A stretch of 64,000 nucleotides of DNA. Source: Escherichia phage BB1. The stretch is taken from sequence record NC_106597.1, one strand, 5' to 3'. A program made the position numbers and the translations under genes. Positions within the stretch are counted from its first letter, which is position 1. Every line of letters starts with the position of its first letter. This document shows positions 1 to 64,000 of the stretch, piece after piece. The notes beneath the pieces were generated by a model that had not been told where the DNA came from, searched no databases, and saw only the letters and a program-made list of their open reading frames with translations.

Positions 1-213
1 AGATTGCTGGAAAAACGATAAAAACTTTATGCTTCTTTTTGAGTTTAATGTTGACAATGATACCATCAAAAGTTTTGCACCATTGCCCACAGGTATTTTT
101 GAAAATTTTAAACGATCACATAAGCAAGATGTGGAGTTAACTTTAGAAGAAATTCTAGCGGATGATTGGGAGATTGTTGAGCTAGATGTGTAGCAATTAC
201 CGAAAAATTTCAG

Positions 214-242
214 TTGCTTAATCCTATAATTCTTGATATAAT
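214..242 (+). promoter_or_regulatory. sigma70-type promoter (TTGCTT, 17-bp spacer, TATAAT)
   Basis: Read directly: -35 at 214-219, -10 at 237-242. Confidence 0.55.
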
Positions 243-299
243 ATTCTCATAGTTTGAAAGAACTATTCTGTTTAATTCTTAATTAAGGAAATATAAAAT

Positions 300-710
300 A
301 TGACTACTCCAACTCAGTGGACTGATGAACTGTTCGAAAAAATGTCTTCCGAATACGTTGCTCGTATGGAGCAATTCCCAGAGGATGAACGTCCGGGTGT
401 TAGCATGGAAATTGTTAGCGAAATTGCTCAGGAAAATGGTGTAACTCCGAACGGTTTTCGTATGAAGTTGACCAAAGCAGGTGTATATATCAAGAAAGCT
501 GCTGGCTCTGCTTCTAAATCTAGCGCATCTACTGGAGAAAAGGCTTCTGGTGGTTCTCGTACTTCCAAAGCCCAAGCTCATGCCGACCTTCGTTCAGCAT
601 TCTCTGATGCTGGCTTAGCCCCAGATTTTCTGGATGATGCAATTATCGACAAACTGACCGGTAAAGCGGCTGCTCATCTGGCAGAAGCAATCCGAGCTAT
701 CACTAAGTAA
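300..710 (+). CDS. hypothetical protein with HTH-like motif; shares a ~25-aa motif with ORF 3436..4203 and ORF 49446..49853
   Basis: ORF with AAGGAA ribosome-binding site 8 nt upstream; host-like codon choice (ctg/cgt/gct); consensus promoter directly upstream. Confidence 0.6.
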   Translation: MTTPTQWTDELFEKMSSEYVARMEQFPEDERPGVSMEIVSEIAQENGVTPNGFRMKLTKAGVYIKKAAGSASKSSASTGEKASGGSRTSKAQAHADLRSAFSDAGLAPDFLDDAIIDKLTGKAAAHLAEAIRAITK

Positions 711-746
711 TTTTAGATAAATCCACCAACAAAAGGAACTACAGTT

Positions 747-1043
747 ATGACCAAAGCTGAAATTATCGCACAATGTGAAAAATTTGGTGAGTTTTATCTT
801 CATTACGAGAAACTTCGTCAGAAAGGAACCACGTACCTTCAGGGTACGATGGAATTTGATCCAGCCCAAGATAAATATCTGGCTGAGCGTATTAAACGTG
901 AACGTATTCGTAAAGCGAAAGATGATGAGATCCTTGTCTTCTCTCGTACTAATGATAGCTTCCGTTTTATTCCTGTCGAAAAAGTCCGTCGTGTGACTAG
1001 CCTCCAATCAGAGTTAGATCGTGCTTCTCCAGTAGGCCGATAA
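747..1043 (+). CDS. hypothetical protein
   Basis: ORF with AAGGAA RBS; followed by rho-independent terminator. Confidence 0.55.
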   Translation: MTKAEIIAQCEKFGEFYLHYEKLRQKGTTYLQGTMEFDPAQDKYLAERIKRERIRKAKDDEILVFSRTNDSFRFIPVEKVRRVTSLQSELDRASPVGR

Positions 1044-1053
1044 GAAACCAATT

Positions 1054-1076
1054 AGCCCCTATATGGGGCTTTTTGT
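1054..1076 (+). terminator. rho-independent terminator
   Basis: AGCCCC-TATAT-GGGGCT followed by TTTTT. Confidence 0.7.
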
Positions 1077-1093
1077 GTATTTGGGATATGTAA

Positions 1094-1402
1094 ATGAGCG
1101 AACAGGTAAATCAAAACTATGAAGGACACGTTGATGACCAGTCCATCATACTTTGGGAGAAGGAGGGAGAACAAGTAAGACTAACAGTATCTGAATTTCG
1201 TGGGAATCTATACATGGGTATTCGTTACTGGCTTCTTGATATTAATGATGAATGGTTTCCAACGAAATCTGGCTTCTCTTTTCCTTACACCCTAGAAACA
1301 ACATCACAGCTTTTCTATGCGTTTACACAGATTCTTAGCGAATCTGAGGTTTTACATGAAGTACAGAAACGAGCTGAAGAACTCAAAGCCAAGAATGCCT
1401 AG
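1094..1402 (+). CDS. hypothetical protein
   Basis: ORF bracketed by two terminators; weak RBS. Confidence 0.45.
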   Translation: MSEQVNQNYEGHVDDQSIILWEKEGEQVRLTVSEFRGNLYMGIRYWLLDINDEWFPTKSGFSFPYTLETTSQLFYAFTQILSESEVLHEVQKRAEELKAKNA

Positions 1403-1416
1403 TTCTTGGCTTTTTC
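1388..1416 (+). terminator. rho-independent terminator overlapping stop codon
   Basis: GCCAAGAA-TGCCTAG-TTCTTGGC followed by TTTTT. Confidence 0.7.
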
Positions 1417-1429
1417 TTTATAAATGTAT

Positions 1430-1458
1430 TTGCTTTCAACTCAGTTTTATTATATAAT
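1430..1458 (+). promoter_or_regulatory. sigma70-type promoter upstream of ligase N-terminal subunit
   Basis: -35 TTGCTT 1430-1435, 17-bp spacer, -10 TATAAT 1453-1458; downstream ATTTATATAAATTGAT identical to the ligase C-subunit promoter. Confidence 0.6.
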
Positions 1459-1489
1459 ATTTATATAAATTGATGAGAGATATAAATAA

Positions 1490-2461
1490 ATGACTAATGT
1501 AAAAGACTTTATTAAACGCTGTCAAGAAGCATATTATCAAGGTATGTCTTTAATCTCTGATGAGGAGTATGATTGCCTGGTAAAACGCTTCCCATTAGAA
1601 GAAGAGATCGGACCTAAGGGTGATATTCCACATCTATATCGTATGTATTCTTTACAGAAAGTTTATTATAATCGTGGAGATAAACCCCCATTCAACCCAT
1701 TAGGTCAGGTAGAAACTGATAAGTTAGATGGTTGTGCGATTTCTCTGTTATATATTAATGGAGAATTTGTTCAAGCACTAACTCGTGGCAATGGTATTCT
1801 GGGAAATGATGTCACAAGCAACGTAAGATTGCTGAATATCCCTAAAAAGATTTCCCAAAAAATACCTACTCAAATCACTGGTGAAGTTCTAATTACAAAA
1901 GAAGTAGAAAATAAACGTAACTTTGCCTCTGGTGCTATTAACCTCAAAGATAGCGATGATTTCGTACAGCGTATCGGGGAAGGTGGTTTAATCTTCGTCG
2001 CATATGGCATTCAGTGTTCTGCTGAATCTGTAGGTATTACAGAAGCATATTTAAAAGATATGCTTTGGCTGGAGAATGAGAACTTCTTAACAGTTGTTAA
2101 TGTACGTTCCTTCTTTAAATGGATTCCGACGGACGGTAAAGTTGTTCGTATTAATGACAACAACAAATTCTTCCGTGAAGGCTGGACTAATAAATTCCCT
2201 CGCGGGGCGTTCGCTATTAAAGAGGATGAAGAAGGCGAGATTACAACTCTTACTAAAGTTGAATGGCAGGTAGGGGCTTCTGGTAAAGTAACTCCAGTTG
2301 GTTATTTCGAACCGGTAATTATTGATGATGCTACAATTGTTAAAGCGACTCTTAATAACGTTGATTATATTAACTCTCTCGATCTAGAGATCGGTTGCCA
2401 GATTCGAGTGATTCGTGCTGGTGGTGTAATCCCGTGCATAGTAGAGCGAGTATACGATTAA
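1490..2461 (+). CDS. NAD-dependent DNA ligase, N-terminal (adenylation) subunit
   Basis: KxDG adenylation motif (ETDKLDGCAISLLY); own consensus promoter; T5-like phages carry a split NAD ligase. Confidence 0.8.
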   Translation: MTNVKDFIKRCQEAYYQGMSLISDEEYDCLVKRFPLEEEIGPKGDIPHLYRMYSLQKVYYNRGDKPPFNPLGQVETDKLDGCAISLLYINGEFVQALTRGNGILGNDVTSNVRLLNIPKKISQKIPTQITGEVLITKEVENKRNFASGAINLKDSDDFVQRIGEGGLIFVAYGIQCSAESVGITEAYLKDMLWLENENFLTVVNVRSFFKWIPTDGKVVRINDNNKFFREGWTNKFPRGAFAIKEDEEGEITTLTKVEWQVGASGKVTPVGYFEPVIIDDATIVKATLNNVDYINSLDLEIGCQIRVIRAGGVIPCIVERVYD

Positions 2462-2511
2462 TACATAACCCTTTGCTACCCATCTACCATATCGGAATTA
2501 TAAAGTGGTTA

Positions 2512-2540
2512 TTGACATTTTCGCCGCTTAGGTATATACT
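2512..2540 (+). promoter_or_regulatory. sigma70-type promoter (TTGACA, 17 bp, TATACT)
   Basis: Read directly in the ligase intergenic region. Confidence 0.45.
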
Positions 2541-2604
2541 ATTATCATTCAGTTGAGGGATAGAAAGTTATGGCGAGGGTAAGCAAAGTTAGTTAAAATT
2601 GTAG

Positions 2605-2633
2605 TTGCTAAATGCTTAAATACTTGCTATAAT
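2605..2633 (+). promoter_or_regulatory. sigma70-type promoter upstream of ligase C-terminal subunit
   Basis: -35 TTGCTA 2605-2610, 17-bp spacer, -10 TATAAT 2628-2633. Confidence 0.6.
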
Positions 2634-2663
2634 ATTTATATAAATTGATAAGGAAGAAATTTG

Positions 2664-3443
2664 ATGAAAATCGAAATTCCAACACAATGTCCCTCTTGTG
2701 GTTCTAAGCTAGATCTTGTCAACGGACAATTATTCTGTCGGAATAAGTCCAACTGTCCAGCGCAATCAAGCAAGTTAATTGAGAACTTCTGTTCAAAAAT
2801 GAAGTTAAAGGGCTTTGGCCCAAAAACTATTGAGAAGCTGGAGCTGACGAAGATTTCAGAACTATTTTACCTAACCGAAGAAGATTTGGTTAGAGCCGTG
2901 GGTAGCAAGGTTGCCGCTAAGTTAATTAGCGAATTAAATACTAAAGTTCGCGGAGACATTGACTTTGGTTCAGTTCTCGGTTCTTTAGGAATCCCTCTAA
3001 TTGGAGAGGTTGCAGCAAAGAAATTATCCCAAAATTGCACTAGCTTCCATGATGTGAAGGCTGACGGCAAGGCTGGAGAAAATTATAAAGCCTGGCTAAA
3101 TTCCCCACAAGGCAAGGATGTTATCGAATTACCGTGGAAATTTTCAACTGGTATTAAGGGCACTAAAGCTGACGTCATCATTACAGATGAATTAGTTGCC
3201 CAGCCAAATGGAATCGCGGTATGTATTACCGGATCTTTGCAAGATTTTGCAAATCGAACGGATGCAACAAACTATTTAGAAAGTCTAGGGTATACGGTTA
3301 AGAAATCCGTTACCAAAGACGTCAAATACCTAATCTGTGAGGATGAATCGAAGCGTTCTTCCTCATCTTATAAGAAAGCCGAAACGAATGGGATAGAAAT
3401 CCTGTCGATTAAAGAACTATTGGAGAAAAATAATAATGTCTAA
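2664..3443 (+). CDS. NAD-dependent DNA ligase, C-terminal subunit (Zn-finger/HhH/BRCT)
   Basis: Four-Cys zinc finger (CPSCGSKL...CRNKSNCPAQ); start moved to ATG 2664, 7 nt after AAGGAAG; track ORF begins at TTG 2661. Confidence 0.75.
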   Translation: MKIEIPTQCPSCGSKLDLVNGQLFCRNKSNCPAQSSKLIENFCSKMKLKGFGPKTIEKLELTKISELFYLTEEDLVRAVGSKVAAKLISELNTKVRGDIDFGSVLGSLGIPLIGEVAAKKLSQNCTSFHDVKADGKAGENYKAWLNSPQGKDVIELPWKFSTGIKGTKADVIITDELVAQPNGIAVCITGSLQDFANRTDATNYLESLGYTVKKSVTKDVKYLICEDESKRSSSSYKKAETNGIEILSIKELLEKNNNV

Positions 3444-4203
3444 ACTGAACTGGAACGTAGAAGGTGTAACCGAGTCTCTGAAAGCAAAAGCCACTGCTCT
3501 GGGTGTTTCTGTAATCTCTCAAGAACAAGTAGCTGCTATCGCTACTGAACTGGCTGCTGAAACTGGCAAAGATGTTACTGCTCGCTCTGTTGGCTCTAAA
3601 CTGCGTAAAGAAGGTTTTGAAGTACAGAAAGCTAACGAAGTACAGAAATCCCCGTGGACTCCTGAGCAGGAAGCTGAACTGGTTGATTTCCTGAACGCTC
3701 ATGCTGGTCAGTATACCTATGCTGAAATCGCTGCTGCTGTAGCTGGTGGTCAGTTCGGTGCTAAACAGGTACAGGGTAAGATCCTGAGTCTGGAAATGAC
3801 TGCTTCTGTTAAACCAACTGAAAAAGCTGCTGCTGTTCGTTCCTTTACTCCGGATGAAGAAACTGATTTTGTTAATCAGGTTGTTGCTGGTGCTACTATT
3901 GAAGCTATCGCTGCTCACTTCGGTCGTAATATCAAGCAGATCCGTGGTAAAGCTCTGAGCCTGCTTCGTGAAGGTCGTATCGCTGCTATGCCGGTACAGG
4001 AAACCTCAAGTGCTAAAACTCGTGAAGATCTGTTAGAAGGTCTGGATCTGGCTAACATGACTGTTGCTGAGATCGCTGAGAAAACTGGTAAATCTGAGCG
4101 CGGTGTTAAATCTATGCTGTCTCGTCGTGGTCTGGTTGCTAAGGACTATGATGGTGCCGCTAAGCGTGCTAAACTGGATGCAAAAGCTGCGGCTGCTGAA
4201 TAA
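3436..4203 (+). CDS. putative abundant DNA-binding protein with four tandem HTH-like repeats (possibly T5 D5-like)
   Basis: Strong host-like codon bias; four internal repeats of a LuxR/sigma region-4-like motif (e.g. VAEIAEKTGKSERGVKSMLSRRGLVAK); size fits a ~28 kDa protein. Confidence 0.45.
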   Translation: MSKLNWNVEGVTESLKAKATALGVSVISQEQVAAIATELAAETGKDVTARSVGSKLRKEGFEVQKANEVQKSPWTPEQEAELVDFLNAHAGQYTYAEIAAAVAGGQFGAKQVQGKILSLEMTASVKPTEKAAAVRSFTPDEETDFVNQVVAGATIEAIAAHFGRNIKQIRGKALSLLREGRIAAMPVQETSSAKTREDLLEGLDLANMTVAEIAEKTGKSERGVKSMLSRRGLVAKDYDGAAKRAKLDAKAAAAE

Positions 4204-4220
4204 TCTGGTAAATTAAACCT

Positions 4221-4253
4221 AAGGGGAGGGGGCTATGCTCCTTCCCCTTTTTG
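4221..4253 (+). terminator. rho-independent terminator
   Basis: AAGGGGAGGGGG...CCTTCCCCTT followed by T-run. Confidence 0.7.
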
Positions 4254-4285
4254 CATTTAGAAGGCACGAAAGCGTGCAAAGGAGA

Positions 4286-5758
4286 ATGACCTTGTTTAAC
4301 GTGCAAGCTGTAGTGTTGAAGATGCTTCTAGCTTCTGAACAGAAGCAAATAGCATTGGAAACATTCTCAAAACTGCATAAAGATCATTTTAATGACGCTT
4401 TCTCCTCAATTTACCAAGCCGTCCAGAATTATTATAAAAAATATAACACAATGCCGTCCATTGATGCACTGATGCTTGAGGCTAATAGGAACGCCCGCCT
4501 TTCTCAAGCTCTAGTCGTCTTAGCTAACACTCAAATTCCAGAAGTGAGCATGGAACAGGCACTTGAAGTCCTAGAGGCCGAATATACACAGGATTTATTC
4601 CTGAAGCTTCTAGAAACAGACGTGCTTCAAGATTTAACAATGCTGGATCAGGGAGAAATTCTCAACCGAGTTGCCTCCCTTCACTTAAAATTAGAAGAGA
4701 AAGTAACGAATACTGGAAAAGTATTCAACGCAGATAACATGCGTATTTTCCAGAGAGAAGAAGATACCAAACTGAACCTAATCGCTCTTGGTATTTGTAA
4801 TGAGTTCGACGCTCAAATTGGTTTAGCTCGCACAGAAACGTTACTGCTTGGTGGTTGGCGTGGTACTGGTAAATCCATTATCTGTTCAAACATACAGGTT
4901 CAGCAATATTTGAATGGAGATATTGCTCCATACTTCTCAATTGAGATGAAAGAACATGAAGTATTTAGACGTAATCTAGCCATGTTAGCTGGTGTATCAG
5001 CATTAGCAATGCGTAATAATACTCTAGAAGGTGCAGCTCTGTTGAGATTGGCCAGAACTAGAGCTAGAATGTTTAATGGGGGTGAAGAGCTTTTTGATAA
5101 CTTCGTTAAACAGTACACAATGGCTAAGATGAGTGATTTCTACGATATGGAGAGTAAGCTAATAGAGGGATATGAACTACATACTCCCATGATTATTGTT
5201 TATGATCCTGAACTGTCCATTACAACAGTTGACGTAGAATTAAATAAATTAGTTGCTAGATACGGAGATAAAGTTACAGTAGCTTTACTGGACTATATTA
5301 ACCAAACCCGACTTCCAGACTCTAAAACCATTGATATGTATGACTGGAAAGAACAGATGGTTGTTAGCTCGTCTTTCAAATCTATCTGCCAGAAACATAA
5401 CGTGGCTGGCGTAGCTCCTTACCAGATCGATCAAGATGGTAGAACACGTATGTCAAAGGGGATTCTTGATTCTGCAGACATGGCTGCTAATCTTAATGCT
5501 GCAAAAGCTGATAATGGTCAAGGTGCTATTATGTTTGACTTCGTTAAGACTCGTTCTTCTGATAGCGTGAAGTTTATGCCTAAAATGAACTGGGAAACCC
5601 TGCGGATGGATAACACTACCAACCTAGCAATGGAAGATATATCTCAAATGGAAGCTGAGTTCGTTATCCCTATTGAGAAGGATAAGCCGGCTCAACCTAA
5701 ACGTGCTAAGAAAGACAAAGCTGAAAATTCAACAGGTGAACAGGCCAGCGATATATGA
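4286..5758 (+). CDS. DnaB-like replicative helicase / RecA-fold ATPase
   Basis: P-loop LGGWRGTGKS; sits directly upstream of primase; track ORF start 4235 lies inside a terminator hairpin so start is probably ATG 4286 or TTG 4292. Confidence 0.55.
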   Translation: MTLFNVQAVVLKMLLASEQKQIALETFSKLHKDHFNDAFSSIYQAVQNYYKKYNTMPSIDALMLEANRNARLSQALVVLANTQIPEVSMEQALEVLEAEYTQDLFLKLLETDVLQDLTMLDQGEILNRVASLHLKLEEKVTNTGKVFNADNMRIFQREEDTKLNLIALGICNEFDAQIGLARTETLLLGGWRGTGKSIICSNIQVQQYLNGDIAPYFSIEMKEHEVFRRNLAMLAGVSALAMRNNTLEGAALLRLARTRARMFNGGEELFDNFVKQYTMAKMSDFYDMESKLIEGYELHTPMIIVYDPELSITTVDVELNKLVARYGDKVTVALLDYINQTRLPDSKTIDMYDWKEQMVVSSSFKSICQKHNVAGVAPYQIDQDGRTRMSKGILDSADMAANLNAAKADNGQGAIMFDFVKTRSSDSVKFMPKMNWETLRMDNTTNLAMEDISQMEAEFVIPIEKDKPAQPKRAKKDKAENSTGEQASDI

Positions 5759-6645
5759 GTAGAATAACAGAACTACTTGATCTGAAAGGCATTGAATATA
5801 AAGACACAGGTGGGGACATCCTCATCTGTTGTCTCAATCCAGATCATGACGATAAACACCCAAGTTTGCGTATTGATCCTGAAACAGGTATTATGCACTG
5901 CTTGAGTTGTGGCTTCGGTAAAGGTATACCGAGCATTTACCATTATTTTAATGAGACTCAGTACCGACAGTCCCCAAGACTATCACAGGTACGTAAAAAG
6001 ATTTCAGAGATTAGGAATGGATCTACGAATCTTGCAATTCCTGAATCTGCTTACCTTTTCGAAGGTGATTTCCGAGGTATAAGTTCTAAGACCTTGAAGA
6101 AATATTTTGCTTTCCAACACCAAGCAGACTGGGAAGGCAGAATTGTATTCCCAATCACAGATGCTGTTGGACGCAATATCCTATTTTTGGGTCGTTCTAT
6201 AAACAGTTCTGCCCCTCCTAAATACCTAGTAAAACCAAAACAAGTTTCACCGCCAATTTTTCCTGTACGATATAATACTCCAGTTCTTATTCTAGTTGAA
6301 GGTATCTTTGATATGCTGAATCTAGAGGATAATGGTATAGACTATGCTTCTTGTTGCTTTGGTACACATCAGTTTACTTCAGACAACATTGCAGATAAGT
6401 TCAGTCCGTATATTATTGCTGGTGTTAAAGTTGTTGTTATCTTACTAGATAATGATGCTTCTGGTAATAAAGCTGCACAAGCACTGGCTAAGCTAATTCG
6501 TACAAAAACGCGTTTAACACCTGTAGTTGCTAACTTTCTTCTGCCTGAAGGTAAAGACCCAGGTGACTTAAATAAAGAAGAAATTGATATGTTAGCAAAA
6601 CGTATTGAAATTTTAGTTGCTGAATCGCTTAAAGATTTGGTATAA
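5755..6645 (+). CDS. DNA primase (CHC2 zinc finger + TOPRIM)
   Basis: CxxH...CxxC zinc finger (CLNPDHDDKHP...HCLSCG); TOPRIM-like LVEGIFDMLNL and acidic LLDNDASG; ATGA overlap with helicase. Confidence 0.7.
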   Translation: MSRITELLDLKGIEYKDTGGDILICCLNPDHDDKHPSLRIDPETGIMHCLSCGFGKGIPSIYHYFNETQYRQSPRLSQVRKKISEIRNGSTNLAIPESAYLFEGDFRGISSKTLKKYFAFQHQADWEGRIVFPITDAVGRNILFLGRSINSSAPPKYLVKPKQVSPPIFPVRYNTPVLILVEGIFDMLNLEDNGIDYASCCFGTHQFTSDNIADKFSPYIIAGVKVVVILLDNDASGNKAAQALAKLIRTKTRLTPVVANFLLPEGKDPGDLNKEEIDMLAKRIEILVAESLKDLV

Positions 6646-6671
6646 TAGTCCTAAATAACTGAGGAGCTACT

Positions 6672-7001
6672 ATGGAATATGTATATATTTATGCGGATGT
6701 TCCAGTGTATGATAGTATAACACACAAAGAGGTTAAACTAGAGCGGTTTACAACACTGGAGTCCCTTAATAAACGAAAGAATTTCCATTTATTTGGTGAT
6801 CCTAAATTACCTGCATCTTATATTTACTTTAAAGTAAAAGATACAGGTCAAGAGGTATACCTAACATATGATTGGGCTGTTGTAGAAAATACTGAGCAAT
6901 CTATGAAAGCGCTAGATGCTTTTCTGCGTATAGATGAAGAATTTCGGGTACTAGAAAAGCAGCGCAATGAAATGCGTAAATTACTTCACACCTATAAATA
7001 G
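6672..7001 (+). CDS. hypothetical protein
   Basis: ORF with GAGGAG RBS. Confidence 0.5.
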   Translation: MEYVYIYADVPVYDSITHKEVKLERFTTLESLNKRKNFHLFGDPKLPASYIYFKVKDTGQEVYLTYDWAVVENTEQSMKALDAFLRIDEEFRVLEKQRNEMRKLLHTYK

Positions 7002-7004
7002 TAT

Positions 7005-7033
7005 TTGCTATTATCCCAATATTTTGATATAAT
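7005..7033 (+). promoter_or_regulatory. sigma70-type promoter upstream of DNA polymerase
   Basis: -35 TTGCTA 7005-7010, 17-bp spacer, -10 TATAAT 7028-7033. Confidence 0.6.
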
Positions 7034-7094
7034 ATATTGGTAAGTTAGAGAAGAAACACTGAAGTTATACTTACTTACCAAGAGGAGATTAAAT

Positions 7095-9662
7095 TTGAAA
7101 ATCGCAGTAGTTGATAAAGCTCTAAACAACACTCGTTATGATAAACATTTCCAGCTATACGGCGAGGAAGTTGATGTATTCCATATGTGTAACGAGAAGT
7201 TATCTGGTCGTTTGCTTAAAAAGCACATTACTATTGGAACACCAGAAAACCCATTTGATCCTAATGATTATGATTTTGTTATACTAGTAGGTGCCGAACC
7301 TTTCCTGTACTTTGCAGGTAAGAAAGGTATTGGTGATTATACCGGTAAACGTGTAGAGTATAATGGATATGCTAACTGGATTGCGAGTATCAGCCCAGCC
7401 CAGTTACATTTTAAACCTGAAATGAAACCAGTTTTTGATGCAACAGTAGAGAATATCCACGATATTATCAATGGTCGTGAGAAGATTGCAAAAGCTGGTG
7501 ATTACCGTCCTATTACTGACCCTGATGAGGCGGAAGAATATATCAAGATGGTGTATAATATGGTTATCGGACCTGTCGCATTCGACTCCGAAACCTCAGC
7601 ACTATACTGTCGAGATGGTTATCTGCTTGGTGTTTCTATGTCTCACCAAGAATATCAGGGTGTATATATCGATTCTGATTGTCTCACAGAGGTTGCAGTA
7701 TATTATCTCCAGAAAATTCTGGATAGTGAAAACCACACTATTGTTTTTCACAACTTGAAGTTTGATATGCACTTTTATAAGTACCATCTGGGACTTGCTT
7801 TTGATAAAGCGCATAAAGAACGCAGGCTCCATGATACCATGTTGCAGCACTATGTTCTAGATGAACGTCGTGGTACTCATGGCTTGAAATCTCTAGCGAT
7901 GAAGTACACCGATATGGGTGACTATGACTTCGAACTAGATAAGTTCAAAGATGATTACTGCAAAGCACATAAAATCAAGAAAGAAGATTTCACCTATGAT
8001 TTAATTCCGTTTGATATTATGTGGCCTTACGCTGCGAAAGATACAGATGCTACCATACGTTTGCACAACTTCTTCTTACCAAAAATTGAGAAGAATGAAA
8101 AACTTTGCAGTCTGTATTACGATGTTCTAATGCCTGGTTGTGTATTCCTACAGCGTGTTGAAGATCGTGGTGTACCTATTTCTGTTGATCGTTTAAAAGA
8201 AGCTCAGTATCAGTTAACCCATAATCTGAATAAAGCCCGTGAGAAACTGTATACTTATCCAGAAGTCGTTCAGCTAGAAAAAGACCAGAACGAAGCATTT
8301 AACCCAAACTCTGTTAAGCAGCTACGTGTTCTTCTGTTTGATTATGTTGGTTTAACTCCAACAGGTAAACTGACGGATACTGGAGCAGATTCTACGGATG
8401 CAGAAGCTCTGAATGAACTGGCTACGCAGCATCCAATTGCTAAAACTCTGCTAGAGATTCGTAAGCTGACTAAGCTAATTTCTACTTATGTTGAGAAAAT
8501 TCTTCTGAGTATTGATGCAGATGGTTGCATTCGTACTGGTTTCCACGAACATATGACTACTTCTGGTCGTCTGAGTTCTTCTGGTAAACTGAACCTGCAA
8601 CAGTTACCTCGTGATGAATCTATTATCAAGGGTTGTGTAGTAGCTCCTCCTGGGTACCGTGTAATCGCGTGGGACTTAACAACTGCGGAAGTTTACTATG
8701 CTGCTGTTCTATCTGGTGATAGAAATATGCAACAGGTATTTATCAACATGAGAAATGAACCTGATAAATACCCTGACTTCCACTCTAACATCGCACACAT
8801 GGTATTTAAGCTCCAATGCGAGCCTCGTGATGTTAAAAAGTTATTCCCAGCTCTGCGTCAGGCTGCTAAGGCAATTACCTTCGGTATTTTGTATGGTTCT
8901 GGTCCGGCTAAAGTAGCTCATTCTGTTAACGAAGCTCTTCTGGAACAGGCTGCTAAGACAGGAGAACCGTTTGTTGAGTGTACTGTTGCTGATGCGAAGG
9001 ACTATATCGAAACTTACTTCGGTCAGTTCCCGCAGCTTAAGCGTTGGATTGATAAGTGCCACGATCAGATCAAGAATCATGGATTTATCTATAGTCACTT
9101 TGGTCGTAAACGTCGTCTGCATAATATCCATTCAGAAGACCGTGGCGTTCAGGGTGAAGAAATTCGTTCTGGGTTTAACGCAATCATTCAGTCTGCTTCT
9201 TCTGATAGCCTACTTTTAGGTGCTGTAGATGCAGATAATGAGATCATTTCTCTTGGCCTAGAACAAGAGATGAAGATTGTTATGCTGGTTCACGACTCCG
9301 TAGTTGCTATTGTTCGTGAGGATTTGATCGACCAATACAATGAAATCCTGATTCGTAATATTCAGAAAGACCGTGGTATTAGTATTCCTGGCTGTCCGAT
9401 TGGTATTGATTCAGATTCTGAAGCTGGAGGTTCTCGTGACTACTCTTGTGGTAAGATGAAGAAACAGCACCCATCAATCGCTTGTATTGATGATGATGAA
9501 TATACTCGTTATGTCAAGGGTGTATTACTTGATGCAGAGTTCGAGTATAAGAAACTAGCTGCAATGGATAAAGAGCATCCAGATCATAGCAAATACAAGG
9601 ATGATAAGTTTATTGCTGTATGTAAAGATTTGGATAACGTGAGAAGGATTCTCGGTGCTTAA
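7095..9662 (+). CDS. DNA polymerase, family A, with 3'-5' exonuclease domain
   Basis: Exo motif FDSETSALY; motif B RQAAKAITFGILYGSG; motif C LVHDS; TTG start 7 nt after AGAGGAG; 855 aa, as recalled for T5 polymerase. Confidence 0.9.
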   Translation: MKIAVVDKALNNTRYDKHFQLYGEEVDVFHMCNEKLSGRLLKKHITIGTPENPFDPNDYDFVILVGAEPFLYFAGKKGIGDYTGKRVEYNGYANWIASISPAQLHFKPEMKPVFDATVENIHDIINGREKIAKAGDYRPITDPDEAEEYIKMVYNMVIGPVAFDSETSALYCRDGYLLGVSMSHQEYQGVYIDSDCLTEVAVYYLQKILDSENHTIVFHNLKFDMHFYKYHLGLAFDKAHKERRLHDTMLQHYVLDERRGTHGLKSLAMKYTDMGDYDFELDKFKDDYCKAHKIKKEDFTYDLIPFDIMWPYAAKDTDATIRLHNFFLPKIEKNEKLCSLYYDVLMPGCVFLQRVEDRGVPISVDRLKEAQYQLTHNLNKAREKLYTYPEVVQLEKDQNEAFNPNSVKQLRVLLFDYVGLTPTGKLTDTGADSTDAEALNELATQHPIAKTLLEIRKLTKLISTYVEKILLSIDADGCIRTGFHEHMTTSGRLSSSGKLNLQQLPRDESIIKGCVVAPPGYRVIAWDLTTAEVYYAAVLSGDRNMQQVFINMRNEPDKYPDFHSNIAHMVFKLQCEPRDVKKLFPALRQAAKAITFGILYGSGPAKVAHSVNEALLEQAAKTGEPFVECTVADAKDYIETYFGQFPQLKRWIDKCHDQIKNHGFIYSHFGRKRRLHNIHSEDRGVQGEEIRSGFNAIIQSASSDSLLLGAVDADNEIISLGLEQEMKIVMLVHDSVVAIVREDLIDQYNEILIRNIQKDRGISIPGCPIGIDSDSEAGGSRDYSCGKMKKQHPSIACIDDDEYTRYVKGVLLDAEFEYKKLAAMDKEHPDHSKYKDDKFIAVCKDLDNVRRILGA

Positions 9663-10152
9663 TTTCAAATTGCCCGTATATGCTTTACGGGCGTTTGTAT
9701 CAATTGAGCAAGAAGGTGATTATTCCGTAATTACAACAAGATATAATAAATATGTGCTAGATAATAGGAAGTTGCCTGGCACATTTTCTCAACGTAGGCT
9801 TATTCTATTTGAGAAACGGAAAGAATTACCATACAAGCTCTATCCTATTAGAGGTAGAATATCAATGTTGTCCCAATTAGTTGGGTCAAAGCGTAGCCAA
9901 TTTATAGATTCTGATGGAAATCTTATTAACTGGAAGAAAACTACGTTCTATGATGTTGTCACCTCTAAAGTTTTGCATTCAGCTAGAATCTATAACGGAA
10001 AATACCAATGCTATGTAGCTAAAGTTCCATATCCATTTGTATTATCCTATGTTCCAGCTTATATAAGCTATATTCTGGTAAATAATAGCCCTGTTATTTA
10101 TCAAGTCCATCAAGAGGAGCCTGAAATTCCTAGACTTAGAATAAAATTATGA
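9655..10152 (+). CDS. hypothetical protein
   Basis: GTG-initiated ORF overlapping the polymerase stop; AT-rich codon usage. Confidence 0.4.
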   Translation: MLNFKLPVYALRAFVSIEQEGDYSVITTRYNKYVLDNRKLPGTFSQRRLILFEKRKELPYKLYPIRGRISMLSQLVGSKRSQFIDSDGNLINWKKTTFYDVVTSKVLHSARIYNGKYQCYVAKVPYPFVLSYVPAYISYILVNNSPVIYQVHQEEPEIPRLRIKL

Positions 10153-11501
10153 AGGTTGTTATATCTAATAAAGCCTATTTCAAGCCCGATGATGAACTTT
10201 GGGATTACTGTAGTAAGCAAACCACTTATCACATAGAGACAATGACTAGTAAATACCCTATTATGTATAAGAATAGTGGTGTTGTTGCCAAAGAGATTAA
10301 GTGGATTCCTATTACGCGTCTGGACTTACTAGATGCTAAAGGAGTAAAATACGAATTAGTCGATAAACGCACATTAGCTCCAGTAGATATACCAAAACCT
10401 AAGTTCAAGCTGCGTGAAGAAGACCAGCTCCCAATATATGAAGAGTGCGATGATACCTGTATTATTAATGGTAAGCCTGGATTTGGCAAAACTATCCTAG
10501 CTCTTGCACTTGCATATAAATTTGGCCAGAAAACTTTGGTAATTTGTACCAACACATCTATTCGTGAAATGTGGGCGGCAGAAGTTCGTAAATGGTTTGG
10601 GTTTGAACCAGGTATCATAGGTTCTGGGAAATACAATATTGATCCACCAATTGTGGTCAGTAATATTCAAACAGTGAATAAACATGCGAATAATCTTTCT
10701 AAAGTATTCGGTACTGTTATAGTTGATGAAGTTCACCATTGTGTGGCTACAACTTTCACTAACTTCCTAGAAATATCATGTGCCCGCTATAAGATTGGAC
10801 TATCCGGTACATTAAAACGAAAAGATGGTCTACAAGTTATGTTCAAAGATTTCTTTGGATATAAGATCTTTAGTCCGCCGGTTAATAATACTGTTGCACC
10901 TACAATCCATAGGTACTCCGTGCCTGTTGAGTTATCGGGTAACCAAAACGTACCATGGGCATTACGTGCTAATGATGTGTATAATCATCCTGAATATCGA
11001 GAGACTATTATAAACCTGGCGCATTTATATGTGAATATGGGGCATAAAGTGCTCATTGTAAGTGACAGAACAGAGTTGATCCAAACAGTACTAGAAGCTC
11101 TTGCACAGCGTGGTGTTACAACATACGAAATTATAGGGGCAACCCACTTGGATGACCGATTAAAAATTCAGGAAGATATAGCAAAAGGTGGACCTTGTGT
11201 ACTTGCAGCAGCTCAAAGTATCTTCTCTGAAGGTATTTCCCTTAATGAGCTGTCTTGTTTAATAATGGGAAGTCTCATTAATAATGAATCTCTAATCGAA
11301 CAGCTTGCAGGACGTGTTCAACGTATTGTCGATGGTAAACTCGACCCTATTGTTGTAGATCTAATTATGAAAGGTGGCACTGGACTAAGACAGGCTTCCG
11401 GACGTATGGCAGTATATCGTAACAACGGGTGGAAAACTATTACCATGACTCCGGAAAAAGCAGTTCAATTAGCTAAAATTGCATTTGGCAACAGCTCATA
11501 A
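10149..11501 (+). CDS. SF2 helicase (T5 D10-like)
   Basis: Walker A GKPGFGKT; Walker B DEVHH; ATGA overlap with upstream ORF. Confidence 0.7.
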   Translation: MKVVISNKAYFKPDDELWDYCSKQTTYHIETMTSKYPIMYKNSGVVAKEIKWIPITRLDLLDAKGVKYELVDKRTLAPVDIPKPKFKLREEDQLPIYEECDDTCIINGKPGFGKTILALALAYKFGQKTLVICTNTSIREMWAAEVRKWFGFEPGIIGSGKYNIDPPIVVSNIQTVNKHANNLSKVFGTVIVDEVHHCVATTFTNFLEISCARYKIGLSGTLKRKDGLQVMFKDFFGYKIFSPPVNNTVAPTIHRYSVPVELSGNQNVPWALRANDVYNHPEYRETIINLAHLYVNMGHKVLIVSDRTELIQTVLEALAQRGVTTYEIIGATHLDDRLKIQEDIAKGGPCVLAAAQSIFSEGISLNELSCLIMGSLINNESLIEQLAGRVQRIVDGKLDPIVVDLIMKGGTGLRQASGRMAVYRNNGWKTITMTPEKAVQLAKIAFGNSS

Positions 11502-11513
11502 ATGATGTATAAT
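11485..11513 (+). promoter_or_regulatory. sigma70-type promoter with CATAAATTTGAGAGAG initial transcribed region
   Basis: -35 TTGGCA, 17-bp spacer, -10 TATAAT 11508-11513. Confidence 0.5.
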
Positions 11514-11584
11514 ATATACATAAATTTGAGAGAGAAAGTTTCGGATTGATAAGAAAGTCCGAAGCAGAAAAATAAAAATTTTAG

Positions 11585-11614
11585 TTGCTAAATTCTCTCG
11601 AAATCTAGTATAAT
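11585..11614 (+). promoter_or_regulatory. sigma70-type promoter with CATAAATTCGAGGAG initial transcribed region
   Basis: -35 TTGCTA 11585-11590, 18-bp spacer, -10 TATAAT 11609-11614. Confidence 0.55.
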
Positions 11615-11721
11615 ATATACATAAATTCGAGGAGAAAACAAAAATTAAATTCTTCGATTATGAAAAGCTATACTTACTAGCTAGAGGAAATTCCGACCTA
11701 ATTATTAAGCTATTCAAAAGA

Positions 11722-12006
11722 ATGCTTACAGAGCCTGATGCTCACCAATTATTGGTCGGTTCTTCATTCATTTTGAATGAATCAACAATAGTTGATAATC
11801 CAAATAAATTGTCTAATAGACAACTGGCAGAATATCTAGGAATTTTAAGTCTACGAAATTATGCCGAATACAAGTTTACAAACGATCCTAGTTTGGACAT
11901 ACAATATGTTCCAGTATGGATACCACGTTTAGTAATCGACACTAACCCACTAATCGCAATTAACAAATCGAAATTAATCTTTAAAGAGGAAATAAAATAT
12001 GGCTAA
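11722..12006 (+). CDS. hypothetical small protein (doubtful)
   Basis: ORF without RBS, lying in a long leader downstream of two strong promoters. Confidence 0.25.
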   Translation: MLTEPDAHQLLVGSSFILNESTIVDNPNKLSNRQLAEYLGILSLRNYAEYKFTNDPSLDIQYVPVWIPRLVIDTNPLIAINKSKLIFKEEIKYG

Positions 12007-12772
12007 GTCTTGGGGCGAAACTACTGGCGGTTCTAATGATAAAATCGAATTCCTGAAGTTCAACAACGGTATCACTCGTGTTCGTATCGTTTCTGGTGTT
12101 CTTCCACGTTATGTCTATTGGCTGACTAATAAAGAGGGTAGCGTAGCTCCTTTCGAATGTCTCCGTTTTAACCGTGACAAAGAGAGCTTTGTTCGTGGTA
12201 AAGCCGATCCGGTTCATGAGATGGGCTTCTTCGAGAAAGAGCTGGATAAAGATGGTAATCGTGTTCCGCTGAAACCGAAGAAAAACTATATCGCTTTTGT
12301 TATCGACCGTTCTGATAACAAACTGAAAGTAATGGAAGTCAAGGCTACTATTCTGAAAGGCATCCAGTCTATCATGAAGCAGTTGAATCTGGCAACCCCA
12401 TTTGATATTGATATTTCTATCGAGAAAAAAGGTAAAGGTTTCGATACTGAGTATGACGTACAGCAGATTGCTGCTATGCAGTTCCAGATTAAGCTGCAAG
12501 ATCCTAACAGTGCAGAATCTAAGCAATATGCTGCAGACGTAGATCTAATCGGTGAAGCTATGTGTGACGAAGATGGCGACATCATTAAGTTCGAAAAAGT
12601 TCCTTCTCTGGAACAAACCTATCCGGTTCCTACCTATGAAGAGCAGAAAGAAGCGATTCAAGCCTTCATGGAAGGTCGTGAGAATAAAGATGATGATGCC
12701 AAATCTGGTAATAGCAATGCGGGCTCCCAGAAAGGTATTGACTCAGAAGCTGCAAGCGATCTGGACGACTAA
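11999..12772 (+). CDS. D11-position protein; possible ssDNA-binding protein
   Basis: Good RBS AAAGAGGAAA; host-like codons; acidic C-terminal tail (SEAASDLDD); terminator follows. Confidence 0.4.
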   Translation: MAKSWGETTGGSNDKIEFLKFNNGITRVRIVSGVLPRYVYWLTNKEGSVAPFECLRFNRDKESFVRGKADPVHEMGFFEKELDKDGNRVPLKPKKNYIAFVIDRSDNKLKVMEVKATILKGIQSIMKQLNLATPFDIDISIEKKGKGFDTEYDVQQIAAMQFQIKLQDPNSAESKQYAADVDLIGEAMCDEDGDIIKFEKVPSLEQTYPVPTYEEQKEAIQAFMEGRENKDDDAKSGNSNAGSQKGIDSEAASDLDD

Positions 12773-12778
12773 TAAATA

Positions 12779-12804
12779 GAGGGGCTTCGGCCCCTTTCTT
12801 TTTA
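12779..12804 (+). terminator. rho-independent terminator
   Basis: GGGGC-TTCG-GCCCC followed by TTTCTTTTT. Confidence 0.75.
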
Positions 12805-12808
12805 ACCA

Positions 12809-13786
12809 ATGAGAATATTATTTAGTGCTGATCATCATATCAAACTAGGACAAGATAAAGTTCCAAAGGAATGGCAGAAGCGTCGCTTCCTGATGCTAGG
12901 AGAACGGTTAAATGATATATTCCATAATCATAACTGTGATCTTCATATTGCTGGTGGTGATATACTTGATGTTGCCGACCCGTCGTCAGAAGAAATAGAG
13001 CTGCTTGAACAGTTCATGTCAAGACTCGACCATCCAGGCAAAATCTTTACTGGAAATCATGAAATGTTAACTAAAACCATTTCATGTCTATATCACTATG
13101 CAGGAGTTATTAATAAAGTAACTAGTGGAAAGTGGGAAGTAATTACCAAACCATATCGTTCTCCTGAATTTGATATTGTTCCGTATGATGAGATCCATAA
13201 ATCTAAGTGGAAACCATCTGAATCAAAACTATGTTTCACGCATGTTCGCGGTGAAATCCCTCCGCATGTAAAACCAGAAATTGATCTAACTAAGTACAAC
13301 TGTTATGATACTGTAATTGCTGGCGATTTACATTCTTATACTAATAGCCAGACTATCGGATCTACTAGACTCCTCTACCCAGGGTCTCCATTAACTACAT
13401 CGTTCCATAGAGAACGCACAAAAGGTACAAATGGTTGCTTTATCATTGATACCGACACATTAAAAGTAGAATGGATTGAACTCGGTGATTTACCACAACT
13501 GATTCGTAAAACAATCGGAGCTGGTGAAGAGATGGAACCTAGTGATTATGATCGTGTAGTCTATGAAGTTACTGGTGACGTTGTTCAATTAAAGTCTATC
13601 AAAGACTCTGATTTATTAGATAAGAAGATTAACCATCGAGTTACTAAAGACGCTAAGTTAAATCTTGTTGATCTTGATATGTTAGGCGAACTTGAACTTT
13701 ACTTCCGTGAAGTCGAGAAGCTATCTCAAGGCGACATTGATAGAATCTTGGCTAGAGCTGCGAAATATGTCAAAGATTACAATTAA
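12809..13786 (+). CDS. SbcD/Mre11-like nuclease
   Basis: Calcineurin-like phosphoesterase motifs in order: ADHH, GGDILD, GNHE, GDLH. Confidence 0.75.
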   Translation: MRILFSADHHIKLGQDKVPKEWQKRRFLMLGERLNDIFHNHNCDLHIAGGDILDVADPSSEEIELLEQFMSRLDHPGKIFTGNHEMLTKTISCLYHYAGVINKVTSGKWEVITKPYRSPEFDIVPYDEIHKSKWKPSESKLCFTHVRGEIPPHVKPEIDLTKYNCYDTVIAGDLHSYTNSQTIGSTRLLYPGSPLTTSFHRERTKGTNGCFIIDTDTLKVEWIELGDLPQLIRKTIGAGEEMEPSDYDRVVYEVTGDVVQLKSIKDSDLLDKKINHRVTKDAKLNLVDLDMLGELELYFREVEKLSQGDIDRILARAAKYVKDYN

Positions 13787-15605
13787 GACACTAAAATTTA
13801 GTAACGTTATGTCTTACGGTAAGGACATCGTAATTCATTTCGATAAGAATCCAGTTACTCAACTAATTGGTGGCAATGGGCTAGGGAAATCCACCATTGC
13901 TACTGTTATTGAAGAACTATTTTATAATAAGAACTCACGCGGTATTAAGAAAGATGCTCTGTTCTCTTGGTCTTCTCCGAAAAAAGAGTATGATATGCAC
14001 GCTTATTTCTCGAAAGATGAAGATGAGTATGAACTGCATAAAGTAGTTAAGTCAACTGCTAAAGTAACTCTTATTAAGAATGGGGAAGATATTAGTGGAC
14101 ACACGGCAACCCAAACATACAAGATGATTGAAGAGATTATGGGTGGTGACTTCCAAACATTCACCAAACTAATTTATCAATCAGTGGGTTCCAATCTAGA
14201 CTTTCTAAAAGCAACAGATGCAACACGTAAGGCTTTTCTTGTTAACTTGTTCAATCAAGAACAGTACAAAGAAATGTCAGAAACTATTAAGGCTGACCGT
14301 AAAGAAATAGCAAATACCTTAAATAATTTGCAGGGCCAAATGGCTGTAATTACGAAAATCCTTAATGGAAAGAATAACTTGGGAACCTTACAAGAACCAG
14401 TCGAAGTGCCGGAGTTTGATGAAGAGCCATTAGCACAAGAACTTACTGAATCGAAAATTAAGGCGGCATTAGCCAAGTCTCAAGAGGCTAATATTACTAA
14501 ATTGCGTAATTTGGACAAAGCTGTACAAGTTGCCGAACAATCTTTCGAGCCTTTTAAAAATTTGCCTGCGCCCACTGACCAAAACGAAGAGATCTCAAGT
14601 GTTACGCGTGACCTAACGATTGTGACCTCACGTGCGGGCGAAGTTAAGAAACGTTATCAGAAGTTCAAGCAAGAGGCTTCAAATACTGAATGCCCTACCT
14701 GTGGTACTCATCTAGATACAACTGCTGCTCAAAAAGCAATGGATATGGCTAGAACAGAATATGATCCTCTGTTCAAAGAGAAGCAATCTCTTGAAGCTAA
14801 GCTAGAACAGTTGAAGAAAGAACAACTTGAGTATGTTGCGTATACTAGAGCAAAGGATGCTTTGGATAAAGCAGTGGTAGCTAGAGACGAGTTCAAAAAT
14901 TCAATGAGTGATGCTTCTTTTGAAGAACTCAATGTGCAAATCCTACAGGTGCAAATCCGACAATTAGAACAGGAAATCGCTGATGGGCGTTCTAAGGTTG
15001 CAATTGCTAAAGAACATAATGCAAATGTTGAGTTAGCCAATGCAAAATATAAAGCGAAACTAGAGCAGATTGAGAAAGCTGAAGCAGAAATGTCCGAGAT
15101 TACTTCTAAACTGGATGGAGTATCCGAAGCTGTTGCTGATCTCGATATTCTGATTGCTGCATTAAAGAATCTAGTAGGGTATAAACTAGAGCATAGTGTG
15201 AAAGTATTTGAAGAGCTAATTAATAAATACCTTTCAATTATGACTGGTGGTAAATTCGCACTTGGATTTGAACTTGATGAAACAAAATTACAAGTAGTAA
15301 TCTTCAATGATGGAAACCGTACCAGTATGGAGAACTGCTCTACTGGTCAGCAAAGTCGAATTAATCTAGCAACCCTGTTAGCTATTCGGATGCTGTTAAC
15401 ATCTATTAGTAAAGTTAATATTAATCTTCTATTCCTTGATGAAGTAATTAGCTTTATTGATACAAAAGGACTTGATACTCTCGTTGAACTATTAAATGAG
15501 GAAGAGAGTCTAAATTCTATCATTGTTTCTCATGGGCATACGCATCCACTAGCTCATAAGATTACTGTCAAAAAAGATGCAGAAGGATTTTCCTACTTAG
15601 AATAA
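13767..15605 (+). CDS. SbcC/Rad50-like ATPase
   Basis: Walker A GGNGLGKST; long coiled-coil; central CPTCG zinc hook; C-terminal LLFLDEV; start moved to Met26 of track ORF. Confidence 0.75.
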   Translation: MSKITIKTLKFSNVMSYGKDIVIHFDKNPVTQLIGGNGLGKSTIATVIEELFYNKNSRGIKKDALFSWSSPKKEYDMHAYFSKDEDEYELHKVVKSTAKVTLIKNGEDISGHTATQTYKMIEEIMGGDFQTFTKLIYQSVGSNLDFLKATDATRKAFLVNLFNQEQYKEMSETIKADRKEIANTLNNLQGQMAVITKILNGKNNLGTLQEPVEVPEFDEEPLAQELTESKIKAALAKSQEANITKLRNLDKAVQVAEQSFEPFKNLPAPTDQNEEISSVTRDLTIVTSRAGEVKKRYQKFKQEASNTECPTCGTHLDTTAAQKAMDMARTEYDPLFKEKQSLEAKLEQLKKEQLEYVAYTRAKDALDKAVVARDEFKNSMSDASFEELNVQILQVQIRQLEQEIADGRSKVAIAKEHNANVELANAKYKAKLEQIEKAEAEMSEITSKLDGVSEAVADLDILIAALKNLVGYKLEHSVKVFEELINKYLSIMTGGKFALGFELDETKLQVVIFNDGNRTSMENCSTGQQSRINLATLLAIRMLLTSISKVNINLLFLDEVISFIDTKGLDTLVELLNEEESLNSIIVSHGHTHPLAHKITVKKDAEGFSYLE

Positions 15606-15608
15606 AAC

Positions 15609-16091
15609 ATGGCTGTAGATAGTAGAGAGAAAGGTAAACGTGGCGAATATCAGGTAAGAGATATTTTACGTGAACGTACAGGTCTTGAGTGGGAACGTGT
15701 TCCTGGTTCTGGTGCTTTTGGCCAGAGCCACGGACTGAAAGGTGACATCTACCTTCCACCACAAAGCGGGCACATTAGTAAATACTGCTTCGAAGTTAAG
15801 TGGTATAAAGATGATAATATATCAAGTAATTTATTTAATGTTGGTGAATCCACTCTAGAGAAATGGTGGCAGCAGTGCTCACGTGAAGGTGAGCAGATGA
15901 ACTCCAAGCCTGCATTAATATTCAAAAAAGACAGAGGACAGTGGTTAATAGCTTTGGATAGCTCAGACCCGATGGTTGACAACTTAATGAGTCGTACCCA
16001 TATGGTGTTAAATAAGAAAGACATGGAAATCGTAATTGGCTTATTTGAACCGTGGCTACATCATGCATCTGTTGAGGACTTAATTAAATAA
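15609..16091 (+). CDS. putative PD-(D/E)xK nuclease, Hjc-like Holliday junction resolvase
   Basis: Motif order KGKRGE...SG...GDIYL...EVKW resembles Hjc-type resolvases; sits between SbcC-like gene and flap endonuclease. Confidence 0.4.
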   Translation: MAVDSREKGKRGEYQVRDILRERTGLEWERVPGSGAFGQSHGLKGDIYLPPQSGHISKYCFEVKWYKDDNISSNLFNVGESTLEKWWQQCSREGEQMNSKPALIFKKDRGQWLIALDSSDPMVDNLMSRTHMVLNKKDMEIVIGLFEPWLHHASVEDLIK

Positions 16092-16966
16092 TGAGTAAAT
16101 CCTGGGGAAAATTTATTGAAGAAGAGGAAGCTGAAATGGCTTCCCGTCGTAACCTAATGATTGTCGATGGAACTAACTTAGGCTTTCGCTTCAAGCATAA
16201 CAATAGTAAAAAACCATTTGCCTCAAGTTATGTTTCCACTATTCAGTCTCTTGCAAAATCTTATTCTGCTAGAACTACAATAGTTTTAGGAGATAAAGGG
16301 AAGTCTGCATTCCGCTTAGAGCATCTTCCCGAGTATAAAGGGAATCGAGATGAGAAATACTCACAGCGTACGGAAGAGGAGAAAGCATTAGATGAGCAGT
16401 TCTTCGAGTATTTGAAAGATGCTTTCGAATTATGTGAAACTACATTCCCAACTTTCACTATTCGTGGTGTAGAAGCAGATGATATGGCAGCTTATATTGT
16501 TAAGTTGATCGGACATCTATATGATCACGTTTGGCTGATTTCTACTGACGGTGACTGGGATACTTTATTAACTGATAAAGTATCTCGCTTCTCTTTCACA
16601 ACACGTCGTGAATATCATCTTCGTGATATGTATGAGCATCATAATGTTGACGATGTAGAGCAGTTTATCTCTCTAAAAGCAATTATGGGTGATTTAGGGG
16701 ATAATATCCGTGGTGTTGAAGGTATTGGGGCAAAACGCGGGTATAACATTATTCGTGAATTTGGTAACGTTCTGGATATTATTGATCAGCTTCCACTGCC
16801 TGGAAAACAGAAATATATACAGAATTTAAATGCTTCGGAAGAATTGCTTTATCGAAACCTAATTCTGGTTGATTTACCTACCTACTGTGTGGATGCTATT
16901 GCTGCAGTGGGTCAAGACGTATTAGATAAGTTTACAAAAGATATTTTGGAGATTGCAGGACAATGA
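16091..16966 (+). CDS. flap endonuclease / 5'-3' exonuclease (T5 D15-like)
   Basis: PIN-like acidic motifs (GVEADDMAAYIV, STDGDWD) and H3TH-like region; 291 aa. Confidence 0.8.
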   Translation: MSKSWGKFIEEEEAEMASRRNLMIVDGTNLGFRFKHNNSKKPFASSYVSTIQSLAKSYSARTTIVLGDKGKSAFRLEHLPEYKGNRDEKYSQRTEEEKALDEQFFEYLKDAFELCETTFPTFTIRGVEADDMAAYIVKLIGHLYDHVWLISTDGDWDTLLTDKVSRFSFTTRREYHLRDMYEHHNVDDVEQFISLKAIMGDLGDNIRGVEGIGAKRGYNIIREFGNVLDIIDQLPLPGKQKYIQNLNASEELLYRNLILVDLPTYCVDAIAAVGQDVLDKFTKDILEIAGQ

Positions 16967-17409
16967 TTAAAATTAAATTAACCCATCCAGATTGTATGCC
17001 TAAGATTGGCTCCGAAGATGCCGCAGGTATGGATCTGCGAGCGTTCTTTGGTACTAACCCTGCTGCAGATTTACGTGCTATTGCACCAGGCAAATCTCTT
17101 ATGATTGACACCGGTGTCGCGGTAGAAATTCCGCGAGGTTGGTTCGGTTTGGTGGTCCCTCGTAGCTCCTTAGGTAAACGTCATCTGATGATTGCAAACA
17201 CCGCAGGAGTGATTGACTCAGACTATCGTGGAACTATTAAGATGAACCTTTATAACTATGGTTCTGAAATTCAAACTCTGGAAAATTTTGAAAGACTTTG
17301 TCAGCTAGTAGTAGTACCGCACTACTCAACTCATAATTTTGAAATCGTTGACGAACTAGGGGAGACTGGTCGTGGGGAAGGCGGATTTGGAAGTTCAGGA
17401 AGCAAATAA
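16963..17409 (+). CDS. dut: dUTPase
   Basis: dUTPase motifs AGVIDSDYRGT and C-terminal GRGEGGFGSSG; 148 aa. Confidence 0.85.
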   Translation: MIKIKLTHPDCMPKIGSEDAAGMDLRAFFGTNPAADLRAIAPGKSLMIDTGVAVEIPRGWFGLVVPRSSLGKRHLMIANTAGVIDSDYRGTIKMNLYNYGSEIQTLENFERLCQLVVVPHYSTHNFEIVDELGETGRGEGGFGSSGSK

Positions 17410-17635
17410 TTTTACCGATCCTAATATGGTAGGTATTAATACTAATACGTCAACTTATCAGATTAAAACTACTGAACCAGAAACGGTTGTACTAAAAACA
17501 GATAAAGAAGGTAATGTTATTTTCTGGGATCCTGAAGGTTTTGTAGAGCTTTGTACTAATACGGATAATGAGCAGTTAAAAATATTATTAACTATTTATA
17601 ATCTTGGTATTATAGAAGGTTGTAGAAGTGAATAA
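17372..17635 (+). CDS. hypothetical small protein
   Basis: ORF overlapping dut 3' end; no clear RBS; followed by bidirectional terminator. Confidence 0.3.
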   Translation: MGKADLEVQEANNFTDPNMVGINTNTSTYQIKTTEPETVVLKTDKEGNVIFWDPEGFVELCTNTDNEQLKILLTIYNLGIIEGCRSE

Positions 17636-17639
17636 TAGA

Positions 17640-17677
17640 AAACCCCAGTGGATTTTGTCCACTGGGGTTTCTTTTTA
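17640..17677. terminator. bidirectional terminator between converging early and late transcription
   Basis: CCCCAGTGG-loop-CCACTGGGG with A-run 5' and T-run 3'. Confidence 0.7.
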
Positions 17678-17681
17678 GCTA

Positions 17682-20600
17682 TTATCTATTCGCTAGTAGA
17701 GAGTTAACTACTATGGTTAGATCTGCAATTTGCTTTTTAAGATCAGATACTTCTGATTCTAGAGCTGTGATCCTGCTATCAGATTCTCTGCTTACCTGTA
17801 CTAACAACCCGGTAATGGCCCCATAATCTACCGAATAGAATCGTTCCTCTCCAACGAGAGGCTCACCGTTTAGGGTGGCACCTGCGAGATCTGTATATTT
17901 TGTAAATCCACTTACAGCCTCCGGTAGCGCTTCCATCACTTCCTGGGCTATAACTCCCGCGTACGGCATACCGTTTTCTTTAAGGGTATATGTATATCCT
18001 TTCATTTTACGGAGAGATTCTGTAGCATTGGGTATCTCTACTATGTTATCTTTTAGATCCCTATCAGAAGCTTGGTTAAATGCGATTGCTTGAGCAGCCC
18101 CATTTACTTGGAGAACACGAGATCCATCAGTATTTTGTTGCGCATAAAATAAGTATCCATCAGTTAATTTACACTCAATAACAGAAGGTCTTCCAGTAGT
18201 ATTACCCCATAATTGAAGTATAGCATCTTTAGCTGCATTTGATGTATTTTCAATTCTAAACTGTCGATTATTTGAACGACGTACAACTATAGCAGTACTA
18301 TCTGCAAAAACTCCACCACCATAATTAGGGGTCCTTATTGAAGTATTACCATCCTCCCCTAAACTTAATGAACTGCCCATCATCTCATTAGCTATAACAA
18401 CAGATTTTCCAGCTCCGGTTTTACCAAAATACCACATTCTAGTATTATTAGCTGTTCTACCTGCTAAATAACCACTTTCAGAAGTATCATCAACACTAGA
18501 TTTTAGGGTTAATGCCTCTCCATTTTTATTTATAAAAAGAGGGACTTTAAAATCAGCATATTGATCCGTAATTATACGATTCCATGCACCTATAGTGCCA
18601 GATTCAATACTTCTCAGATAATATTTATTACCCCTACCGGCTAGTTGAGTAGCATAGTTACCACTAAAACCTATATGTACCCCACCATATACAACATTGT
18701 TTTCAGGACTATTAACTTGACCAGCAATACCATAAAACTTATTGATAGTGTTATGTTGTGTATTCCAGTCTACACCAGTAGAAGATAACATACCTGAAGG
18801 AGCTGAGAAGGTCCCATCCTTATTAAAATTAAAGAATTTATGACTAGCAGAACTAGTCATATCCCTAACAATAATCTGTCCAGCTTCTTCTGTTGCCCTA
18901 AACTCACTTTGTCCTAATATGGTATCAGCACTATTTACTAACTGAGATGTGTATGTATTTTTTGTTACAGCATCGCCTCTAGCAGAAAAACTATTAGCAC
19001 CAACAACACTACCATTAAAAGTAAAAGAAGGTGCAGTAGCAGAAAAGGCGTTACCAGAGTTAAGATTATTAGTTAAAGCAAAATTAGGAGATAATCCCTG
19101 ACGGAAAGGATGATTAGAGTAAAAGCCAGAACCGCCACCAGTAAAGTTCAAGAGGTTGCTAACATTACCCTCAGCATTTCCATCACCCGCATCTGTTACT
19201 CCAAATTTAAATTTAACCCCGTTAGTTCCTAATACATAGTCTTCCGTTGGAACATTTATAACAACCTTTGGGTCTGTCATAATGTTCACAGGAAATGCTT
19301 TATAGTGCACATAAACTGCTATGTGTTGAGCATAGTCCTTGTTACTTCCTTTTATGCATAGAATACCCAACTCATTGGGGTCATACGTTGTGAATACTCC
19401 ATATGCTATACTAGGGCTATCGCTCCAGCCACCACAAGTTACGTAGCCAGAAAAAACATTATTATTCATCTCATGGCCGGCCGATCTACCAGGAGTACGA
19501 ATAGATATAGGTACTGGCATAACCCCATTACCATTAACACCTCCAGTATAAAATATAACTGGATAGTATTTCCCATCAACAGCACCTGAAGGCGCATTAA
19601 TAGTTTGGTAAGTACCTATAAATCCTGTAGTAGGTATACCTAAATTTTGTTGAGTTACAGTAAGATTCCTAACAGCTATAGTATCCGTATTAATCTCATT
19701 TGGTACGAATAGTTGACCATTATGTTTAAAATGGAATGTTTTATAAGATGGGCCAGTATCTTCTCCCATAATCTGCAGAGTTGCAGCAGCAGTACCATCA
19801 GAAAGTTTTTCAGGGTATAAGCGCATACGCGCTCTTTGAGTACCATTCACAGCTCTTAAGTAACTATTAATAATACCTCCAGCAGCTGCCGTACTATCAC
19901 TATATCCAGTTAATGATAGACCAGCAAATAATGGTGCATGCTGGGAACCTAGCTCAATAAGCTGTCTACAGTAGCTAGGATCGTAACTATTAAGGATAGA
20001 TCCCCAGGCAGACCATGTTGAGGTACCTGGGTTATAACTACGTTCGTATATCCTATTAGTACTAAAGGTAATGTATATCTGACAACATCCAGCAACCCCA
20101 TTAGCACTATTTTGTAGTACCATTAAGTTTCCCGCTTCTTGAATAGGATAATTACGGGCTATAGTTGCATTAGCAGATAGATTCTGGTAATAGAAACCTG
20201 CAGACTCACCCGTAAGATCATTCAAGTTCTGATCTGTTAAGGTAGAAAATCTACGATACATTACTTCCAGATTTCTACGTGCGTCAGAAGTATTAAGAGC
20301 ACCAGTGCCGCCCTGAGCTATTGCGAGAGGTTGCCACCTACTAGTTGTAGGATTAAATGCTCCCCACTGACCACCAGCATCAACCTGTAAGTAACAGCCA
20401 TCCGACTGAATATCTGTTGAACAAACGATGGTTCTTGTATCACTGGAACGTTGGAAGCGGTTTAGCTGTAGATTAGTTCTCGCTTCAGCAGCTGATCTAC
20501 CTCCGGTACCACCCTGTCCTACTGCAAGAGGTATGTATGTCCTATTCTCTATATCATAAGCTCCCCAGAGTTTATTGGAAGTAATAATTATTTTTGCACC

Positions 20601-21584
20601 TTCATTAGGGTTTAATAGTTGAGTTTCAGAATTTAGTTGGACGAGCTTATCAACCTCATTCTTACGTGCATGACGTGTCCACTGCGGGCCAGTAGATGTA
20701 CTCCAACGATAGGTGTATAATGAGCGAGACGCCCATCCTTGGAAAACACCAGTGTACGCTGGACTACCATCCACTTGACTAATAAACCCTGTAAGACTAC
20801 TCTCACCAGAGGCTATTGATGGGAAGCCTACTGCATTACTCATGATACGCATAAAGCCAATATACGCAGAAGGATTACCAGAAATATCAGGACAATCACG
20901 AGGGGCATTACCTAAACCTATAGAGGCTTTCATGCCGGAAGCTACATTTTCAGCTTTAGTAGCTGAAGCAGCCGCATTAGTTTCCGAAGTTTTAGCATTA
21001 GTTTCTGATACTTTAGCAGCATTAGCACTGTTAGCAGCAGCAGTTTTACTACTATTAGCGTTAGTTTCAGAAGTTTTAGCGGCAGAAGCAGATGCAGCAG
21101 CATTAGTTTCTGAGGTTTTTGCTGCGGAAGCAGATGCAGCAGCAGCAGTTTTGCTACTATTAGCATTGGTCTCAGAAGTTTTAGCCGCTGTTTCACTAGC
21201 TTTTGCATTGGTTTCTGAAGTTTTTGCAGCCGTCTCACTAGCTTTTGCGTTAGTCTCAGAAGTCTTAGCAGCTTTAGCGCTATTAGCAGAAGTAGTAGCA
21301 GAAGAGGCAGACTGAGTTGCAGATTGCTGGGAAGATGCTGCGGAAATTTCTGCTTCATTCTCAGAGTCTTTAGCGTTTAGCTCTGACTGTTTAGCATTAA
21401 TCTCTGATTGTTTAGCTGCTGCAGCAGAAGCTTTAGAGGATTCTATAGCAGTAGTTAGTTCTCCTGCCGTAATAGAGCTAATGGAATTAGAAAGCACAAC
21501 TGTATACTTAGGATACTTACTTGCAGTTATGCTATTCTGGTCCATAATGACCATTTGCTGTAAAATTATTTTAGTTATAGCCAT
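17682..21584 (-). CDS. L-shaped tail fibre protein (pb1-like) with C-terminal intramolecular chaperone domain
   Basis: 1300 aa; N-terminal tandem fibre repeats (AAKTSETNAKASETAAKTSETNA...); C-terminal S74-type chaperone signature (EIPNATESLRKMKGYTYTLKENG...SVDYGAITGLLVQV). Confidence 0.8.
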   Translation of the reverse strand: MAITKIILQQMVIMDQNSITASKYPKYTVVLSNSISSITAGELTTAIESSKASAAAAKQSEINAKQSELNAKDSENEAEISAASSQQSATQSASSATTSANSAKAAKTSETNAKASETAAKTSETNAKASETAAKTSETNANSSKTAAAASASAAKTSETNAAASASAAKTSETNANSSKTAAANSANAAKVSETNAKTSETNAAASATKAENVASGMKASIGLGNAPRDCPDISGNPSAYIGFMRIMSNAVGFPSIASGESSLTGFISQVDGSPAYTGVFQGWASRSLYTYRWSTSTGPQWTRHARKNEVDKLVQLNSETQLLNPNEGAKIIITSNKLWGAYDIENRTYIPLAVGQGGTGGRSAAEARTNLQLNRFQRSSDTRTIVCSTDIQSDGCYLQVDAGGQWGAFNPTTSRWQPLAIAQGGTGALNTSDARRNLEVMYRRFSTLTDQNLNDLTGESAGFYYQNLSANATIARNYPIQEAGNLMVLQNSANGVAGCCQIYITFSTNRIYERSYNPGTSTWSAWGSILNSYDPSYCRQLIELGSQHAPLFAGLSLTGYSDSTAAAGGIINSYLRAVNGTQRARMRLYPEKLSDGTAAATLQIMGEDTGPSYKTFHFKHNGQLFVPNEINTDTIAVRNLTVTQQNLGIPTTGFIGTYQTINAPSGAVDGKYYPVIFYTGGVNGNGVMPVPISIRTPGRSAGHEMNNNVFSGYVTCGGWSDSPSIAYGVFTTYDPNELGILCIKGSNKDYAQHIAVYVHYKAFPVNIMTDPKVVINVPTEDYVLGTNGVKFKFGVTDAGDGNAEGNVSNLLNFTGGGSGFYSNHPFRQGLSPNFALTNNLNSGNAFSATAPSFTFNGSVVGANSFSARGDAVTKNTYTSQLVNSADTILGQSEFRATEEAGQIIVRDMTSSASHKFFNFNKDGTFSAPSGMLSSTGVDWNTQHNTINKFYGIAGQVNSPENNVVYGGVHIGFSGNYATQLAGRGNKYYLRSIESGTIGAWNRIITDQYADFKVPLFINKNGEALTLKSSVDDTSESGYLAGRTANNTRMWYFGKTGAGKSVVIANEMMGSSLSLGEDGNTSIRTPNYGGGVFADSTAIVVRRSNNRQFRIENTSNAAKDAILQLWGNTTGRPSVIECKLTDGYLFYAQQNTDGSRVLQVNGAAQAIAFNQASDRDLKDNIVEIPNATESLRKMKGYTYTLKENGMPYAGVIAQEVMEALPEAVSGFTKYTDLAGATLNGEPLVGEERFYSVDYGAITGLLVQVSRESDSRITALESEVSDLKKQIADLTIVVNSLLANR

Positions 21585-22006
21585 TATTGAGTTACCCCAT
21601 CGCTAATATAAACTTTGCCTTCCATAATACGGAAAGAGCTAGCAGCGCTACCAACAGCTGTTCTAGTAATTATAACATCGTAGTATCCAGCTAACCTTTG
21701 TCTAGGATTATACCTATCTCTTTCTTTAGATGCTTTAGATGCAATAGTAGTTACAGCATTAACAGGTAAACTTATAGATGCTACACCTTGTTTAGCATCT
21801 ATAATAGAAGTGGTAAAGGATGCTAAATTTTCAGCCCCATCCTCTAAACTACTCTTAATACTTCCTCTAAGAGAGAAGCCAGTAAGATCTACTGGCTTAG
21901 ATGTAGCAGGATAAACACTATCATCTACATCCATAAATTGCATAAGTAAACCATAAGGTACGTTTTCGTCTACTACTAAATCAATAACTCTATTTTCTGT
22001 ACTCAT
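21584..22006 (-). CDS. small tail/collar protein (p132-like by position)
   Basis: 140-aa ORF; TAATG stop/start overlap with tail fibre gene. Confidence 0.4.
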
Positions 22007-22011
22007 TATTT

Positions 22012-24150
22012 TTACCTTATATGGATATACCCGTTTTGCAGGTCTATCTTCATTTTGTAAGATCCCTCTGGATTAGAGGATAGTGCGGCTGCACGATCAT
22101 ATATAATATTTACACCAATTTGTGATAAGAAAGCGTTATTAGCAACAATTTTACTAGCAGTTACCGTACCATTAACTATCATATCACCATGTAAAACCAT
22201 TGCAGGGCTAGCCCATGCTGAACCATTCCACTGCCTAGTGAATGCTGTTCCTGGTGCCCCACTTTTATACTCGGTTAATACATCATATTTAACAGGACCA
22301 GTACCAAAATTAGATGTAAAAAACGAATTAGCCTGAGAATCATTCCATGCCGTTAAGTTAGCAATAGCAAGAGAATACATTCCAGGACCACGTTGTCCGT
22401 CTGCTCCTGGCCGCCCATCAGCACCTGGTTTTCCATCGGCACCTGGTTTTCCATCAGCACCTGGTAGTCCATCAGCTCCCGGCTTACCATCTACCCCTTC
22501 TGTACCGCTCCATTGAACTACATCTGACCAACTAGTTCCGGATACTAATTGATTAGTAACAGGGTCCAGAGTACCCGTAGAACAGTAAATATTCTGAGTA
22601 TTAGATATTCTATTCGGCGGAGTTTTAGACCAACCAGAAGGTGGGTATGCAGGGCTTGTTGGTTTAGCAGGTAATGAAGTACCTAGAATATAAATAAATA
22701 CTGTTTGCTTACCTTGTATACCTGTTTCTATATCAATATCGCCATTAGGTGTACCAATTACAACTCCACTAGAAATTCTTAATGTATCACCATCGAAACG
22801 AATATATTGCGTAGCATTACCAATATCTACTTTTGGCTTCGCAGTAGCATTATCCATGCCCATCCAAATACCAGATTTTGTATCTCCCCAAGTTTTACCT
22901 TGAGTATAAATTGCTGGGTTGTCTTGACCAGTTAAGTTAGTCATTACAAAGTTCGCAGCATTAATGGTTTTAGTTATTACACTTCCATCAACGTTAATTA
23001 TCTTTTTAATAGGGTCAAAAGATATTGGTGCTTTTCCTTCTGCATCTAGAAGACCTATATTAATAGCACCTGTAGCAGCATCTATTAGGAAGGTTTGTTT
23101 CCAGGTAGATCCATCTTTGATCTTACCCTTAATGTACGCGTAATTTACTTCGATACCAGTTTCATTAACAAAACTATTATCTAATGGAGTACTCTCATTT
23201 AATATAAATGTCTGTACTGCGGAATCAGTAACATCTTGAGCATCTGGTCCCCAGGCAATAGATGACACTTTAAATTTATGCTCTACTTTCCATGGAAATG
23301 ATATAATTGTTGCTGACTGAGCAGCACCCACGTTGATTTTTTGTGCCTTAGTCCATCCAGTTCTAGCAAATTCTGCTGAATCTATATATGATAGAACGAA
23401 TTCACGAACGTTGGCGCCTGTCCCTCTATTCCAATCCCATTGCACACGTAAATCATAGCGTTCTTTACCATCCGCTATACGCGCAGCTTTAAACACAATA
23501 TTAACAGGAGCTGTAGGAGGTACAAAGTTATATCTAACTTCAAAGACAGTAGGATACTCATAGTATCCAGATGAATCAATAGTTACTCCGTCTGGCAGGG
23601 ATACTTGTCCAGAAATTCTTACCTTATAGGATCCGATTGGCACACCACCAAACATAATAGTTGGCATCAACGCACCAACATAATATTTAACCCACGGATT
23701 ATTAGCATTAGAATTATTTTTTAATTCTATAGTACAATAATCAGCTTCTCCTGTAGTATCTATATAAACTATTGGCGCTCCAACACCTACGTCTACAGGC
23801 TCTGATTCACATCTAACACCTGTAATTCTAGGTGCTGACTTCATTTTAAAAGTTTGTTTATCAGATAGATTAATACCTATCTGAGCATTAAGTAGTTCAG
23901 AGTCTATTATAGAATCATAAAATGCACCCTGAACTTCATAAGTTGTTGTAGGTTTTAAGTTATTAATAGTTACAGAAAAGGTATCAACTCCAGTAAAATC
24001 TCTACGAGTAACGTTGCTACCTTCTTTAAGCCAAAAAGATCTACCTATAACGTCATAATCAGAATAGATAGAATGCTGGATATACGCCAACGTATATCCA
24101 GTTAAGACGCTATTTAGAACCATTTTAGCTGGTGCATTATTTGAAATCAT
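22012..24150 (-). CDS. tail tip/baseplate protein (pb4-like) with collagen-like repeat
   Basis: 712 aa; G-x-x repeats ([34 protein letters not shown]); position between hub and fibre. Confidence 0.55.
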
Positions 24151-27000
24151 TTAAATAGTAGCCCAACCAACAGATTGCTCACCATTTTCCCCTTCTGCTC
24201 TAATCCTGAATCGTAGTTTACGATTAATTCCTAAAGCACCAGAGTTTAATAGTGCAAAATCCGCCTTATTATATGTTAATAGATAGTCATAGGTATAGGC
24301 ATCCTCTATCCTAATACTACGAAGCATTCTATCCTGAGAATCATGTATTTCTAGAGTATAATAAATTTCTGGAATTATTTCTTCCTCGGGTATCTTATCC
24401 CAAGCAAGTTTCACGTCTGGTCCAACAAATTCAGTCACGTCTCCAGAAGCTGTATTAGTTACTCTAAAGTTACTAACTACACTTAAGTTTCTAGCAGAGT
24501 TAAGATCCACGGAAAGGGTAACAGGAGAACTACGTCTACCATTAATATCAACAGCACGTAACTCAAAAATAGCTAAACCAGCAGGCTCACCTATAATCTC
24601 CTGAACCATCCTTTCATTAGGATTATTCTCTAATTGCTGAATTATGTAAGGATCTACATGACCTGAATGAGCTATAGAATAATATACTACGTTATTAGTA
24701 AGACTAGGTAGCCAAGATAGTTCCCCATTTTTACCTATAGCACCTATCATACCACCAGGAGTTGGTGTATACTTAAAGTCCCTAGGAGGAAGTACATTAT
24801 TACTAATATCTGGAATATCATTACCACTGTTATCCACTTGATCAGAGTTGATAAATACATCTTCACCATACTCTTGTAGTGTTAAGTTAATCTTACCATC
24901 ACGAGTATTTTCTACTTCATCTACTAGGAAGAACTTATCCTTCCACCCATAACGCTCATAAGTAAAAGCAATCGGATCATTTGGCTCTATACCAATAAAC
25001 TTATAAGGTACTGAGAAGCTAAGTGTACGTGAGTATCTAGATTTTTTAAGTTCCCTATCTGCATAACTACGAGCAGTGTAGTAGTTAGTAATATTTGCAA
25101 AAGATAGCTGAAGTTTTTTATCCAAACCCTTATCTTGTTCTTTAAACTTAGAGTTATAGAATGTAATAGAGTTTGTTTTCCAACTTAGCGCAGGATCTAC
25201 TAGGGATGCTTGTACTGAGTTAAACTTATTTCTACCAGTAGTATCAGATAAGTCTAAGTCCCCGTAAGTATCTAGAAAACCTATCTTCAAAGGAGTTGTA
25301 GAATGCTTCTCTACAGTTATTCTATACTCACCAGATAAGTTATTTATAGCTCCGCCAAAAGAATCCAGTACTCCTTGAACATTTTTAAATACTGATTCGG
25401 AGGTATCTAATATAGTGTTTAACTGAACTACTTGGCGATGTTCAGAAATAGAATCACTCCAACCAACATATCTCCAATAGGGTTGCCAGCTAATCTGATA
25501 AGATTCATCAATTATATCTAGAATTTTTGCTTCTGATATAATCTTTTGTAGCGGGAACTGATCCAGAGTTATATTAGCCCCATAACGTTCAGAGGTTAGA
25601 TAGTCCATGAGCTGCCAGATACCGTTAAGGCTAGTTTTATCAGCTTTAACAGACCCATCAGAGCTATATACTTTGACTTTCTTACCTTGTACTTCAGCAC
25701 TAATTTCTGGAATTTCAGTTCTATTCTCATTAATAGTAAATCTAACTACAGCGTAGGCTGTGTCTAAGAGCTTATAACGAGAATCCCAGTATTCTGGGCC
25801 ATTGCCATTTTGATTTTGTAAATAGAAACCCTTTCTTTTAGCGATATCCACTAATACTTGAGCTGCTGTCTGATCTGGTTTGCCATGAAAAGTCCATATT
25901 CTTATGTCACCATTACCATCATTATACTTATACTCCTGACCATGAACAGAAGGTTGAGAAGTGCTTGTACCAGCAGCTAGTCTATGCATTGTATCACCTA
26001 CTAGTTTCTTACGACCGAAGCAGGTTCTAGTATTGGAATCTGCTTCATCGAAACAGATCATTGGGCTGTCCCCAATATAGAAATCTAGGAATCCATCAAT
26101 TTCTCCTTCCGAAAAAGCATAGACTACATACACTATATTAGGGTTATTTAGCTCAGTATCTGCAAAAATAGGGATACCAGGGATTTTCTGAACCCCATAT
26201 ACAACAGGTATAAATTTAGCAGCTAAGTTAAAGTCTAAATCAACTTCTTTAGTTACAGTCTCATAATACTTTTTAAGACTGTAACTTCTTGATAGCCCAA
26301 AAAGTTTCTTCTTGGACTGAAGTTTATAACGCTCTTCTTTTACTTGATATTTAGCTAATATAGTGGTACTTTTATTAGAGTGGAAGAAGCCATAGTCTTC
26401 TTGGTACTCAGGACGTTTAGCACCATTAGAAGGTTGTAATTGTCCATTAACAACTTCAAGCCCTCGGTGGGAAGCATCATCGGTATAACGACCGTTCACT
26501 CTATCAAAATCATAGAACTGATTAGAACAGTTCCATGTTATAACAGAGGTTCCTATACCGGAAGTACTAACGTTGTCCTTTATTCCGCCGCCAGTAATTT
26601 TACCACGAAAGAATAGTAAAGGTCCATTAGTATCAGGATCTACAGGAAGAATATTACCTTCTTCATCAATTATAGCTTGATGTATAGTGATAGTTCTATC
26701 TAAGAAAGATACTCCATTTTGAACTAGTTTTAATACTTCATCTTCTGCTGTACCAGTTATGGTAAAAGATAGACTACCAATAGATAGTTCACGGTTTTGC
26801 TTATGGGAGCCGATACTTTTTACTTTACCAGATCTATATAAGATTCCATTATAGGTAACATCTCTAAAGTAGTCAGTTAAATAAACATAAGTAGCAGCAG
26901 AGCCTGATGAACTAGGAAGCTCTAAAGCTATAAGACAAGCTGTTTTTAGCTTGTCATGAGTATTAAGATATGTTTTAGCACTATCGAGTATCTGCTTCAT
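24151..27000 (-). CDS. baseplate hub protein (pb3-like)
   Basis: 949 aa ORF immediately after distal tail protein; call by size and position only. Confidence 0.5.
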   Translation of the reverse strand: MKQILDSAKTYLNTHDKLKTACLIALELPSSSGSAATYVYLTDYFRDVTYNGILYRSGKVKSIGSHKQNRELSIGSLSFTITGTAEDEVLKLVQNGVSFLDRTITIHQAIIDEEGNILPVDPDTNGPLLFFRGKITGGGIKDNVSTSGIGTSVITWNCSNQFYDFDRVNGRYTDDASHRGLEVVNGQLQPSNGAKRPEYQEDYGFFHSNKSTTILAKYQVKEERYKLQSKKKLFGLSRSYSLKKYYETVTKEVDLDFNLAAKFIPVVYGVQKIPGIPIFADTELNNPNIVYVVYAFSEGEIDGFLDFYIGDSPMICFDEADSNTRTCFGRKKLVGDTMHRLAAGTSTSQPSVHGQEYKYNDGNGDIRIWTFHGKPDQTAAQVLVDIAKRKGFYLQNQNGNGPEYWDSRYKLLDTAYAVVRFTINENRTEIPEISAEVQGKKVKVYSSDGSVKADKTSLNGIWQLMDYLTSERYGANITLDQFPLQKIISEAKILDIIDESYQISWQPYWRYVGWSDSISEHRQVVQLNTILDTSESVFKNVQGVLDSFGGAINNLSGEYRITVEKHSTTPLKIGFLDTYGDLDLSDTTGRNKFNSVQASLVDPALSWKTNSITFYNSKFKEQDKGLDKKLQLSFANITNYYTARSYADRELKKSRYSRTLSFSVPYKFIGIEPNDPIAFTYERYGWKDKFFLVDEVENTRDGKINLTLQEYGEDVFINSDQVDNSGNDIPDISNNVLPPRDFKYTPTPGGMIGAIGKNGELSWLPSLTNNVVYYSIAHSGHVDPYIIQQLENNPNERMVQEIIGEPAGLAIFELRAVDINGRRSSPVTLSVDLNSARNLSVVSNFRVTNTASGDVTEFVGPDVKLAWDKIPEEEIIPEIYYTLEIHDSQDRMLRSIRIEDAYTYDYLLTYNKADFALLNSGALGINRKLRFRIRAEGENGEQSVGWATI

Positions 27001-27611
27001 AGACTTTCCCTCAAGGAAAGTGAAATACCAGAGTAAGTACCATTGTTATTTAATGTAGAACCAAAAGAATCAGCATTCATTAGCTTAGTTCTAAATAAGA
27101 TACCATTAAAAACTGGTTTTTCACTACCCGTAGTAGTAATAAATAGGTCAGGGTATAAGGATAAGTTCCATACATTTCCTGAGCTAGTAAAATTTGTTAT
27201 TTTATAGACTTTTGGGTGATTGGATAATTTAAATAGATCTCCAGCTTTTGGTAGTCCTGTCAAAGTTCCATTAGTATTTAGTATAATCTGAGAACCTTTC
27301 TGGCCTGCTGGTATAGTAACACTTTTAGTATCACCACGTACTCTAAATGCTTCATACTGAGGTAGAAGTACTTCTAGATAATCTCCAGTTCTTTTATATT
27401 CTAAAATTTTAGAATCTAGGAATGCATATTCATCTGGGAAAAGTTCCGGGTATGAGATATTAATTCCCCAGTATTGAGCAGATATTTTAACCTCTTTGAC
27501 TTTACCATTAGGTAATTCATCACGAATCATAGGGTCATTATCTACTACGTTGACGCTTTCAAAACCTAACCCTGGGTACTCTGGGTTCGTGTATGGATCT
27601 GGTAGTCTCAT
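26997..27611 (-). CDS. distal tail protein (pb9-like)
   Basis: 204 aa; follows tape measure; AGAGGAG RBS. Confidence 0.5.
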   Translation of the reverse strand: MRLPDPYTNPEYPGLGFESVNVVDNDPMIRDELPNGKVKEVKISAQYWGINISYPELFPDEYAFLDSKILEYKRTGDYLEVLLPQYEAFRVRGDTKSVTIPAGQKGSQIILNTNGTLTGLPKAGDLFKLSNHPKVYKITNFTSSGNVWNLSLYPDLFITTTGSEKPVFNGILFRTKLMNADSFGSTLNNNGTYSGISLSLRESL

Positions 27612-27681
27612 AGTTAATTTCTCCTCTTTAATAACAATATTATAATAGTATTGGAAAATTTTATCAAGAAATTTTTATTTT

Positions 27682-27713
27682 TCCATAAAGAAAAGGAGGA
27701 CATAAAGTCCTCC
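27682..27713 (-). terminator. terminator hairpin after tape measure gene (copy 1 of a recurring late element)
   Basis: GGAGGAC-ATAAA-GTCCTCC with U-tract on minus strand. Confidence 0.55.
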
Positions 27714-27720
27714 TCCAATA

Positions 27721-30700
27721 TTACATATTACCAAGAGATTTAAGGGTGGATCCATTCTCATTAAGAGCCAGTTCCACGGCATCTCTTAAAGCAGTGCTGT
27801 TATTCGATGCAAAATCTCTAAAGCTAGCAGCATCCATTGTGCTAATATTCAGAATGATTGGTCTTCCAGAGGTAGTCTTTGATCCATCAGAAAGCTGATC
27901 ATTAGGTGTGGCTTTCATAGGAACCATAGGAGTTACTACTTCGGTACCATGCTCACCCATTTGATAACTAACCCCAGGGTACATCATACCACCTTCAGCA
28001 CGAGGAACAAATGAGTTGGCATTACCAATACCTTTATCACCACGTAGGTAGGATAATTCTCCTGAGCTAGCTTGCATAGATACATCAACGTTCTTCTGTC
28101 GCTCACCTAGGGTTAGGTACTGAGTAGTATCTGCTCCAGAATCTGCAATAGAAGACATACCAGATGCAGAAGATGCTTGAGCAAGAGCTAAGGCACCTGC
28201 TAAACCTGCCGCCACCATCAAAGGAATAGAGAACGGGTATGGTACAGCTGTTGCTGCCTGCATTACTGCCACTGCTGTCTGGATAATAATTTGTTTCTTT
28301 GCTGCGTCTTGCTGGATTTTTAACTTTTCAGCTTCTAACTTTTTCAGTTTAGCTTTAGATGCTTCAGATTTACCATCTCGTTTCTGTTCTGCTGCAATAG
28401 CCTGATCAATTGCACTAACCTGTTGACTAGTACTATATTGAATCATAGAGGCCACAGTCTGCATACCAGAAGCAATCATAGACGTAGTATCTAGAGATCC
28501 CTGTGAGAATTGAATCATAGAGTTAGTTAAATTACCCATGCTTTGAGCTACAGCAGTTGCTTCGGAATTTAACTCAGATAGTTTAGAGATTGCCTGATCA
28601 TATGAAGACATCCTATTCTGCATATCAGCAAAATCTTTATCTGCTCCAGATAGACCAGTTGTAGGAGTATAAGTAGCTCCAACAGAAGAACCTACCTGTT
28701 GCTGCATCTGAGCATTACGTTGTGCTGTTAAAGCTGACATCTGGGCCCTTGTCTTGGCTATTTCGGCATTCCAGCGCATTTGCTCGTTAGCATTACCTTT
28801 GGTAAGTTCTTTCATCTGAGTATAAAAATCTAACTGCATTTCCATTTTTTGCATTTCCCCTGCCAGAGGGAACATGGAAGTTAGAGTATTTTCAAAGGCT
28901 TCTTGCCTTTTACTGGTCATTTCAGCTTGCTGATCCTGACGGAATTTCCATATTTCACGTTCAATTTGGGCTTGAGAACGTCTAGACTGTTCAGCCTCTT
29001 TCTGTTTATCAGCTTGTTTTGTATACCATTCGTACTTCTCTTTTTCAATGGTCAATTCAAGATTTAACTGTGCTAGACGATACTGAGTATCTGTCATAGT
29101 ACGGTTATTTAAGAGAGCTATCTCACGATCTACACCAAGAATTTTATCTGTGTAATCCTTGACCTTCTTCTGAGCTTCCATACCATGATTGGTAAGTTTA
29201 AGTTTCTCCAGCTGAATTTTTTCAATTTCTTTCTCAACAGCTTTATTTCCCTGGTTTGTTTGAAGAACACGGCGTAAAGCAGTTTCTTGCTCTTCTAACT
29301 GTTGCAACTCTAAACGTCTACCAGCTTCCTGAGCTTTTTCCTTATCCTTAGTTTGATTATACACATCAGCTATTTTCTGTTGAACTGCTAACTGATTTTT
29401 AGTTTCATTACCCGTTAGTTTAACGTACTCGGATAAGGCTTGGGAAGCAGTTTTCATCTCAGATAGGGTGTTAAACCCTAAGTTGAGACTTTTAACATAC
29501 TCATCCGCACTCTTACCAGTTCCTGCGGAGAGAGATTCTACATTTCTAATTACCTCTTCAAAAGTTGCACTAGTTTTAGCAGCGGTATCTGTACTACTAG
29601 CTATATTTTGAAAGTCATTAGCTAAATCACTAGCCGTTTTCTTAGTCTGATTATATGCTTTTTGTTGTTCTGTCAGGCTCTTTAGAGCAGCAGAATTAAA
29701 GTCGTATACAGCATCTGGGTCATACACATCTTTCTGTAGATTAATCTGTTTCTGGAACTCTGGATTAGCTTTTGCAGCAGCAGCTCCAGCAGCTTGATAA
29801 GCCGATTTCCAAGCATTGAGGTTCTCTGTAGAATCCTCTACTTCCTTACCAAGTCTAGTTACTTGTAGACCCATAGCCGCTGTTTCTTCTACAAACTTTT
29901 TATTAGCTTCGGAAGCGCCCGCGGCTGCAATACCAACAGGAATACCTTCACCAACTTGACGTATAGCTAGTTTTGTATAGAAATCTGCTTGTTCCATTCG
30001 TTTATCGAACTCAGATTTTAGCTTATTACGCTTATCAAGAGATTCCTTATACATATCTAGAGCTTTATTATAGCCTTCTTCAGAAGCGGCCAAACTTAAA
30101 GCAACAGCACCAACGTTGGTAGGATCTATCTGTCTATTAGTTTTTTCTTGAGCTCTAGCTGCTTCAGCAGATACAGAAGCCTGAGAAGTATAAAATACTG
30201 TGTTGATAGCATCAATTACTGGCCCTAAGTACTTAGCAGCAGCTTGTTGTATTGTTCTTAGTGCAGCATCTGCGTTAGCAGCAAATTGCTCCCACGGAGT
30301 AGCACGTAAAACTTCATCTAAGTAACCAAAACGTTTAGTAGATTCTGCTATAACAGCATTAGCATACGCTTGCTGTTTCTGGAAGGTAGTAAGGCTATTA
30401 ATATTATATGTTATACCCGTGTTTGCAGCATTTAACTGTTTAACGTAATCAGCATAAGCATCGTTAAGACGAATAGTAACACCAAGTTCATCCAGAAGTT
30501 CGATTTCTTGTTTAGATACACCCTTAATTACACGGTTAAGTGCGTCAGTCATATCAACGCCAAGAACAGCAGCAGCACGACGAGCTACTAGACCAAACTT
30601 ATTAAGTTGTTCAGCATCAAATCCATAAGCGGACGCTGAGGATGCTTGTCTCATAGCTTCTTCAAAAGAGATTGCATAGCCAGCTGCCTCTTGCAGTGAT

Positions 30701-31404
30701 CTAGCAAGGGACTGAACAGGAGTACCTGTCTGAGTACCTACTATAACACCAAATTTTTCTAGACGATTTAGCTGATCACCTAGTTTAAGTTGTTCGAATG
30801 CAGATTGCAAAACGAAGATGTTGGAAGCAAGAGCTGCGTACATAATAGGTAAACTACCACCTATCTTAGCCATTGCTGCAAAATCACGAGTTGCACCGCG
30901 TGCTGAACCAGAAGTATTACCAATAGCTCTAGAAGCTCTACCAGCAGCACCAGCAGTATCATTAAAACCTCTAGCTGTACCGCCTAAAACTCTATTGGTA
31001 TCATACAATCTATCTTGAACTTTCTCTGTTGCAGCTGCAACATCATTACCCATTGCTTTAACAGATCTAGAAACTCCATCGAATCCAATTTCTAGTTTAT
31101 CTGTTACTTCAATAAGTTGGATAGCCAGGTAATCTAGCTTATCACCAATACCATCAATGGATTTAGTGATACCAGCCATACCCCTACTAGCTTGCATTTT
31201 AGTAAGACTTTTTGCTGCTCTATCTGCTGCCCTCTCAATGGAGTATAGAGTTCTGGGCATTTTACCTAACTGTTCATTTGTTAGTTCAGAAGCAGCAGCA
31301 GCGTTCTCTAATGCATCAGCTACGTTTTCAATAGACTTTGCAGTACGAGTTGCCCCCTTCTGTTTAACGTCTATTAGTAATTCTCGTATTAGCTTATCAG
31401 TCAT
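27721..31404 (-). CDS. tail tape measure protein
   Basis: 1227 aa, long coiled-coil, Ala/Gly-rich hydrophobic segment near C-terminus; between chaperone-like genes and distal tail protein. Confidence 0.8.
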   Translation of the reverse strand: MTDKLIRELLIDVKQKGATRTAKSIENVADALENAAAASELTNEQLGKMPRTLYSIERAADRAAKSLTKMQASRGMAGITKSIDGIGDKLDYLAIQLIEVTDKLEIGFDGVSRSVKAMGNDVAAATEKVQDRLYDTNRVLGGTARGFNDTAGAAGRASRAIGNTSGSARGATRDFAAMAKIGGSLPIMYAALASNIFVLQSAFEQLKLGDQLNRLEKFGVIVGTQTGTPVQSLARSLQEAAGYAISFEEAMRQASSASAYGFDAEQLNKFGLVARRAAAVLGVDMTDALNRVIKGVSKQEIELLDELGVTIRLNDAYADYVKQLNAANTGITYNINSLTTFQKQQAYANAVIAESTKRFGYLDEVLRATPWEQFAANADAALRTIQQAAAKYLGPVIDAINTVFYTSQASVSAEAARAQEKTNRQIDPTNVGAVALSLAASEEGYNKALDMYKESLDKRNKLKSEFDKRMEQADFYTKLAIRQVGEGIPVGIAAAGASEANKKFVEETAAMGLQVTRLGKEVEDSTENLNAWKSAYQAAGAAAAKANPEFQKQINLQKDVYDPDAVYDFNSAALKSLTEQQKAYNQTKKTASDLANDFQNIASSTDTAAKTSATFEEVIRNVESLSAGTGKSADEYVKSLNLGFNTLSEMKTASQALSEYVKLTGNETKNQLAVQQKIADVYNQTKDKEKAQEAGRRLELQQLEEQETALRRVLQTNQGNKAVEKEIEKIQLEKLKLTNHGMEAQKKVKDYTDKILGVDREIALLNNRTMTDTQYRLAQLNLELTIEKEKYEWYTKQADKQKEAEQSRRSQAQIEREIWKFRQDQQAEMTSKRQEAFENTLTSMFPLAGEMQKMEMQLDFYTQMKELTKGNANEQMRWNAEIAKTRAQMSALTAQRNAQMQQQVGSSVGATYTPTTGLSGADKDFADMQNRMSSYDQAISKLSELNSEATAVAQSMGNLTNSMIQFSQGSLDTTSMIASGMQTVASMIQYSTSQQVSAIDQAIAAEQKRDGKSEASKAKLKKLEAEKLKIQQDAAKKQIIIQTAVAVMQAATAVPYPFSIPLMVAAGLAGALALAQASSASGMSSIADSGADTTQYLTLGERQKNVDVSMQASSGELSYLRGDKGIGNANSFVPRAEGGMMYPGVSYQMGEHGTEVVTPMVPMKATPNDQLSDGSKTTSGRPIILNISTMDAASFRDFASNNSTALRDAVELALNENGSTLKSLGNM

Positions 31405-31419
31405 ATTTTATTTTTCCCA

Positions 31420-31452
31420 ATAAAAAAGGCTCTGGGCAAATCACCCAGAGCC
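31420..31452 (-). terminator. terminator hairpin immediately upstream of tape measure start (copy 2)
   Basis: GGCTCTGGG-CAAATCA-CCCAGAGCC with T6 on minus strand. Confidence 0.6.
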
Positions 31453-31487
31453 AAGCCTCATCGTGGAACGCCCATTGGAGGAAACTT

Positions 31488-31856
31488 TTACCGTGCACGA
31501 GATCTAGCATGTGGCTTAACGTTAGGAATCCTTCCGTTTTGCGGTTTATGCTTCTCGGCACGTTTACGTGCAGCATCTACAGCTTTAGCATCAAATATAT
31601 TGATAATGTGTAGAACAAATTCTTTTTCTATAGGATCAGTAATCCCATAAATATCAAATAAAACACCTAAAGCAGCTTTGTCTTTACCTATAAAAATAGG
31701 AAAGTCACCAGGTATGAAACAGTCAATTAGACTATTATAAATATTCATACTAATAGCTACAATAGGTGGAAAGTCTTCAAGTTCAACAGGCATAGCCTTA
31801 GGATCAGGCTCTATACCCATTGATTCACAAAGTATTAAATATTGTTGTTTAGTCAT
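31488..31856 (-). CDS. hypothetical; possible T-like extension of tail assembly chaperone
   Basis: No RBS; its frame is open for about 29 codons upstream of its ATG, overlapping the 3' end of ORF 31918..32322 in the +1 frame. Confidence 0.35.
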   Translation of the reverse strand: MTKQQYLILCESMGIEPDPKAMPVELEDFPPIVAISMNIYNSLIDCFIPGDFPIFIGKDKAALGVLFDIYGITDPIEKEFVLHIINIFDAKAVDAARKRAEKHKPQNGRIPNVKPHARSRAR

Positions 31857-31917
31857 TTTAGATGCTGAGCTTTTAATACACTTATCTGCAAAATCAGCAA
31901 CAGCATCTAGTAATTCT

Positions 31918-32322
31918 TTACGCTTTTGAGCTACGAAAAGTGTCTAAGTGGAACACTGTCTGGTTGATCCAAGAATCAAACGCGGCGGAGTTCTGCATAA
32001 GCATTACAGCATTATCACGACTAAATGGAACTTCAGTAGCAGGATCAGCATCTGTTTCAATCAGCATCAGTTTTTCAACGTCACCTACAGTCAAACCAGT
32101 CCAACCTTTAATCGCAGCATCAACGAAGGCTTCAATGAACTTATCATCATCCTGTACCTGAATCAAAGTACCGTTAACCCACTCGTCACGCTTAGCAGAA
32201 GTGATAACTCGCTTAGAAGTAGCACGAGACATATAATTAAGCTCTAGCTTAAAGTTAGGCATACCTGGGTATGAAAGGGTGACAGTACGAGTTTCTAGGG
32301 TAATATCTTTTAAGTTAATCAT
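31918..32322 (-). CDS. putative tail assembly chaperone (G-like)
   Basis: 134-aa acidic ORF between tail tube and tape measure genes. Confidence 0.4.
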   Translation of the reverse strand: MINLKDITLETRTVTLSYPGMPNFKLELNYMSRATSKRVITSAKRDEWVNGTLIQVQDDDKFIEAFVDAAIKGWTGLTVGDVEKLMLIETDADPATEVPFSRDNAVMLMQNSAAFDSWINQTVFHLDTFRSSKA

Positions 32323-33218
32323 TATTTTCTTTCTCCAAAGAAGTTTATTTCTACAGGATCTGAATCAGCAGTTGGTATTACATCATACTCTACCTGATAC
32401 AAATCTGAGAAGTTTAGGCGTTTTGAAATACGTGCTAAAGGGAATGTTATAGAAACATATTTATTTTTAATAATTAGTGGAGTTCTTGTTTCCGGGTCTA
32501 GATTCAAGAACTTATCTCCTACCAATCTCTTAACGTAATAGAAAGCTAGCGTTGCGGAAGCATTCATCTCATTGACATAAGCTCGTTTATTAGTATAAAC
32601 TTTATTTATATCAAATATACTTCTATCTTCTCTCCAAGAACATTGTTGCTGGAAGGACATAGATGCTGAAATTAATGCGGGCAATGGCGCGCTATTAGTA
32701 TACACAGCTGGAGGACTATATGGAAGTACTTCACCTTGTGTAATTGTATATCCATCGCGGAAAGTAGATACTTCAGAGAATTTTCCAGACTCAATACCAA
32801 CATTTAGGATCGGTATACTCTTATCTAAAGAAAAATCAACTGTTGATACATAACAGTTTTCGAAATAAATACAGCTATTATTATGATTAATAATATACAT
32901 ATTGAACATAATAGGTTCAATATTGGGAGTATTTCTTGGCAAAAATAAAGAATTTCCCTCACGCGTGAATCCCATCCAATCAAAGAAATTAGATTCAATA
33001 AGCGTAGTACTGAAATTTATTGCCAATGAAATAGATGAAGGATCTTGAGCATTAATAATAGAGTCTGCATAGTTGGTACGATTATGAATAGTACGTCTAA
33101 GAGTTTTAAACTCTTGAAAAGACGTACTAGCATCATAGTTAGAGAGGGCATCGAAATGATACCCTCTACCATCATACTCAATAACTATTTTAGACTCTCG
33201 CATGAGAGAATAAAACAT
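32322..33218 (-). CDS. tail-associated protein (p140-like by position)
   Basis: 298-aa ORF directly downstream of major tail protein. Confidence 0.35.
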   Translation of the reverse strand: MFYSLMRESKIVIEYDGRGYHFDALSNYDASTSFQEFKTLRRTIHNRTNYADSIINAQDPSSISLAINFSTTLIESNFFDWMGFTREGNSLFLPRNTPNIEPIMFNMYIINHNNSCIYFENCYVSTVDFSLDKSIPILNVGIESGKFSEVSTFRDGYTITQGEVLPYSPPAVYTNSAPLPALISASMSFQQQCSWREDRSIFDINKVYTNKRAYVNEMNASATLAFYYVKRLVGDKFLNLDPETRTPLIIKNKYVSITFPLARISKRLNFSDLYQVEYDVIPTADSDPVEINFFGERK

Positions 33219-33222
33219 TTAA

Positions 33223-34617
33223 TTAACCACCTGCTGTTACAGTAATCTGTTTAGTGCCTTTAACTCCAGAACCATCTTTAGCAGTAGCTTCTACAGTTAC
33301 TGCACCAGTTTTACTAACATCTGCTTTTAGTAATCCTGTTGCACTGATAGTAGCTGCATCACCAGCAGTGATAGCCCAAGTAACTTCCTTATTTTCTGCG
33401 GAAGAAGGAGTAACTTCAACACTCATCTGAAGAGTGGCAGAAGTGTTTACTGTAGTAACATTACCCGCAGATTTAACAGTAATTGCAGTTACAGCATCAG
33501 TAGCACCATTACCATTAACAATCAAGTTATTAATAGTTGTTTTGGTATACTTACTAGAGAAGCCTAAGTAACCCTCATCACCTGCATCCAGCTCTGACGG
33601 AATAGCCTTAAACTCTACTGATGTACCAAGTACATCATCAGTCTCAATCGTAGGAATATTAACGTGCGCTTGTTTGGCTACCAGAATAGCTGCAGGACGT
33701 TCATCCTCATACTCGCCACCAAGTACTAGAGCTATTTCGAAGCGGTTAACTACCTTCAGAGTTTTGATAAGATCTTTATACAGTTCCATAGAACCAAGAG
33801 ATTTATCATTCAGATAAGCAGTTAACGAACCAGTTAATTCAAAAGCACCAGTAAAGGAACCAATTGGAATAGTAACACGGGACATTACATTAGGTGTTAG
33901 ATAAGTAATGTTGTTGTTAATAGTAAAAGTACCACCGGTAATTGGTATGTCGTAAGACTTATTGGTATCCATGTCCTTGATCTTAAGGATCGTTAATTTG
34001 TTCTTGATGTAAGAACCCTGGATAGTCATATAAGTTTCATCATCAATACCTATTTCATCTGGGTCAAATGGTTGCTCATCCAGAGGAATAAGCTGATTAC
34101 CATTACCAGACCAAGTTACACGGCCAATATCTTCAATATCAACGTTAACTTCTGCTTGATTAATCTGACAGGAATCGATATAACTCCATGCTTTATCAGT
34201 CAGAATATAAATGTGTAACATTGCTAACTCGTGATAAGAGTTATCTTTGAAGTTAACCATAAAGTTAGCTTCGTTATTGTGTGCCCCCGTATTACCTTCT
34301 AGGTTAATAGCTTTACCACTAGAAAGTGCATGCCATAACATATAGTCAGGAACAATTTGTTTGTTAGTAGTTTTGTCTTTATATGGCAGGATATAGGTAG
34401 AGAAACTCCACTCAGCTGCGTTTAAAGAGTCGTTAAAACGTTTAGAACCACGAGTTGGACGCGGACCAGCCTCATTAACAGTAATATCTGTTGAGTTACT
34501 GTCCTGACCCCAAGAAATATCATCCTGAACTAGAATCTCTTGCGTGTTGGTCTTATTATGACCAGTCTTAACCGTAGACACGAAGATTCGAGTATTACGT
34601 AATAGTTGTAAAGACAT
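33223..34617 (-). CDS. major tail tube protein (pb6-like) with C-terminal Ig-like domain
   Basis: 464 aa; C-terminal Ig-like segment (TVKSAGNVTTVNTSATLQMSVEVTP...VTVEATAKDGSGVKGTKQITVTAGG). Confidence 0.6.
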   Translation of the reverse strand: MSLQLLRNTRIFVSTVKTGHNKTNTQEILVQDDISWGQDSNSTDITVNEAGPRPTRGSKRFNDSLNAAEWSFSTYILPYKDKTTNKQIVPDYMLWHALSSGKAINLEGNTGAHNNEANFMVNFKDNSYHELAMLHIYILTDKAWSYIDSCQINQAEVNVDIEDIGRVTWSGNGNQLIPLDEQPFDPDEIGIDDETYMTIQGSYIKNKLTILKIKDMDTNKSYDIPITGGTFTINNNITYLTPNVMSRVTIPIGSFTGAFELTGSLTAYLNDKSLGSMELYKDLIKTLKVVNRFEIALVLGGEYEDERPAAILVAKQAHVNIPTIETDDVLGTSVEFKAIPSELDAGDEGYLGFSSKYTKTTINNLIVNGNGATDAVTAITVKSAGNVTTVNTSATLQMSVEVTPSSAENKEVTWAITAGDAATISATGLLKADVSKTGAVTVEATAKDGSGVKGTKQITVTAGG

Positions 34618-34643
34618 TTAATTATTTTCTCCTAATCTGTAAC

Positions 34644-35129
34644 TTATCTGCGAAGTGACCTACGTGGAGGCTGATACCTCACTGTTACATTTATTTCTGC
34701 TAAACCATATGGGGCCAGTAGACCCTCATCTGTACTAACTGATGTAATGATCATATCAGTTGCCTCACATGGGAAGGTCGATCCATTAGGTTTACTAACA
34801 GTATATTCTAAATTTCCACCTGTGTCAATAACGGTTTTTATATCCGCTACGAGTTTTTCAAGTTGCTCTTGAATGTCTGTTTTCTCTTTATCGTACACCA
34901 GGATTGGAAGTTCTAAAAACATCCACTGTTGGCCTGAAGGAAGATACTGCCCAGTTTCAGTTCCGATATGAACTGCTACATAAGGAAACTCTCGTATTTC
35001 CTCAAATTTATAGGTTTGACGAGAAACGTTTCCGTATAGATTATTAAAATATTCGTCAGGTTGAGAACCATCCATTTGTTTAGAGATTCGGTCAACCATA
35101 GCTTGTGCAATACTTGTTCTGTGGTCCAT
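34644..35129 (-). CDS. putative tail terminator / tail completion protein
   Basis: 161-aa ORF immediately upstream of major tail gene. Confidence 0.4.
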   Translation of the reverse strand: MDHRTSIAQAMVDRISKQMDGSQPDEYFNNLYGNVSRQTYKFEEIREFPYVAVHIGTETGQYLPSGQQWMFLELPILVYDKEKTDIQEQLEKLVADIKTVIDTGGNLEYTVSKPNGSTFPCEATDMIITSVSTDEGLLAPYGLAEINVTVRYQPPRRSLRR

Positions 35130-35132
35130 TTA

Positions 35133-35900
35133 TTAGGTTCCTTGATTAACCTTAATTTTATATCTGGAGTGAATCAGGTCTCTTGCAGCTTTTGCTATAG
35201 CCTCACCAATAAGTTTTTGTGGGTTTCTAGCGCCAGGATAAGGTCGTAGAGATAATCTTCTGTATGTAGATACTGCCGGATTGAACACAGAATATGGACG
35301 AGTCATATAATTATATGTTACGTTCAATTCAGGGGAGCCTTTACTAGTTTCAGAATCACGAAGCATAACATCTTTAATTTTTAAAGAGTTTGCAAAGCGA
35401 CCGGTCCTAAATTTTAGTGGTGCTCCCGCTTTTTTCATATCCTTTATTAAGTATTCTTTAGCAACTATCTCCAGTATAACCTTCATATTGCTATTAGACA
35501 CGAAACGTCCAGAAGCACCTGTTACTGCACCAGAATATCCATCTTCAACATCACTAGGATCACCAAAATTTACCTGCACTCTACCAGTAGAACGTTTTTT
35601 ACCTACTGAGGATTTTTTACCAGCGGTTGCTTGTATTAAGTTCTCTAGAGCACCTAAATCTCCAGAAAGATCTAAACTAGAGGATACAGCTTTTAATATA
35701 GAAGCTGTTCTAATATTAAGGAGATCTTGTGATACAGGTTTTGAAAACTTAAAAGATACTTGAGCAACAGTACCATCTCTGGTAGGATCTTTTAATCCTG
35801 TTTCAACAGAGTATACAACAGTATTCTTATTGTTTTCAGATCGACTTGCAGTATCTAGCTGCTCTTTAATAATTTGTCTAGCTAGATCAGAAAGAGACAT
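35133..35900 (-). CDS. putative head-tail joining protein
   Basis: ORF in capsid-to-tail junction. Confidence 0.35.
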   Translation of the reverse strand: MSLSDLARQIIKEQLDTASRSENNKNTVVYSVETGLKDPTRDGTVAQVSFKFSKPVSQDLLNIRTASILKAVSSSLDLSGDLGALENLIQATAGKKSSVGKKRSTGRVQVNFGDPSDVEDGYSGAVTGASGRFVSNSNMKVILEIVAKEYLIKDMKKAGAPLKFRTGRFANSLKIKDVMLRDSETSKGSPELNVTYNYMTRPYSVFNPAVSTYRRLSLRPYPGARNPQKLIGEAIAKAARDLIHSRYKIKVNQGT

Positions 35901-36412
35901 TATACTCTCCTATATACTTCAATAATAGTACGAATATGCTCTGGAATACCAGATTTAGTATTATTGAAGGTTACTGTTTCACCACCAATTGTTTTAGCTT
36001 GGCGATAATCTTGTTTGTGCCAATGATCTACTAGCATACATGCTGCAAGTTTGAGATCTTCAGGTATTGGATTGAATCCACCTTGTGTATATGCTACATC
36101 CATATAACCTTCTGGAGGATTAAATTTGAGAAGGATAATACCATCAGAGTATAGCTTATACTGCTCTGGGTCAATCTCATTATCGTTAATCGTCACTTTA
36201 GTTACGGAGGTAGCAGATGGTGAGCTCAGAAAATATTTCCTACGTGTAGGTTTTGTATTGATTAACTGGTCTACCGCATCAGCATCATCCATGCCTAGAA
36301 GGCTCGTGATCAGCGCATTGGCAGCAGTAATCATCATTTCTACACCAGATTCTAATTCAGGTCGTTTTAAACCGCCATATAATCTATAATCTTCGGCTGT
36401 GATGATTTGCAT
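35900..36412 (-). CDS. putative head completion / adaptor protein
   Basis: ORF immediately after the capsid terminator element. Confidence 0.35.
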   Translation of the reverse strand: MQIITAEDYRLYGGLKRPELESGVEMMITAANALITSLLGMDDADAVDQLINTKPTRRKYFLSSPSATSVTKVTINDNEIDPEQYKLYSDGIILLKFNPPEGYMDVAYTQGGFNPIPEDLKLAACMLVDHWHKQDYRQAKTIGGETVTFNNTKSGIPEHIRTIIEVYRRV

Positions 36413-36425
36413 TTATTTTTCCCAA

Positions 36426-36450
36426 TAAAAAAGGAGAGCCGAAGCTCTCC
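36426..36450 (-). terminator. terminator after major capsid gene (copy 3)
   Basis: GGAGAGC-CGAA-GCTCTCC with T7 on minus strand. Confidence 0.7.
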
Positions 36451-36471
36451 TTATCGGCTGAAAAGCCTGTA

Positions 36472-37848
36472 TTAAGATGCAGCGTAAGCACCAGATACAA
36501 CGCCATTATTAAAGTAACGTTGCAGGTTAACACGCTGAGTAACGTAGTACGCATCACGCTGTTTACCAGCTTGGCGCTCACGTTCAACAGTAACAGCACG
36601 CTGACGTGGCATTACGAAGTTATCTTTGTAAACAATAACTGCGAACTCTGCGGAGGTAGCTTTAGCCGGGAAGTACTCAGAAACTACAACCGGCAGACCG
36701 TAAATACGACCAACCTGACCTTGCAGTTTAACAGCATCATTACCAACCTGGGCAACATCCTGCCATTCTTCATCTTCCAGCAGATCGTAATAAGCATCCA
36801 TAGATACGATCAGTACCAGTTTGCTCAGTTTCAGACCATGACGGCCCAATTTACGACGCAGTTTAGAGATAGTTTTAGCAGTTACCAGAACAGAACCATC
36901 AGCTTTAGCTTCAGTAATAACTTTAGCACTGTCTTCACTAGCAAGAGTCAGCAGACCTTTCGGCTTACCAGAACCATCACCAGTCATGAAAGCTTCTTCG
37001 ATAGAAACAGCATGTGCTTCAATCAGACGCTTACGAAGCAGTGGCAGCAAGGAGAAGATTGCATCTTCTTCAGTTTCATCAGTAATGAAGGATTTAGCAG
37101 CCAGTTTGTAAGTTTTGAAACTGATCTCTTTAAGAGCGCCTTTAACTTCATTACCAGTAGTAGCATCAGTACCGTAAGTAGCGGCATCTACCCAAGTAGC
37201 TTTACCAGCATCTGGTTCAACCAGCATAGTAAGAATTTTGCTGGACATTGGCAGTTCTTCAAACAGAGCACCAACTACTAGTTCTTTCTGCAGGTCACGA
37301 ATAATACGCTGGGAGAAAATAGTTTCATAGCTTTCACTAGAAACTTCTACTGAAGAGGACTGGTTTACAGTTTTCAGGTGTCTCTGGCCATGTTCGGTAT
37401 CAAATACACCTTTTTCCATCACGTAGGACAGAAGAACCAGTTTCTCCACTTCGTCTTCAAAGTTTTCTTGAGTACCGTACAGTGCTTTAGCTACGCTATC
37501 ACCGACGAAGGAACGCCCTTCACGAGCTGCCAGCAGAGATTTGATTTCGTCCTGAAGACCAACAATAGTTTCCTGCTGTTTTTCTACAGTCTGTGCAAAC
37601 AGTTCTGCGCTCTTCTTGGATTTTTCATCCAGGGATTTAACCAGTTCCAGAGCTTCTTCTAGCTTCTGACGATCTTCGCCAACTGCTTTAGAAACCAGAT
37701 CATTCATACGAGCCAGTTCTTTTTCTTCCTGCTCTTTACGCATACGTTCAGCTTCCTGAGCTTTCTGAGCAGCGGTCAGACCTTCCAGAGATTTAGCCAG
37801 ATCACCCAGACCAAGTTCTTCTTTCAGCTTATTAATATCAATAGTCAT
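36472..37848 (-). CDS. major capsid protein precursor with N-terminal scaffold-like domain
   Basis: 458 aa; N-terminal ~150 aa charged coiled-coil, then HK97-like region; strong terminator immediately downstream. Confidence 0.8.
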   Translation of the reverse strand: MTIDINKLKEELGLGDLAKSLEGLTAAQKAQEAERMRKEQEEKELARMNDLVSKAVGEDRQKLEEALELVKSLDEKSKKSAELFAQTVEKQQETIVGLQDEIKSLLAAREGRSFVGDSVAKALYGTQENFEDEVEKLVLLSYVMEKGVFDTEHGQRHLKTVNQSSSVEVSSESYETIFSQRIIRDLQKELVVGALFEELPMSSKILTMLVEPDAGKATWVDAATYGTDATTGNEVKGALKEISFKTYKLAAKSFITDETEEDAIFSLLPLLRKRLIEAHAVSIEEAFMTGDGSGKPKGLLTLASEDSAKVITEAKADGSVLVTAKTISKLRRKLGRHGLKLSKLVLIVSMDAYYDLLEDEEWQDVAQVGNDAVKLQGQVGRIYGLPVVVSEYFPAKATSAEFAVIVYKDNFVMPRQRAVTVERERQAGKQRDAYYVTQRVNLQRYFNNGVVSGAYAAS

Positions 37849-37865
37849 TTTTAAATAATTCTCCG

Positions 37866-38498
37866 TTATTCTTTAACGTAGCCTAAAGCTATCGCAAGTT
37901 TTTCTAGTTCAGAAAGATTACGTTCTTGAGCTGGGACAGCTTTAGAACTTATTGCAGTAAAAGATTTACGCCATTCAGTATAATCATGACCATTCATGCT
38001 CTTAGCGAGATTGAATGTCGAGTCCTGATTACAAGGTACAGAAACTACCGAAACTTCGTATAGTTCTAAATCTTTAATAATAAATATATCAGTAGCTTCA
38101 TCCCACTCTGCATCTAGGCAGCGGAATCCGATACTAAAAGTTTTCAGTACACCGTTTTTAATTAGTGAAAAGATAGCCGGGTCAGAACTTTCATAGATCT
38201 CGCATTCGATTTCGAGACCCATTTCAGTAGGATTAAGATCAATACACTTGCCGATTGGACGACGATGGTCGTGTCCGAAAAGAATAATCGGGTTTTTCAT
38301 GTAGTTAGCAAGTGCATTAGATGTTTTCCATGCCGAAGCAGGGATTACATCACCAGCGCGATCTTTACTAATTGTATTAGCGAATCCACGTATTTTTACA
38401 ACACCCTCTTTGGATTCGCTATCAATAGATTTAATATAAGCATCTAAATGAACCGGTGCTGATTTTAACTTGTTATAGTCAATAGCAGCTTGTGTCAT
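37866..38498 (-). CDS. prohead maturation protease
   Basis: 210-aa ORF between portal-side genes and capsid gene. Confidence 0.55.
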   Translation of the reverse strand: MTQAAIDYNKLKSAPVHLDAYIKSIDSESKEGVVKIRGFANTISKDRAGDVIPASAWKTSNALANYMKNPIILFGHDHRRPIGKCIDLNPTEMGLEIECEIYESSDPAIFSLIKNGVLKTFSIGFRCLDAEWDEATDIFIIKDLELYEVSVVSVPCNQDSTFNLAKSMNGHDYTEWRKSFTAISSKAVPAQERNLSELEKLAIALGYVKE

Positions 38499-38501
38499 TT
38501 A

Positions 38502-38981
38502 TTAGCCTCCACTTGGGTTTACTGTCACAGTACATGTAGTAGAAGGTTTACTAACTTTCTTACTATCTGTTACAGTTACTTTATAAGCTCCAGAATCCCC
38601 AGTAGCTGCTGTAGGCTTAGTATAGGTAGCTCCTGAAGCCTCTGGAATAGGAGAACCATCTTTAGTCCATGCATAAGTATATGGACCAATACCACCGGTT
38701 GCAGTAACAGAAAGGGTTAACGCTGCTCCCTCTTCAACGGACATGCTAGCAGTTAAATCCTTAGAAAGAGTTAATGGTGGAGCAGGAGGAACTGCTTTAC
38801 CATAGGTCTCTACAAATTTCTTCCATACTTTACGGTTAGTATGCGCAGATGAAAGTCCTAGTTCTCTACGCAGAAAAGCGTAGCTAGGAACATATTTATG
38901 CGCAGCAACCGTAGCAAAGAAGATATGAGATTCTGGCAGTTTTTCACCAAAAATGGTCTTTAGACCACTATAATCAATCAT
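38502..38981 (-). CDS. capsid decoration protein with C-terminal Ig-like domain (pb10-like)
   Basis: 159 aa; C-terminal Ig-like sequence (LTLSVTATGGIGPYTYAWTKDGSPI...YKVTVTDS). Confidence 0.5.
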   Translation of the reverse strand: MIDYSGLKTIFGEKLPESHIFFATVAAHKYVPSYAFLRRELGLSSAHTNRKVWKKFVETYGKAVPPAPPLTLSKDLTASMSVEEGAALTLSVTATGGIGPYTYAWTKDGSPIPEASGATYTKPTAATGDSGAYKVTVTDSKKVSKPSTTCTVTVNPSGG

Positions 38982-40195
38982 TCTTTATCTCCCTCGGTGG
39001 AACCTTGAGGTCTACCACCTTCTTGACCAGATACGCCTGTTGCAGAACCAGCAACGTTAGCAGGAATACGAATCTTATTCATCTGCTCATCATCTAAAGG
39101 TTCAAGGTTCAGCTCTAAACGAGCTTCGTTACCAGTTATAATACCATTATTAACCAATGAGGTTAAATGTTTAGCCTCAGATTCTTTATCTGGTGTTAAT
39201 GCAGCTACTTCCTTAGTATTAGGAGTAATCTTATAACCAAAAAAGAAAGTAAGAGAACTAGTCAGCTTGTTCAGCATAGGGATGATAGTCATATAGTAGA
39301 ACAATTCGATGTTTGGTCGAATGTTCGCATTATTACCACCATCAAGCAGTACTTGCGGAACACCAAAGGCTAGACAGATAGATTTATTAAATCCTTCAAT
39401 GTCTTCCTTAAAGTCTAGATCTTTAAAAGAGGATATTTGGGAGTACGGTTTAGCTTTCATACCACCATCTAGAATCAGGACAGAGGACTGACCAGTACTA
39501 GGATTATAATCTAGTTGTAATTCTTCTTGTTTACGCTCACGCAATTTCTTGTTCAGGATTTCATCCGTCTCAAGAATAAGACCAATCACGGTTCCGTTAT
39601 CGAGGAATTTCTCTTTAAAGTTAAGCATCTTGGAACGCTTCTCAAGAGAATCAATAACAGTAGCAACACGAGATTGTCCAGAAATTTGAGAGTTTGTGCC
39701 ACACACGTAACTGTTATCCTTTATAAAGATAATCTCATCTACGCGATAGTCTATCTGATTATTAAATATAAATTTTTTGATAAACTTATTGGCATCTGCC
39801 TCTACTTGCATTAGTGCAGCAGGGACATGATAAAGTGCTGTGCCATCCCAATAGATGTATGCACAACCTTCAAAAAGTAGGTCAGTGACTACAAGTCTAC
39901 GGAATGTGCTTATATCCATGAATGGATTAGGTCGTACATTTAAGAGAGTGTCTAGAGTCTTTGTCTTGATGCCATTGGCATACGTGACAATATTATATTT
40001 ATCTCCGACAGTATAAGAACACTCCGCCGCACTATCTATAACCATATTAGCAGTTCTATTGAGAATCTCAATTTTACTGTAGGCTTGTCCAGTGGTAAAA
40101 GGCTTACGGTTAGTGCGATGACTAACTGGTTCCATGTCTCTTATAATACGTTGACCCGGATTTAGCTTTTCAGTAATCCAGCTTTTAAAACCCAT
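38978..40195 (-). CDS. portal protein
   Basis: 405-aa ORF between terminase and protease. Confidence 0.65.
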   Translation of the reverse strand: MGFKSWITEKLNPGQRIIRDMEPVSHRTNRKPFTTGQAYSKIEILNRTANMVIDSAAECSYTVGDKYNIVTYANGIKTKTLDTLLNVRPNPFMDISTFRRLVVTDLLFEGCAYIYWDGTALYHVPAALMQVEADANKFIKKFIFNNQIDYRVDEIIFIKDNSYVCGTNSQISGQSRVATVIDSLEKRSKMLNFKEKFLDNGTVIGLILETDEILNKKLRERKQEELQLDYNPSTGQSSVLILDGGMKAKPYSQISSFKDLDFKEDIEGFNKSICLAFGVPQVLLDGGNNANIRPNIELFYYMTIIPMLNKLTSSLTFFFGYKITPNTKEVAALTPDKESEAKHLTSLVNNGIITGNEARLELNLEPLDDEQMNKIRIPANVAGSATGVSGQEGGRPQGSTEGDKE

Positions 40196-40632
40196 TATAA
40201 GAACCTTGCGAATCCTGATTTTGTTTCAGTCTTGACTTGTGTCTTTTCTTGAGGATTCTGTAATTTGTCTTTCTGCTTTTGAACCCACACTTTTTGCTTA
40301 TTAGCAGAAAATAAAGGAGGTTCTTTTGTGTAAACCTTATGTAATAATTGGTGATGGTGTACACAAAGGGTAACAGTGTCTTCTACTAGCTCATGCCTAT
40401 ATCGATCATAGAATGCCGTCCTATTTGAAAGGACTGTTTCTTCGTCAGTGAAATCCAATTGGAGTTCTTTAGCAAATTTTTTAACTAGTAGAGACACCGT
40501 ATGGTAATGATGAAGCTCTAATTCTTCAGCACAACCGCAGATAGCACATTGAGAGTCTTTTTTATATTGACTTTTTATTCCGTCTCTCATAAGGGATATA
40601 GCATCGCGTTTATATTTTATATTGCTTGCCAT
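40195..40632 (-). CDS. HNH endonuclease
   Basis: CAICGC...LELHHYH...CVHHHQLLH motif; start moved to ATG 40632 with GAGGAG RBS; track ORF extends to 40719. Confidence 0.6.
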   Translation of the reverse strand: MASNIKYKRDAISLMRDGIKSQYKKDSQCAICGCAEELELHHYHTVSLLVKKFAKELQLDFTDEETVLSNRTAFYDRYRHELVEDTVTLCVHHHQLLHKVYTKEPPLFSANKQKVWVQKQKDKLQNPQEKTQVKTETKSGFARFL

Positions 40633-40746
40633 AGTGTTCTCCTCAACTGTATGAATATAGTATACATAATCGTATCGAATTTGTAAAGGGGATTTTAAAA
40701 TGCAGGAATGGGATACCAACTGAGTAGTATCCCATCCTATATTTAT

Positions 40747-42063
40747 TTATTTACCACGGGAAATAGAGTAAATTCCATAGCGCAGCGCATCACAAAGGTG
40801 AGAGTTAGCATCATGACGTGGTTTTTCACGTGATAATTTCTCTTCACCCTCTTGGAAATCCCACTTGTAGTTCTGCAATGCATGGATTAATGAGGAACAT
40901 GAAGCATCTACAATAATCTTACCCTGCTGGAATAGCGCTTGCAAGCATGCTAGACCGTCTAGGACAGATTTTTTAGCTGGAGCTGATGCAATTTCATGTT
41001 CATAAGCTAAGTCCTGACGGAACTGAGCTGCGGCAGAGTCAACAAAAACACGATCAACTTTATAACGATCTATACAGTGCTGAATATACGCAGCATGCTG
41101 AGCTGTAGTTTTCTCCGCCTGCTGGTACTCTTCTAATACATAGTAAGTATCTGTATCATAGTGATATTTAATAGTAAGAACTGCTGTAGGGTCACGATAA
41201 CCAACGTCAATGCCAAGCAACGTTTCGAATGCCTCATCATCTTTAAAGAAGTGACGCATACCTTTGAGGTCTTTAACATGATCGATAGCATTAAAGGTAT
41301 CAAAGATCTGACCTTCGAATACAGAGAAGTCAGCCTCGTATTCCTGGCGGAAGTAGTTTTTACTAACTGTACGGCGTGCTTCCTCAATATCATTCAAGTC
41401 AGCACGCGGGTTATCACGATATGTACCATGAATAGATACCCAGTTAGGCAACGTATCATCAAATCCGTAGGCGTAAAACTCTTTAAACCAGTTACCTCCA
41501 CGAGGGGTGGAAATAAATAGAGCCTTAGAATTAGGTTTATCTAGAGTAGGACGCAGCTGAACCCTGAAGGCATCACCTCCCACATCGGAAATTGCCGCCT
41601 CGTCAAAAATGATAAAATCATATGAACGTCCAACTGCGGAGTCAGCCTGAGCCGCAGAAGCTAGTTTAAATAGAGAACCATTAGCTAACTCAATCTCTTT
41701 ATCTTTAGCGTTCTCACGTTCGGTTTGTAGGCCATACTTCTTAATGAGACCACGAATCTGAGACCATCCGATATTGGCCAGTGAGTAGTTAGGGGCAACT
41801 ACTAGCACCTTCACATTAGGTTCCAGCAATTTTAGGAACCCAAGAGTATATGCTATAAAGGATTTACCTACACGGCGTGACACACACGCCGTTACAAAAC
41901 GATGTCTAGGATCTTCTAGAGCATTGATAATTGCTATTTGAGGACCATTAGGTGTAATACCTTCTTGCGCTAGTATTCCCGAAACAGGCAGACGAAAGAA
42001 ACGTTTGTCTATTCCGAAATCAATAACATCTACTGTGTTAACGTAGGGTCTTGATACTTCCAT
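40747..42063 (-). CDS. terminase large subunit
   Basis: Walker A-like SRRVGKS; Walker B-like FIIFDEAA; 438 aa. Confidence 0.8.
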   Translation of the reverse strand: MEVSRPYVNTVDVIDFGIDKRFFRLPVSGILAQEGITPNGPQIAIINALEDPRHRFVTACVSRRVGKSFIAYTLGFLKLLEPNVKVLVVAPNYSLANIGWSQIRGLIKKYGLQTERENAKDKEIELANGSLFKLASAAQADSAVGRSYDFIIFDEAAISDVGGDAFRVQLRPTLDKPNSKALFISTPRGGNWFKEFYAYGFDDTLPNWVSIHGTYRDNPRADLNDIEEARRTVSKNYFRQEYEADFSVFEGQIFDTFNAIDHVKDLKGMRHFFKDDEAFETLLGIDVGYRDPTAVLTIKYHYDTDTYYVLEEYQQAEKTTAQHAAYIQHCIDRYKVDRVFVDSAAAQFRQDLAYEHEIASAPAKKSVLDGLACLQALFQQGKIIVDASCSSLIHALQNYKWDFQEGEEKLSREKPRHDANSHLCDALRYGIYSISRGK

Positions 42064-42545
42064 TACTTCTTACCTCCAGTAGCTAGGGAAGTAATTAAGT
42101 CCATGTAGTTTTGATCCCCGGCTCCAGCAATAATATTATTCTGGATATTGGTCTGACTAGCAGGAGCTCGGACGGCAGCTTTAGCTTTTTCTAGCTCCAC
42201 CATCATTTTCATCTCTTCCATCTTCATTTTATGTGCCTTCCATAGAATATCCATAATATCCTGGTCAGAACCCATGCCAGTTTCTTCCAGTTCCTCCAGC
42301 TTACGTTTAATAACTTCATCTAGAACACCGAACAAACGATCTCTGTTACGGAAACCACTTTCCATAAAAATATCGTTTAAATAGTTCTTAACTTCACTAC
42401 GATTCATAATATCTCGGAAAGCAATTTCGGACATTCCAAGACTACGTGCGGCAGAAGGCACATCGCTACCACACTGTAAATAAGCTTCAATTACATCCAT
42501 CCCTTCAGGGGACATAAGATCTGGTACTAATACATCATTTGCCAT
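42063..42545 (-). CDS. terminase small subunit (putative)
   Basis: 160 aa with N-terminal HTH-like segment ([21 protein letters not shown]); directly upstream of large subunit. Confidence 0.5.
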
Positions 42546-42555
42546 ATTTCCTCCT

Positions 42556-44328
42556 TTAGGTAAGGCGTTGAACTGTTACTCGTAGTCTCGGTAAGAAAAC
42601 TGCAGAACCTAAACTAACGTGTAGTATAACACCTAATTCTGCATTACCATTACCAAGATTTTTTATTGTATATATAAAACTGTTTCTACTAAAAGCTCCG
42701 CTATCTGGAGTATATTTATAAGCAGAAGTAGTATGGAAAGGCACTAATTTTCCAGGAGGAAGAACTAAAATTTGGTGAAATATAGCATCCCCTCCCGTAT
42801 AACTTTGTGATTTTCTTCCTTGCACCTGAAAAACACTACCATTCCACGTATTTACTGGTAACCCAGCAACATTAAGGTTACCCGATAATATTTCACTAGT
42901 TAGTATAACAGTAGAGTTATTATTTGGTAGGCCTAGTCCAACTGTTGCTAGTGATTTATAAACATTACCAGTGCCCGGATAGGTCGGAGTAATATCATTA
43001 CCAATATAGGCACTAGCCACATTACCGGATAATAGGCGTAAAGGTATTGATGAAGGTCCCCAGACAACACCATTCTCATTACCAATAGTATTATTATTAG
43101 AGTTTACATACCAGGTCTTACTAGCAGAGAACTTATAAATACTAAGTTGTGCTCTTGTACCACTATAGTTGACTGGTGCCCATATAGATCCTTTGTTAGA
43201 GCATACAAATTCACATCTTCCAGTAGTATCCCCAAACACCCCACCATGCGCAGCGTTTACTCCAATATACTCCATATCAGCACGAGAACTTAGATTCCCT
43301 AGAGCATTCTGATTAATAAACTTCCAACCAGTAGTAGATAACTTAACTCCCTTAATAGTAAAGTTGGACGGAGAAATTATTATGTCAGAACCTGTAAAGG
43401 GATTGCTAGAAACAGACATACTACCATTAGAATACCTTAGGTTCAGCACATACCATATAACTTTTGTAGGGGTTACTCCATAACCATCTTGAACTATTTT
43501 TGTATTAGCTGATTGACTTACTAACTTAGTAGTAGAACCTCTACAAACATATCTATACCCACCATCACTAAAGTGCTGTACTATATTGCTAGGGATTGTT
43601 TGTTTGTATCCAGCATACCCCCTAATATTAGAATTACATACATAAAACCAGTTGTGCCCACGTTTACCAGCCCCCATTGGAGCCATCCAGTTAGGATCCC
43701 AATAGTACGTATCACCTGAAGATATAGGAACAGAAGTACTTCCTATAGGATACCCTAGTTGTTTGAAAGTTTCAGCTACAGTAGCACCTACAGGTGCACC
43801 ACCACCTGGTCTTACAACACCATGATAAGTACTATGTAGTACAGTACCGCCAGTACCACTTCTAGCTATAGATTCTTCATGCCCTAGAGAACTATTATAG
43901 GAATAAGTACCTGAAGCTAGACTATTACCAAAAGCAAATCCAGCAGTTTGACTTAAGCTAGCAAATGATCTAAAAGGATCGGCCTGAGGATCGGCCTGAG
44001 TAGAAGAAAGAAACTGCCCAACTTGAGATTGAGTACCATTCAAAAAACCACGATGGGTACCATTAACTTCTATAGCTGTTAGTATAACTCTACCAGGATC
44101 ATTACTCTTTAAGTTAGCTATTGCAGAAGGCATCTGGCATACATAGAAACCATTCCCAGCACTACTTAATGCGCTCTCATAAGTGCTTTCTACTAATACG
44201 AAGGGCATATCAGAATGAAAAATAGTATTAGTACTAGGGTTTTTATGAGCATTAATATCTCCACCACTAGCAGTATTTAGTGATAATACAGTTTTACCAT
44301 CACTATATTTTCCAGCGAAAAAACCCAT
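42556..44328 (-). CDS. receptor-binding protein (pb5-like); receptor not determinable from sequence
   Basis: 590-aa ORF at the end of the late operon, divergent from an llp-like lipoprotein gene. Confidence 0.55.
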
Positions 44329-44353
44329 ATAATCTCCTATTATAAAAATGTAT

Positions 44354-44382
44354 TTGCTTTCATCCCTCTATTTTGCTATAAT
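44354..44382 (+). promoter_or_regulatory. sigma70-type promoter driving llp
   Basis: -35 TTGCTT 44354-44359, 17-bp spacer, -10 TATAAT 44377-44382, then AGATTCATAAATT. Confidence 0.6.
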
Positions 44383-44413
44383 AGATTCATAAATTAGAAA
44401 TGGAGAGATAAAT

Positions 44414-44680
44414 ATGAAAAAGTTTGTGATTGCACTAGTTGCCGCAGTTATGTTATCTGGTTGTGCACCTGCTCCCAAACCATTTTGTACAGGATTTGTA
44501 AAATCTTTTGGTGGTGTGGGAGAAGAACATTACGGTCTCAAGGTTCAAAAAGTTCGTATTAAGGGAGATCGCTTTCCAGTAGTACAGCTCCGTACTAAGT
44601 TTGGATGGTGGGATCTCAGTCAGTTTGACCTTAAATATGGTGATTGTAAATTTAAACTAGAACAATCTAATTACCTGTAA
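44414..44680 (+). CDS. llp: lipoprotein, Llp-like (receptor-blocking superinfection exclusion)
   Basis: Signal peptide with lipobox LSGC; divergent from receptor-binding gene; driven by a T5-type consensus promoter. Confidence 0.7.
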   Translation: MKKFVIALVAAVMLSGCAPAPKPFCTGFVKSFGGVGEEHYGLKVQKVRIKGDRFPVVQLRTKFGWWDLSQFDLKYGDCKFKLEQSNYL

Positions 44681-44727
44681 TTAGTATAAAACAAAAAGAC
44701 ATCCAAGTAAACTAAATTTTTTATTTC

Positions 44728-45066
44728 TTGGATGGTGTACTGGCAGAAAACACTATGCAAGAAAATGAGAAGCCCTTCCAGGAACCCATGCCACTTGAGA
44801 TGAATCCTAGGGCAAAAGCAGTTCATGATGCAATTAATGAAATCATTCAGGATGTCATACAAGACACTATGGAAGATGTAATGGGAACATCATTTCTTCT
44901 AGAAGAATCTGGATTTGATGAAATGATGGATCTCGTAGGAACAGTTATAATGGTTCGTGCAATTGCTAGAATATTCCAAATACCACATTTACGGGAGCAT
45001 GAAAGACATGTCAAACGGCAACAAAAGAAAGAACAGGCGCGGAGAAGTGTACGAAGCGTGGATTAA
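44728..45066 (+). CDS. hypothetical acidic protein
   Basis: ORF; start uncertain (ATG 44728 or 44755). Confidence 0.35.
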   Translation: MDGVLAENTMQENEKPFQEPMPLEMNPRAKAVHDAINEIIQDVIQDTMEDVMGTSFLLEESGFDEMMDLVGTVIMVRAIARIFQIPHLREHERHVKRQQKKEQARRSVRSVD

Positions 45067-45245
45067 CATTTACGGATTTGGCTTTGTATTATTCCTAATC
45101 TTCGTAGGTTTTTGGTTAGCAGCTATGGCGGGGTGGATCTAATGGAATGGGTAATTATTGCACTACTGGGGATTGTGATTATTGGGCAGTGTATTTTAGA
45201 TAATCACTTAGCTAGAATTGAAACCTTACTATCGGAGAAACGTAA

Positions 45246-45440
45246 ATGATGGAAGTGGCAGTTACACTAATAGTAATATTAGTCTGGGTAATCCTCATTG
45301 CCTCTCGTATCGTGTATATTCGCCTAAAAACTCTAGAAGCCCAGGTAAAACAACAACAAGTTGCGCTAGAAAAGCTAGTACTACTGCAACGGTGTGATAG
45401 CACCCGTATTCTGCAAATTGAGAAGGAATTAGATGTTTAG
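45246..45440 (+). CDS. small membrane protein
   Basis: N-terminal hydrophobic helix then coiled-coil-like tail. Confidence 0.35.
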   Translation: MMEVAVTLIVILVWVILIASRIVYIRLKTLEAQVKQQQVALEKLVLLQRCDSTRILQIEKELDV

Positions 45441-45678
45441 TATTGTAATTGCTTTTATTATCGGGATACTCGCTGGAGTTTTCGGGACGACTGCGGCAAT
45501 CAATAAGCATCGGGAATATATTGCGGGAGTGACGCGGGAGATTGCGGAAAGGGAGCGGAAGTTTGACGAGAAACGTGCGGAGTTTGAGCGGAAGTGGTCG
45601 GATGGATCTCGGGCGTCGCGGAAGAGATTCCGTGAGTTCAGACCAGAACACAGGTTTGATGACCCTTCTATGCGCTAA
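45433..45678 (+). CDS. small membrane protein
   Basis: N-terminal TM helix, basic C-terminus. Confidence 0.4.
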   Translation: MFSIVIAFIIGILAGVFGTTAAINKHREYIAGVTREIAERERKFDEKRAEFERKWSDGSRASRKRFREFRPEHRFDDPSMR

Positions 45679-45843
45679 TTTGGAAATCTCGAAATTTCAT
45701 AAGATTACACATGGAGGTGTGCCCAGTGGGTCGGGGGAGAATACTTAGTCTGCTAACCGCCACCCCCCGTTACTATTAGCAGGGTAATTGTTTCATCCTG
45801 CAACCATTTTAATCGCAGGATGAAATTATTTCAACTTTAATTA

Positions 45844-46578
45844 TTACGCAACTTTTAATTTCTCAATATATTGTTGCGGGCTGCAACTATATTCTGCGCG
45901 TTCTTCCTCGGTCATACCTTCCCAGCATAGTTTTAAACGGTCAGCTAGGAATTGATAATCATTATCATCGTCGAGCGATTCATCAATAAAGGTTTCACCT
46001 ATTAATGTTACACCTATTGATAGAATATCATTAACGGCTTGCGCGTCCAGCGTTTTAAATCCGTATGATGCTGCCGCCGATAGCACACCTTTATGATCAT
46101 CAATCATTGTAAAATCAGCGTTCGGATATAACTGTTTAAATAATTCAAAATAATAAGATTTATATACTGCGTCTTTGCTGTGGTATATTTCGCTAACTTT
46201 ATCAGCTTTAAAATATTTATGCAGTGTGTCGCGGGAAAATACGCGGATATTGCTATTTCCTCGACCTCGCAAGCCTTGTTTGCGCAAGAAATAATAGTCC
46301 GACTTACTCATCAATCGAGCGGTGCAAATAATGTTTAAAGTATTTGCATCATTCATGCACTGGCGCATATATTCAACCAATGGCAATAAAGTATCTTGCA
46401 TTATTAAATGATGTTTGCAGGCTTCATTTTTATATTTATTTAAATCTAAATTGCCCTCATTATCAAAGCAAGGCGCTACACGATGGAAAGAATTAACGAT
46501 AGTGCCGTCTAAATCCCAAATCATGACGCGGGAAATATGCGGGAAATTACGGAAAGAATTAATAATAGATTTATTCAT
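45844..46578 (-). CDS. dmp: HAD-family 5'-deoxynucleotidase (Dmp-like)
   Basis: HAD motif I near N-terminus (MIWDLDGTIVNS); 244 aa; GC-richer codon usage. Confidence 0.7.
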   Translation of the reverse strand: MNKSIINSFRNFPHISRVMIWDLDGTIVNSFHRVAPCFDNEGNLDLNKYKNEACKHHLIMQDTLLPLVEYMRQCMNDANTLNIICTARLMSKSDYYFLRKQGLRGRGNSNIRVFSRDTLHKYFKADKVSEIYHSKDAVYKSYYFELFKQLYPNADFTMIDDHKGVLSAAASYGFKTLDAQAVNDILSIGVTLIGETFIDESLDDDNDYQFLADRLKLCWEGMTEEERAEYSCSPQQYIEKLKVA

Positions 46579-46657
46579 TTGTTACGTTCTCCATTAAAGG
46601 GATTTAGTTATTTCAGCATTACCCGCTATTTATAAGCGGGTAATAATAAATTAACTA

Positions 46658-47053
46658 TTAAAGACCATAAGCCAACGCATCGGCAATAAAACTAACATCC
46701 TCACCTGATACGCTGGAACGAATACCAGCACAAGTATATACTTTTGCACTGATCAATTGATCATCAAGGCAAGCGGGGCAAGGCGCGACAACTGCAAAGG
46801 CAAGGCCGGATTTTACGGCGTCGATGATAATCGTTTCTTGCTTCACCGTATCAACATAAACACCTTTTGCTTTAATATGACTGGTTAGTTTGCCCTGCGT
46901 ATATGCGAATGTTGTAACCTGTAAAGCGTCATTGAAATCTAATAGATCATCAATAACATGCCCCGCCTCGACGTGGTAACGTTCGCCGTTAGAATAAACC
47001 AGAACAATTGAGGATTGAGCGCGGTCAAATGGGATGCGATTAGATTTAGCCAT
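46658..47053 (-). CDS. pre-early hypothetical protein
   Basis: 131-aa ORF with GGAG RBS; preceded by GC-rich hairpin. Confidence 0.5.
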   Translation of the reverse strand: MAKSNRIPFDRAQSSIVLVYSNGERYHVEAGHVIDDLLDFNDALQVTTFAYTQGKLTSHIKAKGVYVDTVKQETIIIDAVKSGLAFAVVAPCPACLDDQLISAKVYTCAGIRSSVSGEDVSFIADALAYGL

Positions 47054-47089
47054 GTTTATAACTCCAGTTATTTTAATAAGGAATTTAAT

Positions 47090-47347
47090 TTATTTGATAA
47101 TAATCTGCATTTGGTACGGCGTTAATTCACCGTTTACGGGTAAATTATTATCACTCAACCATTCATAAAAAGCGTCATCATCATCAAAAGGAACAACATC
47201 ATTATCACGATAATCGACCGTAATAATACCATCAGTATTAGTTTTAGCGGCTAGGATAGGCCCGAAGCTGTAAACTTTATCGGATTCCATTTCATCCGGT
47301 GAAATGAATGCTTTTTCGTCCAATGTTTTGGGTAGTGTAACTTTCAT
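47090..47347 (-). CDS. pre-early hypothetical protein
   Basis: Start moved to ATG 47347 (AGGAG 7 nt upstream); track ORF begins at TTG 47380. Confidence 0.45.
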   Translation of the reverse strand: MKVTLPKTLDEKAFISPDEMESDKVYSFGPILAAKTNTDGIITVDYRDNDVVPFDDDDAFYEWLSDNNLPVNGELTPYQMQIIIK

Positions 47348-47401
47348 TTTTTGACTCCTGTAATAGCGGCTATATTTCAAGCCGCTAGGGGAATAATTTA
47401 A

Positions 47402-49066
47402 TTATGCGAAGAATTTACCATTCTTAAAGTCGATCAAAGTACGCTGACCGTTTGCATAGGTAATTAAATGCGTTTGCGTCCAGCTTGACGCGCCAACGTT
47501 GTAACCCATATCCAGACTACCAGCTACTCCAGCGGTATAAACGCCACCGTAAATGCTAGCGGTATGGGTGTGTCCCGTGTTTAGCTTGCCCAATTTCTTA
47601 AACTGTTTAGGATTGCCACGACTGCCGTTAATGCCGTTGTGACCGTGTACACCGCACTCAATGCCTGCAATCTTGAAAGATTGGTCAGTGGTTAGGAAAA
47701 TGGCGTTAAACTCACAACCTGCAACCTTGCGCAGCGCATAATCTAGCACGTTAAAAGTATCATCATGATCACTGATCGCCGCGTAAATTGCAGCATTCAG
47801 GCGGTGATATAGTTCGGCGTTGGCTGGATCGTCTTTGATGTTAGCATTACGATCATCTAACCAGCGGGATAGCGCCAAATCGTGATTAGATTCAACAATG
47901 ATTGTTTGAGAGAAATCACGTTCCATTGATTCCAGCACGCGCCCCGTATCGATAAGATCATCCAGAACTTTATCACGTCCAGCGGCATACTGTTTTGCTA
48001 GGAATACACCGGATGCACGGTTATGATGATTGCGCGATGTAAAATCATGCACGTCATGAATAAACTGATATTTAGGTTTAAGAATATCAAGCAAGCTATT
48101 TTCGCCAGCCCATGACGCAACGGCACAATCATCATCTAATTTTTCGGCGTGAATATCGCCATATTGCAAGCCTAAAACATGCCCCGACGTTTCATAGCAT
48201 CCAGCAGGAGTAGCGCAAACATTCAGATCATAAAACACCCCGCTTTCATCCATCGTTTCAAGCTGGCGAACAAAAAATTCCCCGTCGTCGTCGAACTCAA
48301 CAATAAGCGCACCGAAGTTATGCAGCGCCTCGGCCTTTTGTCCTGCTTTCTGCTGAATGTAGTTTTTGAGCGTTGCCGTTCCGGTTGAATACATACGGCG
48401 CACTACTTCACCTTTTAAAGCTGGCACGCTTTCAGCGGTAATTTTAGCGTGACCAATTGCCAGCCCTTCAATATTTAAAGCCGTTGCAGTTTCTGCAAAT
48501 CCTGAAAGCGGATAGTCTGCGGTAGGCAAAACATTAATTTCAGCCATGAAAGCAAAACGGCGGTTATTTAAAAACACGTTTTTGCTGCAAATATATTTAT
48601 CAAATGCGGGATCGTATTTGATACCGTCTGCACCTTCTCCATTCTGGAAGCCGTTTTTATTATAAATATACTTAGAAACAAGCAAATCAGCACCGATATA
48701 TTCAGCGAATTTTTCCAGACTTGCTAAAAAGTTTTTATGTGGGAAAGTATTATTCTGAATCGACGTAATAATAAAGCGTTTACCCTGTTTTACTTCCCAT
48801 TGCTCAACCGTACTAGAAACAATCCCCGCCGCTTCTGGGCGCTCATCGTTTTTAATGGCTTTTGCTACTTTTGCCGCTTTCGGTTTAGCTGGTTTATTTG
48901 CTTCCAGCCAGTCGCAGATAGCGGTTGAATGCTTCGTTGTATCGTAGACCGCTTTTGATATATCGTCGCAGACTTCCAGTTTAGTAGCGCGCAGACGTTT
49001 ACCATAGAAATTAAAGTCAGCGGCCATTTTCAGGATAACGGTTTGTTTTTCTGCGGAAATAATCAT
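47402..49066 (-). CDS. A1: A1-like pre-early protein with metallophosphoesterase motifs
   Basis: 554 aa; GDIH, SNHD and GHTH motifs in calcineurin-like order. Confidence 0.65.
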   Translation of the reverse strand: MIISAEKQTVILKMAADFNFYGKRLRATKLEVCDDISKAVYDTTKHSTAICDWLEANKPAKPKAAKVAKAIKNDERPEAAGIVSSTVEQWEVKQGKRFIITSIQNNTFPHKNFLASLEKFAEYIGADLLVSKYIYNKNGFQNGEGADGIKYDPAFDKYICSKNVFLNNRRFAFMAEINVLPTADYPLSGFAETATALNIEGLAIGHAKITAESVPALKGEVVRRMYSTGTATLKNYIQQKAGQKAEALHNFGALIVEFDDDGEFFVRQLETMDESGVFYDLNVCATPAGCYETSGHVLGLQYGDIHAEKLDDDCAVASWAGENSLLDILKPKYQFIHDVHDFTSRNHHNRASGVFLAKQYAAGRDKVLDDLIDTGRVLESMERDFSQTIIVESNHDLALSRWLDDRNANIKDDPANAELYHRLNAAIYAAISDHDDTFNVLDYALRKVAGCEFNAIFLTTDQSFKIAGIECGVHGHNGINGSRGNPKQFKKLGKLNTGHTHTASIYGGVYTAGVAGSLDMGYNVGASSWTQTHLITYANGQRTLIDFKNGKFFA

Positions 49067-49156
49067 AGTAATAAAACTCCATTAAAGGGATTAGATTAAT
49101 AACGGCAATATTGCCAAATATAACGCCTCAAATAATAGGCGTTATAATTTGCAACA

Positions 49157-49354
49157 TTAATTTAAAGGCACTAGGCTAGAACTAACACCACAAGCAACGG
49201 CAGCGATAAAACAAAGCAAGCCCAAACGTTTTGCTAACTTAGATTTACGTTTAAAATAATATGAATCTAAATCATTTTGAAAATAAGCAAATAATAATGA
49301 GGCCGCCATAATAAACAAGCCTAGAATTAATGATTCAGTAGGAAAGAAAATCAT
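49157..49354 (-). CDS. small membrane protein (two predicted TM helices)
   Basis: 65-aa ORF with conserved upstream RBS element. Confidence 0.4.
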   Translation of the reverse strand: MIFFPTESLILGLFIMAASLLFAYFQNDLDSYYFKRKSKLAKRLGLLCFIAAVACGVSSSLVPLN

Positions 49355-49445
49355 TTTTTAAAACTCCTGATTTAAGGGAAGAAAATAACTATCGCTAAAC
49401 AGTTATATTATTGCCCCCTCACTAAAAGGGGGCAAGGTATAACTA

Positions 49446-49853
49446 TTATTCGCCTGCGGCTTGTTTTACTTCATCGGCAACGCCTAACAGTTGCGCTACT
49501 GCGTCCAGCGTTTCAAGTTTTGCACTTTCCAGACTTGCCAGATCGTCGGCGTCTTTGATAATGCCGGAATCAATAGCATGTTTAGCGATAACGCGCACAT
49601 AGTGAGCTTTACGCACAGAGCTACCGCCACCAACTTTACGCGGCTTATCGCTTTTTTGATAGGCTTTTGCACTGGTCAATTTTGAGCGAACGGATACAGG
49701 GGAAGCCGCGCCAACTGCTTTTGCAATCTCTTTTAAACCGTCGCTATTTGCGAAATCTAAACCGTTTTCATTAATTAACTGCTGATACATGGAAACAGCT
49801 TTCTGAGTGTTTTCTTCATTCCATGCGAATTTTGCGGTTTTAACGTTAGTCAT
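49446..49853 (-). CDS. putative DNA-binding protein (A2 candidate; shares motif with ORFs 300..710 and 3436..4203)
   Basis: 135 aa; basic stretch KPRKVGGGSSVRKAHYVR and HTH-like motif; conserved upstream RBS element. Confidence 0.4.
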   Translation of the reverse strand: MTNVKTAKFAWNEENTQKAVSMYQQLINENGLDFANSDGLKEIAKAVGAASPVSVRSKLTSAKAYQKSDKPRKVGGGSSVRKAHYVRVIAKHAIDSGIIKDADDLASLESAKLETLDAVAQLLGVADEVKQAAGE

Positions 49854-49951
49854 GATATAAACTCCTATTAGTTTAATTTAAGGGATTAGATTAACTTAAT
49901 GTTAATCGTTATATCCCCCTGAAATAAGGGGGATATAAAGTTAACACTAAA

Positions 49952-50203
49952 TTACAGAACAGCTTCCCATTTTTCGTTACGTTGAACAACCTTTACAACG
50001 TCGCCGGATTTAACGCGAACGTTAAAAACAGGTTTGCCGTTGTTACTACGTTCATTTTCAACATATACCGCGTCGATTGTATCAAACGGCATAAGCGCCG
50101 CGCCTTTAATACGTTCGGCCTTTCCGGTTAATTCATCCGTTTTAGTAACGAAAGGAATAAAAACGGATTGACCAATTTTTGGCGCGGTAATAACGTTTTG
50201 CAT
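49952..50203 (-). CDS. pre-early hypothetical protein
   Basis: 83-aa ORF with GGAG RBS; downstream of a large palindrome. Confidence 0.45.
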   Translation of the reverse strand: MQNVITAPKIGQSVFIPFVTKTDELTGKAERIKGAALMPFDTIDAVYVENERSNNGKPVFNVRVKSGDVVKVVQRNEKWEAVL

Positions 50204-50227
50204 AATATAAACTCCGAGTTATTTGGT

Positions 50228-50278
50228 GGATTGTTCCGCATTACCTGCTAGAAAGTAGCAGGTAATAAGTAACAATCC
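50228..50278. repeat. 51-bp compound palindrome
   Basis: GGATTGTT-CCGC-ATTACCTGCTA-GAAAG-TAGCAGGTAAT-AAGT-AACAATCC. Confidence 0.6.
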
Positions 50279-50406
50279 GCTCGCCAGTATAATCGATTTA
50301 AAGAACTCCACGTAGGCCGCTATATCCCAGTTAGGGGGCGGGATGCATTATGGTAAGCACCGACCGTCAAATTTTATCAAGTTATCGCTCTTATCGAACT
50401 GGGTAC

Positions 50407-50435
50407 ATCTTAAAACCTATCGGCTAGGTTGTCAA
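50407..50435 (-). promoter_or_regulatory. candidate sigma70 promoter for leftward pre-early transcription
   Basis: Minus strand -35 TTGACA (50430-50435), 17-bp spacer, -10 TAAGAT (50407-50412). Confidence 0.3.
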
Positions 50436-50635
50436 GCGGTTTTTTGCAGTTTTTTATGATTTTCTTTCAAGTCAATCATAATATTTCGCCAGATCATTTC
50501 TAAACCTTGCTGGCGACCTTTCTTGTACTGCGTGAATCTATATTTTACTGATCTTTGTGCTACTGTCAACAAGTTTTTTGTTTTGCTATCTAGTGCCTTA
50601 ATAGGCTTGCCAGTGATCAAAAGCGTTTGTTTCAT
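50432..50635 (-). CDS. hypothetical basic protein
   Basis: 67-aa ORF, first gene of the leftward operon. Confidence 0.35.
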   Translation of the reverse strand: MKQTLLITGKPIKALDSKTKNLLTVAQRSVKYRFTQYKKGRQQGLEMIWRNIMIDLKENHKKLQKTA

Positions 50636-51082
50636 ATCGTCGATTCCTTATAATGAATAAGTTTACCGCCGATAGGCTTTAAGATGTACCCAATTTTTAA
50701 AGAGCGTGGCGGTAAACTTCCCGCCGTGTAGTTCGTCATTGCCGCCCTACGAAATAAATAATAGGGGATTCCCGAAAATGGCGCAACCTTATTTTTGTAA
50801 AGAAACGTAAAGACACGATCCACCGGACGGCGTGCGGCGACGGCCTAAAATTAAAAGAAACGGGCGCGCGAATACCACAAAACATAGCAAATAGGCAAGT
50901 AATTTTTTCATTTATATTTACTTTGCCCTACTTGACAAAACCTAAAAAGCTCGTGACAGCGATAAACGGCTTATCCCTTTATGATGAGATGGCTAAAAAC
51001 TTCATCGCGTTCTAGGGCGTTTTAGGCGCATTCTAGCCTTGTTGATAACTTATCCCCAGAAGCAAAAATGAAATTTTCCTAG

Positions 51083-51115
51083 TTATCCACTTGACTTTTA
51101 TTTTCCAGTGGATAA
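51083..51115. promoter_or_regulatory. inverted pair of DnaA-box-like 9-mers
   Basis: TTATCCACT ... AGTGGATAA separated by 15 bp. Confidence 0.5.
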
Positions 51116-51398
51116 CTACTTATTTTATAAAATAAATTAATTGACTTTTATCTGTTAGTATGCATCGGAAAGATAGCAGACTAATAATTGCTAGGATGAT
51201 AATCATGCTGGTGGATTGTAACGGCTTAAATTATTAGCAGACTATTAATCACGGAAAATCTCATTAGCCAACTAACTATTTCATGATATATAATATACTT
51301 ATAAATTAATGAGAAATAATAATTATAATAAATAATAACTACAGTAAATAATAACTATAAGAAACTATCGGCCTAAGTGAGAACCACTATCATTTAAG

Positions 51399-51505
51399 TT
51401 ATTCACAACGTTATCCACAGCACAAAATAATTTGACACGATAGGCGGCGATATAAGGACTTTTGCACAGACTTATCCACAGGTTATTCCACTGTATAAAT
51501 ATACA
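51399..51505. promoter_or_regulatory. three direct DnaA-box-like sites plus CTGTATAAATATACA motif
   Basis: TTATTCACA, TTATCCACA (51411-51419), TTATCCACA (51472-51480), motif at 51491-51505. Confidence 0.55.
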
Positions 51506-51773
51506 AGGTAAAAAGGTAGTGTTAACAACTGCAATCAATTTTGAGCGGCCTAAATCGCATTCTAACGAGCTAAACGCTGCGGAGTAATATTAAAGTAAAG
51601 CCTTAATGCGGCGGCCTGGTGGCTTCACCGTGTTTTGCTCTTTATTACACCGCTGCGCGGTTAGCATAAAATTAGACGCTAGGCAAGGAAAATAAAAAGG
51701 TAAAATAATATTTGCCTATGCTAGAAAATTACCTTTATCATTCACTCACCGATTAACGAGGGAGGCCGAACAA

Positions 51774-52769
51774 ATGAGGCTGTATAAACCAGATAACGCA
51801 ACCGTCTTAAAAGGTGCATTGCGCAACCTGCTGGAGGGTAGCAAGTCAACCAGCATTAAACATTTTATTAACAAGGCTGAAACTATTCATCAAAACTTTT
51901 TTGATGATTATGACGGTTATGATATAGATAGTTTTCTACCACTATATAAGCAAGGGGCAACGCTTGTTTTATATAACCGTGATTGCCATATCTTTACAGG
52001 CAGGGGAGCGGGGCCGGATGCCGATTTTATTATTGCGCAGGGCAATAATATTGTTGCGTATCATAGCAATTCAGGCCGTCAATCATTTAATATAAATGGT
52101 TTTGAGCTTATTGGACTTGATCTGATAAATGGACTTTCTAGTATTGAGGGATTTTTAAATGTTATCTGGAAGTATTTACCCGCTGGATGGCATAAGCCGG
52201 ATAATGACGGATCTCAATATACCGCTATAATGGCTTTTGATGGCGACGGTAATTTTTTGTTACCACGGGAGCTATACCCGTATATTTATGATGGGGATAT
52301 TGAAAGCGCTGGTTTTTCTTTCTGGAAAGATGAAGATCAGATTATTGACAGTATAGAAAACCATGCTGTAAATTCTAACACTCAAACTACTGAAAACAAA
52401 GGAAAAAATACCATGACTAAGATTGCTAACATCGTTGCCGCTAATAAATCCGCTGTTGTAAATGCTGCAAAACTGGAGGCGGGTAAAATTGCATTAACTC
52501 AAATCACGAAAGTAGCGGCTAAAAAAGCGCCGTTTATGATTAAAGGTTATATTGATACGCCGATTGGTCGTGTAGTGATCGCTAACCTGCTAAGTGTAGC
52601 GGTTGACCAGTACGCACCGAGTAACCAAAAGGCGAAAGCGGTAGCAGGTGCAGCTATGGAGGCGGCAATGTTGGAAATGGTGCAAAGTTTTAACATCGCT
52701 GAAATGATTGATGAAATGGTAAAAGGTATTGATATTTCTACTTTTACCACTAGCACCGAAAGCGAGTAA
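51774..52769 (+). CDS. hypothetical protein
   Basis: 331-aa ORF with GAGGGAGG RBS; followed by GC hairpin. Confidence 0.5.
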   Translation: MRLYKPDNATVLKGALRNLLEGSKSTSIKHFINKAETIHQNFFDDYDGYDIDSFLPLYKQGATLVLYNRDCHIFTGRGAGPDADFIIAQGNNIVAYHSNSGRQSFNINGFELIGLDLINGLSSIEGFLNVIWKYLPAGWHKPDNDGSQYTAIMAFDGDGNFLLPRELYPYIYDGDIESAGFSFWKDEDQIIDSIENHAVNSNTQTTENKGKNTMTKIANIVAANKSAVVNAAKLEAGKIALTQITKVAAKKAPFMIKGYIDTPIGRVVIANLLSVAVDQYAPSNQKAKAVAGAAMEAAMLEMVQSFNIAEMIDEMVKGIDISTFTTSTESE

Positions 52770-52834
52770 TAATAACTAGCGGGGATTATTTCCCCGCTTT
52801 ACTATTCCCTTGTTAACTAATAGGAGGCTAATAA

Positions 52835-53329
52835 ATGGCTGAGGAAAAATACGGCTTCTCGCTAGGGGAAGTGAGCACGGCTAAACACGATATGATCATT
52901 TTAGTCGATTGTCATACAGGTTATTGCGGAGAAGGTTGGACGGAGGAACATTTTGTTCCTGCTGGTACGGATCTGGACGCTTTCGCTCATGAAATGGCTG
53001 TTGATAATGCTTCTCGTTTTGGTAGCGATGGCTATGAAGACGAAGAAACTGGCGAATGGTATGAAAATGAAAACGTATATGCAAGCCTTTATCATTATCA
53101 ATTAAGTAAATCCGGCACATATGTAAACGGCGGCGATCCTATTAATTCCGTCATGAAATTAATTATTAAACATGGTGGCGTCGAGATAATTGATAACAAA
53201 GCGGTAATATATGCAAACCGATTAAAACAGCTTATTTATATTCCTGATAGTACCCGATGGGAGGAATATGCTGTTTTGCATGACGAATTAAAACGATGTT
53301 TCAATATTGAAGCCTTACAAGTAGTCTAA
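52835..53329 (+). CDS. hypothetical acidic protein
   Basis: 164-aa ORF with AGGAGG RBS; followed by terminator-like hairpin. Confidence 0.5.
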   Translation: MAEEKYGFSLGEVSTAKHDMIILVDCHTGYCGEGWTEEHFVPAGTDLDAFAHEMAVDNASRFGSDGYEDEETGEWYENENVYASLYHYQLSKSGTYVNGGDPINSVMKLIIKHGGVEIIDNKAVIYANRLKQLIYIPDSTRWEEYAVLHDELKRCFNIEALQVV

Positions 53330-53342
53330 TGTAAAGTTTTGT

Positions 53343-53371
53343 AAAGGTCGCCTTTTATGGTGGCCTTTTTT
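53343..53371 (+). terminator. terminator-like hairpin with G-U wobbles
   Basis: AAAGGTCGCC-TTTTAT-GGTGGCCTTT then T-run. Confidence 0.4.
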
Positions 53372-53434
53372 GTTATAATGCCTTTACACCAAAACGGTGG
53401 ATTGAAAATTTTCCCAAAAATTTGGAGGCTTAAA

Positions 53435-53665
53435 ATGGTTGCTTATTCTTCTGCTAGTCATCTGTTTACCGCGCAAGGCTGGGTATCTAATCGTGCTGTC
53501 ATCTATGAAATGGTGCAGGAGTTCGGCATTGCTAAAACCTATAATACCATTCAGGAACTATATAACGCCGATAAAATCGATCAGCAAACGGCTGGCTTTT
53601 TGCTGGATACCCTGAAAGCTGAACATTGCACTAAAAAACAAGCCGCTAAAATTGTTTTAATGTAA
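53435..53665 (+). CDS. hypothetical small protein
   Basis: Start moved to ATG 53435 (GGAGG RBS); track ORF starts 53357. Confidence 0.45.
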   Translation: MVAYSSASHLFTAQGWVSNRAVIYEMVQEFGIAKTYNTIQELYNADKIDQQTAGFLLDTLKAEHCTKKQAAKIVLM

Positions 53666-53714
53666 TTAATAACGGGGCGATACTTTCGCCCCGATAACTA
53701 GGAGGCTATCACAA

Positions 53715-53864
53715 ATGGTTATTTTTCGATCTATTTTAGCGGGTATCTTGGGCGCTATTTTATCGTTATTTGCGATAGCTTTCGGCGTTCACGCTGTTAT
53801 TATTGGCGCTGGCATTGCCGTATTTTCTTATCTGTTAGGCTGCATGACTAGTAAAGGAGAATAA
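53715..53864 (+). CDS. small hydrophobic membrane peptide (49 aa; not in supplied track)
   Basis: ATG preceded by AGGAGG; translation MVIFRSILAGILGAILSLFAIAFGVHAVIIGAGIAVFSYLLGCMTSKGE. Confidence 0.45.
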   Translation: MVIFRSILAGILGAILSLFAIAFGVHAVIIGAGIAVFSYLLGCMTSKGE

Positions 53865-53866
53865 AA

Positions 53867-54079
53867 ATGATTCGTAACGTTTCCCTTGCACGTTCGAAAG
53901 GCTTTAAGCTGGTGGATGTAAACACGTTTGAGCGGGAAGATTGTAAAATCGAATATGTAGCACGTAACAAAAATGCCTTTCGTGTTACCGAGAAAAAATT
54001 CGACAAGCGCGGCAACGTGATAGCTGAAACAGTTAAACATTTTGCCACCTTTTATGCTGCCTTTCGTGGGGTGTTATAA
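53867..54079 (+). CDS. hypothetical small protein
   Basis: ORF with AAAGGAG RBS. Confidence 0.45.
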   Translation: MIRNVSLARSKGFKLVDVNTFEREDCKIEYVARNKNAFRVTEKKFDKRGNVIAETVKHFATFYAAFRGVL

Positions 54080-54080
54080 A

Positions 54081-54425
54081 ATGGTTATTTATGAAGGCAA
54101 TCGCTTTGTTGCTAATTGCCGTCCGGCATTATTAGCAAACTATTTAAATCAGCTTTCCCCAGCCTATAAGGGCGTTATTAATATTTATGAGGGCAAGGCG
54201 CATTATAAAATTAATGCGGTCGTTGCCCGTGAACTAGCGTTTCAATTTTTGACTTTTGCATCTTGTGACGTTCAGGTTATGGGGGAAGCATTAATTGCAG
54301 AAAATGAAGAGGATTTTATTAATATTTTCCGTAAGGTATGCACTGAGCGCTTGATAATGAAAGGCGCGTATATTCAATCAACTGCGGAAAGTATTGAAAC
54401 AGCATTTCGAAAGGTGGCGCAATGA
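54081..54425 (+). CDS. hypothetical protein
   Basis: Start moved to Met14 of track ORF 54042..54425 to remove overlap. Confidence 0.4.
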   Translation: MVIYEGNRFVANCRPALLANYLNQLSPAYKGVINIYEGKAHYKINAVVARELAFQFLTFASCDVQVMGEALIAENEEDFINIFRKVCTERLIMKGAYIQSTAESIETAFRKVAQ

Positions 54426-54491
54426 AATTATATATTTTCGTTGGTAATAGTAAGGCCGCTATTGGCAAAAATATATTTACTAGTGGTTATT

Positions 54492-54686
54492 ATGAGCAAT
54501 AAAATTATTGTTACCAAAACCAGTACAATGGTTGATGTTTTTTACGTTCCCGATACGCCGGAAAACCGACAAGCGGTCGAGCGTGGCGAGTATGATAAAG
54601 TGATTTATGATCACGATGGTTATTATCAACATTTGGTGGATTCCTACGGGGAGGAGGAAAAAATCACGCACCGACTACCAGACTAA
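54492..54686 (+). CDS. hypothetical small protein
   Basis: Start moved to internal Met (MSNKIIVTK); last gene before the repeat block. Confidence 0.35.
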   Translation: MSNKIIVTKTSTMVDVFYVPDTPENRQAVERGEYDKVIYDHDGYYQHLVDSYGEEEKITHRLPD

Positions 54687-54726
54687 TAATCACAGGGCAC
54701 AACTACTAGGAAGTGCCCCCCAATTC

Positions 54727-54751
54727 TCAAATGAGAATGATTCTCATTTGA
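54727..54751. repeat. perfect 25-bp palindrome
   Basis: TCAAATGAGAAT-G-ATTCTCATTTGA. Confidence 0.6.
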
Positions 54752-54944
54752 CCGCGCCCGAGATGGTTAGCCTGCTAATGGTTAGGGTGTTACGTGTCGC
54801 CTTGTGTGATCGTTAGCGAGCTAACCAATTTTTAAGCCTCCTCCAATTTTGCCATTGTTTTAGTATCCCCGCCAAAATTAAACGCGTTAGAATGCGATCT
54901 AGGACGTTTTAACGCTATATTAGAACTATTCACTGCGCAGGAAT

Positions 54945-55053
54945 ACTGTATAAATATACAGTAGGATAAGCTGTGGATAAGTCTGTTAATAACGCCTCAA
55001 AATGGCTAGGATTCTGTCAAGTCAAATCGTGCTGTTAATAAGTCTGTGGATAA
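54945..55053. promoter_or_regulatory. two DnaA-box-like sites in opposite orientation plus palindrome ACTGTATAAATATACAGT
   Basis: Palindrome 54945-54962; TGTGGATAA at 54972-54980 and 55045-55053. Confidence 0.55.
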
Positions 55054-55079
55054 CTTAAATAACAGTGTTTCTCACTTCC

Positions 55080-55260
55080 ATTCTTAAATGCAAATTATTA
55101 TCATTTGTATTTCACTATCTAACTAATAATCATTTCACTTTTTAAATGAGAATCGTTTCACTTCCTGAATAATTTTCATTTCACTTTTTAAATGCGAATG
55201 ATTCTCATTATCATTCCGCTTTTTAAATGCGAATTATTATCATTATCATTCGCATTCAGG
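55080..55260. repeat. degenerate tandem repeats of a ~30-bp unit containing TTTAAATG(A/C)GAAT
   Basis: At least four copies read directly. Confidence 0.55.
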
Positions 55261-55264
55261 CTAG

Positions 55265-55280
55265 CAGGGCAATTGCCCTG
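55265..55280. repeat. perfect 16-bp palindrome CAGGGCAATTGCCCTG
   Basis: Read directly. Confidence 0.6.
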
Positions 55281-55287
55281 CGCTTTT

Positions 55288-55886
55288 GTGCAAATCCGAC
55301 ATTGCTCCATGGGTGTTACGTGCGGGCGTGTATGTGCGAATCCGACAATTTTTGGTAGTGTGCAAATCCGACCCGAAAAATTTTTATAGTGTGCAAATCC
55401 GACAATGAATTTTCCTAAAAACTCCAGCAATCACGAACTGCGTTCGAATCCTGTGGGGTATGTGCAAATCCGACATGGTTTTTCTAGGATTAAGATGTGC
55501 GAATCCGACAAGATTTTTGTGACTTCGATTGGAGGGTGTGTGATTGTGTGAGTTTGGGGAGAAGTTGAAAGAGTGAGAGAAATTTGGGGGAACTGCGGGA
55601 GGGGTGCATGTTTGGTGCGGAGCACCTGATTTGCGGGGATTTTGTGGAAGAGTTGAGAAGATTTGGGTTAATTTGAGATAAGTGCAGATAAAGTAAAATT
55701 TTATTAGCTAAATGGGGCAAAATAGCTTGACAAGTGAAAATTTCTGTGGCTCCAAAAACTCAGGCAATCATGGGCCTTCGGCCCGAAATAATGCTGCCGT
55801 TTTCAGGAGATTATATGTTCCTAAAAACTTAGGCAATTGTGCAAATCCGACCAGTTTTTAAACTCTTGTCAGTGTGCAAATCCGAC
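55288..55886. repeat. eight direct copies of 13-mer GTGC(A/G)AATCCGAC, irregular spacing
   Basis: Copies start near 55288, 55334, 55360, 55391, 55462, 55497, 55839, 55874. Confidence 0.7.
55500..55700. other. C-depleted G/T/A-rich tract (~200 bp) with strong strand asymmetry
   Basis: Almost no C on + strand; GGGG/GTGTG runs. Confidence 0.5.
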
Positions 55887-55926
55887 AGTAATTTCTAGAA
55901 ATGTGTTTTGGAAAAATGTCTTCTAG

Positions 55927-55968
55927 AAATAACCGCCCTCCCAATAACCGCCCTGTATTAACCGCCTA
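55927..55968. repeat. three closely spaced direct repeats (A/T)TAACCGCC(C)T, iteron-like
   Basis: Copies near 55929, 55945, 55959. Confidence 0.5.
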
Positions 55969-56385
55969 TTGCTGGAGTTTCTAGGAATATGAAAACCGCC
56001 TAAGTTGACTAGAGTTTTCCTAGAAACTTAGGAGTCTAGAAGAAAGTGTTGTGCCATCCTAGCAGATGAGCGGCAACAGGTGTATCATCTTGAACACAAA
56101 TATTGCCTTTAAATATTATAAGGTAAATAAAAGTTAATATACCCCCATTTCATGAGAGTTAGTCCCTCTAGGCGCGTGCGATTTGATACATCCTCCTGAG
56201 TCTCGGGGAGGAAGAACAATTGACGAGAACCTGCGAACAGAACCGTCATCAAGTGTTTTCCTACGAGGAATGATGTAAATCTACGGCCTAGAGGTAAAAA
56301 CAAGTTGATGTTTTTAATCTATGAGATTATTATAACACATTATTCTCACGAATGTCAAGCAAATTTCGTTACTTTTAAATTTTCG

Positions 56386-57114
56386 TCATGAGTTTGGAGT
56401 TGGGTAAATTTTTATGCAACCTTGACTTAATAGATATTTTTCTGCCTCTACAGCTTTAATATTGAATATCTCTTTTGCTCCATCGAATTTATAATGATTA
56501 GCAAATTTATTCTCGAAAAATTTATGTGCTTGGTGTTCTATTTTGTAAGCAAGTTCTTTCGATCCTTTCTTGTACTGGTAGATACCAAATACTTCCATAT
56601 CTTCAAAACCCGGCACACGCAATTTATCATACTCTAGATTCTTAAACCTTTGATGTGGCTCTCTAGAAACCCCAATCTTTGTCTTTAATTTCTTCCTAGA
56701 CTGATCTTTATTAGAGAAGATATAGAGATATGTGGGAAATTGAACATCTTCTTCTACTTCCGGTTTCTCGATAGGTGTATTGAGGTTGCTTTCTCTAGCA
56801 CATTGTAAACAACCGTGCCCATCTAGGTGAGATCTAGCAGTTTGCATAAAGTATCCTTTATGCTTATAGCACCATATCTCTACTAACTGATTGGCTGTCT
56901 TATAATTAACTCTTTCATACCCATACTCTTCTTTCTGGACTTTTAAAGCTTTCCTAATAAAGATAAGGTTTAAGGCCTCTTGTTGGAAGTCAGGGTGAAG
57001 TTGCCTAATCTTCGTTATATTAGTAGAGCCATTTGACTTCAAAAAGTTTTTAAGAGGAAACCTCCTGGCTTCCTCGCGTAGCTTTTTATTAATTTCAGCA
57101 CGTAAATCATCCAT
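56386..57114 (-). CDS. hypothetical protein; possible GIY-YIG-like nuclease-related domain
   Basis: 242-aa ORF; weak resemblance (YLYIFSN...KIGVS) to GIY-YIG patterns, plus Cys/His cluster HLDGHGCLQC. Confidence 0.35.
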   Translation of the reverse strand: MDDLRAEINKKLREEARRFPLKNFLKSNGSTNITKIRQLHPDFQQEALNLIFIRKALKVQKEEYGYERVNYKTANQLVEIWCYKHKGYFMQTARSHLDGHGCLQCARESNLNTPIEKPEVEEDVQFPTYLYIFSNKDQSRKKLKTKIGVSREPHQRFKNLEYDKLRVPGFEDMEVFGIYQYKKGSKELAYKIEHQAHKFFENKFANHYKFDGAKEIFNIKAVEAEKYLLSQGCIKIYPTPNS

Positions 57115-57832
57115 CTTTATTAACCTTTAGAATAACTCCTTTTGACGCCATGAAAAGGAATGTTGCTAAGTAAGATGACTCGGAGTTTAGCGCAGAATAA
57201 TCTACACTTCCTCTAGGTCTAGTTTCTTGTTTAGTGTCAAGAATTGTTGCTATATCAAACTTAACAGACTTTGCAACTTTTCTAGCTTGTTCAGGATCAC
57301 GTAAAATTTCAAAGTGTGCAGCATCTAGAATAGGATTAGATGTTGTTGAGTCGTCAACTATACTTAGATGAACCTGCGCAAGTGTCGATACAATTCCTAG
57401 CTTTAATTCAGATAGAGAAGAATAAGGTGGTTCTACTTTCTTTGTAAGTCTAGGAAGATGATCGTATTTACATTGCTTAGGTGGAATCATCAAAATCTTA
57501 GGATAACATTCTAGGGCTGTCTTTGCACTTCCTTCTTTAAAATGTGGGAGTTCTTTATCAGCAAAGACATGGAATGAATCTGCTGAAAATCCTTTAATAG
57601 TCGGATCAACAGTTTGAATCAGACGACGTATACTAATATAAGAAGGAGCTAACGTAACTTCTTCTGCATCTTTATTATATTTAGGTTGTCCACTAGCATT
57701 AATGTATGCAGGATAGAACTCTGCACAAAATGCCACTGCATGTGCCTCTAACTCATTAAGCTGAGAAACACATTTCCCATTACAAGCTCTAGCTAATTTA
57801 ATAATCTCTGCTAAATTCTTTTTTATACTCAT
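57107..57832 (-). CDS. hypothetical protein
   Basis: ORF in co-oriented early operon. Confidence 0.45.
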   Translation of the reverse strand: MSIKKNLAEIIKLARACNGKCVSQLNELEAHAVAFCAEFYPAYINASGQPKYNKDAEEVTLAPSYISIRRLIQTVDPTIKGFSADSFHVFADKELPHFKEGSAKTALECYPKILMIPPKQCKYDHLPRLTKKVEPPYSSLSELKLGIVSTLAQVHLSIVDDSTTSNPILDAAHFEILRDPEQARKVAKSVKFDIATILDTKQETRPRGSVDYSALNSESSYLATFLFMASKGVILKVNKDG

Positions 57833-58443
57833 TAATTACCTCTCTTATCTTCATTAATAGCAGCTCCCAACGCTTCAAGGATAGTATCACTTATACTCCC
57901 AGGTCTAAGATTATTAAAGTGAGTAACATAGAGGGGACTTTTAAAACCTTCAGCATCCGCAGGTGCTACGCTTCGCATATCAGATTCAAAAGCTTCTTGA
58001 GTATGTTTCAACTGTACAGAAGGGCCGTAATCTTCCCCAAACTTATATGACTTCGTACTACTTACCACACCCCCACAAGGAACATTGTGCATATCCGACA
58101 TTAACCTTTTATCGGAGTTACTCAGCATTGAGATTGTCCCTGACTGCCACGGATCTCTAATAGTTACAGGAGTACTAGGACGGTTAACCTCAGCCTTCAC
58201 TAGTTTGTATCCTGCATCGATCAGTGCATTAATCAGGTTATCAGCCGGGATGCGAGCCGTGCCAAAAATCTTACGAGCATCTTCGAGCTTACCTTCAAGA
58301 TCTTTACATGCTCTAAGGTCAGTGTGTGCAAATGTTAGCTTCATAGATTTGAGTTGTATAGTAGCAGTTAAATCTTTAAAGCTATAATCCCATGTGTTCA
58401 GTTCATGGTCTGGTACTACTTGAATAGGTTGTTGTGTAAACAT
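57832..58443 (-). CDS. hypothetical protein
   Basis: ORF in co-oriented early operon. Confidence 0.45.
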   Translation of the reverse strand: MFTQQPIQVVPDHELNTWDYSFKDLTATIQLKSMKLTFAHTDLRACKDLEGKLEDARKIFGTARIPADNLINALIDAGYKLVKAEVNRPSTPVTIRDPWQSGTISMLSNSDKRLMSDMHNVPCGGVVSSTKSYKFGEDYGPSVQLKHTQEAFESDMRSVAPADAEGFKSPLYVTHFNNLRPGSISDTILEALGAAINEDKRGN

Positions 58444-58628
58444 TATTTATTCTCCAGTTTGTCTAACAGTTTATGTGCTGCTAGATTATATTGTTTAAGT
58501 TCACGATTAAGGATTTGGTTTTCGCACTTTAACTCTAGATTCTTGTTGTTAAGAATGTTGCAGATTAGTAGAAGTGCTAGTATTAGTAACAGAGAACCTA
58601 CGAGCATTAAAAGAAAAAGAGTTTCCAT
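58443..58628 (-). CDS. small type-II-like membrane protein with coiled-coil
   Basis: N-terminal TM helix then charged helix. Confidence 0.35.
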   Translation of the reverse strand: METLFLLMLVGSLLLILALLLICNILNNKNLELKCENQILNRELKQYNLAAHKLLDKLENK

Positions 58629-58861
58629 TATTTGAGCCCTAAGTGCTTTTTAAGCTGTTTAATAAAATCTTCAGGAGTATGGTTTCTATTGCCCTGAACT
58701 ACAAATAACTTCAGAGCTTCATGCTGTAGGTTAAGCCTAGCCTTTTCACCACGTAGTTTTCTGTTATCATCTATAGTCCTATTAAGATCACGAGTCTTTT
58801 TAATAGATATGCTGATTGCAAATAATAGTGCTATTGCAAGAATAATTAATACAATTTCCAC
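58628..58861 (-). CDS. small type-II-like membrane protein with coiled-coil
   Basis: N-terminal TM helix then charged helix. Confidence 0.35.
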   Translation of the reverse strand: MEIVLIILAIALLFAISISIKKTRDLNRTIDDNRKLRGEKARLNLQHEALKLFVVQGNRNHTPEDFIKQLKKHLGLK

Positions 58862-58921
58862 TATAGTCTCCTTTTATATGTACTCAAAAGGCCAGAACAA
58901 CTAAGTCCTGGCCTCCTAAAA

Positions 58922-59293
58922 TTAATGAAGTTGTTTACCACTTCTTAACATAGTGGCCGTTTCCATAAGACCTAGCGTAGCATCACGCTTATTGATCTGT
59001 TTACCAAGTTCATCAGTACGTTTACCGATGTAAGCATTAATAGCCATATTCATAGCTGTAGCGAGATCTTCTTTGGTTATCTCTTCATCGTCTAAAGCTA
59101 ATTTAGCCAAAGAATCAAATGTGCTAGAGAGTCCTATAAGATCTGAGGTTTCTCCAGCCAAAATAGGATTAATGTTATCTACTGTTACTTCTAGCATGGA
59201 GTTGACAATATCTTCACCGTCTATTAGACCAGTTTCAATATTACTCTCCCACTCCTTCATCTGCTCCAATAATGGATTTTTCTTTTCTGTCAT
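58922..59293 (-). CDS. hypothetical protein
   Basis: Start moved to ATG 59293 to limit overlap; terminator-like hairpin downstream. Confidence 0.4.
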   Translation of the reverse strand: MTEKKNPLLEQMKEWESNIETGLIDGEDIVNSMLEVTVDNINPILAGETSDLIGLSSTFDSLAKLALDDEEITKEDLATAMNMAINAYIGKRTDELGKQINKRDATLGLMETATMLRSGKQLH

Positions 59294-59702
59294 GGTAGAG
59301 GTTTCCTGTATCAGTTGGTAAGAAGGACGATTGAGCTTTAGGCGGATGTTGTTTAGCAATCCAGTTAAGAATCAGTACACGACTAGGAACAATATCAGTG
59401 TTGTACCAGAAATCATGAACCCATTGACGAGCATCCTCAAACTTACCAAATTTATACGCTTTCTTAAACAATTCAAACCCAAAACAATCTGGTGTGAAGT
59501 CTACTTCACGATATTGAACTACTTTAGAACCAGTTAGGTCTTGGATCGCTGCATTAATTTCTGTATGCGAGAATTTTGTTTCGTGAAACTTGTTAAAGAA
59601 TCGGTAGTTGAAGCGTCCGTTCGTTTCGACAAACAACTGGATGAAAAGATCGTTAAATTGGTTATCAAACCAGTAATTCTGTAGTTGTTGTAGTGCTGTC
59701 AT
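59241..59702 (-). CDS. hypothetical protein
   Basis: 153-aa ORF. Confidence 0.45.
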   Translation of the reverse strand: MTALQQLQNYWFDNQFNDLFIQLFVETNGRFNYRFFNKFHETKFSHTEINAAIQDLTGSKVVQYREVDFTPDCFGFELFKKAYKFGKFEDARQWVHDFWYNTDIVPSRVLILNWIAKQHPPKAQSSFLPTDTGNLYHDRKEKSIIGADEGVGE

Positions 59703-59899
59703 TTACGAACTCCGTTGATTGCCACGATGATGCCTTCGTACATAAAAGGAAGTAACCCAGAAGTGTAGAAGATATTTTCCGTTATTCCTAGATGTCGAAA
59801 AAGTGTATTAAATAATGCTGTTAGAAATACAATCTGAGGCAGTAATACAAAATACTCAGTTACAATCTTTGGTGCCTGATAAACAAGACGTTTTATCAT
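59699..59899 (-). CDS. small membrane protein
   Basis: 66-aa hydrophobic ORF overlapping the next gene by 4 nt. Confidence 0.3.
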   Translation of the reverse strand: MIKRLVYQAPKIVTEYFVLLPQIVFLTALFNTLFRHLGITENIFYTSGLLPFMYEGIIVAINGVRK

Positions 59900-59998
59900 T
59901 GTTTTTAAGTCTCCTTATTACTTTGGCCTACTCCACAATAATAAAAACTGCAAGCACTAATAGTGCTATTAGCCCCGCAGTAATTGGTACTAAATCAA

Positions 59999-60325
59999 TC
60001 ATGGGAGACGCCATACGTAATTAGCTGTCTGTAGAGTCTTAGCGGTATCATCATGGTACATTACTACAGACTTTGGTGAATAGCTATCAGCTAGTTCTTT
60101 ACGAATCATCTTACATTCTTCACCAGTATCGATATTTTTAACTATCACTTTCATATTAAGGGGTGTTAATACAGAAAGCGGTTTCCAGGAGTCCTCAATT
60201 TCAATTCCTACCTTTTTCTCGATTAACATGAGAACTTCTAGCGTATCATCTGGAATGCTAATATTATTATTCACAAACTGTAGTATCTTATGTAAGGTAT
60301 TTAATTCATTAAAATTAAGCTTCAT
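59999..60325 (-). CDS. hypothetical protein
   Basis: 108-aa ORF. Confidence 0.4.
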   Translation of the reverse strand: MKLNFNELNTLHKILQFVNNNISIPDDTLEVLMLIEKKVGIEIEDSWKPLSVLTPLNMKVIVKNIDTGEECKMIRKELADSYSPKSVVMYHDDTAKTLQTANYVWRLP

Positions 60326-60560
60326 CTTTAAGAATATCCTCTACCATATCACAAGACTGTTGCAATTCATCAGCAATACGTTTAATATCGGTTTTTGTTA
60401 TTTTACCGATTAACATCACCAGTAACATAGAAAGTATAATAAGCGGGACTGGAATAACAAACAGTGCTACCTTAACTATATTCTTTGGTGCCCATGTATG
60501 GTACTTAGTAACCAGTACACCAACCACAATCAAATAAAACGCTAGAATAAACATCATCAT
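60315..60560 (-). CDS. small membrane protein
   Basis: Two hydrophobic helices. Confidence 0.4.
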   Translation of the reverse strand: MMMFILAFYLIVVGVLVTKYHTWAPKNIVKVALFVIPVPLIILSMLLVMLIGKITKTDIKRIADELQQSCDMVEDILKDEA

Positions 60561-60838
60561 TTTTTAATCTCCGTGATTATCTGTGTACGCATTACTTTAG
60601 CAGGTAATTTATTATTCCCAACTATTGCTTCTATATTATTTAATTTTTCCTTAAGAATATCCGAGCGTCTTTGTGCTAATTCAATGTCCTGCTCTTGCTC
60701 TAGCAAACGGTGGTGTAGTCCATCATTAGTAATAAGCATATTTTCCATGCTTTTTCGTGCATTCACAATCCCAATAACTCCACCAATCGCTACTAGTGTC
60801 ATAAGCACTAGCAATCCAATGAGAATTTCTGTAATCAT
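60557..60838 (-). CDS. small type-II-like membrane protein with coiled-coil
   Basis: N-terminal TM helix, coiled-coil tail; ATGA overlap with upstream frame. Confidence 0.4.
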   Translation of the reverse strand: MITEILIGLLVLMTLVAIGGVIGIVNARKSMENMLITNDGLHHRLLEQEQDIELAQRRSDILKEKLNNIEAIVGNNKLPAKVMRTQIITEIKK

Positions 60839-61372
60839 TTATTTAAGTCCTCTAAAGTAGGTAAGGGTTTTGTATGATCAAAAGTTTCTATAACAGCATT
60901 AGGCCCATGTAGTTCTAAACGTAGTTCATTAGCTCTTTGAACTGCCAACTCTAAATCTAGATACCTAAAGTAGCCTCCGTGTACTGTAATGCTTTCGGCG
61001 CTTCTGGCCTGGACTCTCCATTGTTGTCGATCTTTTTTTCCAGGTAACTCCTAAGTACCCCGAATTAGATTGAGCGATTTTGCTACGATTATTCTCTTGG
61101 GACGTACAATCTTTTAAATTACACCATCTATTATCTTTTCTTATATTATTTAAGTGGTGTACTAGATTTGGAATATACCCCTCCATGTACAAAAAGGCTA
61201 ATCTATGGGCTGCATATCTTTTTCTATTTATCCCAATAAATATATAACCATCCTTATCAGGACTACCAGCAATACTACCTGCTTTACCTCGTCCTCTACT
61301 GACTTTCCTTATAAACTCGCCCGTTTCCGGGCGGTATTCAAATAACTCTTTTAATCTTTCTTGTGTTAGCAT
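60835..61372 (-). pseudogene. HNH-AP2 homing-type endonuclease interrupted by a frameshift at an A7 homopolymer
   Basis: HNH motif (HHLNNIRKDNRWCNLKDCTSQENN) in track ORF 60965..61372; a 1-nt shift at the A7 run (+ strand T7, about 61033-61039) restores an AP2-like domain (GVTWKKDRQQWRVQARSAESITVHGGYFRYLDLELAVQRANELRLELHG) ending in an ATGA overlap at 60835. Confidence 0.5.
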
Positions 61373-61662
61373 TTTTTCTTTAATTGCTTGACTTCACGCT
61401 CAAAGCTAGCTGCTCGGCGTTCTGCCACTGCTTGATGCTCCTTAGCAAAGCGTGCCTCTTGTTTTGCTAAGTTAAAGGCCATAGCGTTCTTGTTAAGAGA
61501 ATCATACATCTTCTTCATCGCCGGAATAGACATTTTCATCAGTTGCCCCTCAAATCCTTGCATGTCGAGGAGAATTGCTAATACATTGGCCATTTCAGTC
61601 TTGGTAAGGTTAGAGGCGTCGAAGTCTTTAGTCATGTTTTCCATTAGAATTTCCTCTCTCAT
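61366..61662 (-). CDS. hypothetical protein
   Basis: 98-aa ORF with RBS. Confidence 0.45.
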   Translation of the reverse strand: MREEILMENMTKDFDASNLTKTEMANVLAILLDMQGFEGQLMKMSIPAMKKMYDSLNKNAMAFNLAKQEARFAKEHQAVAERRAASFEREVKQLKKKC

Positions 61663-61722
61663 TAATTTATGAACTTATTATACAGAATTTTAAGGCTTAA
61701 AGCAACTGAATTTTTTAATTAC

Positions 61723-62154
61723 TTACCAATCGTTAACAACGCCGGAGAACTCAGAAGCAAAAACTTTTTCAAATTTCTCTGCAATTTCAGGATGATCTTT
61801 GCAGATCAGCTCAATACAGGCTTCTGGAGTCATTCCTTCATCTTCAGGATCCCCATAGTATTTATCCCAAAGATCATCAGGAATGATATGCTCCGCCAAA
61901 TCTTGGAAAGAGATTAACTGATAACGTTCTGCTTCCTCGGGGATAAGGATTTCACAAAGATCTTTATCTATATCACTACGGTAATCAGCAATTAGCAGGG
62001 CATTGCAAGCATGACACTCCCAAACCATCAAGCGTTCAGAAATAGGATTAGACTTATCCTGTACGTAAGACTGAAACAGGGTTCGGAAAGTTGCCTTAAC
62101 TTGTTCAAACTTATCTGCTGCTGCGAAAACTAGAGCTTTATCAACTTTGTTCAT
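61723..62154 (-). CDS. hypothetical acidic protein
   Basis: 143-aa ORF. Confidence 0.45.
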   Translation of the reverse strand: MNKVDKALVFAAADKFEQVKATFRTLFQSYVQDKSNPISERLMVWECHACNALLIADYRSDIDKDLCEILIPEEAERYQLISFQDLAEHIIPDDLWDKYYGDPEDEGMTPEACIELICKDHPEIAEKFEKVFASEFSGVVNDW

Positions 62155-62313
62155 TTTGTTTCCTTCTCATCAATTTATAAAGTAATTATACAGAAACTTA
62201 AGCATTTTAGCAAATAAAACTTTTAATTAAAATGCCTAGTCCTGTACCAATAGCAATACAAATGATTATAAGTATTGCTACTACTTGTATGATTCGTTTA
62301 ATAATACCCATGA

Positions 62314-62835
62314 TTAGACATTTAACATCCAACTAGTTTTATCATGAGAGGTATATTTACCACTCATTATGTCTTCCAGCCGTACTGGTGATTTTGCATA
62401 CTCAACGCAAACGTTAATATAACGAGGGTCTCCCATTAACTCAAAGTGAGTATGCCCGTGTAAGTTCTTCTTGCCCCTTAACTCTTCTGGATGTACTGGA
62501 GCATGGGAAAGCCAAAAGTTTTTATACTTAACTAGGGATTGTACATTATCTACTACTCCTACTAAGTCTTTGAAAGATAATCCTTCTCGCTCTAAGTCGT
62601 GGTTCCCCAAAACTAATGTAGTTCTAACATTGCTAAAGAGTTTTTCGAACTTCTCCAAACCATTTCTAGATACAAATGCATCTCCTAAAATATAAAATAC
62701 TGTACGCTTATCTTTCATGGATGTAATAGTATCCATAATAAATTCATCATGCTCTTCCATAGTAGAGAAGATTGGTCTGAATTTAGTAATATTTGCATGT
62801 CCTAAGTGGAGATCACTCCAAAAGCAAACTTTCAT
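62314..62835 (-). CDS. metallophosphoesterase (small calcineurin-like phosphoesterase)
   Basis: Motifs DLHLGH, GDAFVSRNG, GNHD, GHTH. Confidence 0.6.
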   Translation of the reverse strand: MKVCFWSDLHLGHANITKFRPIFSTMEEHDEFIMDTITSMKDKRTVFYILGDAFVSRNGLEKFEKLFSNVRTTLVLGNHDLEREGLSFKDLVGVVDNVQSLVKYKNFWLSHAPVHPEELRGKKNLHGHTHFELMGDPRYINVCVEYAKSPVRLEDIMSGKYTSHDKTSWMLNV

Positions 62836-63710
62836 TAAAGAATCCTCTGTATGCCACAGCTATCTTCTCGAAGCGTGGTAAATGTTGTAATTTTGCCAGT
62901 TTCATCATTAACTTGCGCAACCGTCAACTGCCCGTTGAAAACACCGCCAGTATCTAGGTAAACACGATTCTGGTATAAAATAGGGTAAGGTACTCCAGTA
63001 TGCCCATGAAACACAAAGTCTACCCCACTAACTGGGGGTACTTCTACCATGTATTTCTCTTTAAACCCTGCATAACGCTGGAAATGTGAGTGTTCTTCAC
63101 CATTTTTAGCTAAGTGAAAACCTATTTCTTGGATTACATCTCGATCCCATAAGTATGGCTCAACATGGTATCCAGGATGGTCATGTGGGTCTTCCTTAGC
63201 TGTTTCTACTTGTGCAATAAGGCTATCCCATACTGGGGTTTCTACTTCGTTACCGCATTCTTTGTACGTAAAAGATACACCACCATGAACAACACCATAC
63301 TTTTTACCACGATGCAATACAGTCAGAAATACTGGCATTTTTTCAGCCATGTCTTCAGCAATATTTTTAATGGTATCTGCATCTAGTTCATTCATGGCCC
63401 ACATACCACCGTTATACATCCAGTTAGCCCAATCTCCCACAATCATAAATTGGTCATGATTACCACGGACACTGATAAAGCGTGGATTATACAGGAATTT
63501 GGCTAAAACTTGTAGGTTCTGCGTGCCTCGATCAATTAAATCCCCTACGCATACAACGCAGTCTTTCTTGCCGTTATAGCCAGCTAATTGTAGTGCATCT
63601 TCTAGTAAATCGTTGCATCCATGAATATCCCCAACAAAGAATAAGTTAACATCATCAGGTACTACTAGTGTTTTATGCACATTAAATTCTTTTTTCATAA
63701 TTATTCCCAA
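62835..63710 (-). CDS. serine/threonine protein phosphatase (PPP family)
   Basis: GDIHGC, GDLIDRG and GNHD motifs in canonical order. Confidence 0.7.
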   Translation of the reverse strand: MGIIMKKEFNVHKTLVVPDDVNLFFVGDIHGCNDLLEDALQLAGYNGKKDCVVCVGDLIDRGTQNLQVLAKFLYNPRFISVRGNHDQFMIVGDWANWMYNGGMWAMNELDADTIKNIAEDMAEKMPVFLTVLHRGKKYGVVHGGVSFTYKECGNEVETPVWDSLIAQVETAKEDPHDHPGYHVEPYLWDRDVIQEIGFHLAKNGEEHSHFQRYAGFKEKYMVEVPPVSGVDFVFHGHTGVPYPILYQNRVYLDTGGVFNGQLTVAQVNDETGKITTFTTLREDSCGIQRIL

Positions 63711-63946
63711 ATAACATTTAAAATAGTTGTACCATAATTATTTGATAGTTTGAGAGTATAACCCTCTTTATTGAGGGCTTTTATAGCTTCATAACTAATT
63801 TCGTCACGATTAAGCTGTACAAAAGAACCTCCAATCTCGACAGAAGATACTATCCTCCGCTTAACCCATCTATACGTTTTCTTTCGGCTCTTGAGAAGAG
63901 CAGCTCTATTAACTCTAGCTAAACGTTTTGCTTGCTCTGCTAACAT
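63701..63946 (-). CDS. hypothetical basic protein
   Basis: 81-aa ORF overlapping the phosphatase start. Confidence 0.4.
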   Translation of the reverse strand: MLAEQAKRLARVNRAALLKSRKKTYRWVKRRIVSSVEIGGSFVQLNRDEISYEAIKALNKEGYTLKLSNNYGTTILNVIWE

Positions 63947-64000
63947 TTAATCCTCCTATCAATCTATATAAATATTATACCAAAATTTTTAGCAAAAAGC

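Follow-up and report, generated by a model that had tools for sequence, protein, structure and literature searches.

The analysed window comprises 64,000 nucleotides of Escherichia phage BB1 (NC_106597.1), and the three genes studied in it are D3, D5 and A2 of a T5-like phage, which are long known and largely ordinary (Table 1). The original prediction had listed the three open reading frames with short peptides from each, and both the frames and the peptides were recovered from the sequence. Its proposal that two of them correspond to T5 D5 and A2 was borne out by phrog_323, phrog_1725, genome annotations and the adjacency of A2 to A1. The full-length family profile of phrog_323 ('transcriptional regulator, D5-like') matched D5 over aa 1-253 (E 3e-71), and the gene is annotated as D5 protein in PS3-1; D3 and A2 both matched a single PHROG, phrog_1725. 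A2 is annotated as such in many T5-like genomes, and D3 is labelled 'D3 protein / DNA binding protein' in PS3-1 and slur09. The next long minus-strand gene downstream of A2 is A1 (47402-49066, 554 aa), labelled A1 or DNA transfer protein in matching genomes, with a 65-aa ORF (49157-49354) in between. Existing annotation of D5, D3 and A2 homologs is inconsistent, with the labels 'hypothetical protein', 'DNA binding protein', 'transcription factor' and 'sigma 70' all in use.

D5 homologs numbered 904 at E <= 0.001, mostly 240-260 aa in length, with one copy each in 901 phage records. The gene lies in the early replication cluster, flanked by a split NAD-dependent ligase and a DnaB-like helicase, and this order is kept in distant relatives. 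Along the window the genes run D3, an unnamed ORF, a PC4-like gene, ligase A, ligase B, D5, DnaB-like helicase, primase and DNA polymerase, and the order from D3 to DNA polymerase is retained also where the D3 homolog shares just 35% identity. The candidate promoter upstream of D3 was missed by a consensus scan because its -35 hexamer matches at only 3 of 6 positions; T5 early promoters carry an ATATT discriminator (PMC7472727).

Table 1. Genes, predicted domains and flanking elements of D3, D5 and A2 (window coordinates)
Feature	Position	Strand	Description
Candidate early promoter upstream of D3	214..242	+	TTGCTT, 17 nt spacer, TATAAT, then ATATT; read from sequence
D3 gene	300..710	+	136 aa, 14.5 kDa, pI 5.7; A2 paralog; phrog_1725 E 1.7e-50
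D3 N-terminal three-helix HTH domain	315..485	+	aa 6-62; helices 9-23, 31-45, 50-60
D3 disordered Ser/Gly-rich linker	498..566	+	aa 67-89; ends in conserved GG-x-R-T-S-K-A; pLDDT < 50 at aa 68-86
D3 C-terminal small helical domain (predicted)	567..704	+	helices 90-103, 113-117, 121-135
D5 gene	3436..4203	+	255 aa, 27.1 kDa, pI 6.8; phrog_323
D5 HTH repeat 1	3445..3615	+	aa 4-60; helices 11-22, 29-43, 49-58; nearest to A2 N-domain
D5 HTH repeat 2	3649..3795	+	aa 72-120; helices 76-88, 95-101, 109-118
D5 HTH repeat 3	3838..3975	+	aa 135-180; helices 139-150, 155-162, 166-178
D5 HTH repeat 4	4021..4134	+	aa 196-233; rudimentary helix 1, then helices 210-217, 221-231
D5 C-terminal basic Ala-rich helix	4153..4197	+	aa 240-254; net charge +2
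Intrinsic-terminator-like hairpin, strong	4221..4258	+	13 bp stem + T-run; 18 nt past D5 stop codon
A2 acidic C-terminal region, putatively helical	49449..49601	-	aa 85-135; net charge -5
A2 basic linker K-S-D-K-P-R-K-V-G-G-G-S-S-x-R-K-A-H	49602..49658	-	aa 66-84; net charge +5
A2 N-terminal HTH domain	49659..49829	-	aa 9-65; basis: hhalign to D5 repeat 1 and D3 N-domain
A2 gene	49446..49853	-	135 aa, 14.3 kDa, pI 8.8; pre-early; phrog_1725 E 3.4e-52

D5 had been described as carrying four tandem copies of a motif of about 30 aa. Four repeats are present, but the unit is about 50-60 aa long, and the first helix of repeat 4 is rudimentary. The structure prediction proposed as a check returned three-helix HTH units in the D5 and D3 models. 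The D5 model had a pLDDT of 90.3 and a pTM of 0.38, indicating four well-folded units whose mutual orientation is not fixed; a Foldseek search of the whole model against the PDB gave no significant match (best E 0.06). Each unit has one aromatic residue (W or F) opening helix 1. Family-invariant residues include W6, R50, K55 and R57 in repeat 1 and Q113, G114, K115 and L117 in repeat 2. No repeat is visible in the D5 DNA sequence, which marks the duplication as ancient. That D5 consists of four copies of a domain occurring singly in A2 and D3 is not recorded in existing annotation.

The D3 model consisted of an N-domain, a disordered linker and a C-domain, and the motif originally noticed in D3 corresponds to helices 2-3 of the N-domain. 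The conserved end of the D3 linker aligns with 'GGGSSxRKAH' of A2, whose basic linker is the best-conserved part of that protein. In the D3 C-domain a D-K-L-T-G-K-A-A motif is conserved, with K118, T120, G121, K122 and A124 invariant and L119 and A123 at least 90% conserved. None of D3, D5 and A2 contains a single Cys, which rules out a zinc finger in the D3 C-domain. Comparison of the D3 and A2 C-terminal domains by hhalign gave no significant match (P 0.06), and the local alignment of the two proteins extends only to the first C-terminal helix.

We then asked how far the similarity of the units goes. Pairwise alignment, one of the checks proposed with the prediction, helped only in part: BLASTP was marginal for D3-A2 (E 0.004) and for D3 with two D5 repeats (E 0.01-0.017), and gave no match for A2-D5. 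Profile-profile comparison, proposed as another check, gave clear hhalign signals among the units. With family profiles, P was 1.8e-9 for D5 repeat 2 against repeat 3, 3.8e-9 for D5 repeat 1 against the A2 N-domain, 1e-7 for the D3 against the A2 N-domain, and 7.8e-7 and 1e-6 for D5 repeats 4 and 1 against the D3 N-domain, while the C-terminal halves of D3 and A2, serving as negative controls, gave P of at least 0.006. Forward-versus-reversed profiles, used as the null, reached a top between-family score of 14.3, and all 15 real unit pairs scored 17.7-45.9. The links of D5 repeats 2 and 3 to the other units were weaker (24-26), comparable to the self-versus-own-reverse maxima of 24.2 and 21.9. 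When unit HMMs were searched against the 511 six-frame ORFs of at least 40 aa in the window, D5, D3 and A2 alone were picked out: the D5 repeat 1 profile found A2 (6e-5) and D3 (2e-3), the D3 N-domain profile found A2 (3e-5) and D5 (5e-4), and the best match beyond the three proteins had E > 0.2. The claim of one motif in three proteins thus stands, on P values of 2e-9 to 1e-6, a passed reversed-profile null and cross-matches exclusive to these proteins.

Such a motif might also have arisen by convergence or chance from Ala/Lys-rich helices in unrelated HTH or helical proteins, a reading that draws on the weak or absent BLASTP matches, the short and recurrent nature of HTH motifs and the self-versus-own-reverse scores of up to 24. 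However, the five strongest profile-profile links (34-46) lie far above any null, and the likeness extends through helices 1, 2 and 3, taking in the W-[TN]-x-E opening of helix 1 as well as the HTH turn. The cross-matches in the window are confined to the three proteins, and PHROGs independently groups D3 with A2. PF26822 (Phage_T5_A2), assigned in precomputed annotation to all A2 homologs listed and faintly to some D3 homologs, also touches D5 homologs faintly. Convergence or chance is already disfavoured and appears very improbable. The six unit types align consistently, and at the level of sequence profiles the units of D5, D3 and A2 share a common ancestry as one ancient module.

Judged by profiles and structure models, the shared unit is a three-helix HTH of 50-60 aa, of the class of the GcrA DNA-binding domain, sigma-70 region 4 and Myb-like domains. 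The family had been called phage-specific, a description that does not fit a domain of this broad tri-helical class. A combined unit profile matched a designed homeodomain (5e-4), the Timeless Myb-like DNA-binding domain (1e-3), c-Myb (0.03) and GcrA over the whole domain (E 0.04). D5, D3 and A2 were tested for a GcrA-type N-terminal three-helix DNA-binding domain, and it was present. Repeat 3 of D5 is the unit nearest in sequence to that of GcrA (hhalign P 1.2e-5, score 27.5; shuffle maximum 14.9, z about 9). In GcrA, W3, S20-22 and K39 contact phosphates and R33, N34, I37 and R42 contact bases; the invariant D5 residues W6, R50, K55, R57, Q113-G114-K115 and G171-K172 align with these contact positions. 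The Pfam GcrA model (PF07750) matched none of D3, D5 and A2 at E <= 1, nor any of 29 D3 family members at E <= 10. Myb_DNA-binding (PF00249) scored 17.5 bits against a cutoff of 24.4, and HTH_23 was likewise below its gathering cut-off. Sigma70_r4_2 (PF08281) matched aa 204-230 of D5, in repeat 4, with 29.3 bits against a cutoff of 25.7. D5 gave no Sigma70_r2 match, Sigma70_r3 fell below threshold on the same HTH, and TIGR02937 scored 15 bits against 42.9. A sigma factor was therefore ruled out for D5, since sigma regions 2 and 3 are absent.

The predicted use of host-optimal codons in D3 and D5 agreed with the codon adaptation index (CAI), which was 0.735 for D5 (rank 1 of 67) and 0.551 for D3 (rank 3 of 67), in the order D5 > major head protein > D3 > SSB > A2. 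This very high adaptation, above the major head protein and SSB, points to D5 being made in stoichiometric amounts to coat DNA, and not to a regulator of low copy number. In virion preparations of phiR2-01, D5 ranked with the most abundant proteins (PMC8624392). For both D5 and A2, binding to DNA is described as experimentally established, going by the title of McCorquodale 1979 (cited in PMC12630848) and a preprint by Davison (10.1101/866236), and a cited reference presents D5 as binding DNA and influencing both replication and late expression. Another preprint describes D5 as monomeric (26 kDa), with an HTH fold and binding to the stem-loop of retron msDNA (bioRxiv 10.64898/2026.07.11.737809), and A2 is reported to form a dsDNA-binding dimer, to associate with A1 and to be indispensable for second-step transfer. 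Of the earlier label 'DNA-binding regulators', the first half is supported for D5 and A2 by the literature; the second half needs correction for D5, whose codon adaptation points to a coat. D5 has no net positive charge and its single units are neutral or acidic, which is unusual for a pure coating protein.

We propose that D5, D3 and A2 are probably paralogous dsDNA-binding proteins built from one HTH module, with D5 as an abundant DNA coat; the non-specific coating model is based on codon bias, multivalent architecture and older biochemistry. D5 would be a very abundant early protein with four modules on flexible linkers and a short basic C-terminal helix. Each module may set its third helix, the '...V-x-S-K-L...' segment of the original motif, in which a conserved Lys lines up with GcrA K39, a phosphate contact, in the DNA major groove. 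Four modules per chain would allow high-avidity, low-specificity and probably cooperative coating of duplex phage DNA, and such a coat could control the access of DNA and RNA polymerases, which would explain the known replication and late-expression phenotypes of D5. D3 (early) and A2 (pre-early) each have one module, followed by a basic linker rich in Gly and by a small C-terminal domain, predicted to be helical in D3 and putatively so in A2. This last domain may serve dimerisation or partner binding, because A2 is reported as a dimer associating with A1. The DNA acted on would be first-step-transfer DNA for A2 and replicating DNA for D3. A more speculative extension, in our view unlikely, is that A2, D3 and D5 form a temporal series of GcrA-type readers, T5's own chromatin, whose module reads DNA structure (nicks, stem-loops, injection-stop repeats) rather than sequence. 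This would fit the binding of D5 to the retron msDNA stem-loop. If so, second-step transfer and, after it, the early-to-late transcription switch would be driven by paralogs with one and four modules occupying the DNA in succession.

Sequence-specific control of transcription offers another account of D5, in which its modules, repeat 4 in particular, would read late or early promoter elements and directly redirect host RNA polymerase from the early to the late T5 genes, with or without appropriating a sigma function. How T5 changes from early to late transcription is unexplained and both gene classes have sigma-70 promoters (PMC7472727), D5 is required for late gene expression according to a cited title, the base-contacting positions vary among the four units as a composite recognition site predicts, and some genomes carry the annotations 'sigma 70' or 'transcription factor'. 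The Sigma70_r4_2 score on repeat 4 also speaks for it; however, the GcrA DNA-binding domain is itself reported as structurally closest to sigma-4, so this match reflects fold rather than sigma function, and the missing sigma-2 and sigma-3 regions argue against a sigma-like factor. Moreover, the top codon adaptation in the window suits a stoichiometric protein better, and RNA polymerase from T5-infected cells held only gpA1, pb8 and gp026 in the literature, with D5 absent. We consider this account unlikely, though worth keeping in view. For D3 and A2, the corresponding proposal is that they are functional analogues of GcrA, with the N-domain on DNA and the C-domain docking host sigma-70/RNA polymerase, as cofactors for temporal classes of transcription. 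They share its layout of DNA-binding domain, unstructured linker and C-terminal domain, its DNA-binding domain is their best structural match, the A2 partner A1 is recovered with RNA polymerase on purification, and older work found small pre-early (11 kDa) and early (15 kDa) T5 proteins co-purifying with it as well. Mass spectrometry of RNA polymerase preparations, however, found neither D3 nor A2, transcription shut-off does not need A2 (both from the literature), the Pfam GcrA model fails on both proteins, and the Cys-free D3 and A2 differ from GcrA in its zinc-finger sigma-interacting domain. This proposal seems improbable to us, and a DNA-coating D5 with single-module paralogs is the reading we favour.

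Compared with T5 D5, D3 and A2 (PHROG 323, PHROG 1725, PF26822), the BB1 proteins are orthologs with identical gene order and sizes and no material difference, at about 98% DNA identity to sequenced Tequintavirus genomes. Caulobacter crescentus GcrA (PDB 5yiu, 7ye1; PF07750) has one DNA-binding domain, whereas D5 has four. GcrA also has a loop-rich CCCH zinc-finger C-domain that interacts with sigma; D5 lacks such a domain, and the Cys-free C-terminal domains of D3 and A2 are predicted helical and putatively helical, respectively. GcrA binds sigma-70 domain 2 and prefers GANTC sites carrying m6A. The residues R33, N34, I37 and R42, with which GcrA reads methylated GANTC, are not conserved as a set in D5, D3 or A2. 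With sigma-70 region 4 (PF08281) the resemblance passes the Pfam gathering threshold in D5 repeat 4, over 27 HTH residues only. The R2R3 repeats of Myb have three regularly spaced Trp, in contrast to the single aromatic of the D5, D3 and A2 units. Among tandem-HTH binders, namely the archaeal CRISPR-repeat-binding Cbp2 (PDB 2lvs), Myb R2R3, Timeless and the bipartite domains of Tc3/mariner transposases, D5 stands apart by its four units and by being very highly expressed in a lytic phage.

Over bases 1-6000 the window shared 98.5% identity with Escherichia phage slur09 and ~98% with many Tequintavirus genomes of the Salmonella and Escherichia phages, and 47300-50300 matched the pre-early region of these phages. 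Annotated relatives and PHROGs agreed on the three ORFs, so the original prediction that two of them correspond to T5 D5 and A2 was correct; the remaining one is D3. Both D5 and A2 are essential to T5 and have been studied for decades: A2 takes part in second-step DNA transfer, D5 in the control of replication and in the early-to-late switch. D5 orthologs were found, a single one in each genome, in 901 phage records that measured 105-123 kb (hosts Escherichia, Salmonella, Klebsiella, Vibrio, Proteus, Aeromonas, Pectobacterium and others), across which their annotation was inconsistent, and gene order around D3 and D5 was kept even at 35% identity. A2 and D3 are already merged in one PHROGs family, and PF26822 (Phage_T5_A2) covers A2, with faint matches only on D3 and D5 homologs.

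The start of D5 overlaps the stop-codon end of the second ligase ORF (ligase B) by 8 nt, and D5 is therefore probably co-transcribed with ligase B from the putative promoters in the gap between the ligase ORFs. The promoter-like site upstream of D3 was missed by a consensus scan because its -35 hexamer matches at only 3/6 positions; for T5 early promoters, ATATT has been described as the consensus of the discriminator (PMC7472727). The 102-aa ORF between D3 and ligase is a PC4-like ssDNA-binding protein of T5-like phages, named 'transcriptional regulator' in PHROGs and some genomes. Downstream of D5, the ATG at 4235, start of a DnaB-like helicase ORF (4235-5758) here and in slur09, lies inside the terminator-like hairpin. 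An AGGAG precedes the ATG at 4286, which looks a better helicase start, and the PHROG helicase profile aligns only from aa 15 on. An extra 534-nt ORF lies between helicase and primase in slur09 and is absent from the window (at 5755), and PS3-1 has an extra ORF ahead of ligase A; both are probably mobile insertions of the homing-endonuclease type, differing from one T5-like genome to another.

Features of the window (nucleotide positions) and predicted helices of D5 and D3 (residues)
Feature	Position	Strand	Details
Candidate promoter upstream of D3	214-245		TTGCTT, 17 nt spacer, TATAAT; ATATT overlaps the end of the -10 hexamer
D3	300-710	+	'D3 protein' or 'DNA binding protein' in annotated relatives; phrog_1725 'DNA binding protein', E 1.7e-50
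PC4-like ORF, 102 aa	1094-1402	+	Pfam PC4, E 8e-8, above threshold
NAD-dependent DNA ligase, two ORFs	1490-2461 and 2661-3443	+	Gap ~200 nt
Two good sigma-70-like promoters, putative	2512-2540, 2605-2633		In the gap between the ligase ORFs
D5	3436-4203	+	'D5 protein' in annotated relatives; phrog_323 'transcriptional regulator, D5-like', E 3e-71
Terminator-like hairpin	4221-4258		13 bp stem and T-run, 18 nt past the D5 stop codon
Major head protein, SSB and 83-aa ORF, jointly	11999-12772 (+), 49952-50203 (-), 36472-37848 (-)		High E. coli codon adaptation
A2	49446-49853	-	'A2 protein' in annotated relatives, adjoins A1 (47402-49066); phrog_1725, E 3.4e-52
D5 repeat 1	aa 11-22, 29-43, 49-58		Helices, D5 model
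D5 repeat 2	aa 76-88, 95-101, 109-118		Helices, D5 model
D5 repeat 3	aa 139-150, 155-162, 166-178		Helices, D5 model
D5 repeat 4	aa 205-207, 210-217, 221-231		D5 model; 205-207 a rudimentary helix
D5 C-terminal helix	aa 240-254		D5 model
D3 N-domain	aa 9-23, 31-45, 50-60		Three helices, D3 model, pLDDT 78
D3 disordered linker	aa 68-86		D3 model
D3 second small helical domain	aa 90-103, 113-117, 121-135		D3 model

The peptides quoted in the original prediction are present in the ORFs. Pairwise BLASTP of the three proteins gave a signal too weak to decide whether they share a motif, with E 0.004 for D3-A2, E 0.01-0.017 for D3-D5 on two different D5 repeats, and no match between A2 and D5. Homologs were gathered for each protein, the D5 family alignment was cut at aa 1-68, 69-128, 129-190 and 191-243, the D3 and A2 family alignments were split into N and C halves, and the profiles were compared with hhalign. 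We found that D5 repeat 1 matched the A2 N-domain (P 3.8e-9, probability 96%) and the D3 N-domain (P 1e-6), repeat 2 matched repeat 3 (P 1.8e-9), repeat 4 matched D3 N (P 8e-7) and D3 N matched A2 N (P 1e-7), while links of repeats 2 and 3 to other units were weaker (P 6e-5 to 2e-4). Control profiles from C-terminal halves gave P of at least 0.006, and the similarity between the D3 and A2 C-halves was not significant (P 0.06). Under a stricter null of forward against reversed profiles, the top score was 14.3 between different families and up to 24.2 for a profile against its own reverse, and all 15 real unit pairs scored 17.7-45.9. These profile statistics show the similarity to be significant and exclude chance or convergence as the source of the shared motif. 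When unit HMMs were run against the 511 six-frame ORFs (at least 40 aa) of the window, only D5, D3 and A2 were found, the next best having E > 0.2.

A joint alignment of the six unit types was consistent across the whole domain. Helix 1 starts with W or F, followed by [TNS]-x-[ED] and, after the helix, a variable loop; helix 2 is Ser/Thr-capped and ends I-A-x-x-x-G; helix 3 reads x-x-[VI]-[RG]-x-K-[LI]. The predicted motif of ~30 aa, (I/V)AxIAxxxGxSxxxVxSKL, corresponds to helices 2 and 3 within a domain of 50-60 aa. At the DNA level, D5 showed only Ala-codon low-complexity matches and no trace of recent duplication, indicating that the duplications are old.

With 108 homologs as input, AlphaFold2 modelled D5 as four folded units, and the D3 N-domain was predicted as three helices. 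The D5 model had a high mean pLDDT (90.3) but a pTM of 0.38, which describes four confidently predicted units without a fixed mutual arrangement.

A combined unit profile matched GcrA, the DNA-binding protein of Caulobacter crescentus, with E 0.04 over the whole domain; it also matched a designed homeodomain (5e-4), the Timeless DNA-binding domain (1e-3) and c-Myb (0.03). GcrA was not listed in PDB HMM searches with the full D5 or D3 family profile, and only the combined unit profile reached it. Against the GcrA sequence, which was confirmed against PDB, the D5 repeat 3 profile aligned near-gaplessly (P 1.2e-5; score 27.5, maximum 14.9 in 100 shuffles). The crystal structure of GcrA on DNA places helix 2-turn-helix 3 in the major groove, with phosphate contacts by W3, S20-S22 and K39 and base contacts by R33, N34, I37 and R42. 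The residues invariant among ~100 D5 homologs (W6, R50, K55, R57, Q113-G114-K115, G171-K172) align onto GcrA DNA-contact positions, and the Lys of the 'SKL' that ends the predicted motif is the counterpart of K39. The shared module predicts which residues of helix 3 contact DNA, namely its conserved Lys, Arg and Gly.

A July 2026 preprint identified D5 as an HTH protein that triggers retron-Kva2, a 26 kDa monomer binding the retron msDNA stem-loop, and listed escape mutations in D5 (G53D, W74*, V149I, G232D) and D3 (E30Q, G85D) (bioRxiv 10.64898/2026.07.11.737809). The shared module locates the four D5 mutations: on the domain map, G53D lies in helix 3 of repeat 1 and G232D at the Gly directly after helix 3 of repeat 4, while W74* falls on the Trp of helix 1 in repeat 2 and V149I within helix 1 of repeat 3. 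D3 G85D lies within a conserved GG motif.

Host-optimal codon usage, predicted for D3 and D5, was confirmed with CAI weights from the Sharp-Li table: adaptation to E. coli was extreme in D5 and high in D3 and A2. D5 ranked first of 67 ORFs (CAI 0.735; z +16 against window-wide codon usage), D3 third (0.551) and A2 fifth (0.468), the rest of the top five being the major head protein (0.641) and SSB (phrog_1607; 0.535). The 83-aa pre-early ORF (phrog_3747) had a CAI of 0.464; in a related phage, its counterpart lies upstream of A2 and has DUF7177. Codon adaptation in the phage seems to track stoichiometric proteins. The values point to D5, D3 and A2 as DNA-binding proteins made in stoichiometric amounts and not as regulators of low copy number. 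In proteomics of the T5-like phage phiR2-01, D5 ranked among the most abundant proteins of purified virions (PMC8624392); it is no known T5 virion component, and may have been either carried over on DNA or truly packaged.

Because codon adaptation points to a stoichiometric protein, we favour a model in which D5 would coat duplex phage DNA: its four modules, each weakly specific, would add up in avidity, and the coating would modulate polymerase access. The model fits a 26 kDa monomer that binds the msDNA stem-loop. A site-specific or sigma-like D5, which would act in the T5 early-to-late switch, is possible, as base-contact residues vary among the units; however, the expression level speaks against a classical regulator, and in published work D5 was not detected in the RNA polymerase of infected cells. 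For D3 and A2, the N-domain would bind DNA, by homology, and the linker (KPRKVGGGSSxRKAH in A2, GGxRTSKA in D3) and C-domain may serve dimerisation or partner contacts; A2 has been reported to bind dsDNA as a dimer, to associate with A1 and to be essential for second-step transfer. Two domains define GcrA, one that binds DNA and a CCCH zinc finger that binds sigma-70. A role of D3 and A2 as GcrA-like sigma cofactors is unlikely: we largely rejected it since neither has a cysteine or a zinc finger, helices are predicted for the C-domain of D3, and both are absent from RNA polymerase preparations.

D5, D3 and A2 are already known T5 DNA-binding proteins and no new kind of system. We found no paper that describes D5 as the A2/D3 module repeated four times, or that assigns this module to the GcrA type, and the one-module finding is an incremental structural insight into known proteins. 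The predicted observation was confirmed and its interpretation supported: one three-helix DNA-binding module of GcrA type underlies D5, A2 and D3, in four, one and one copies. This module supplies domain boundaries for constructs and would allow consistent annotation across ~900 Demerecviridae-type genomes.

Tandem-HTH architecture as such is of a known kind. A profile search of 1.84 billion representatives gave 3725 matches, which beyond D5 orthologs were mostly generic poly-HTH arrays (HTH_7, HTH_23, Myb; up to 22 units), so the unit profile is not specific enough for a narrow family. Metagenomic proteins of 600-1570 aa (P0298, P0343, P0283, P0305) carried 9-22 tandem tri-helical HTH units with Pfam HTH_7, HTH_23, Myb and, in some, GcrA, and one was fused to an SF2 helicase. 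Myb proteins were ruled out for the phage units (Pfam below threshold, one Trp per unit), as were sigma factors (regions 2 and 3 absent). Sigma70_r4_2 matched D5 repeat 4 above the Pfam threshold, in keeping with published work noting a resemblance of the GcrA DNA-binding domain to sigma region 4. For D3 and A2, neither Pfam nor NCBIfam gave a meaningful match. Membership of the GcrA family was ruled out for D3, D5 and A2, none of which contains a cysteine or matches the Pfam GcrA model. What the three proteins have in common with GcrA is the fold of the DNA-binding domain, with which they probably share ancestry.

Follow-up and report, generated by a model that had tools for sequence, protein, structure and literature searches.

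The window analysed here is a 64,000-nucleotide stretch of the genome of Escherichia phage BB1 (NC_106597.1), a T5-like phage (Tequintavirus). Positions 188–5720 are 97.0% identical to T5 st0, and more than 400 T5-like genomes match the region 1000–4300 at 90–98.5% identity. The locus carries the split NAD-dependent DNA ligase of Demerecviridae, confirmed here as two ORFs with stops between the domain halves (Table 1). The N-terminal half, encoded by ligA, is matched by Pfam PF01653 (2.7e-23) and PF03120 (3.8e-22). In the C-terminal half, encoded by ligB, the BRCT domain is recognised by Pfam (5.7e-8) and the HhH score lies under the Pfam cutoff. The ligB ORF begins at an ATG conserved across relatives, and the T5 record puts the start at TTG 2661. 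The ligase is split in every examined locus that still has ligA, with ligA–ligB gaps of 61–1580 nt. The ligA–ligB junction is also a recurrent landing site of GIY-YIG and T5orf172 endonuclease genes.

Table 1 Genes, promoters and terminators of the split-ligase locus, with the other promoters of the window used for comparison.
Feature	Position	Strand	Description	T5 annotation
Promoter	about 224–242			equivalent of P-N 26
Intrinsic-terminator-like hairpin and T-run	1385–1413	+	12-pair stem followed by TTCTTTAT; overlaps the stop of the PC4-like gene	
P(ligA)	1430–1474	+	-35 TTGCTT 1430–1435, 17-nt spacer, -10 TATAAT 1453–1458	AY692264 57237–57304, promoter upstream of ligA, "putative" only
ligA	1490–2461	+	ORF; N-terminal half of NAD-dependent DNA ligase, adenylation and OB-fold domains	
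P-K28b	2492–2566	+	-35 TTGACA 2512–2517, 17-nt spacer, -10 TATACT 2535–2540; 11/12 to consensus	AY692264 58311–58385, promoter P-K 28b
Mini-ORF	2570–2596	+	8 codons, MARVSKVS, within the leader from K28b; unlikely to act as a peptide	
P-K28a	2585–2659	+	-35 TTGCTA 2605–2610, 17-nt spacer, -10 TATAAT 2628–2633; early-type	AY692264 58404–58478, promoter P-K 28a
ligB	2664–3443	+	ORF; C-terminal ligase half, Cys4 zinc finger, HhH and BRCT	
D5-like gene	3436–4203	+	ORF; multi-HTH DNA-binding protein; start overlaps ligB stop	
Strong intrinsic terminator	4221–4249	+	13-pair stem with 8 GC pairs, then T-run	
P-G25	27644	minus		named in the T5 annotation
P-J5	34805	minus	TTGACA/TTTACA-N17-TATACT; structural-gene region	
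Portal-operon promoter	40664	minus	TTGACA/TTTACA-N17-TATACT; structural-gene region	

Consensus-like promoters precede both ligase genes, and a further TTGACA/TATACT promoter precedes ligB, so that all three sites of the original prediction are present where it had placed them. In P(ligA) the -10 hexamer is followed by the discriminator ATTTAT (1459–1464), the putative +1 (A 1465) and the initial transcribed sequence ATAAATTGAT (1465–1474). The same discriminator is seen in P-K28a, where the putative +1 is A 2640 and ATAAATTGAT occupies 2640–2649. P-K28a also displays a TG at 2625–2626 (extended -10) and an A-rich block at 2594–2597. The discriminator of P-K28b reads ATTATC and its +1 would be A 2547, the transcribed start TTCAGTTGAGGGA including a Shine-Dalgarno-like GAGGGA at 2555–2560. 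The Shine-Dalgarno sites of the genes themselves are GAGAGA (1475–1480) for ligA and AAGGAAG (2650–2656) for ligB. These +1 positions (1465, 2547 and 2640) rest on the layout of the T5 features. In all named 75-nt T5 promoter features the -10 hexamer lies at feature position 44; thus the features would span -55 to +20, with the +1 seven nucleotides after the hexamer. The P-N25 numbering quoted by Klimuk et al. (PMC7472727) agrees with this layout. In the 202-nt ligA–ligB spacer, two sites matching the consensus at 10/12 positions or better arise in 0.7% of dinucleotide shuffles. A generic promoter scan at a loose threshold returned 14 sites against 14.9 expected and was not informative, discriminating power coming only from high-scoring promoter sites and from conservation.

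The ligA–ligB spacer and its flanks (2380–2720) are 100% identical to T5 AY692264. T5 P-K28a and P-K28b, of the HindIII-K fragment, thus have the same spacer sequence, the same position between ligA and ligB and the same hexamers and spacing as the promoters in the window. The two phages are relatives, about 97% identical overall, and differ in the ligA copy of the 22-mer described below, which is 22/22 in the window and 21/22 in T5. The names K28a and K28b reportedly come from the function-selected T5 promoter set of Gentz and Bujard, of 1985. That both are genuine promoters is supported by the GenBank feature names, and by Klimuk 2020 (PMC7472727), which cites that promoter set. In that article, primer extension in vivo gave products for only 11 of the 19 in vitro T5 promoters. 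A full-text literature search for K28a and K28b returned nothing relevant, and no genome-wide map of T5 transcription start sites was found in a literature search. We regard the three promoters at the split ligase as sigma-70 promoters of a T5-like phage that had been catalogued in T5 before, with a probability of roughly 0.9. Their arrangement is an ordinary feature and not a new one: the T5 literature and GenBank record already contain these promoters, what they are called and what the conserved sequence downstream of them does.

The identical stretch reported downstream of both promoters is exact, with copies of the 22-mer TATAATATTTATATAAATTGAT at 1453–1474 and 2628–2649. However, it starts with the -10 hexamer itself and not after the promoter. 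By analogy with the P-N25 numbering, the 22-mer would run from -12 to +10, starting with the -10 hexamer and continuing through an AT-rich discriminator into the initial transcribed sequence. A third copy with one mismatch is located at 63958–63979 on the minus strand, giving three matches against 0.02 expected from shuffles. Similarly, TATAAT-N6-ATAAATTGA with up to 2 mismatches has 11 occurrences in the window, where 0.77 would be expected. Of the promoters annotated in T5 within its first 100 kb, all of which were extracted, 23 have a TTGCnn -35 and a TATAAT -10. The consensus of these 23 promoters from -6 to +14 is ATtTTTATAAATTgAtGAGA, from which the ligase 22-mer differs at one position.

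Their sequences place P(ligA) and P-K28a in the early-promoter family of T5. Members of this family combine an A-rich block at -43, a TTGCTn -35, a 17-bp spacer, TATAAT, an AT-rich discriminator bearing ATATT, an A at +1 and a purine-rich, AT-rich initial transcribed sequence of the form ATAAATTGA. The hexamers and spacing are TTGCTT-17-TATAAT at 1430–1458 and TTGCTA-17-TATAAT at 2605–2633. The A/T-rich upstream block around -43 is present ahead of the two -35s as ttataaatgtat and gttaaaattgtag; the T5 family consensus 5' of the -35 is TnnnTTAAAATTTTAn, and for K28a its AAAA is invariant in 9 lineages. Both copies of the 22-mer read TATAATATTTAT and carry the ATATT in the discriminator region that is common to early T5 promoters (Klimuk 2020, PMC7472727), whereas K28b is without it. 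In both, ATAAATTGAT conforms to the family's initial transcribed sequence ATAAATTgA from +1, the consensus for +1 to +14 being ATAAATTgAtGAGA.

The shared stretch had also been read as a sign of duplicated regulatory modules of the two ligase halves, and this part of the original prediction is not supported. It would require that one module was copied by recent duplication or gene conversion and then kept identical for co-regulation of the subunits. The 22/22 identity of the two promoters in the window agrees with such an origin, as does the finding that the 16 nt following the -10 are the same in three T5 promoters, giving 3 identical promoter-core pairs against 0.05 expected from column frequencies. 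Nevertheless, the spacers of P(ligA) and P-K28a match at only 5/17 positions and, when the two promoters are aligned on the -10, they have nothing in common outside -12 to +10 but family-consensus positions. The exact 22-mer also heads unrelated units, being found at T5 P13b, which heads non-coding RNA and tRNA genes, and at T5 putative promoter 26720. The ligA copy carries 1–2 mismatches, alongside an exact ligB copy, in T5 and many relatives, whereas in the relative L027 it is the ligB copy that has 2 changes. In addition, the "ligA" promoter is cut off from ligA by an extra small ORF in about half of the T5-likes, and Sugarland ligA, which overlaps the gene before it, has no promoter of its own. 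The copies therefore change independently in relatives, which argues against concerted evolution, and the 5/17 spacers together with the presence of the core at unrelated promoters argue against a ligase-specific duplication. On these three grounds a recent duplication of a ligase-specific module is rejected, and we give it very little credence. The identical cores nevertheless point to a genome-wide sub-family of T5 promoters, which may be related by descent or conversion or by selection for one optimum.

The shared block is best read as a -10 element joined to an early-type discriminator and an escape-optimised initial transcribed sequence. At the 22-mer the host RNA polymerase would open the promoter and then escape quickly, the sequence from +1 onward forming the start of a leader of about 25 nt that would run into the Shine-Dalgarno site. 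A characterised counterpart is T5 P-N25 (Kammerer et al. 1986; Hsu laboratory), which has the same architecture as the ligase early promoters (TTGCTT, N17, TATAAT, a 6-nt AT-rich discriminator, then +1 ATAAATTTGAGAG). It differs from them in its discriminator, AGATTC against ATTTAT, and in its initial transcribed sequence, ATAAATTTGAG against ATAAATTGAT. In P-N25 the transcribed region from +1 to +20 tunes promoter escape (PMC12464699). With +3 to +20 replaced, about 10-fold less full-length RNA is made and the half-life of escape rises from about 3 to about 45 min (PMC12464699, which cites Kammerer 1986).

The block 3' of the -10 could instead be mainly the target of a phage regulator, such as gpT5.026 acting through RNA polymerase, or D5, and so tag promoters for a coordinated early shut-off. 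The main difference between early and late T5 promoters is in the discriminator, loss of gpT5.026 raises early transcripts, and the protein lowers the affinity of RNA polymerase for the -5/+2 region (Klimuk 2020, PMC7472727). It also fits that P(ligA) and K28a bear ATATT and K28b does not. However, the late promoter P-G25 has ATATT too (TATAATATTGTT), the in vitro effect of gpT5.026 is weak, at most two-fold (PMC7472727), and host polymerase by itself already shows the influence of the initial transcribed sequence on escape (PMC12464699). Such a target would moreover be compatible with the escape-optimised block and could add to its basal promoter role rather than replace it; as the main function of the block we consider it rather doubtful. 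Still less probable is that +1 to +10 is conserved for its place in the 5' leader of the mRNA, as AU-rich translational enhancer and Shine-Dalgarno context, and not as a promoter element. The leaders are indeed only 24–25 nt long and the Shine-Dalgarno sites of ligA and ligB follow directly. The same block is nevertheless present at P13b, ahead of the T5 genes for non-coding RNA and tRNA, and at K28b and the promoter at 11508, which are upstream tandem members without an ORF; it is thus unlikely to act purely as a translational leader. Published swaps of the initial transcribed sequence also alter RNA output in vitro, in the absence of translation (PMC12464699).

The promoter arrangement in related phages, a comparison that had been proposed as a check, is upheld for ligB and only partly for ligA. 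A LigB-profile scan of IMG/VR gave 61 loci at 36–99% identity, in which the order PC4-like gene, ligA, ligB, D5-like gene and helicase is kept wherever the contig is long enough. A distinct upstream sequence was counted as having a promoter if a near-consensus site lay no more than 150 nt from the start codon. For ligB such a promoter is found in 45 of 45 distinct upstream sequences, typically 24–30 nt upstream and down to 36% protein identity. The share is 45% for ligA, 9% for the helicase, 5% for the PC4-like gene and 4% for D5. The tandem of K28b and K28a is present in T5-likes, in Sugarland-like Klebsiella phages, in three further lineages (L030–L032) and in Vibrio phages of another subfamily, with a -10 to -10 distance of 93 bp here and of 86–97 bp among relatives. 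When 9 lineages are aligned, with LigB identity as low as 51%, essentially no columns are invariant other than the hexamers of both promoters, the A-tract and TTGnTATAAT; the TATACT of K28b is kept in 8/9 lineages. Among 27 distinct T5-likes, nucleotide diversity across 2496–2663 is about 0.004, compared with 0.156 and 0.092 at third codon positions of ligA and ligB; it is 0 in both K28b hexamers and near 0 at K28a. A second tandem promoter pair lies elsewhere in the window, at 11508 and 11609, 101 bp apart. Tandem strong promoters precede highly expressed units such as those of E. coli rrn P1/P2 and the T7 A1-A2-A3 cluster. Like these, K28b and K28a are full promoters in tandem, 86–97 bp apart and positioned to fire into one unit.

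The transcript from K28b would begin with a leader (2547–2663) that might act as a regulatory RNA, a hairpin or the mini-ORF controlling ligB translation on the long transcripts only. The predicted fold of this leader in the window has an energy of -32 kcal/mol, whereas shuffled sequences give -20 ± 3 (z = -3.97). A hairpin adjoins or covers the K28a -35 in several lineages, and z for the inter-promoter segment is -5.9 in L031, -3.25 in L032 and -2.5 in Sugarland. There is, however, no common structure: structures vary by lineage, with z averaging -2.1 and lying near 0 (-0.4 to -0.5) in pVp-1-like phages, so that a conserved RNA structure was rejected. The mini-ORF fares no better as a leader peptide: L031 and Dax have no counterpart, that of Sugarland has 4 codons and that of L032 has 9 unrelated ones. 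Nor does the region have an Rfam match; a scan of 1–7000 gave a sole sub-threshold match (E = 0.15), of a Streptococcus sRNA model to a terminator hairpin at 1043–1074. A regulatory role of this leader is thus most improbable.

K28b differs in type from the other two promoters of the locus. Promoters with a TTGACA or TTTACA -35, a 17-bp spacer and a TATACT -10 are found in the window only at K28b (2512–2540), at P-J5 and at the portal-operon promoter, with TTGACA-N17-TATACT common to all three. The sequence downstream of the portal-operon promoter, ATATTCATACAGTTGAGGAG, closely resembles that downstream of K28b, ATTATCATTCAGTTGAGGGA. In Vibrio phage Dax the homologues of P-J5 and of the portal-operon promoter are likewise the TTGACA/TTTACA, 17-bp, TATACT promoters. 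P-J5 is late by primer extension (Klimuk 2020, PMC7472727). Taken together, the TATACT type, the downstream likeness to the promoter at 40664 and the late activity of P-J5 suggest that K28b may be late-type. Unlike its two counterparts in the structural region, K28b is located among the early replication genes, with an early-type promoter immediately downstream. We put forward only tentatively, from motif likeness, that K28b is a late-type promoter kept directly upstream of early-type K28a from T5 to the Vibrio phages; ligB and D5 would then be served early and late, and ligA early only.

Independent expression of the two subunits, as originally proposed, stands in one direction. The ligB gene can be transcribed without ligA from its own promoters, and a promoter directly upstream of ligB is found in 45/45 distinct relatives. 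In contrast, transcription of ligA is probably not insulated from ligB: no plus-strand terminator is predicted between 1413 and 4221, so ligA transcripts probably continue into ligB. Many relatives, moreover, either lack the ligA promoter or have it displaced. Moreover, the ligB promoters do not serve ligB alone. D5 lies directly 3' of ligB in every locus examined, and its protein is named "late gene transcription factor" in some records. The fraction of optimal codons is 0.85 in D5, against 0.43 in ligB and 0.56 in ligA, and D5 uses CTG for 17/19 Leu and CGY for 12/12 Arg. The overlap of the ligB stop with the D5 start and the codon bias, which is seen in D5 and not in ligB, make the internal tandem promoters look like the head of a ligB–D5 operon. 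D5 is presumably an abundant DNA-binding protein, an assumption that draws on its codon bias and on the D5 literature. The best reading of the internal promoters is that they head a deeply conserved ligB–D5 operon tuned for high D5 output, and that they are not a device balancing the ligase halves. Transcription of the locus would then proceed in four steps. The terminator at 1385–1413 would end the upstream PC4-like unit, and P(ligA) would drive ligA and read on past it. P-K28b and P-K28a, 93 bp apart, would add transcription of ligB and the translationally overlapping D5, and the terminator at 4221–4249 would close the ligB–D5 unit.

The arrangement itself has little discovery value and raises no new question; the comparative results are modest additions that could guide a T5 transcript-mapping study. 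They place a promoter between the ligase halves throughout this phage clade, where it heads the ligB–D5 operon, and its upstream tandem member, K28b, looks late-type by its motifs. If K28b is indeed late-type, the ligase halves and the D5 switch protein would have different time courses.

Transcripts from K28b, the first of the tandem T5 promoters P-K28b and P-K28a preceding ligB, may fold into a long, imperfect hairpin with the K28a promoter sequence as its 3' arm. The RNA spanning 2547-2648 (+) has a predicted folding energy of -32 kcal/mol, with a z-score of -3.97. Hairpins adjoining the K28a -35 element are also present in several lineages, with differing sequences, and are absent from others. 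The K28b/K28a layout is mirrored by a second pair of promoters, of the early type, whose -10 hexamers are separated by 101 bp and which have TATAATATATACATAAATT in common. The first promoter of this pair is followed by the Shine-Dalgarno-like GAGAGAGAAAG and a TTCGGA...TCCGAA hairpin, while no ORF follows it.

Two further promoters, the portal-operon promoter and P-J5, lie in the late region, and the sequence downstream of the portal-operon promoter nearly matches that downstream of K28b. The leader of P-G 25 coincides with RBSII, the "synthetic" ribosome-binding site of the pDS/pQE expression vectors, which suggests that the vector site was derived from the phage leader. The symmetric GC hairpin at 1054-1070 accounts for the only Rfam match within 1-7000, which is sub-threshold.

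Promoters and hairpin in the window
Feature	Position	Strand	Details
Symmetric GC hairpin	1054-1070	both	AGCCCCTATATGGGGCT; flagged terminator-like
Tandem early-type promoters	11480-11640	+	-10 hexamers at 11508 and 11609
Promoter matching T5 "P-G 25" (late)	27600-27680	-	TTGATA-N17-TATAAT, then ATTAAAGAGGAGAAATTAACTATGAGA
P-J5	34780-34840	-	late region; TTGACA/TTTACA-N17-TATACT type
Portal-operon promoter	40640-40700	-	late region; TTGACA/TTTACA-N17-TATACT type

The T5 record places the start of ligB at a TTG (window 2661). In contrast, Sugarland, Dax (a Vibrio phage) and the other lineages all retain the ATG at 2664, which is also better spaced from the AAGGAAG Shine-Dalgarno motif than the TTG. 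The D5-like gene directly after ligB (3436-4203, +) displays an extreme, E. coli-type codon bias, with a fraction of optimal codons of 0.85. Its product contains several HTH-like repeats, one of which, at residues 204-230, gives a Sigma70 region-4-like hit above the Pfam threshold. In the record of T5 st0 it is the helicase, rather than this gene, that bears the name "D5 protein", so annotations are at odds over which gene is D5. T5 also carries an HNH-endonuclease-like ORF, T5p118, between helicase and primase (record 61574-62107), whereas in the window this ORF is missing and the stop of the helicase gene overlaps the start of the primase gene (5755-5760).

In approximately half of the T5-like genomes, the "ligA" promoter is separated from ligA by an additional small ORF, positioned ~200 bp 5' of the gene (loci L009-L011, L013-L016, L019, L023, L025, L027 and L028, among others) and overlapping the ligA start codon with its end. 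This ORF, absent from both T5 and the window, accounts for insertions of 179 and 272 bp in the BLAST comparison. Some relatives carry inserted genes at the ligA-ligB junction itself (L028 3184-3840, L052 3547-3930, L063 3570-3935 and L003 1697-2915). The junction inserts comprise a GIY-YIG endonuclease in an SP3-like phage, T5orf172-domain proteins immediately 5' of the ligB promoter in metagenomic lineages and three ORFs in Vibrio phages. Genes of the homing-endonuclease type appear to have landed repeatedly at the site where the ligase is split.

Follow-up and report, generated by a model that had tools for sequence, protein, structure and literature searches.

A probable AUU-initiated early gene, T5.125, behind the tandem promoters P31A and P31B of T5-type phages

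What is expressed from two strong promoters that are followed by a strong Shine-Dalgarno sequence and by no conventional start codon within reach of it? The question arises in a stretch of 64,000 nucleotides from Escherichia phage BB1 (NC_106597.1), here called the window, which is 99.3% identical to phage T5 (AY543070). A preliminary description, made from the letters alone, saw at this locus a long leader with no proper gene start, and suggested that it might hold a small RNA or a regulatory 5' UTR. Our comparative analysis points to another reading. The region is very probably a T5 early unit in which P31A and P31B drive T5.125 and then D11 up to a terminator, and in which T5.125 would initiate at AUU 11644.

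Tandem promoters and the early transcription unit

P31A (11485..11513, + strand) consists of a -35 element TTGGCA at 11485-90, a 17-nt spacer and a -10 element TATAAT at 11508-13, and its -35 sits within the last codons of helicase D10. P31B (11585..11614, + strand) has TTGCTA at 11585-90, an 18-nt spacer and TATAAT at 11609-14. The two promoters match the consensus at 11 of 12 and 10 of 12 positions, share an exact 20-nt core (GTATAATATATACATAAATT), and rank best and third-best among the + strand promoter matches between 9000 and 14000. Two tandem strong promoters with -10 elements at 11508 and 11609 had been proposed from the sequence; they are sigma-70 promoters of the T5 early type and already known, being annotated in T5 as P31A and P31B. 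The labels vary: P31A is 'promoter P31A' in AY543070 and 'repeat c copy 7' in AY587007, and P31B goes by P31B, T5P38 or 'putative promoter' across three T5 records. P31A is kept in Epseptimavirus. Transcription is predicted to start at about 11520 from P31A and at about 11621 from P31B.

The preliminary description had also assigned T5-type initial transcribed sequences to both promoters. The window holds 10 copies of the motif TATAAT-N6-ATAAAT, where 2.35 would be expected, and no shuffle out of 100 contained 10 or more; this enrichment shows that the 'T5-type initial transcribed sequence' is a real recurrent motif. Behind P31A it reads ATAAATTTGAGAGAGAAA (11520..11537, + strand) and includes an SD-like GAGAGAG tract. 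P31B is preceded by an A/T-rich block, AGAAAAATAAAAATTTTAG (11566..11584, + strand), which forms its UP-like upstream part, and the block AAAATTTTAGTTGCTAAAT upstream of P31B also precedes promoter-like sites at 203, 2595 and 6608 of the window.

P31B belongs to a standard T5 arrangement, an early promoter joined to a translation-start cassette. PN25-type cassettes of this kind, known from the work of the Bujard laboratory, are used in expression vectors. P31B resembles them in its TTGCTA-like -35, its A/T-rich upstream block, its TATAAT -10, its transcribed ATAAATT-GAGAG/GGAG and its start codon about 30 nt past the -10, and differs from them in that this codon is ATT; when cassettes are compared, the other T5 cassettes carry ATG at the position where P31B has ATT. 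P31A departs from the PN25 type in another way, as a promoter and SD-like tract without a gene behind it.

The gene behind P31B, T5.125, is also called T5p123 or 'D10-3'', and its stop overlaps the start of D11 (ATGGCTAA). D11 (11999..12772, + strand), which comes second in the transcription unit of P31A and P31B, is a single-strand DNA-binding protein according to RefSeq and has its own SD, AGAGGA; a Pfam search of D11 returned no match. Its start is where the next well-supported gene had been placed before. The unit ends at an intrinsic terminator with a G+C-rich stem and a T-run (12778..12797, + strand), which is also annotated in AY543070.

A candidate AUU start for T5.125

The Shine-Dalgarno sequence GAGGAG (11629..11634, + strand) is followed by a 9-nt A-rich spacer (AAAACAAAA) and then by ATT (11644..11646, + strand), which we propose as the true initiation codon of T5.125. 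This ATT and ATG 11722 share one reading frame, which stays open back to 11614, behind an in-frame stop at 11611-13; ATG, GTG and TTG are absent from the frame before 11722. The earlier statement that GAGGAG lacks a usable start was thus right in that the first in-frame ATG, GTG or TTG is at 11722, and wrong in passing over the ATT at 9 nt. The SD:anti-SD duplex energy is -8.9 kcal/mol before 11644, -0.9 kcal/mol at ATG 11722 and -6.0 kcal/mol before D11; no other orthologue compared pairs more strongly with the 16S 3' end than T5 does before 11644. Across T5-type genomes, SD and start are separated by 8-10 nt. Within the window, ATT 11644 is also the only near-cognate codon that has an SD and precedes the first canonical start of its ORF by more than 10 codons. 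The corrected CDS, a member of PHROG 4258, would run from 11644 to 12006 (+ strand) and encode 120 aa.

Orthologues agree with this longer product along its whole length. In a tblastn search with the 120-aa sequence, 903 of 905 phage records aligned from residue 1-4, with identity falling as low as 45% in Vibrio phages. Across Demerecviridae, orthologue CDSs begin at the codon homologous to ATT 11644, which is ATG in Epseptimavirus and in Klebsiella, Providencia and Vibrio phages, GTG in Vibrio D13 and TTG in the KKP_3711 type. Positions 1-120 of the 120 in PHROG 4258 align with residues 1-120 of T5.125 (E = 7.5e-62), and homologues in a set of 5.8 billion proteins are mostly 116-122 aa long. 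The locus would therefore have a proper gene start after all: the SD appears to serve an ATT homologous to the start codon of all orthologues that were examined from outside the T5 genus.

The codons upstream of 11722 also behave as coding sequence. Between T5 and Epseptimavirus, codons 2-26 have a pN/pS of 0.128 and codons 28-120 one of 0.107. Variants within the ATT clade are synonymous in 25 cases and non-synonymous in 8 (p = 5e-11), with 6 and 1, respectively, falling in codons 2-26, and no frameshift or stop interrupts the T5.125 ORF in 30 T5-type sequences. By these comparisons, 11644-11721 is protein-coding and under purifying selection. The AlphaFold model of the 120-aa protein has a pLDDT of 93.2, and residues 1-30, at 95-97, contribute one strand and two helices to a single domain.

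The ATT itself is conserved. It occupies the start position in each of the 30 T5-type sequences that were read, which comprise the window, 22 of 22 IMG/VR loci and 7 of 7 metagenome contigs. An 86-nt probe carrying ATT is matched at 100% identity in 161 of 212 GenBank records and its ATG version in none; the other 51 records differ somewhere in the probe. The sister genus provides the closest comparison. The Epseptimavirus orthologue (for example Salmonella phage EH7 WMM35387.1, 120 aa) is 91-92% identical to the T5.125 protein and, as in T5, lies between helicase and D11 with tandem promoters and the hairpin discussed below. Its start codon is ATG and its SD, GATGAGAG, is weak (-2.9 kcal/mol), whereas T5 has ATT behind the much stronger GAGGAG. 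The relation of SD strength to start-codon type is not clean family-wide, as two ATG orthologues have values of -7.2 and -8.7 kcal/mol.

Taken together, the starts of the orthologues, the family profile, the pN/pS ratios, the AlphaFold model, the conservation of ATT and the weaker SD of the sister genus argue for an AUU-initiated gene. T5.125 most likely starts at ATT 11644 and is probably translated at a low level, and we infer from the sequence comparisons that ribosomes initiate at this AUU in vivo. In the library searched, literature queries on AUU starts in T5, on T5.125 and on P31A/B returned nothing relevant, searches for T5 early-protein proteomics or ribosome profiling found no dataset, and a T5 RNA-seq study with DRT4 (PMC12783706) does not mention the locus.

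We considered whether RNA structure might bear on this start. A stem that could in T5 sequester the SD by pairing it with codons 3-5 (11627-34 / 11650-57) was discarded as a conserved element, with a z of -1.16 and no conservation, and no consensus structure around the translation start was found across orthologues.

IF3 discriminates against AUU. In E. coli, AUU supports initiation at roughly 1-2% of the AUG rate (bioRxiv 10.1101/063800). These two properties suggest a purpose for the codon, namely to keep the T5.125 protein scarce while D11 is made abundantly from its own SD on the same very strongly transcribed mRNA. The 30S subunit would bind the strong GAGGAG, the initiator tRNA would be used at AUU 11644, nine nucleotides past it, and the product would be the 120-residue protein. 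AUU would in this way throttle T5.125 expression. P31A, as a second and upstream copy of the promoter core, would add transcripts with a 124-nt 5' UTR and a hairpin.

The P31A leader and its hairpin

A real leader is present only on P31A transcripts, as a 5' UTR of about 124 nt. Transcripts from P31B have a leader of only about 23 nt, followed at 11644-11721 by coding sequence and not by the long leader of the preliminary description. The stem-loop reported near 11545-11570 is present at 11538..11565 (+ strand), as GUUUCGGAUU[GAUAAGAA]AGUCCGAAGC, and is contained only in P31A transcripts. Its 10-bp stem has an energy of -14 kcal/mol and a z of -6.65, and none of 200 shuffles was equally stable; the whole P31A leader also folds better than its shuffles (z = -4.0).

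It is possible, though in our judgement unlikely, that 11515-11720 acts as a small RNA or regulatory 5' UTR, either as a P31A riboregulator built on the hairpin or as an operator for D11 autoregulation like the T4 gene 32 leader. The stability of the hairpin and of the leader would fit such a role, as would the two G-U pairs of the stem, which give the hairpin of the + strand RNA a greater stability than that of its complement. The segment 11506-11580, which includes the hairpin, is the longest run identical between T5 and Epseptimavirus in 1.76 kb, but part of this identity is accounted for by promoter elements, namely the -10 of P31A together with its initial transcribed sequence, and the UP block of P31B. 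Klebsiella phages retain the 3' arm of the hairpin with a relocated 5' arm and a different loop, of 3 nt. Against the proposal, the hairpin is kept in only part of the subfamily and is missing in relatives further removed, and among single-genome variants of its stem three break pairing, two keep it and none is compensatory. A longer-range helix in the P31A leader, GAGAGAG/CUCUC (11525-33 / 11594-11602), was set aside; Epseptimavirus, which has a different P31B spacer, does not conserve it. A scan of 11300-12200 against Rfam at E up to 10 gave only two chance-level matches on the minus strand, the best at E = 0.23 and 18.9 bits, where the gathering score is 100. The coding character of 11644-11721 also speaks against the proposal.

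A discrete small RNA, as first suggested, would need an end. An A-tract rather than a U-tract lies 3' of the hairpin, and no terminator-like site was found on the + strand between 11514 and 12778; with the next terminator only at 12778-97, a discrete small RNA is unlikely. The hairpin was also rejected as a terminator in either direction: the + strand lacks a U-tract, and on the minus strand, where there are no genes nearby, the G-U pairs become A-C mismatches.

Three small ORFs in this leader were read by hand and set aside. The frame of a 9-codon ORF from TTG 11547 has no start in the Klebsiella-phage version. A 22-codon ORF from ATT 11545 has GTT or TTT in T5-type variants, and its frame likewise lacks a start in Klebsiella phages. 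A 20-codon ATG ORF behind P31A in Klebsiella phages is closed in T5 by TAA 11550.

A bolder combination of these elements would make the AUU start, behind its strong SD and on a very heavily transcribed early mRNA, a regulatory device that ties production of a replication-cluster protein to the IF3-to-ribosome balance of the infected cell, with the P31A hairpin and A/U-rich tract serving as a feedback operator for D11 in the manner of T4 gene 32. By analogy this may be conceivable, but we hold it to be distinctly unlikely. In a leader of the gene 32 type, a structured nucleation element is followed by an unstructured A/U-rich stretch that covers the RBS of the SSB gene itself. In P31A transcripts the hairpin and the A/U-rich tract precede T5.125, not D11, whose own SD is 350 nt downstream. 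If the combination were true, the sister genus, with ATG and a weak SD, would be a naturally rewired version of this control point. For the hairpin, our guess is a role in mRNA stabilisation or processing; the 124-nt P31A-specific 5' UTR and its conserved hairpin may yet have a regulatory role.

The annotated start and known AUU-initiated genes

Returning to T5.125 as an AUU-initiated gene, the database annotation offers a simpler account of its start. All annotated T5-type records that we inspected give a 94-aa protein from ATG 11722, so that the first 26 residues (MKFFDYEKLYLLARGNSDLIIKLFKR) are missing from database entries, and in a collection of 15 billion proteins the 94-aa form is found on 177 contigs and the 120-aa T5-type form is absent. 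If the annotation were correct, the 26 upstream codons would be an untranslated relic left by a change from ATG to ATT. Indeed, the frame has no canonical start codon other than ATG 11722. However, gene callers cannot propose ATT, and the uniform annotation is therefore not independent evidence; the NCBI pipeline annotated one copy as 5'-'partial', 125 aa long and beginning EEKTKIKFFDYEK. The ATG (11722..11724, + strand) corresponds to the internal codon Met27, a position that is M, I or L in orthologues, and it has no SD of note. The preliminary description was correct that ORF 11722..12006 lacks a ribosome binding site, and this ATG is not a credible start. A relic would also be hard to reconcile with upstream codons that stay open and change mostly synonymously, in comparisons between genera as well as inside the ATT clade, with an SD before ATT that grew stronger rather than weaker, and with residues 1-30 that are integral to a confidently modelled fold. 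We consider the annotated start very improbable.

That T5.125 is instead a dying gene in the T5 genus, inactivated by the change from ATG to ATT and intact only through recent ancestry, would suit a protein without known function and T5-type copies with no more than 8 differences in 363 nt, which indicates a young clade, but is scarcely credible given the synonymous excess within the clade, a sign of continuing purifying selection, the uninterrupted frames and an SD stronger than that of the sister genus.

An AUU start for T5.125 is not a new kind of mechanism. The E. coli gene infC, which encodes IF3, takes part in an IF3 feedback loop, and pcnB encodes poly(A) polymerase I. These are the two confirmed AUU-initiated genes of E. 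coli (bioRxiv 10.1101/063800). T5.125 resembles both in having an SD-preceded AUU, in using the E. coli translation system and in the low output expected of a weak codon. It differs in being a phage early gene, driven by a very strong promoter and preceded by a strong SD, and in showing no sign of a feedback loop like that of infC, and its AUU comes from comparative analysis. A second precedent is ebpA of Enterococcus faecalis, which starts at ATT and had been wrongly annotated from an ATG 120 bp downstream; the ATT was verified by stop-codon insertion and by ATT/ATG swaps (PMC4447247). As in ebpA, a downstream ATG is annotated in T5.125 in place of ATT, and attenuated expression is proposed. 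The organism and the protein are different, and the T5.125 start is drawn from sequence comparison, unlike the experimentally verified start of ebpA.

T5 is one of the classical model phages, and expression technology makes heavy use of its promoters. If our reading is true, it would add a rare AUU start, conserved throughout a genus, to those of the E. coli translation system, and correcting the start would put right the annotation of the protein family and of the 212 GenBank records that match. The sister genus, with ATG and a weak SD in a near-identical cassette, would serve as a natural control, and this contrast would allow direct tests of how SD strength is traded off against the start codon and of how sensitive the start is to IF3.

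Promoters and the start codon of T5.125

Over the 701 bases around this locus, identity to phage T5 and its closest kin is 99.3-99.6%, and 440 phage records match. The T5 annotation (AY543070) orders the + strand as the helicase gene D10 (end at 11501), 'promoter P31A', 'promoter P31B', the hypothetical protein gene T5.125 (11722-12006, 94 aa), D11 (11999-12772) and a terminator ending the unit (12778-97), where a terminator-like site was also found. The two strong tandem promoters noted in the preliminary description, P31A (TTGGCA-17-TATAAT, -10 at 11508-13) and P31B (TTGCTA-18-TATAAT, -10 at 11609-14), are both present and are already known. They are the best and third-best promoter matches on the + strand of 9000-14000 and have an exact 20-nt core in common; the other two T5 records mark P31B alone as a promoter, and in one of them the P31A core is 'repeat c copy 7'. 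Their T5-type initial transcribed sequence also holds up, as the window contains 10 copies of TATAAT-N6-ATAAAT where 2.35 would be expected, a count reached by no shuffle. Elsewhere in the window, T5 early cassettes have the form TATAAT-N6-ATAAATT-(G/A)A..GAG..-ATG, with ATG about 30 nt past the -10, and the P31B cassette carries ATT where that ATG stands.

The GAGGAG at 11629-34 had been described as lacking a usable start codon. It is true that no ATG, GTG or TTG follows at a usable distance, but ATT 11644-46, 9 nt past GAGGAG and in frame with the annotated gene, had been missed. The annotated ATG at 11722 is, as claimed, essentially devoid of a Shine-Dalgarno sequence (-0.9 kcal/mol). Its frame is open back to 11614, and a start at 11644 gives a 120-residue product. 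When that product was compared with phage records by tblastn, the alignment began at residue 1-4 in 903 of 905 cases, with identity declining through Klebsiella phages (67%) and Providencia phage PR1 (51%) to Vibrio phages (45%). The codon that corresponds to the T5 ATT by homology is the annotated start in Epseptimavirus (the sister genus) EH7, Klebsiella Roth49, PR1 and Vibrio Ceto, all with ATG, and in Vibrio D13, with GTG; Vibrio phage pVp-1 also has ATG there. The pattern also holds in fourteen IMG/VR loci of greater divergence and in the metagenome contigs that are not T5-type, with TTG in the type represented by Enterobacter phage KKP_3711. Residues 1-120 match the PHROG 4258 profile over all of its 120 positions (E = 7.5e-62), and homologues in a 5.8-billion-protein set are mostly 116-122 aa long at 94-100% query coverage. 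Met27, the annotated start, is not conserved (M, I or L in orthologues), and the FDYEK-Y-L motif, which lies within the supposed leader, is one of the family's better conserved stretches. The true start of T5.125 is therefore probably the homologous ATT; if so, a newly recognized AUU start extends through the whole genus, and the annotation of a model phage is 26 residues short.

The stretch before 11722 evolves in the manner of protein-coding sequence. In comparisons of T5 with six Epseptimavirus genomes, pN/pS is 0.128 for codons 2-26 and 0.107 for codons 28-120. Within the ATT-bearing clade the whole gene has 25 synonymous and 8 non-synonymous variants, against a neutral expectation of about 22% synonymous (binomial p = 5e-11); in codons 2-26 the counts are six and one, and the clade shows no frameshifts or stops. 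This synonymous excess and intact frame make a decaying gene very unlikely and indicate that the upstream codons are still translated in ATT phages. An AlphaFold model from 17 family members (mean pLDDT 93.2; 95-97 for residues 1-30) predicts residues 1-30 to be a strand and two helices of one compact domain, all of which a 94-aa product would lack. The features of the preliminary description all exist, and its interpretation stands only in part, since the Shine-Dalgarno sequence is followed by an in-frame ATT, the probable start.

The 94-aa form is annotated in every T5-type record inspected, and its exact sequence occurs in 177 contigs; a 15-billion-protein collection lacks the 120-aa T5-type sequence, whether M or I is taken as its first residue. 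One NCBI pipeline record holds a 5'-'partial' 125-aa protein beginning EEKTKIKFFDYEK; this homology-guided pipeline detected the extension but without a legal start codon. The literature searched yielded no paper on T5.125, a T5 AUU start or P31A/B. A whole-window scan for near-cognate codons that follow a Shine-Dalgarno sequence and precede the first canonical start returned no case comparable to 11644.

Truncated annotations also occur elsewhere in the family. In KKP_3711 (L005:595-957; also L092) the annotation is truncated to 85 aa, and the TTG at the homologous start lies 1 nt past a -10; pVp-1 (L009:592-954) is annotated at 67 aa despite its ATG. An out-of-frame mini-ORF at 11660-11680 (ATG AAA AGC TAT ACT TAC TAG), within the first T5.125 codons, is probably fortuitous, as its ATG is absent in Epseptimavirus (gattacgag). 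In the mechanical ORF list, the DNA polymerase ORF (7095-9662) has TTG as first start, and the 165-aa T5.123 (9655-10152), between polymerase and helicase, has GTG.

Extent of the probable ATT start and Shine-Dalgarno strength

ATT is found in the window, in 22/22 T5-type IMG/VR loci and in 7/7 T5-type metagenome contigs, 8 to 10 nt from the Shine-Dalgarno sequence across T5-type loci. An 86-nt probe across the site matches 212 GenBank phage records, of which 161 agree with the ATT version at every position and none with an ATG version. Epseptimavirus loci have ATG in 6/6 cases. Every outgroup has a canonical start, from which we conclude that ATT is derived and has become fixed in the T5 genus. 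The start-codon change is accompanied by a change in the Shine-Dalgarno sequence: CGAGGAG in T5 pairs with the 16S 3' end at -8.9 kcal/mol, versus -2.9 for GATGAGAG in Epseptimavirus, and the most diverged 50-nt bin between the two (16 differences) is that of the P31B spacer and Shine-Dalgarno sequence. Across the whole family a relation between Shine-Dalgarno strength and start-codon type is suggestive only (-7.9 for a GTG orthologue; -7.2 and -8.7 for two ATG orthologues).

The P31A leader and its hairpin

A long leader, of about 124 nt, is specific to transcripts from P31A; it comprises the initial transcribed sequence, a 10-bp hairpin and an A/T-rich tract that is the P31B upstream block and recurs at other promoter-like sites. 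The stem-loop reported near 11545-11570 was located at 11538-11565 (-14 kcal/mol, z = -6.65). It had been proposed that the leader encodes a small RNA or acts as a regulatory 5' UTR; no terminator was found after the hairpin and no match in Rfam, and a specific regulatory role is possible but unsupported. Within 1.76 kb, T5 and Epseptimavirus share no identical stretch longer than 11506-11580, which has a chance probability of about 0.05 by a rough estimate at ~13% divergence. In Klebsiella phages the hairpin keeps the same 3' arm, with the 5' arm relocated and a 3-nt loop, and this different half-site spacing argues for a role at the RNA level rather than as a protein-binding DNA repeat. Among T5-type genomes, three single stem variants break the stem and two preserve it, with no compensatory changes, and more distant relatives lack the hairpin. 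In PR1, Ceto and similar relatives, the place of P31A is taken by a small gene that has a promoter of its own; P31A may thus have outlived a gene that was lost and now act as a second promoter for T5.125-D11. Some Epseptimaviruses (EH7, L010:1-435; likewise L032 and L037) have a gene for an HNH homing endonuclease (Pfam HNH_3, E = 6e-15) directly upstream of P31A; the eight final helicase codons come after it and include the P31A -35.

Function and expression of T5.125

The T5.125 product has no Pfam match, and a BFVD search returned family members only. The gene adjoins D11, a single-strand DNA-binding protein gene in RefSeq, in each of the seven annotated relatives examined, where it follows either the D10 helicase gene or an inserted one; this context suggests a replication-related accessory role. 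A distant orthologue (41% identity) in IMGVR_UViG_2974604416_000001 (115.7 kb; L081:501-860) has TAG in frame at codons 13, 29 and 55, and neither TAA nor TGA in that frame. It could belong to a T5-like phage with TAG reassigned, or be a pseudogene.

The confirmed AUU starts in E. coli are infC and pcnB only, and AUU initiation there runs at about 1-2% of AUG (bioRxiv 10.1101/063800). Enterococcal ebpA (E. faecalis) starts at ATT, where annotation had wrongly chosen an ATG further downstream, and this ATT attenuates expression (PMC4447247). By our model, T5.125 would be translated from AUU at a low rate, partly offset by the strong Shine-Dalgarno sequence and an A-rich unstructured spacer, and D11 would be made in quantity off the same mRNA from its own Shine-Dalgarno sequence. 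The end of T5.125 overlaps the start of D11 (ATGGCTAA), whose Shine-Dalgarno energy is -6.0 kcal/mol. The second-longest T5/Epseptimavirus identical run (11975-12036, 62 nt) spans this overlap, the D11 Shine-Dalgarno sequence and the first D11 codons, which suggests strong constraint on the region where D11 translation begins.

In Klebsiella phages (L004:560-600, L069/L070:460-503, L091) the orthologue's ATG lies 4 nt past the -10 TATAAT of the proximal promoter, so that the transcript probably has no leader; upstream of this ATG is a tandem array of three promoter cassettes without genes. It is tempting to conjecture that the unusual starts in related clades (Klebsiella phages, the KKP_3711 TTG and the D13 GTG) fit selection for modest expression.

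Follow-up and report, generated by a model that had tools for sequence, protein, structure and literature searches.

In the E. coli operons rplL-rpoB and rpsU-dnaG, an intrinsic terminator of partial efficiency separates a high-copy from a low-copy gene and thereby sets the transcript ratio; for these host operons the efficiencies have been measured and the regulation is known. In bacteriophage T5, the RefSeq record (NC_005859) lists putative rho-independent terminators at 101563-101586, 96553-96587 and 92087-92113, the third of which is followed by the promoter P-G25 (an annotated 75-nt feature at 92013-92087). Transcripts from P-G25 and from P-J5 were found late, at 30 min, by primer extension (PMC7472727).

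We analyzed a 64-kb stretch of Escherichia phage BB1 (NC_106597.1), here called the window, which represents a T5-like phage. Its minus strand carries a GC-rich hairpin followed by a T-run at 36452-36424, 31452-31419 and 27716-27685 (sites 1, 2 and 3), orthologous to the three T5 terminators. An earlier note, made from the sequence, had described hairpin and T-run elements at three late-operon junctions, and these are confirmed here. Sites 1 and 3 are identical or nearly identical to the annotated T5 sites, and the hairpin of site 2 is the same. In GenBank, the entries for Klebsiella phage Spivey and Serratia phage Slocum likewise pair a terminator with a ribosome-binding site at sites 1 and 2 and mark site 3 as a terminator, and the AKFV33 record annotates site 2 as one. 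The three elements are thus ordinary transcription terminators of the structural-gene operon, essentially already known and annotated in T5. Our main reading, to which we assign a probability of about 0.78, is that these intrinsic terminators split the T5-type late operon into dosage blocks, and that the tail behind each hairpin is a U-tract joined either to a Shine-Dalgarno (SD) region or to the A-block of P-G25.

Site 1 follows the major capsid gene (37848-36472, minus strand). Between the capsid stop codon and the terminator, folding predicts a small hairpin, GGCT-TTTC-AGCC (36456-36467, minus), and a GGC-N5-6-GCC hairpin is kept at this place with differing loops in Spivey, Slocum, RP7 and PSTCR5. 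The terminator 1 hairpin, AAGGAGAGC-TTCG-GCTCTCCTT (36452-36431), has a 9-bp stem and a TTCG tetraloop and leads through TTTTATTGGGAAAAATAA to the ATG (36412-36410) of the head-tail adaptor gene; its tail (36432-36413) comprises the U-tract TTTTTTATT (36432-36424), GGGA (36423-36420) and an A-rich spacer (36419-36413). Site 2 lies after the tail assembly chaperone open reading frames. Its hairpin, GGCTCTGGGT-GATTT-GCCCAGAGCC (31452-31428, 5-nt loop), continues as TTTTTTATTGGGAAAAATAAAAT to the ATG (31404-31402) of the 1,227-residue tape measure protein pb2, with a tail (31427-31405) made of the same U-tract (31427-31419), GGGA (31418-31415) and an A-rich spacer (31414-31405). At site 3, the pb2 stop codon (27723-27721) is followed after 4 nt by the hairpin GGAGGAGGAC-TTTAT-GTCCTCC (27716-27692 including the first T residues; 3' arm GTCCTCCTTT, 5-nt loop) and then by TTTTCTTTATGGAAAAATAAAAATTTC. 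The tail here (27694-27668) consists of the U-tract TTTTCTTTAT (27694-27685) and GGAAAAATAAAAATTTC, an A-block at the UP-element position of P-G25.

All three hairpins are intergenic and on the coding (minus) strand, 4-36 nt past a stop codon. Their GC-rich stems span 9, 10-11 and 10 bp with loops of 4-5 nt, their predicted energies are -18.5, -20.3 and -15.4 kcal/mol for sites 1, 2 and 3, and the corresponding regions have shuffle z-scores of -3.2, -2.6 and -3.3. A U-rich tract (8/9 or 8/10 U) directly follows each stem. When the minus strand between 20 and 40 kb was scanned with a terminator consensus, the three sites were all among the four best matches. A search of the 64 kb against Rfam 15 gave nothing at the gathering threshold, and the region 27.5-36.6 kb yielded only chance-level matches (E ≥ 0.1). 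No T5 transcript 3' ends or read-through values for terminators 1-3 were found in the literature searched.

The layout of three terminators, one after the capsid gene and one on either side of the tape measure gene, is kept across the Demerecviridae. A hairpin and T-run occur at all three junctions in 28 T5/Eps7-like genomes and also in Sugarlandvirus, Slocum, Novosibvirus, Priunavirus and three Vibrio genera, and the stem sequences in these relatives are either different or changed in compensatory fashion, as would be expected of terminators, with hairpin and T-run present at the three junctions in 9 lineages. Compensatory stem changes are seen at terminator 1 in Slocum and in two further genomes (L004 and L005), and at terminator 2 in Spivey, RP7 and phi3; the Vibrio phages have different hairpins at terminator 1. 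Pair counts from the MAFFT alignments are modest because those alignments are not structure-aware.

What recurs among the sites is the tail. The sequence GGAAAAATAAA occurs three times in the window, solely after the three hairpins (0.13 expected; 0 of 100 shuffles reached three copies), and the 22-mer TTATTTTTCCCAATAAAAAAGG occurs exactly twice (0.01 expected). The earlier note had recorded this 22-nt identity between two copies, which in fact extends over 23 nt (CCTTTTTTATTGGGAAAAATAAA, sites 1 and 2); the site 3 tail matches at 19 of the 23 positions. The motif is present in all 28 T5/Eps7-like genomes. As for the proposal that an element of about 40 bp exists in three copies, the tail is repeated as described but the hairpins are unrelated, so the element as a whole is not. 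We rejected a dispersed repeat or mobile element of the REP/MITE type, since only 11-23 nt of tail are common to the sites and the hairpins are unrelated. Motif copies, three in the window and two in the whole T5 genome, always lie at the same junctions. In Eps7-like phages, site 2 ends in GGGAAAAATAAATG, identical to site 1, and the 46-nt element of site 1 is near-invariant among phages with approximately 55% overall identity.

At sites 1 and 2, the tail reads as a U-tract fused to the next gene's translation initiation region, with no separate signal. The order at both is U-tract, weak SD (GGGA or GGA), an A-rich spacer of 6-9 nt and ATG. UGGGAA forms the best anti-SD duplex at each site, a weak one (-4.2 kcal/mol), 6-9 nt from the AUG (6 nt at site 1). 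Across relatives, the invariant part of the tail is only GG(A), 4-9 nt from the ATG, and at both sites in every lineage no other stretch of the 20 nt preceding the AUG matches the anti-SD better than this GG-element, which scores -3.3 to -4.2 kcal/mol in the enteric phages and -5.5 to -10.6 kcal/mol in the Vibrio phages (GGAG/GGAGG). The high-copy genes of the window (capsid, pb6 and Dit) score -6.6 to -9.1 kcal/mol. The adaptor's initiator Met does not vary in the protein alignment, and T5 gene D3 has a near-identical initiation region, GGAAATATAAAATATG, without a terminator. In T5, a 250-residue endonuclease gene (T5.141, CapR homology) lies between terminator 2 and pb2, whereas terminator 2 of the window abuts the pb2 start; the insertion point is right after CCTTTTTTATT, the GGGAAAAATAAA tail is replaced and the motif removed, and the T5 pb2 start region, CAGGAAAACATTAG-ATG, again has a GGA-type SD. 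The suggested role of the A/T motif as a late promoter, or as a dedicated signal common to the three sites, finds no support at sites 1 and 2, where the motif runs into the ATG (0-3 nt away) and has no -35/-10 pair after it. Behind neither site is there a sigma-70 hexamer pair matching at 9 or more of the 12 positions, and the best pair by eye, TGCAAA-17-TATAGA, lacks the conserved final T.

The promoter idea fares better at site 3, where the motif lies within the late promoter P-G25, albeit an ordinary sigma-70 promoter. Its core (27667-27639, minus; TTGATA-17-TATAAT, 11/12 matches) drives the distal tail protein gene (ATG 27611-27609, SD AGAGGAG at 27627-27621) and the genes downstream. Only at this site do promoter hexamers and an upstream A-block occur together, the hexamers just past the motif. 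The motif falls inside the 75-nt P-G25 feature and matches TAAAAATTT, the block 5' of the -35 element in T5 promoters; this consensus was built from 43 T5 promoters, and the block is present in most T5 promoters. The 3' half of the site 3 motif is the upstream A-block of P-G25. The longer version, GAAAAATAAAAATTT, is found among T5 promoters only in P-G25 and in P31B, which has 15 nt in common with the site 3 motif. All 9 lineages compared have this combination of terminator and promoter, and TATAAT does not vary among them; the module is built like the T5 modules at 18607/18550, 24513/24443, 27219/27162 and 55694/55708; such modules are common elsewhere in T5, including the early region.

RNase E prefers AU-rich single-stranded sites beside stem-loops, and an AU-rich single-stranded segment lies directly after a stable stem-loop at all three sites. 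Cleavage of the tails could thus form a processing or stability module, perhaps acting together with termination, in which the capsid or tail-tube mRNA would keep a protective 3' hairpin while the downstream message, with a 5' monophosphate, would be shorter-lived. Conservation of the tail beyond the apparent need of a weak SD speaks for such a role. We nonetheless consider it unlikely, as nothing at the sites is cleavage-specific, the U-tract and initiation region fully explain the same features, and the site 3 sequence is DNA-level promoter context; the literature searched yielded no experimental data. A still less likely possibility, and a very doubtful one, is that TTATTGGGAAAAATAAA is an independent cis-signal for a phage or host factor, put on purpose behind the late terminators; it could serve as a late-promoter element, bind an activator or antiterminator, or act as a translational operator. 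The motif has exactly three occurrences, each after a late terminator, is nearly palindromic (TTATT-N6-AATAA) and is conserved in all 28 T5/Eps7-like genomes, and how T5 controls its late genes has yet to be settled (PMC7472727). What lies downstream of the motif differs, however: two sites have an ATG at +0 to +3, and the other has a -35 hexamer. Sites 1 and 2 have no promoter hexamers behind them, and the late promoters known are of the ordinary sigma-70 type (PMC7472727). T5 is viable without the motif at site 2, two genomes (L021 and L025) alter GGG to AGG with a 3-nt insertion, and distant relatives, which retain at sites 1 and 2 no more than T-run, GG and A-rich spacer, have lost the site 3 version (Slocum, GCCCGCTAATAAAA; phi3, ACCCAAAAAC). 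That the repeated tail is a functionless relic of duplication or gene conversion between junctions seems to us most improbable. In T5- and Eps7-like phages, sites 1 and 2 do agree over 23-25 bases, but each tail adjoins an unrelated hairpin, which means that no module has been copied, and the tails persist at approximately 55% overall identity. In Spivey, Slocum, RP7 and PSTCR5 they vary independently within one pattern (for instance GGGT versus GGGA/GGA), which speaks for a shared constraint rather than conversion.

The model of terminators with SD regions leaves part of the conservation over. It is not obvious why function alone should require two sites to agree in 23 bases and site 1 to be near-invariant, and because the SD is weak, part of the tail conservation may serve tuning of terminator efficiency, RNase E cleavage or S1 binding. 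Nor does the model explain a conserved non-coding block, TTTCCTCCAATGGGCGTTCCACGATGAGG (31484-31456, minus), which lies just upstream of terminator 2 family-wide. Its core, UUCCACGA, is invariant across the family and might pair with the tail across the hairpin, making site 2 a riboregulator that covers the tape measure SD in transcripts that have read through, or modulates termination. The predicted pairing probability is 0.88 in Thalassa, 0.60 in Slocum and 0.32 in the window, and the Vibrio tail, although different in sequence (UCGUAUGGAG), is complementary to ACGA..CC. We judge this riboregulator improbable, given that the probability falls to approximately 0-0.1 in RP7, PSTCR5 and Spivey and to 0 in T5 (tail replaced), that RNAalifold returns only 3 long-range pairs with a covariation term near zero, and that the independent lineages are too few for statistics. 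There is a similarly slim chance that terminator 2, the block and the SD tail together constitute a cis-regulatory RNA of the Demerecviridae, with the near-invariance of the tail at sites 1 and 2 reflecting recognition by a common factor beyond U-tract and SD. If so, tape measure dosage would be set by regulated read-through or SD masking, possibly in response to a phage protein, the chaperones for example.

Under our preferred reading of dosage blocks, terminator 1 would allow only read-through polymerase to pass from the high-copy capsid gene to the low-copy adaptor and neck genes. A P-J5-type sigma-70 promoter (34828-34800, minus; TTGACA-17-TATACT; P-J5 in T5) lies inside the tail-terminator-protein gene, ahead of the tail tube gene pb6, for which it would restore high transcription. 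Terminator 2, after the chaperone open reading frames, would leave the tape measure gene to read-through transcripts only, and the weak SD would add a translational reduction to the transcriptional one. Terminator 3 would end the tape measure unit, and P-G25, a strong late promoter, would restart transcription for the tail-tip genes. The tape measure ATG lies 23 nt past the hairpin, which leaves no room for a promoter of its own, so the gene must be expressed by read-through, as an attenuating terminator implies, with termination itself predicted. The layout fits, without proving, partial termination by which expression falls from high-copy proteins (capsid, tail tube) to the low-copy ones encoded behind them (adaptor, tape measure). 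Of the attenuation claim in the earlier note, terminator-type structures, conserved positions and the need for read-through stand; from these we infer partial termination and, through it, the setting of protein stoichiometry.

This arrangement resembles rplL-rpoB and rpsU-dnaG in principle, but the phage joins the U-tract without a gap to the ribosome-binding site of the gene that follows. A generic UUCG-tetraloop terminator comparable to terminator 1, GGAGAGC-TTCG-GCTCTCC followed by a T-run, is found in unrelated phages (Pseudomonas, Acinetobacter, Erwinia and T4-like phages), with some copies annotated as terminators, and in two unrelated IMG/VR contigs; all of these lack both the GGGAAAAATAA-ATG continuation and the capsid/adaptor context. 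Terminator 1 is also reminiscent of the hairpin terminator T-phi of phage T7, which immediately follows gene 10, the gene of the major capsid protein and the most abundant among the structural genes. Its leakiness is deliberate and keeps the tail genes downstream transcribed; a native efficiency of 62% is quoted (PMC9157156), and its read-through has been measured. The enzyme that T-phi acts on is T7 RNA polymerase, while T5 relies throughout on the host sigma-70 RNA polymerase (PMC7472727).

The 10 kb around the three junctions are most similar to Salmonella phage PS3-1 (97.6% identity; 93% for T5), and the late operon of the window has the gene order of T5. Every gene from 17 to 45 kb is encoded on the minus strand, where the capsid gene pb8 (37848-36472) is followed by the genes for the head-tail adaptor (36412-35900), the neck protein, the tail terminator protein, the tail tube protein pb6 (34617-33223) and a minor tail protein, then by two chaperone ORFs, the tape measure gene pb2 (31404-27721), the distal tail protein gene (27611-26997), pb3, pb4 and the fibre gene. 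Site 1 (terminator T1) lies after the capsid gene, site 2 (T2) before pb2 and site 3 (T3) after pb2. Upstream of site 2, a 122-aa ORF (31856-31488, minus strand) has no Shine-Dalgarno (SD) sequence and starts 61 nt past the stop codon of a 134-aa ORF (region 31488-31918); homologues of the two are annotated as overlapping in Vibrio phage Thalassa, and they probably form a frameshifted chaperone pair of the G/GT type. A strong bidirectional terminator (17642-17672; -21 and -24 kcal/mol on the two strands) is located at the end of the fibre gene; its T5 counterpart, at 81641-81680, is labelled "efficient bidirectional terminator". No tRNA genes were found in the window.

Read directly on the minus strand, each site consists of a GC-rich hairpin followed by a T-run, and a consensus scan places all three among the four best minus-strand terminator-like sites between 20 and 40 kb. 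The hairpins of sites 1, 2 and 3 have predicted energies of -18.5, -20.3 and -15.4 kcal/mol, and the three regions fold better than their shuffles (z-scores of -2.6 to -3.3). These results bear out the hairpins and T-runs described in the earlier note, which had also presented them as three copies of one ~40-bp element. Because the hairpins are mutually unrelated in sequence, the recurring part is instead the A/T-rich tail that follows each of them. Rfam gave no match at the gathering threshold and only chance-level matches at E values up to 10. In the T5 RefSeq record (NC_005859), each of the three orthologous sites is labelled "putative rho-independent transcription terminator"; the third is immediately followed by "promoter P-G 25", and the tail-terminator-protein gene contains "promoter P-J 5". 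All three terminators are also marked in the GenBank entries of Klebsiella phage Spivey and Serratia phage Slocum, those of sites 1 and 2 with a ribosome-binding site straight after them, and the AKFV33 entry marks the one of site 2. The T5 reference annotation has thus long included the terminators and P-G25, which are already known. A small GGC-N5-6-GCC hairpin (36456-36467, minus strand) lies between the capsid stop codon and T1 and is kept, with differing loops, in Spivey, Slocum, RP7 and PSTCR5.

We compared the junctions with those of seven distant Demerecviridae, namely Sugarlandvirus Spivey, Slocum, Novosibvirus RP7, Priunavirus PSTCR5 and the Vibrio phages phi3, Thalassa and pVp-1, and found a hairpin and T-run at the same three junctions in all of them. 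The hairpins themselves vary: GC pairs are changed to AT in two of the compared genomes (L004 and L005), Slocum has one added GC pair, the site 2 stems of Spivey, RP7 and phi3 are different and the site 1 hairpins of the Vibrio phages are wholly different. Judged from the alignments, such stem differences and compensatory changes at fixed junctions are the pattern of terminators conserved by function. Site 1 is nevertheless the most conserved 40-mer in 11 kb (100% and 98% identity to PSTCR5 and RP7, against about 55% overall), which suggested sequence-specific recognition of its hairpin. The same hairpin, however, recurs as a generic terminator: GGAGAGC-TTCG-GCTCTCC with a T-run is also found in unrelated Pseudomonas, Acinetobacter, Erwinia and T4-like phages, where it is sometimes annotated as a terminator, and the site 1 hairpin occurs in unrelated IMG/VR contigs. 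It is a generic, very stable UUCG-tetraloop terminator, and each base of the 46-nt site 1 segment has a job in the stem, tetraloop, U-tract, SD, spacer or start codon. Two contigs whose flanks are unlike the T5-type junction (L045 and L047; IMG/VR 3300021387_001322 and 3300021426_000167) carry AGAGAGCTTCGGCTCTCTTTTTTATTGG, whose hairpin, T-run and ATTGG are those of site 1 in some T5-like phages, a case of convergent use of the generic terminator. The tails of sites 1 and 2 vary independently in Spivey, Slocum, RP7 and PSTCR5, which favours a common constraint over gene conversion.

The tail motif is confined almost entirely to these junctions. The 22-nt stretch reported as identical between two copies occurs exactly twice (0.01 expected), and the identity in fact extends to 23 nt. 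The sequence GGAAAAATAAA has three copies in the 64 kb, one at each of sites 1-3 and none elsewhere (0.13 expected), and with up to one mismatch it is found almost only at the three junctions in the 20 kb around the adaptor gene of 28 T5- and Eps7-like IMG/VR genomes; in the whole T5 genome, the exact motif is present only at sites 1 and 3. The search that the earlier note proposed, for the motif upstream of other late genes, came back empty at 19 other ORF starts in the window, most of which have ordinary GGAG-type SDs. An IMG/VR scan with the 14-mer TGGGCGTTCCACGA returned at least 120 stretches; among the matches listed, 23 have CCTCC just upstream, all with T5-like flanks, and these looked genuine, the others being presumed chance matches. 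A different repeat, the 14-mer GTGCAAATCCGACA (up to two mismatches, plus strand), occurs 11 times in the window (0.38 expected), with eight copies within 600 bp at 55.3-55.9 kb (55288-55887) and others at 14934-14962 and 58087-58100; this repeat may be connected with the injection-stop region of T5, which is rich in repeats.

The motif leads into a start codon at sites 1 and 2, that of the adaptor (GGGAAAAATAA-ATG) and that of pb2 (GGGAAAAATAAAAT-ATG), and Eps7-like phages have GGGAAAAATAA-ATG at both sites. What is invariant across lineages is a T-run, (A)TT or TAT, GG(G/A), 4-9 A-rich bases and ATG, with GGAG or GGAGG at the position of the GG-element in the Vibrio phages. In duplex calculations with the 16S rRNA 3' end, the GG-element is the best anti-SD partner within 20 nt before the AUG at both sites in every lineage, always at a distance of 4-9 nt. 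The pairing is weak in enteric phages, at -3.3 to -4.2 kcal/mol, against -6.6 to -9.1 for three other genes in the window, those of the capsid, pb6 and the distal tail protein. The tail has been displaced in T5 by an inserted gene and pb2 now stands behind CAGGAAAACATTAG-ATG, again a GGA-type SD, and gene D3 is preceded by GGAAATATAAAATATG with no terminator before it. The earlier note had proposed that the motif could be a late promoter or processing signal. A consensus scan found no promoter-like hexamer pair after site 1 or 2; by eye, only TGCAAA-17-TATAGA can be picked out, and there is no room for a promoter before the ATG. Neither role is supported at these two sites. The anti-SD match, the T5 pb2 and D3 starts and the lack of a promoter pair together identify the tail at sites 1 and 2 as a U-tract fused to a weak translation initiation region.

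At site 3, the proposal comes down to the known promoter P-G25. The motif there corresponds to positions 4-14 of the annotated 75-nt P-G25 feature and is followed by TTGATA-17-TATAAT. Alignment of the 43 annotated 75-nt T5 promoter features reveals that a TAAAAATTT block is conserved immediately 5' of the -35 element, and the P-G25 sequence ATAAAAATTTC-TTGATA fits this block; GAAAAATAAAAATTT is common to P31B and P-G25. P-G25 and P-J5 transcripts have been seen by primer extension 30 min post-infection, and all T5 gene classes are transcribed by sigma-70 RNA polymerase (PMC7472727). Distant relatives lose the GGAAAAATAAA wording at site 3 and keep the terminator, an A/T-rich stretch and a consensus promoter with an invariant TATAAT; the early region of T5 likewise has many terminator-promoter modules. 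Downstream of P-G25, the ribosome-binding region (27609-27632, minus strand) is ATTAAAGAGGAGAAATTAACTATG, which we take to be RBSII of the pQE/pDS vectors. This string appears letter-for-letter in 13 papers, whose titles point to vectors or primers.

A 29-nt block, TTTCCTCCAATGGGCGTTCCACGATGAGG (31484-31456, minus strand), precedes the T2 hairpin, past the stop codon of the chaperone ORFs. Its core GG..TTCCACG does not vary among the nine lineages, which range from E. coli to Vibrio phages, and in 438 of 542 phage records block and hairpin reach 95% identity or more. We rejected the idea that the block codes for an extension or a read-through peptide, since indels of 1-2 nt in T5, Spivey, phi3 and the Vibrio phages break every frame and the phages do not agree on its frame with respect to the preceding stop codon. 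The block is present in a single copy in the window and has no reverse-complement match, which argues against a repeated DNA site or an antisense target, and it matched no Rfam family. A predicted UUCCACGA:tail helix would enclose T2 and cover the pb2 SD, but the prediction is inconsistent between lineages (strong in Thalassa and Slocum, moderate in the window and absent in RP7, PSTCR5, Spivey and T5); a regulatory RNA built on this pairing is an improbable candidate. The block is the only item here that might repay experiment. On the other side of T2, the window and most T5-like phages have no extra gene in the slot before the tape measure gene. In T5, it holds the 250-aa endonuclease T5.141, with CapR and zinc-finger domains (7378-8130 in L001, the T5 sequence compared; NC_005859 95777-96529), and in Vibrio phages an ORF of about 250 aa with no Pfam match (L042 16013-16774; L033 16048-16803). 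No homology between the two was found (BLASTP E = 20). Filled by unrelated genes in T5 and Vibrio phages and empty in the window and most T5-like phages, the slot resembles a hotspot for insertions.

Past T1, the adaptor gene lacks a promoter of its own, and the pb2 ATG lies 23 nt downstream of the T2 hairpin; both genes would thus be transcribed by read-through only, so T1 and T2 must be leaky. Transcription would pass from the capsid gene through T1 into the adaptor, neck, tail-terminator-protein (with P-J5 inside), pb6, minor tail protein and chaperone genes, then through T2 into pb2, with T3 and P-G25 separating pb2 from the tail-tip genes. T1 and T2 each follow genes for abundant proteins (the capsid protein for T1; the tail tube protein and its companions for T2) and precede genes for few-copy proteins, which also carry the weakest SDs. 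The earlier note had suggested that attenuation before the tape measure gene sets structural-protein stoichiometry; the need for read-through, the placement of T1 and T2 and the weak SDs support this idea as an inference.

That leaky terminators after capsid and tail-tube genes lower the expression of low-copy structural genes is a standard idea, and reading the sites as attenuating terminators is reasonable, but both standard and annotated before. What our analysis adds is modest: the three-terminator layout extends throughout the Demerecviridae, from E. coli to Vibrio phages; the weak ribosome-binding sites of the low-copy adaptor and tape measure genes are fused to the terminator U-tract; and additional, mutually unrelated genes have entered the slot between T2 and pb2 in T5 and Vibrio phages. 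These results are useful for engineering T5-like phages and for reading their transcriptomes. The searchable literature yielded no T5 transcript-end maps or termination measurements for these sites. The closest measured analogue is T-phi of phage T7, which sits after capsid gene 10 and is reported to be natively inefficient, at 62% (PMC9157156).
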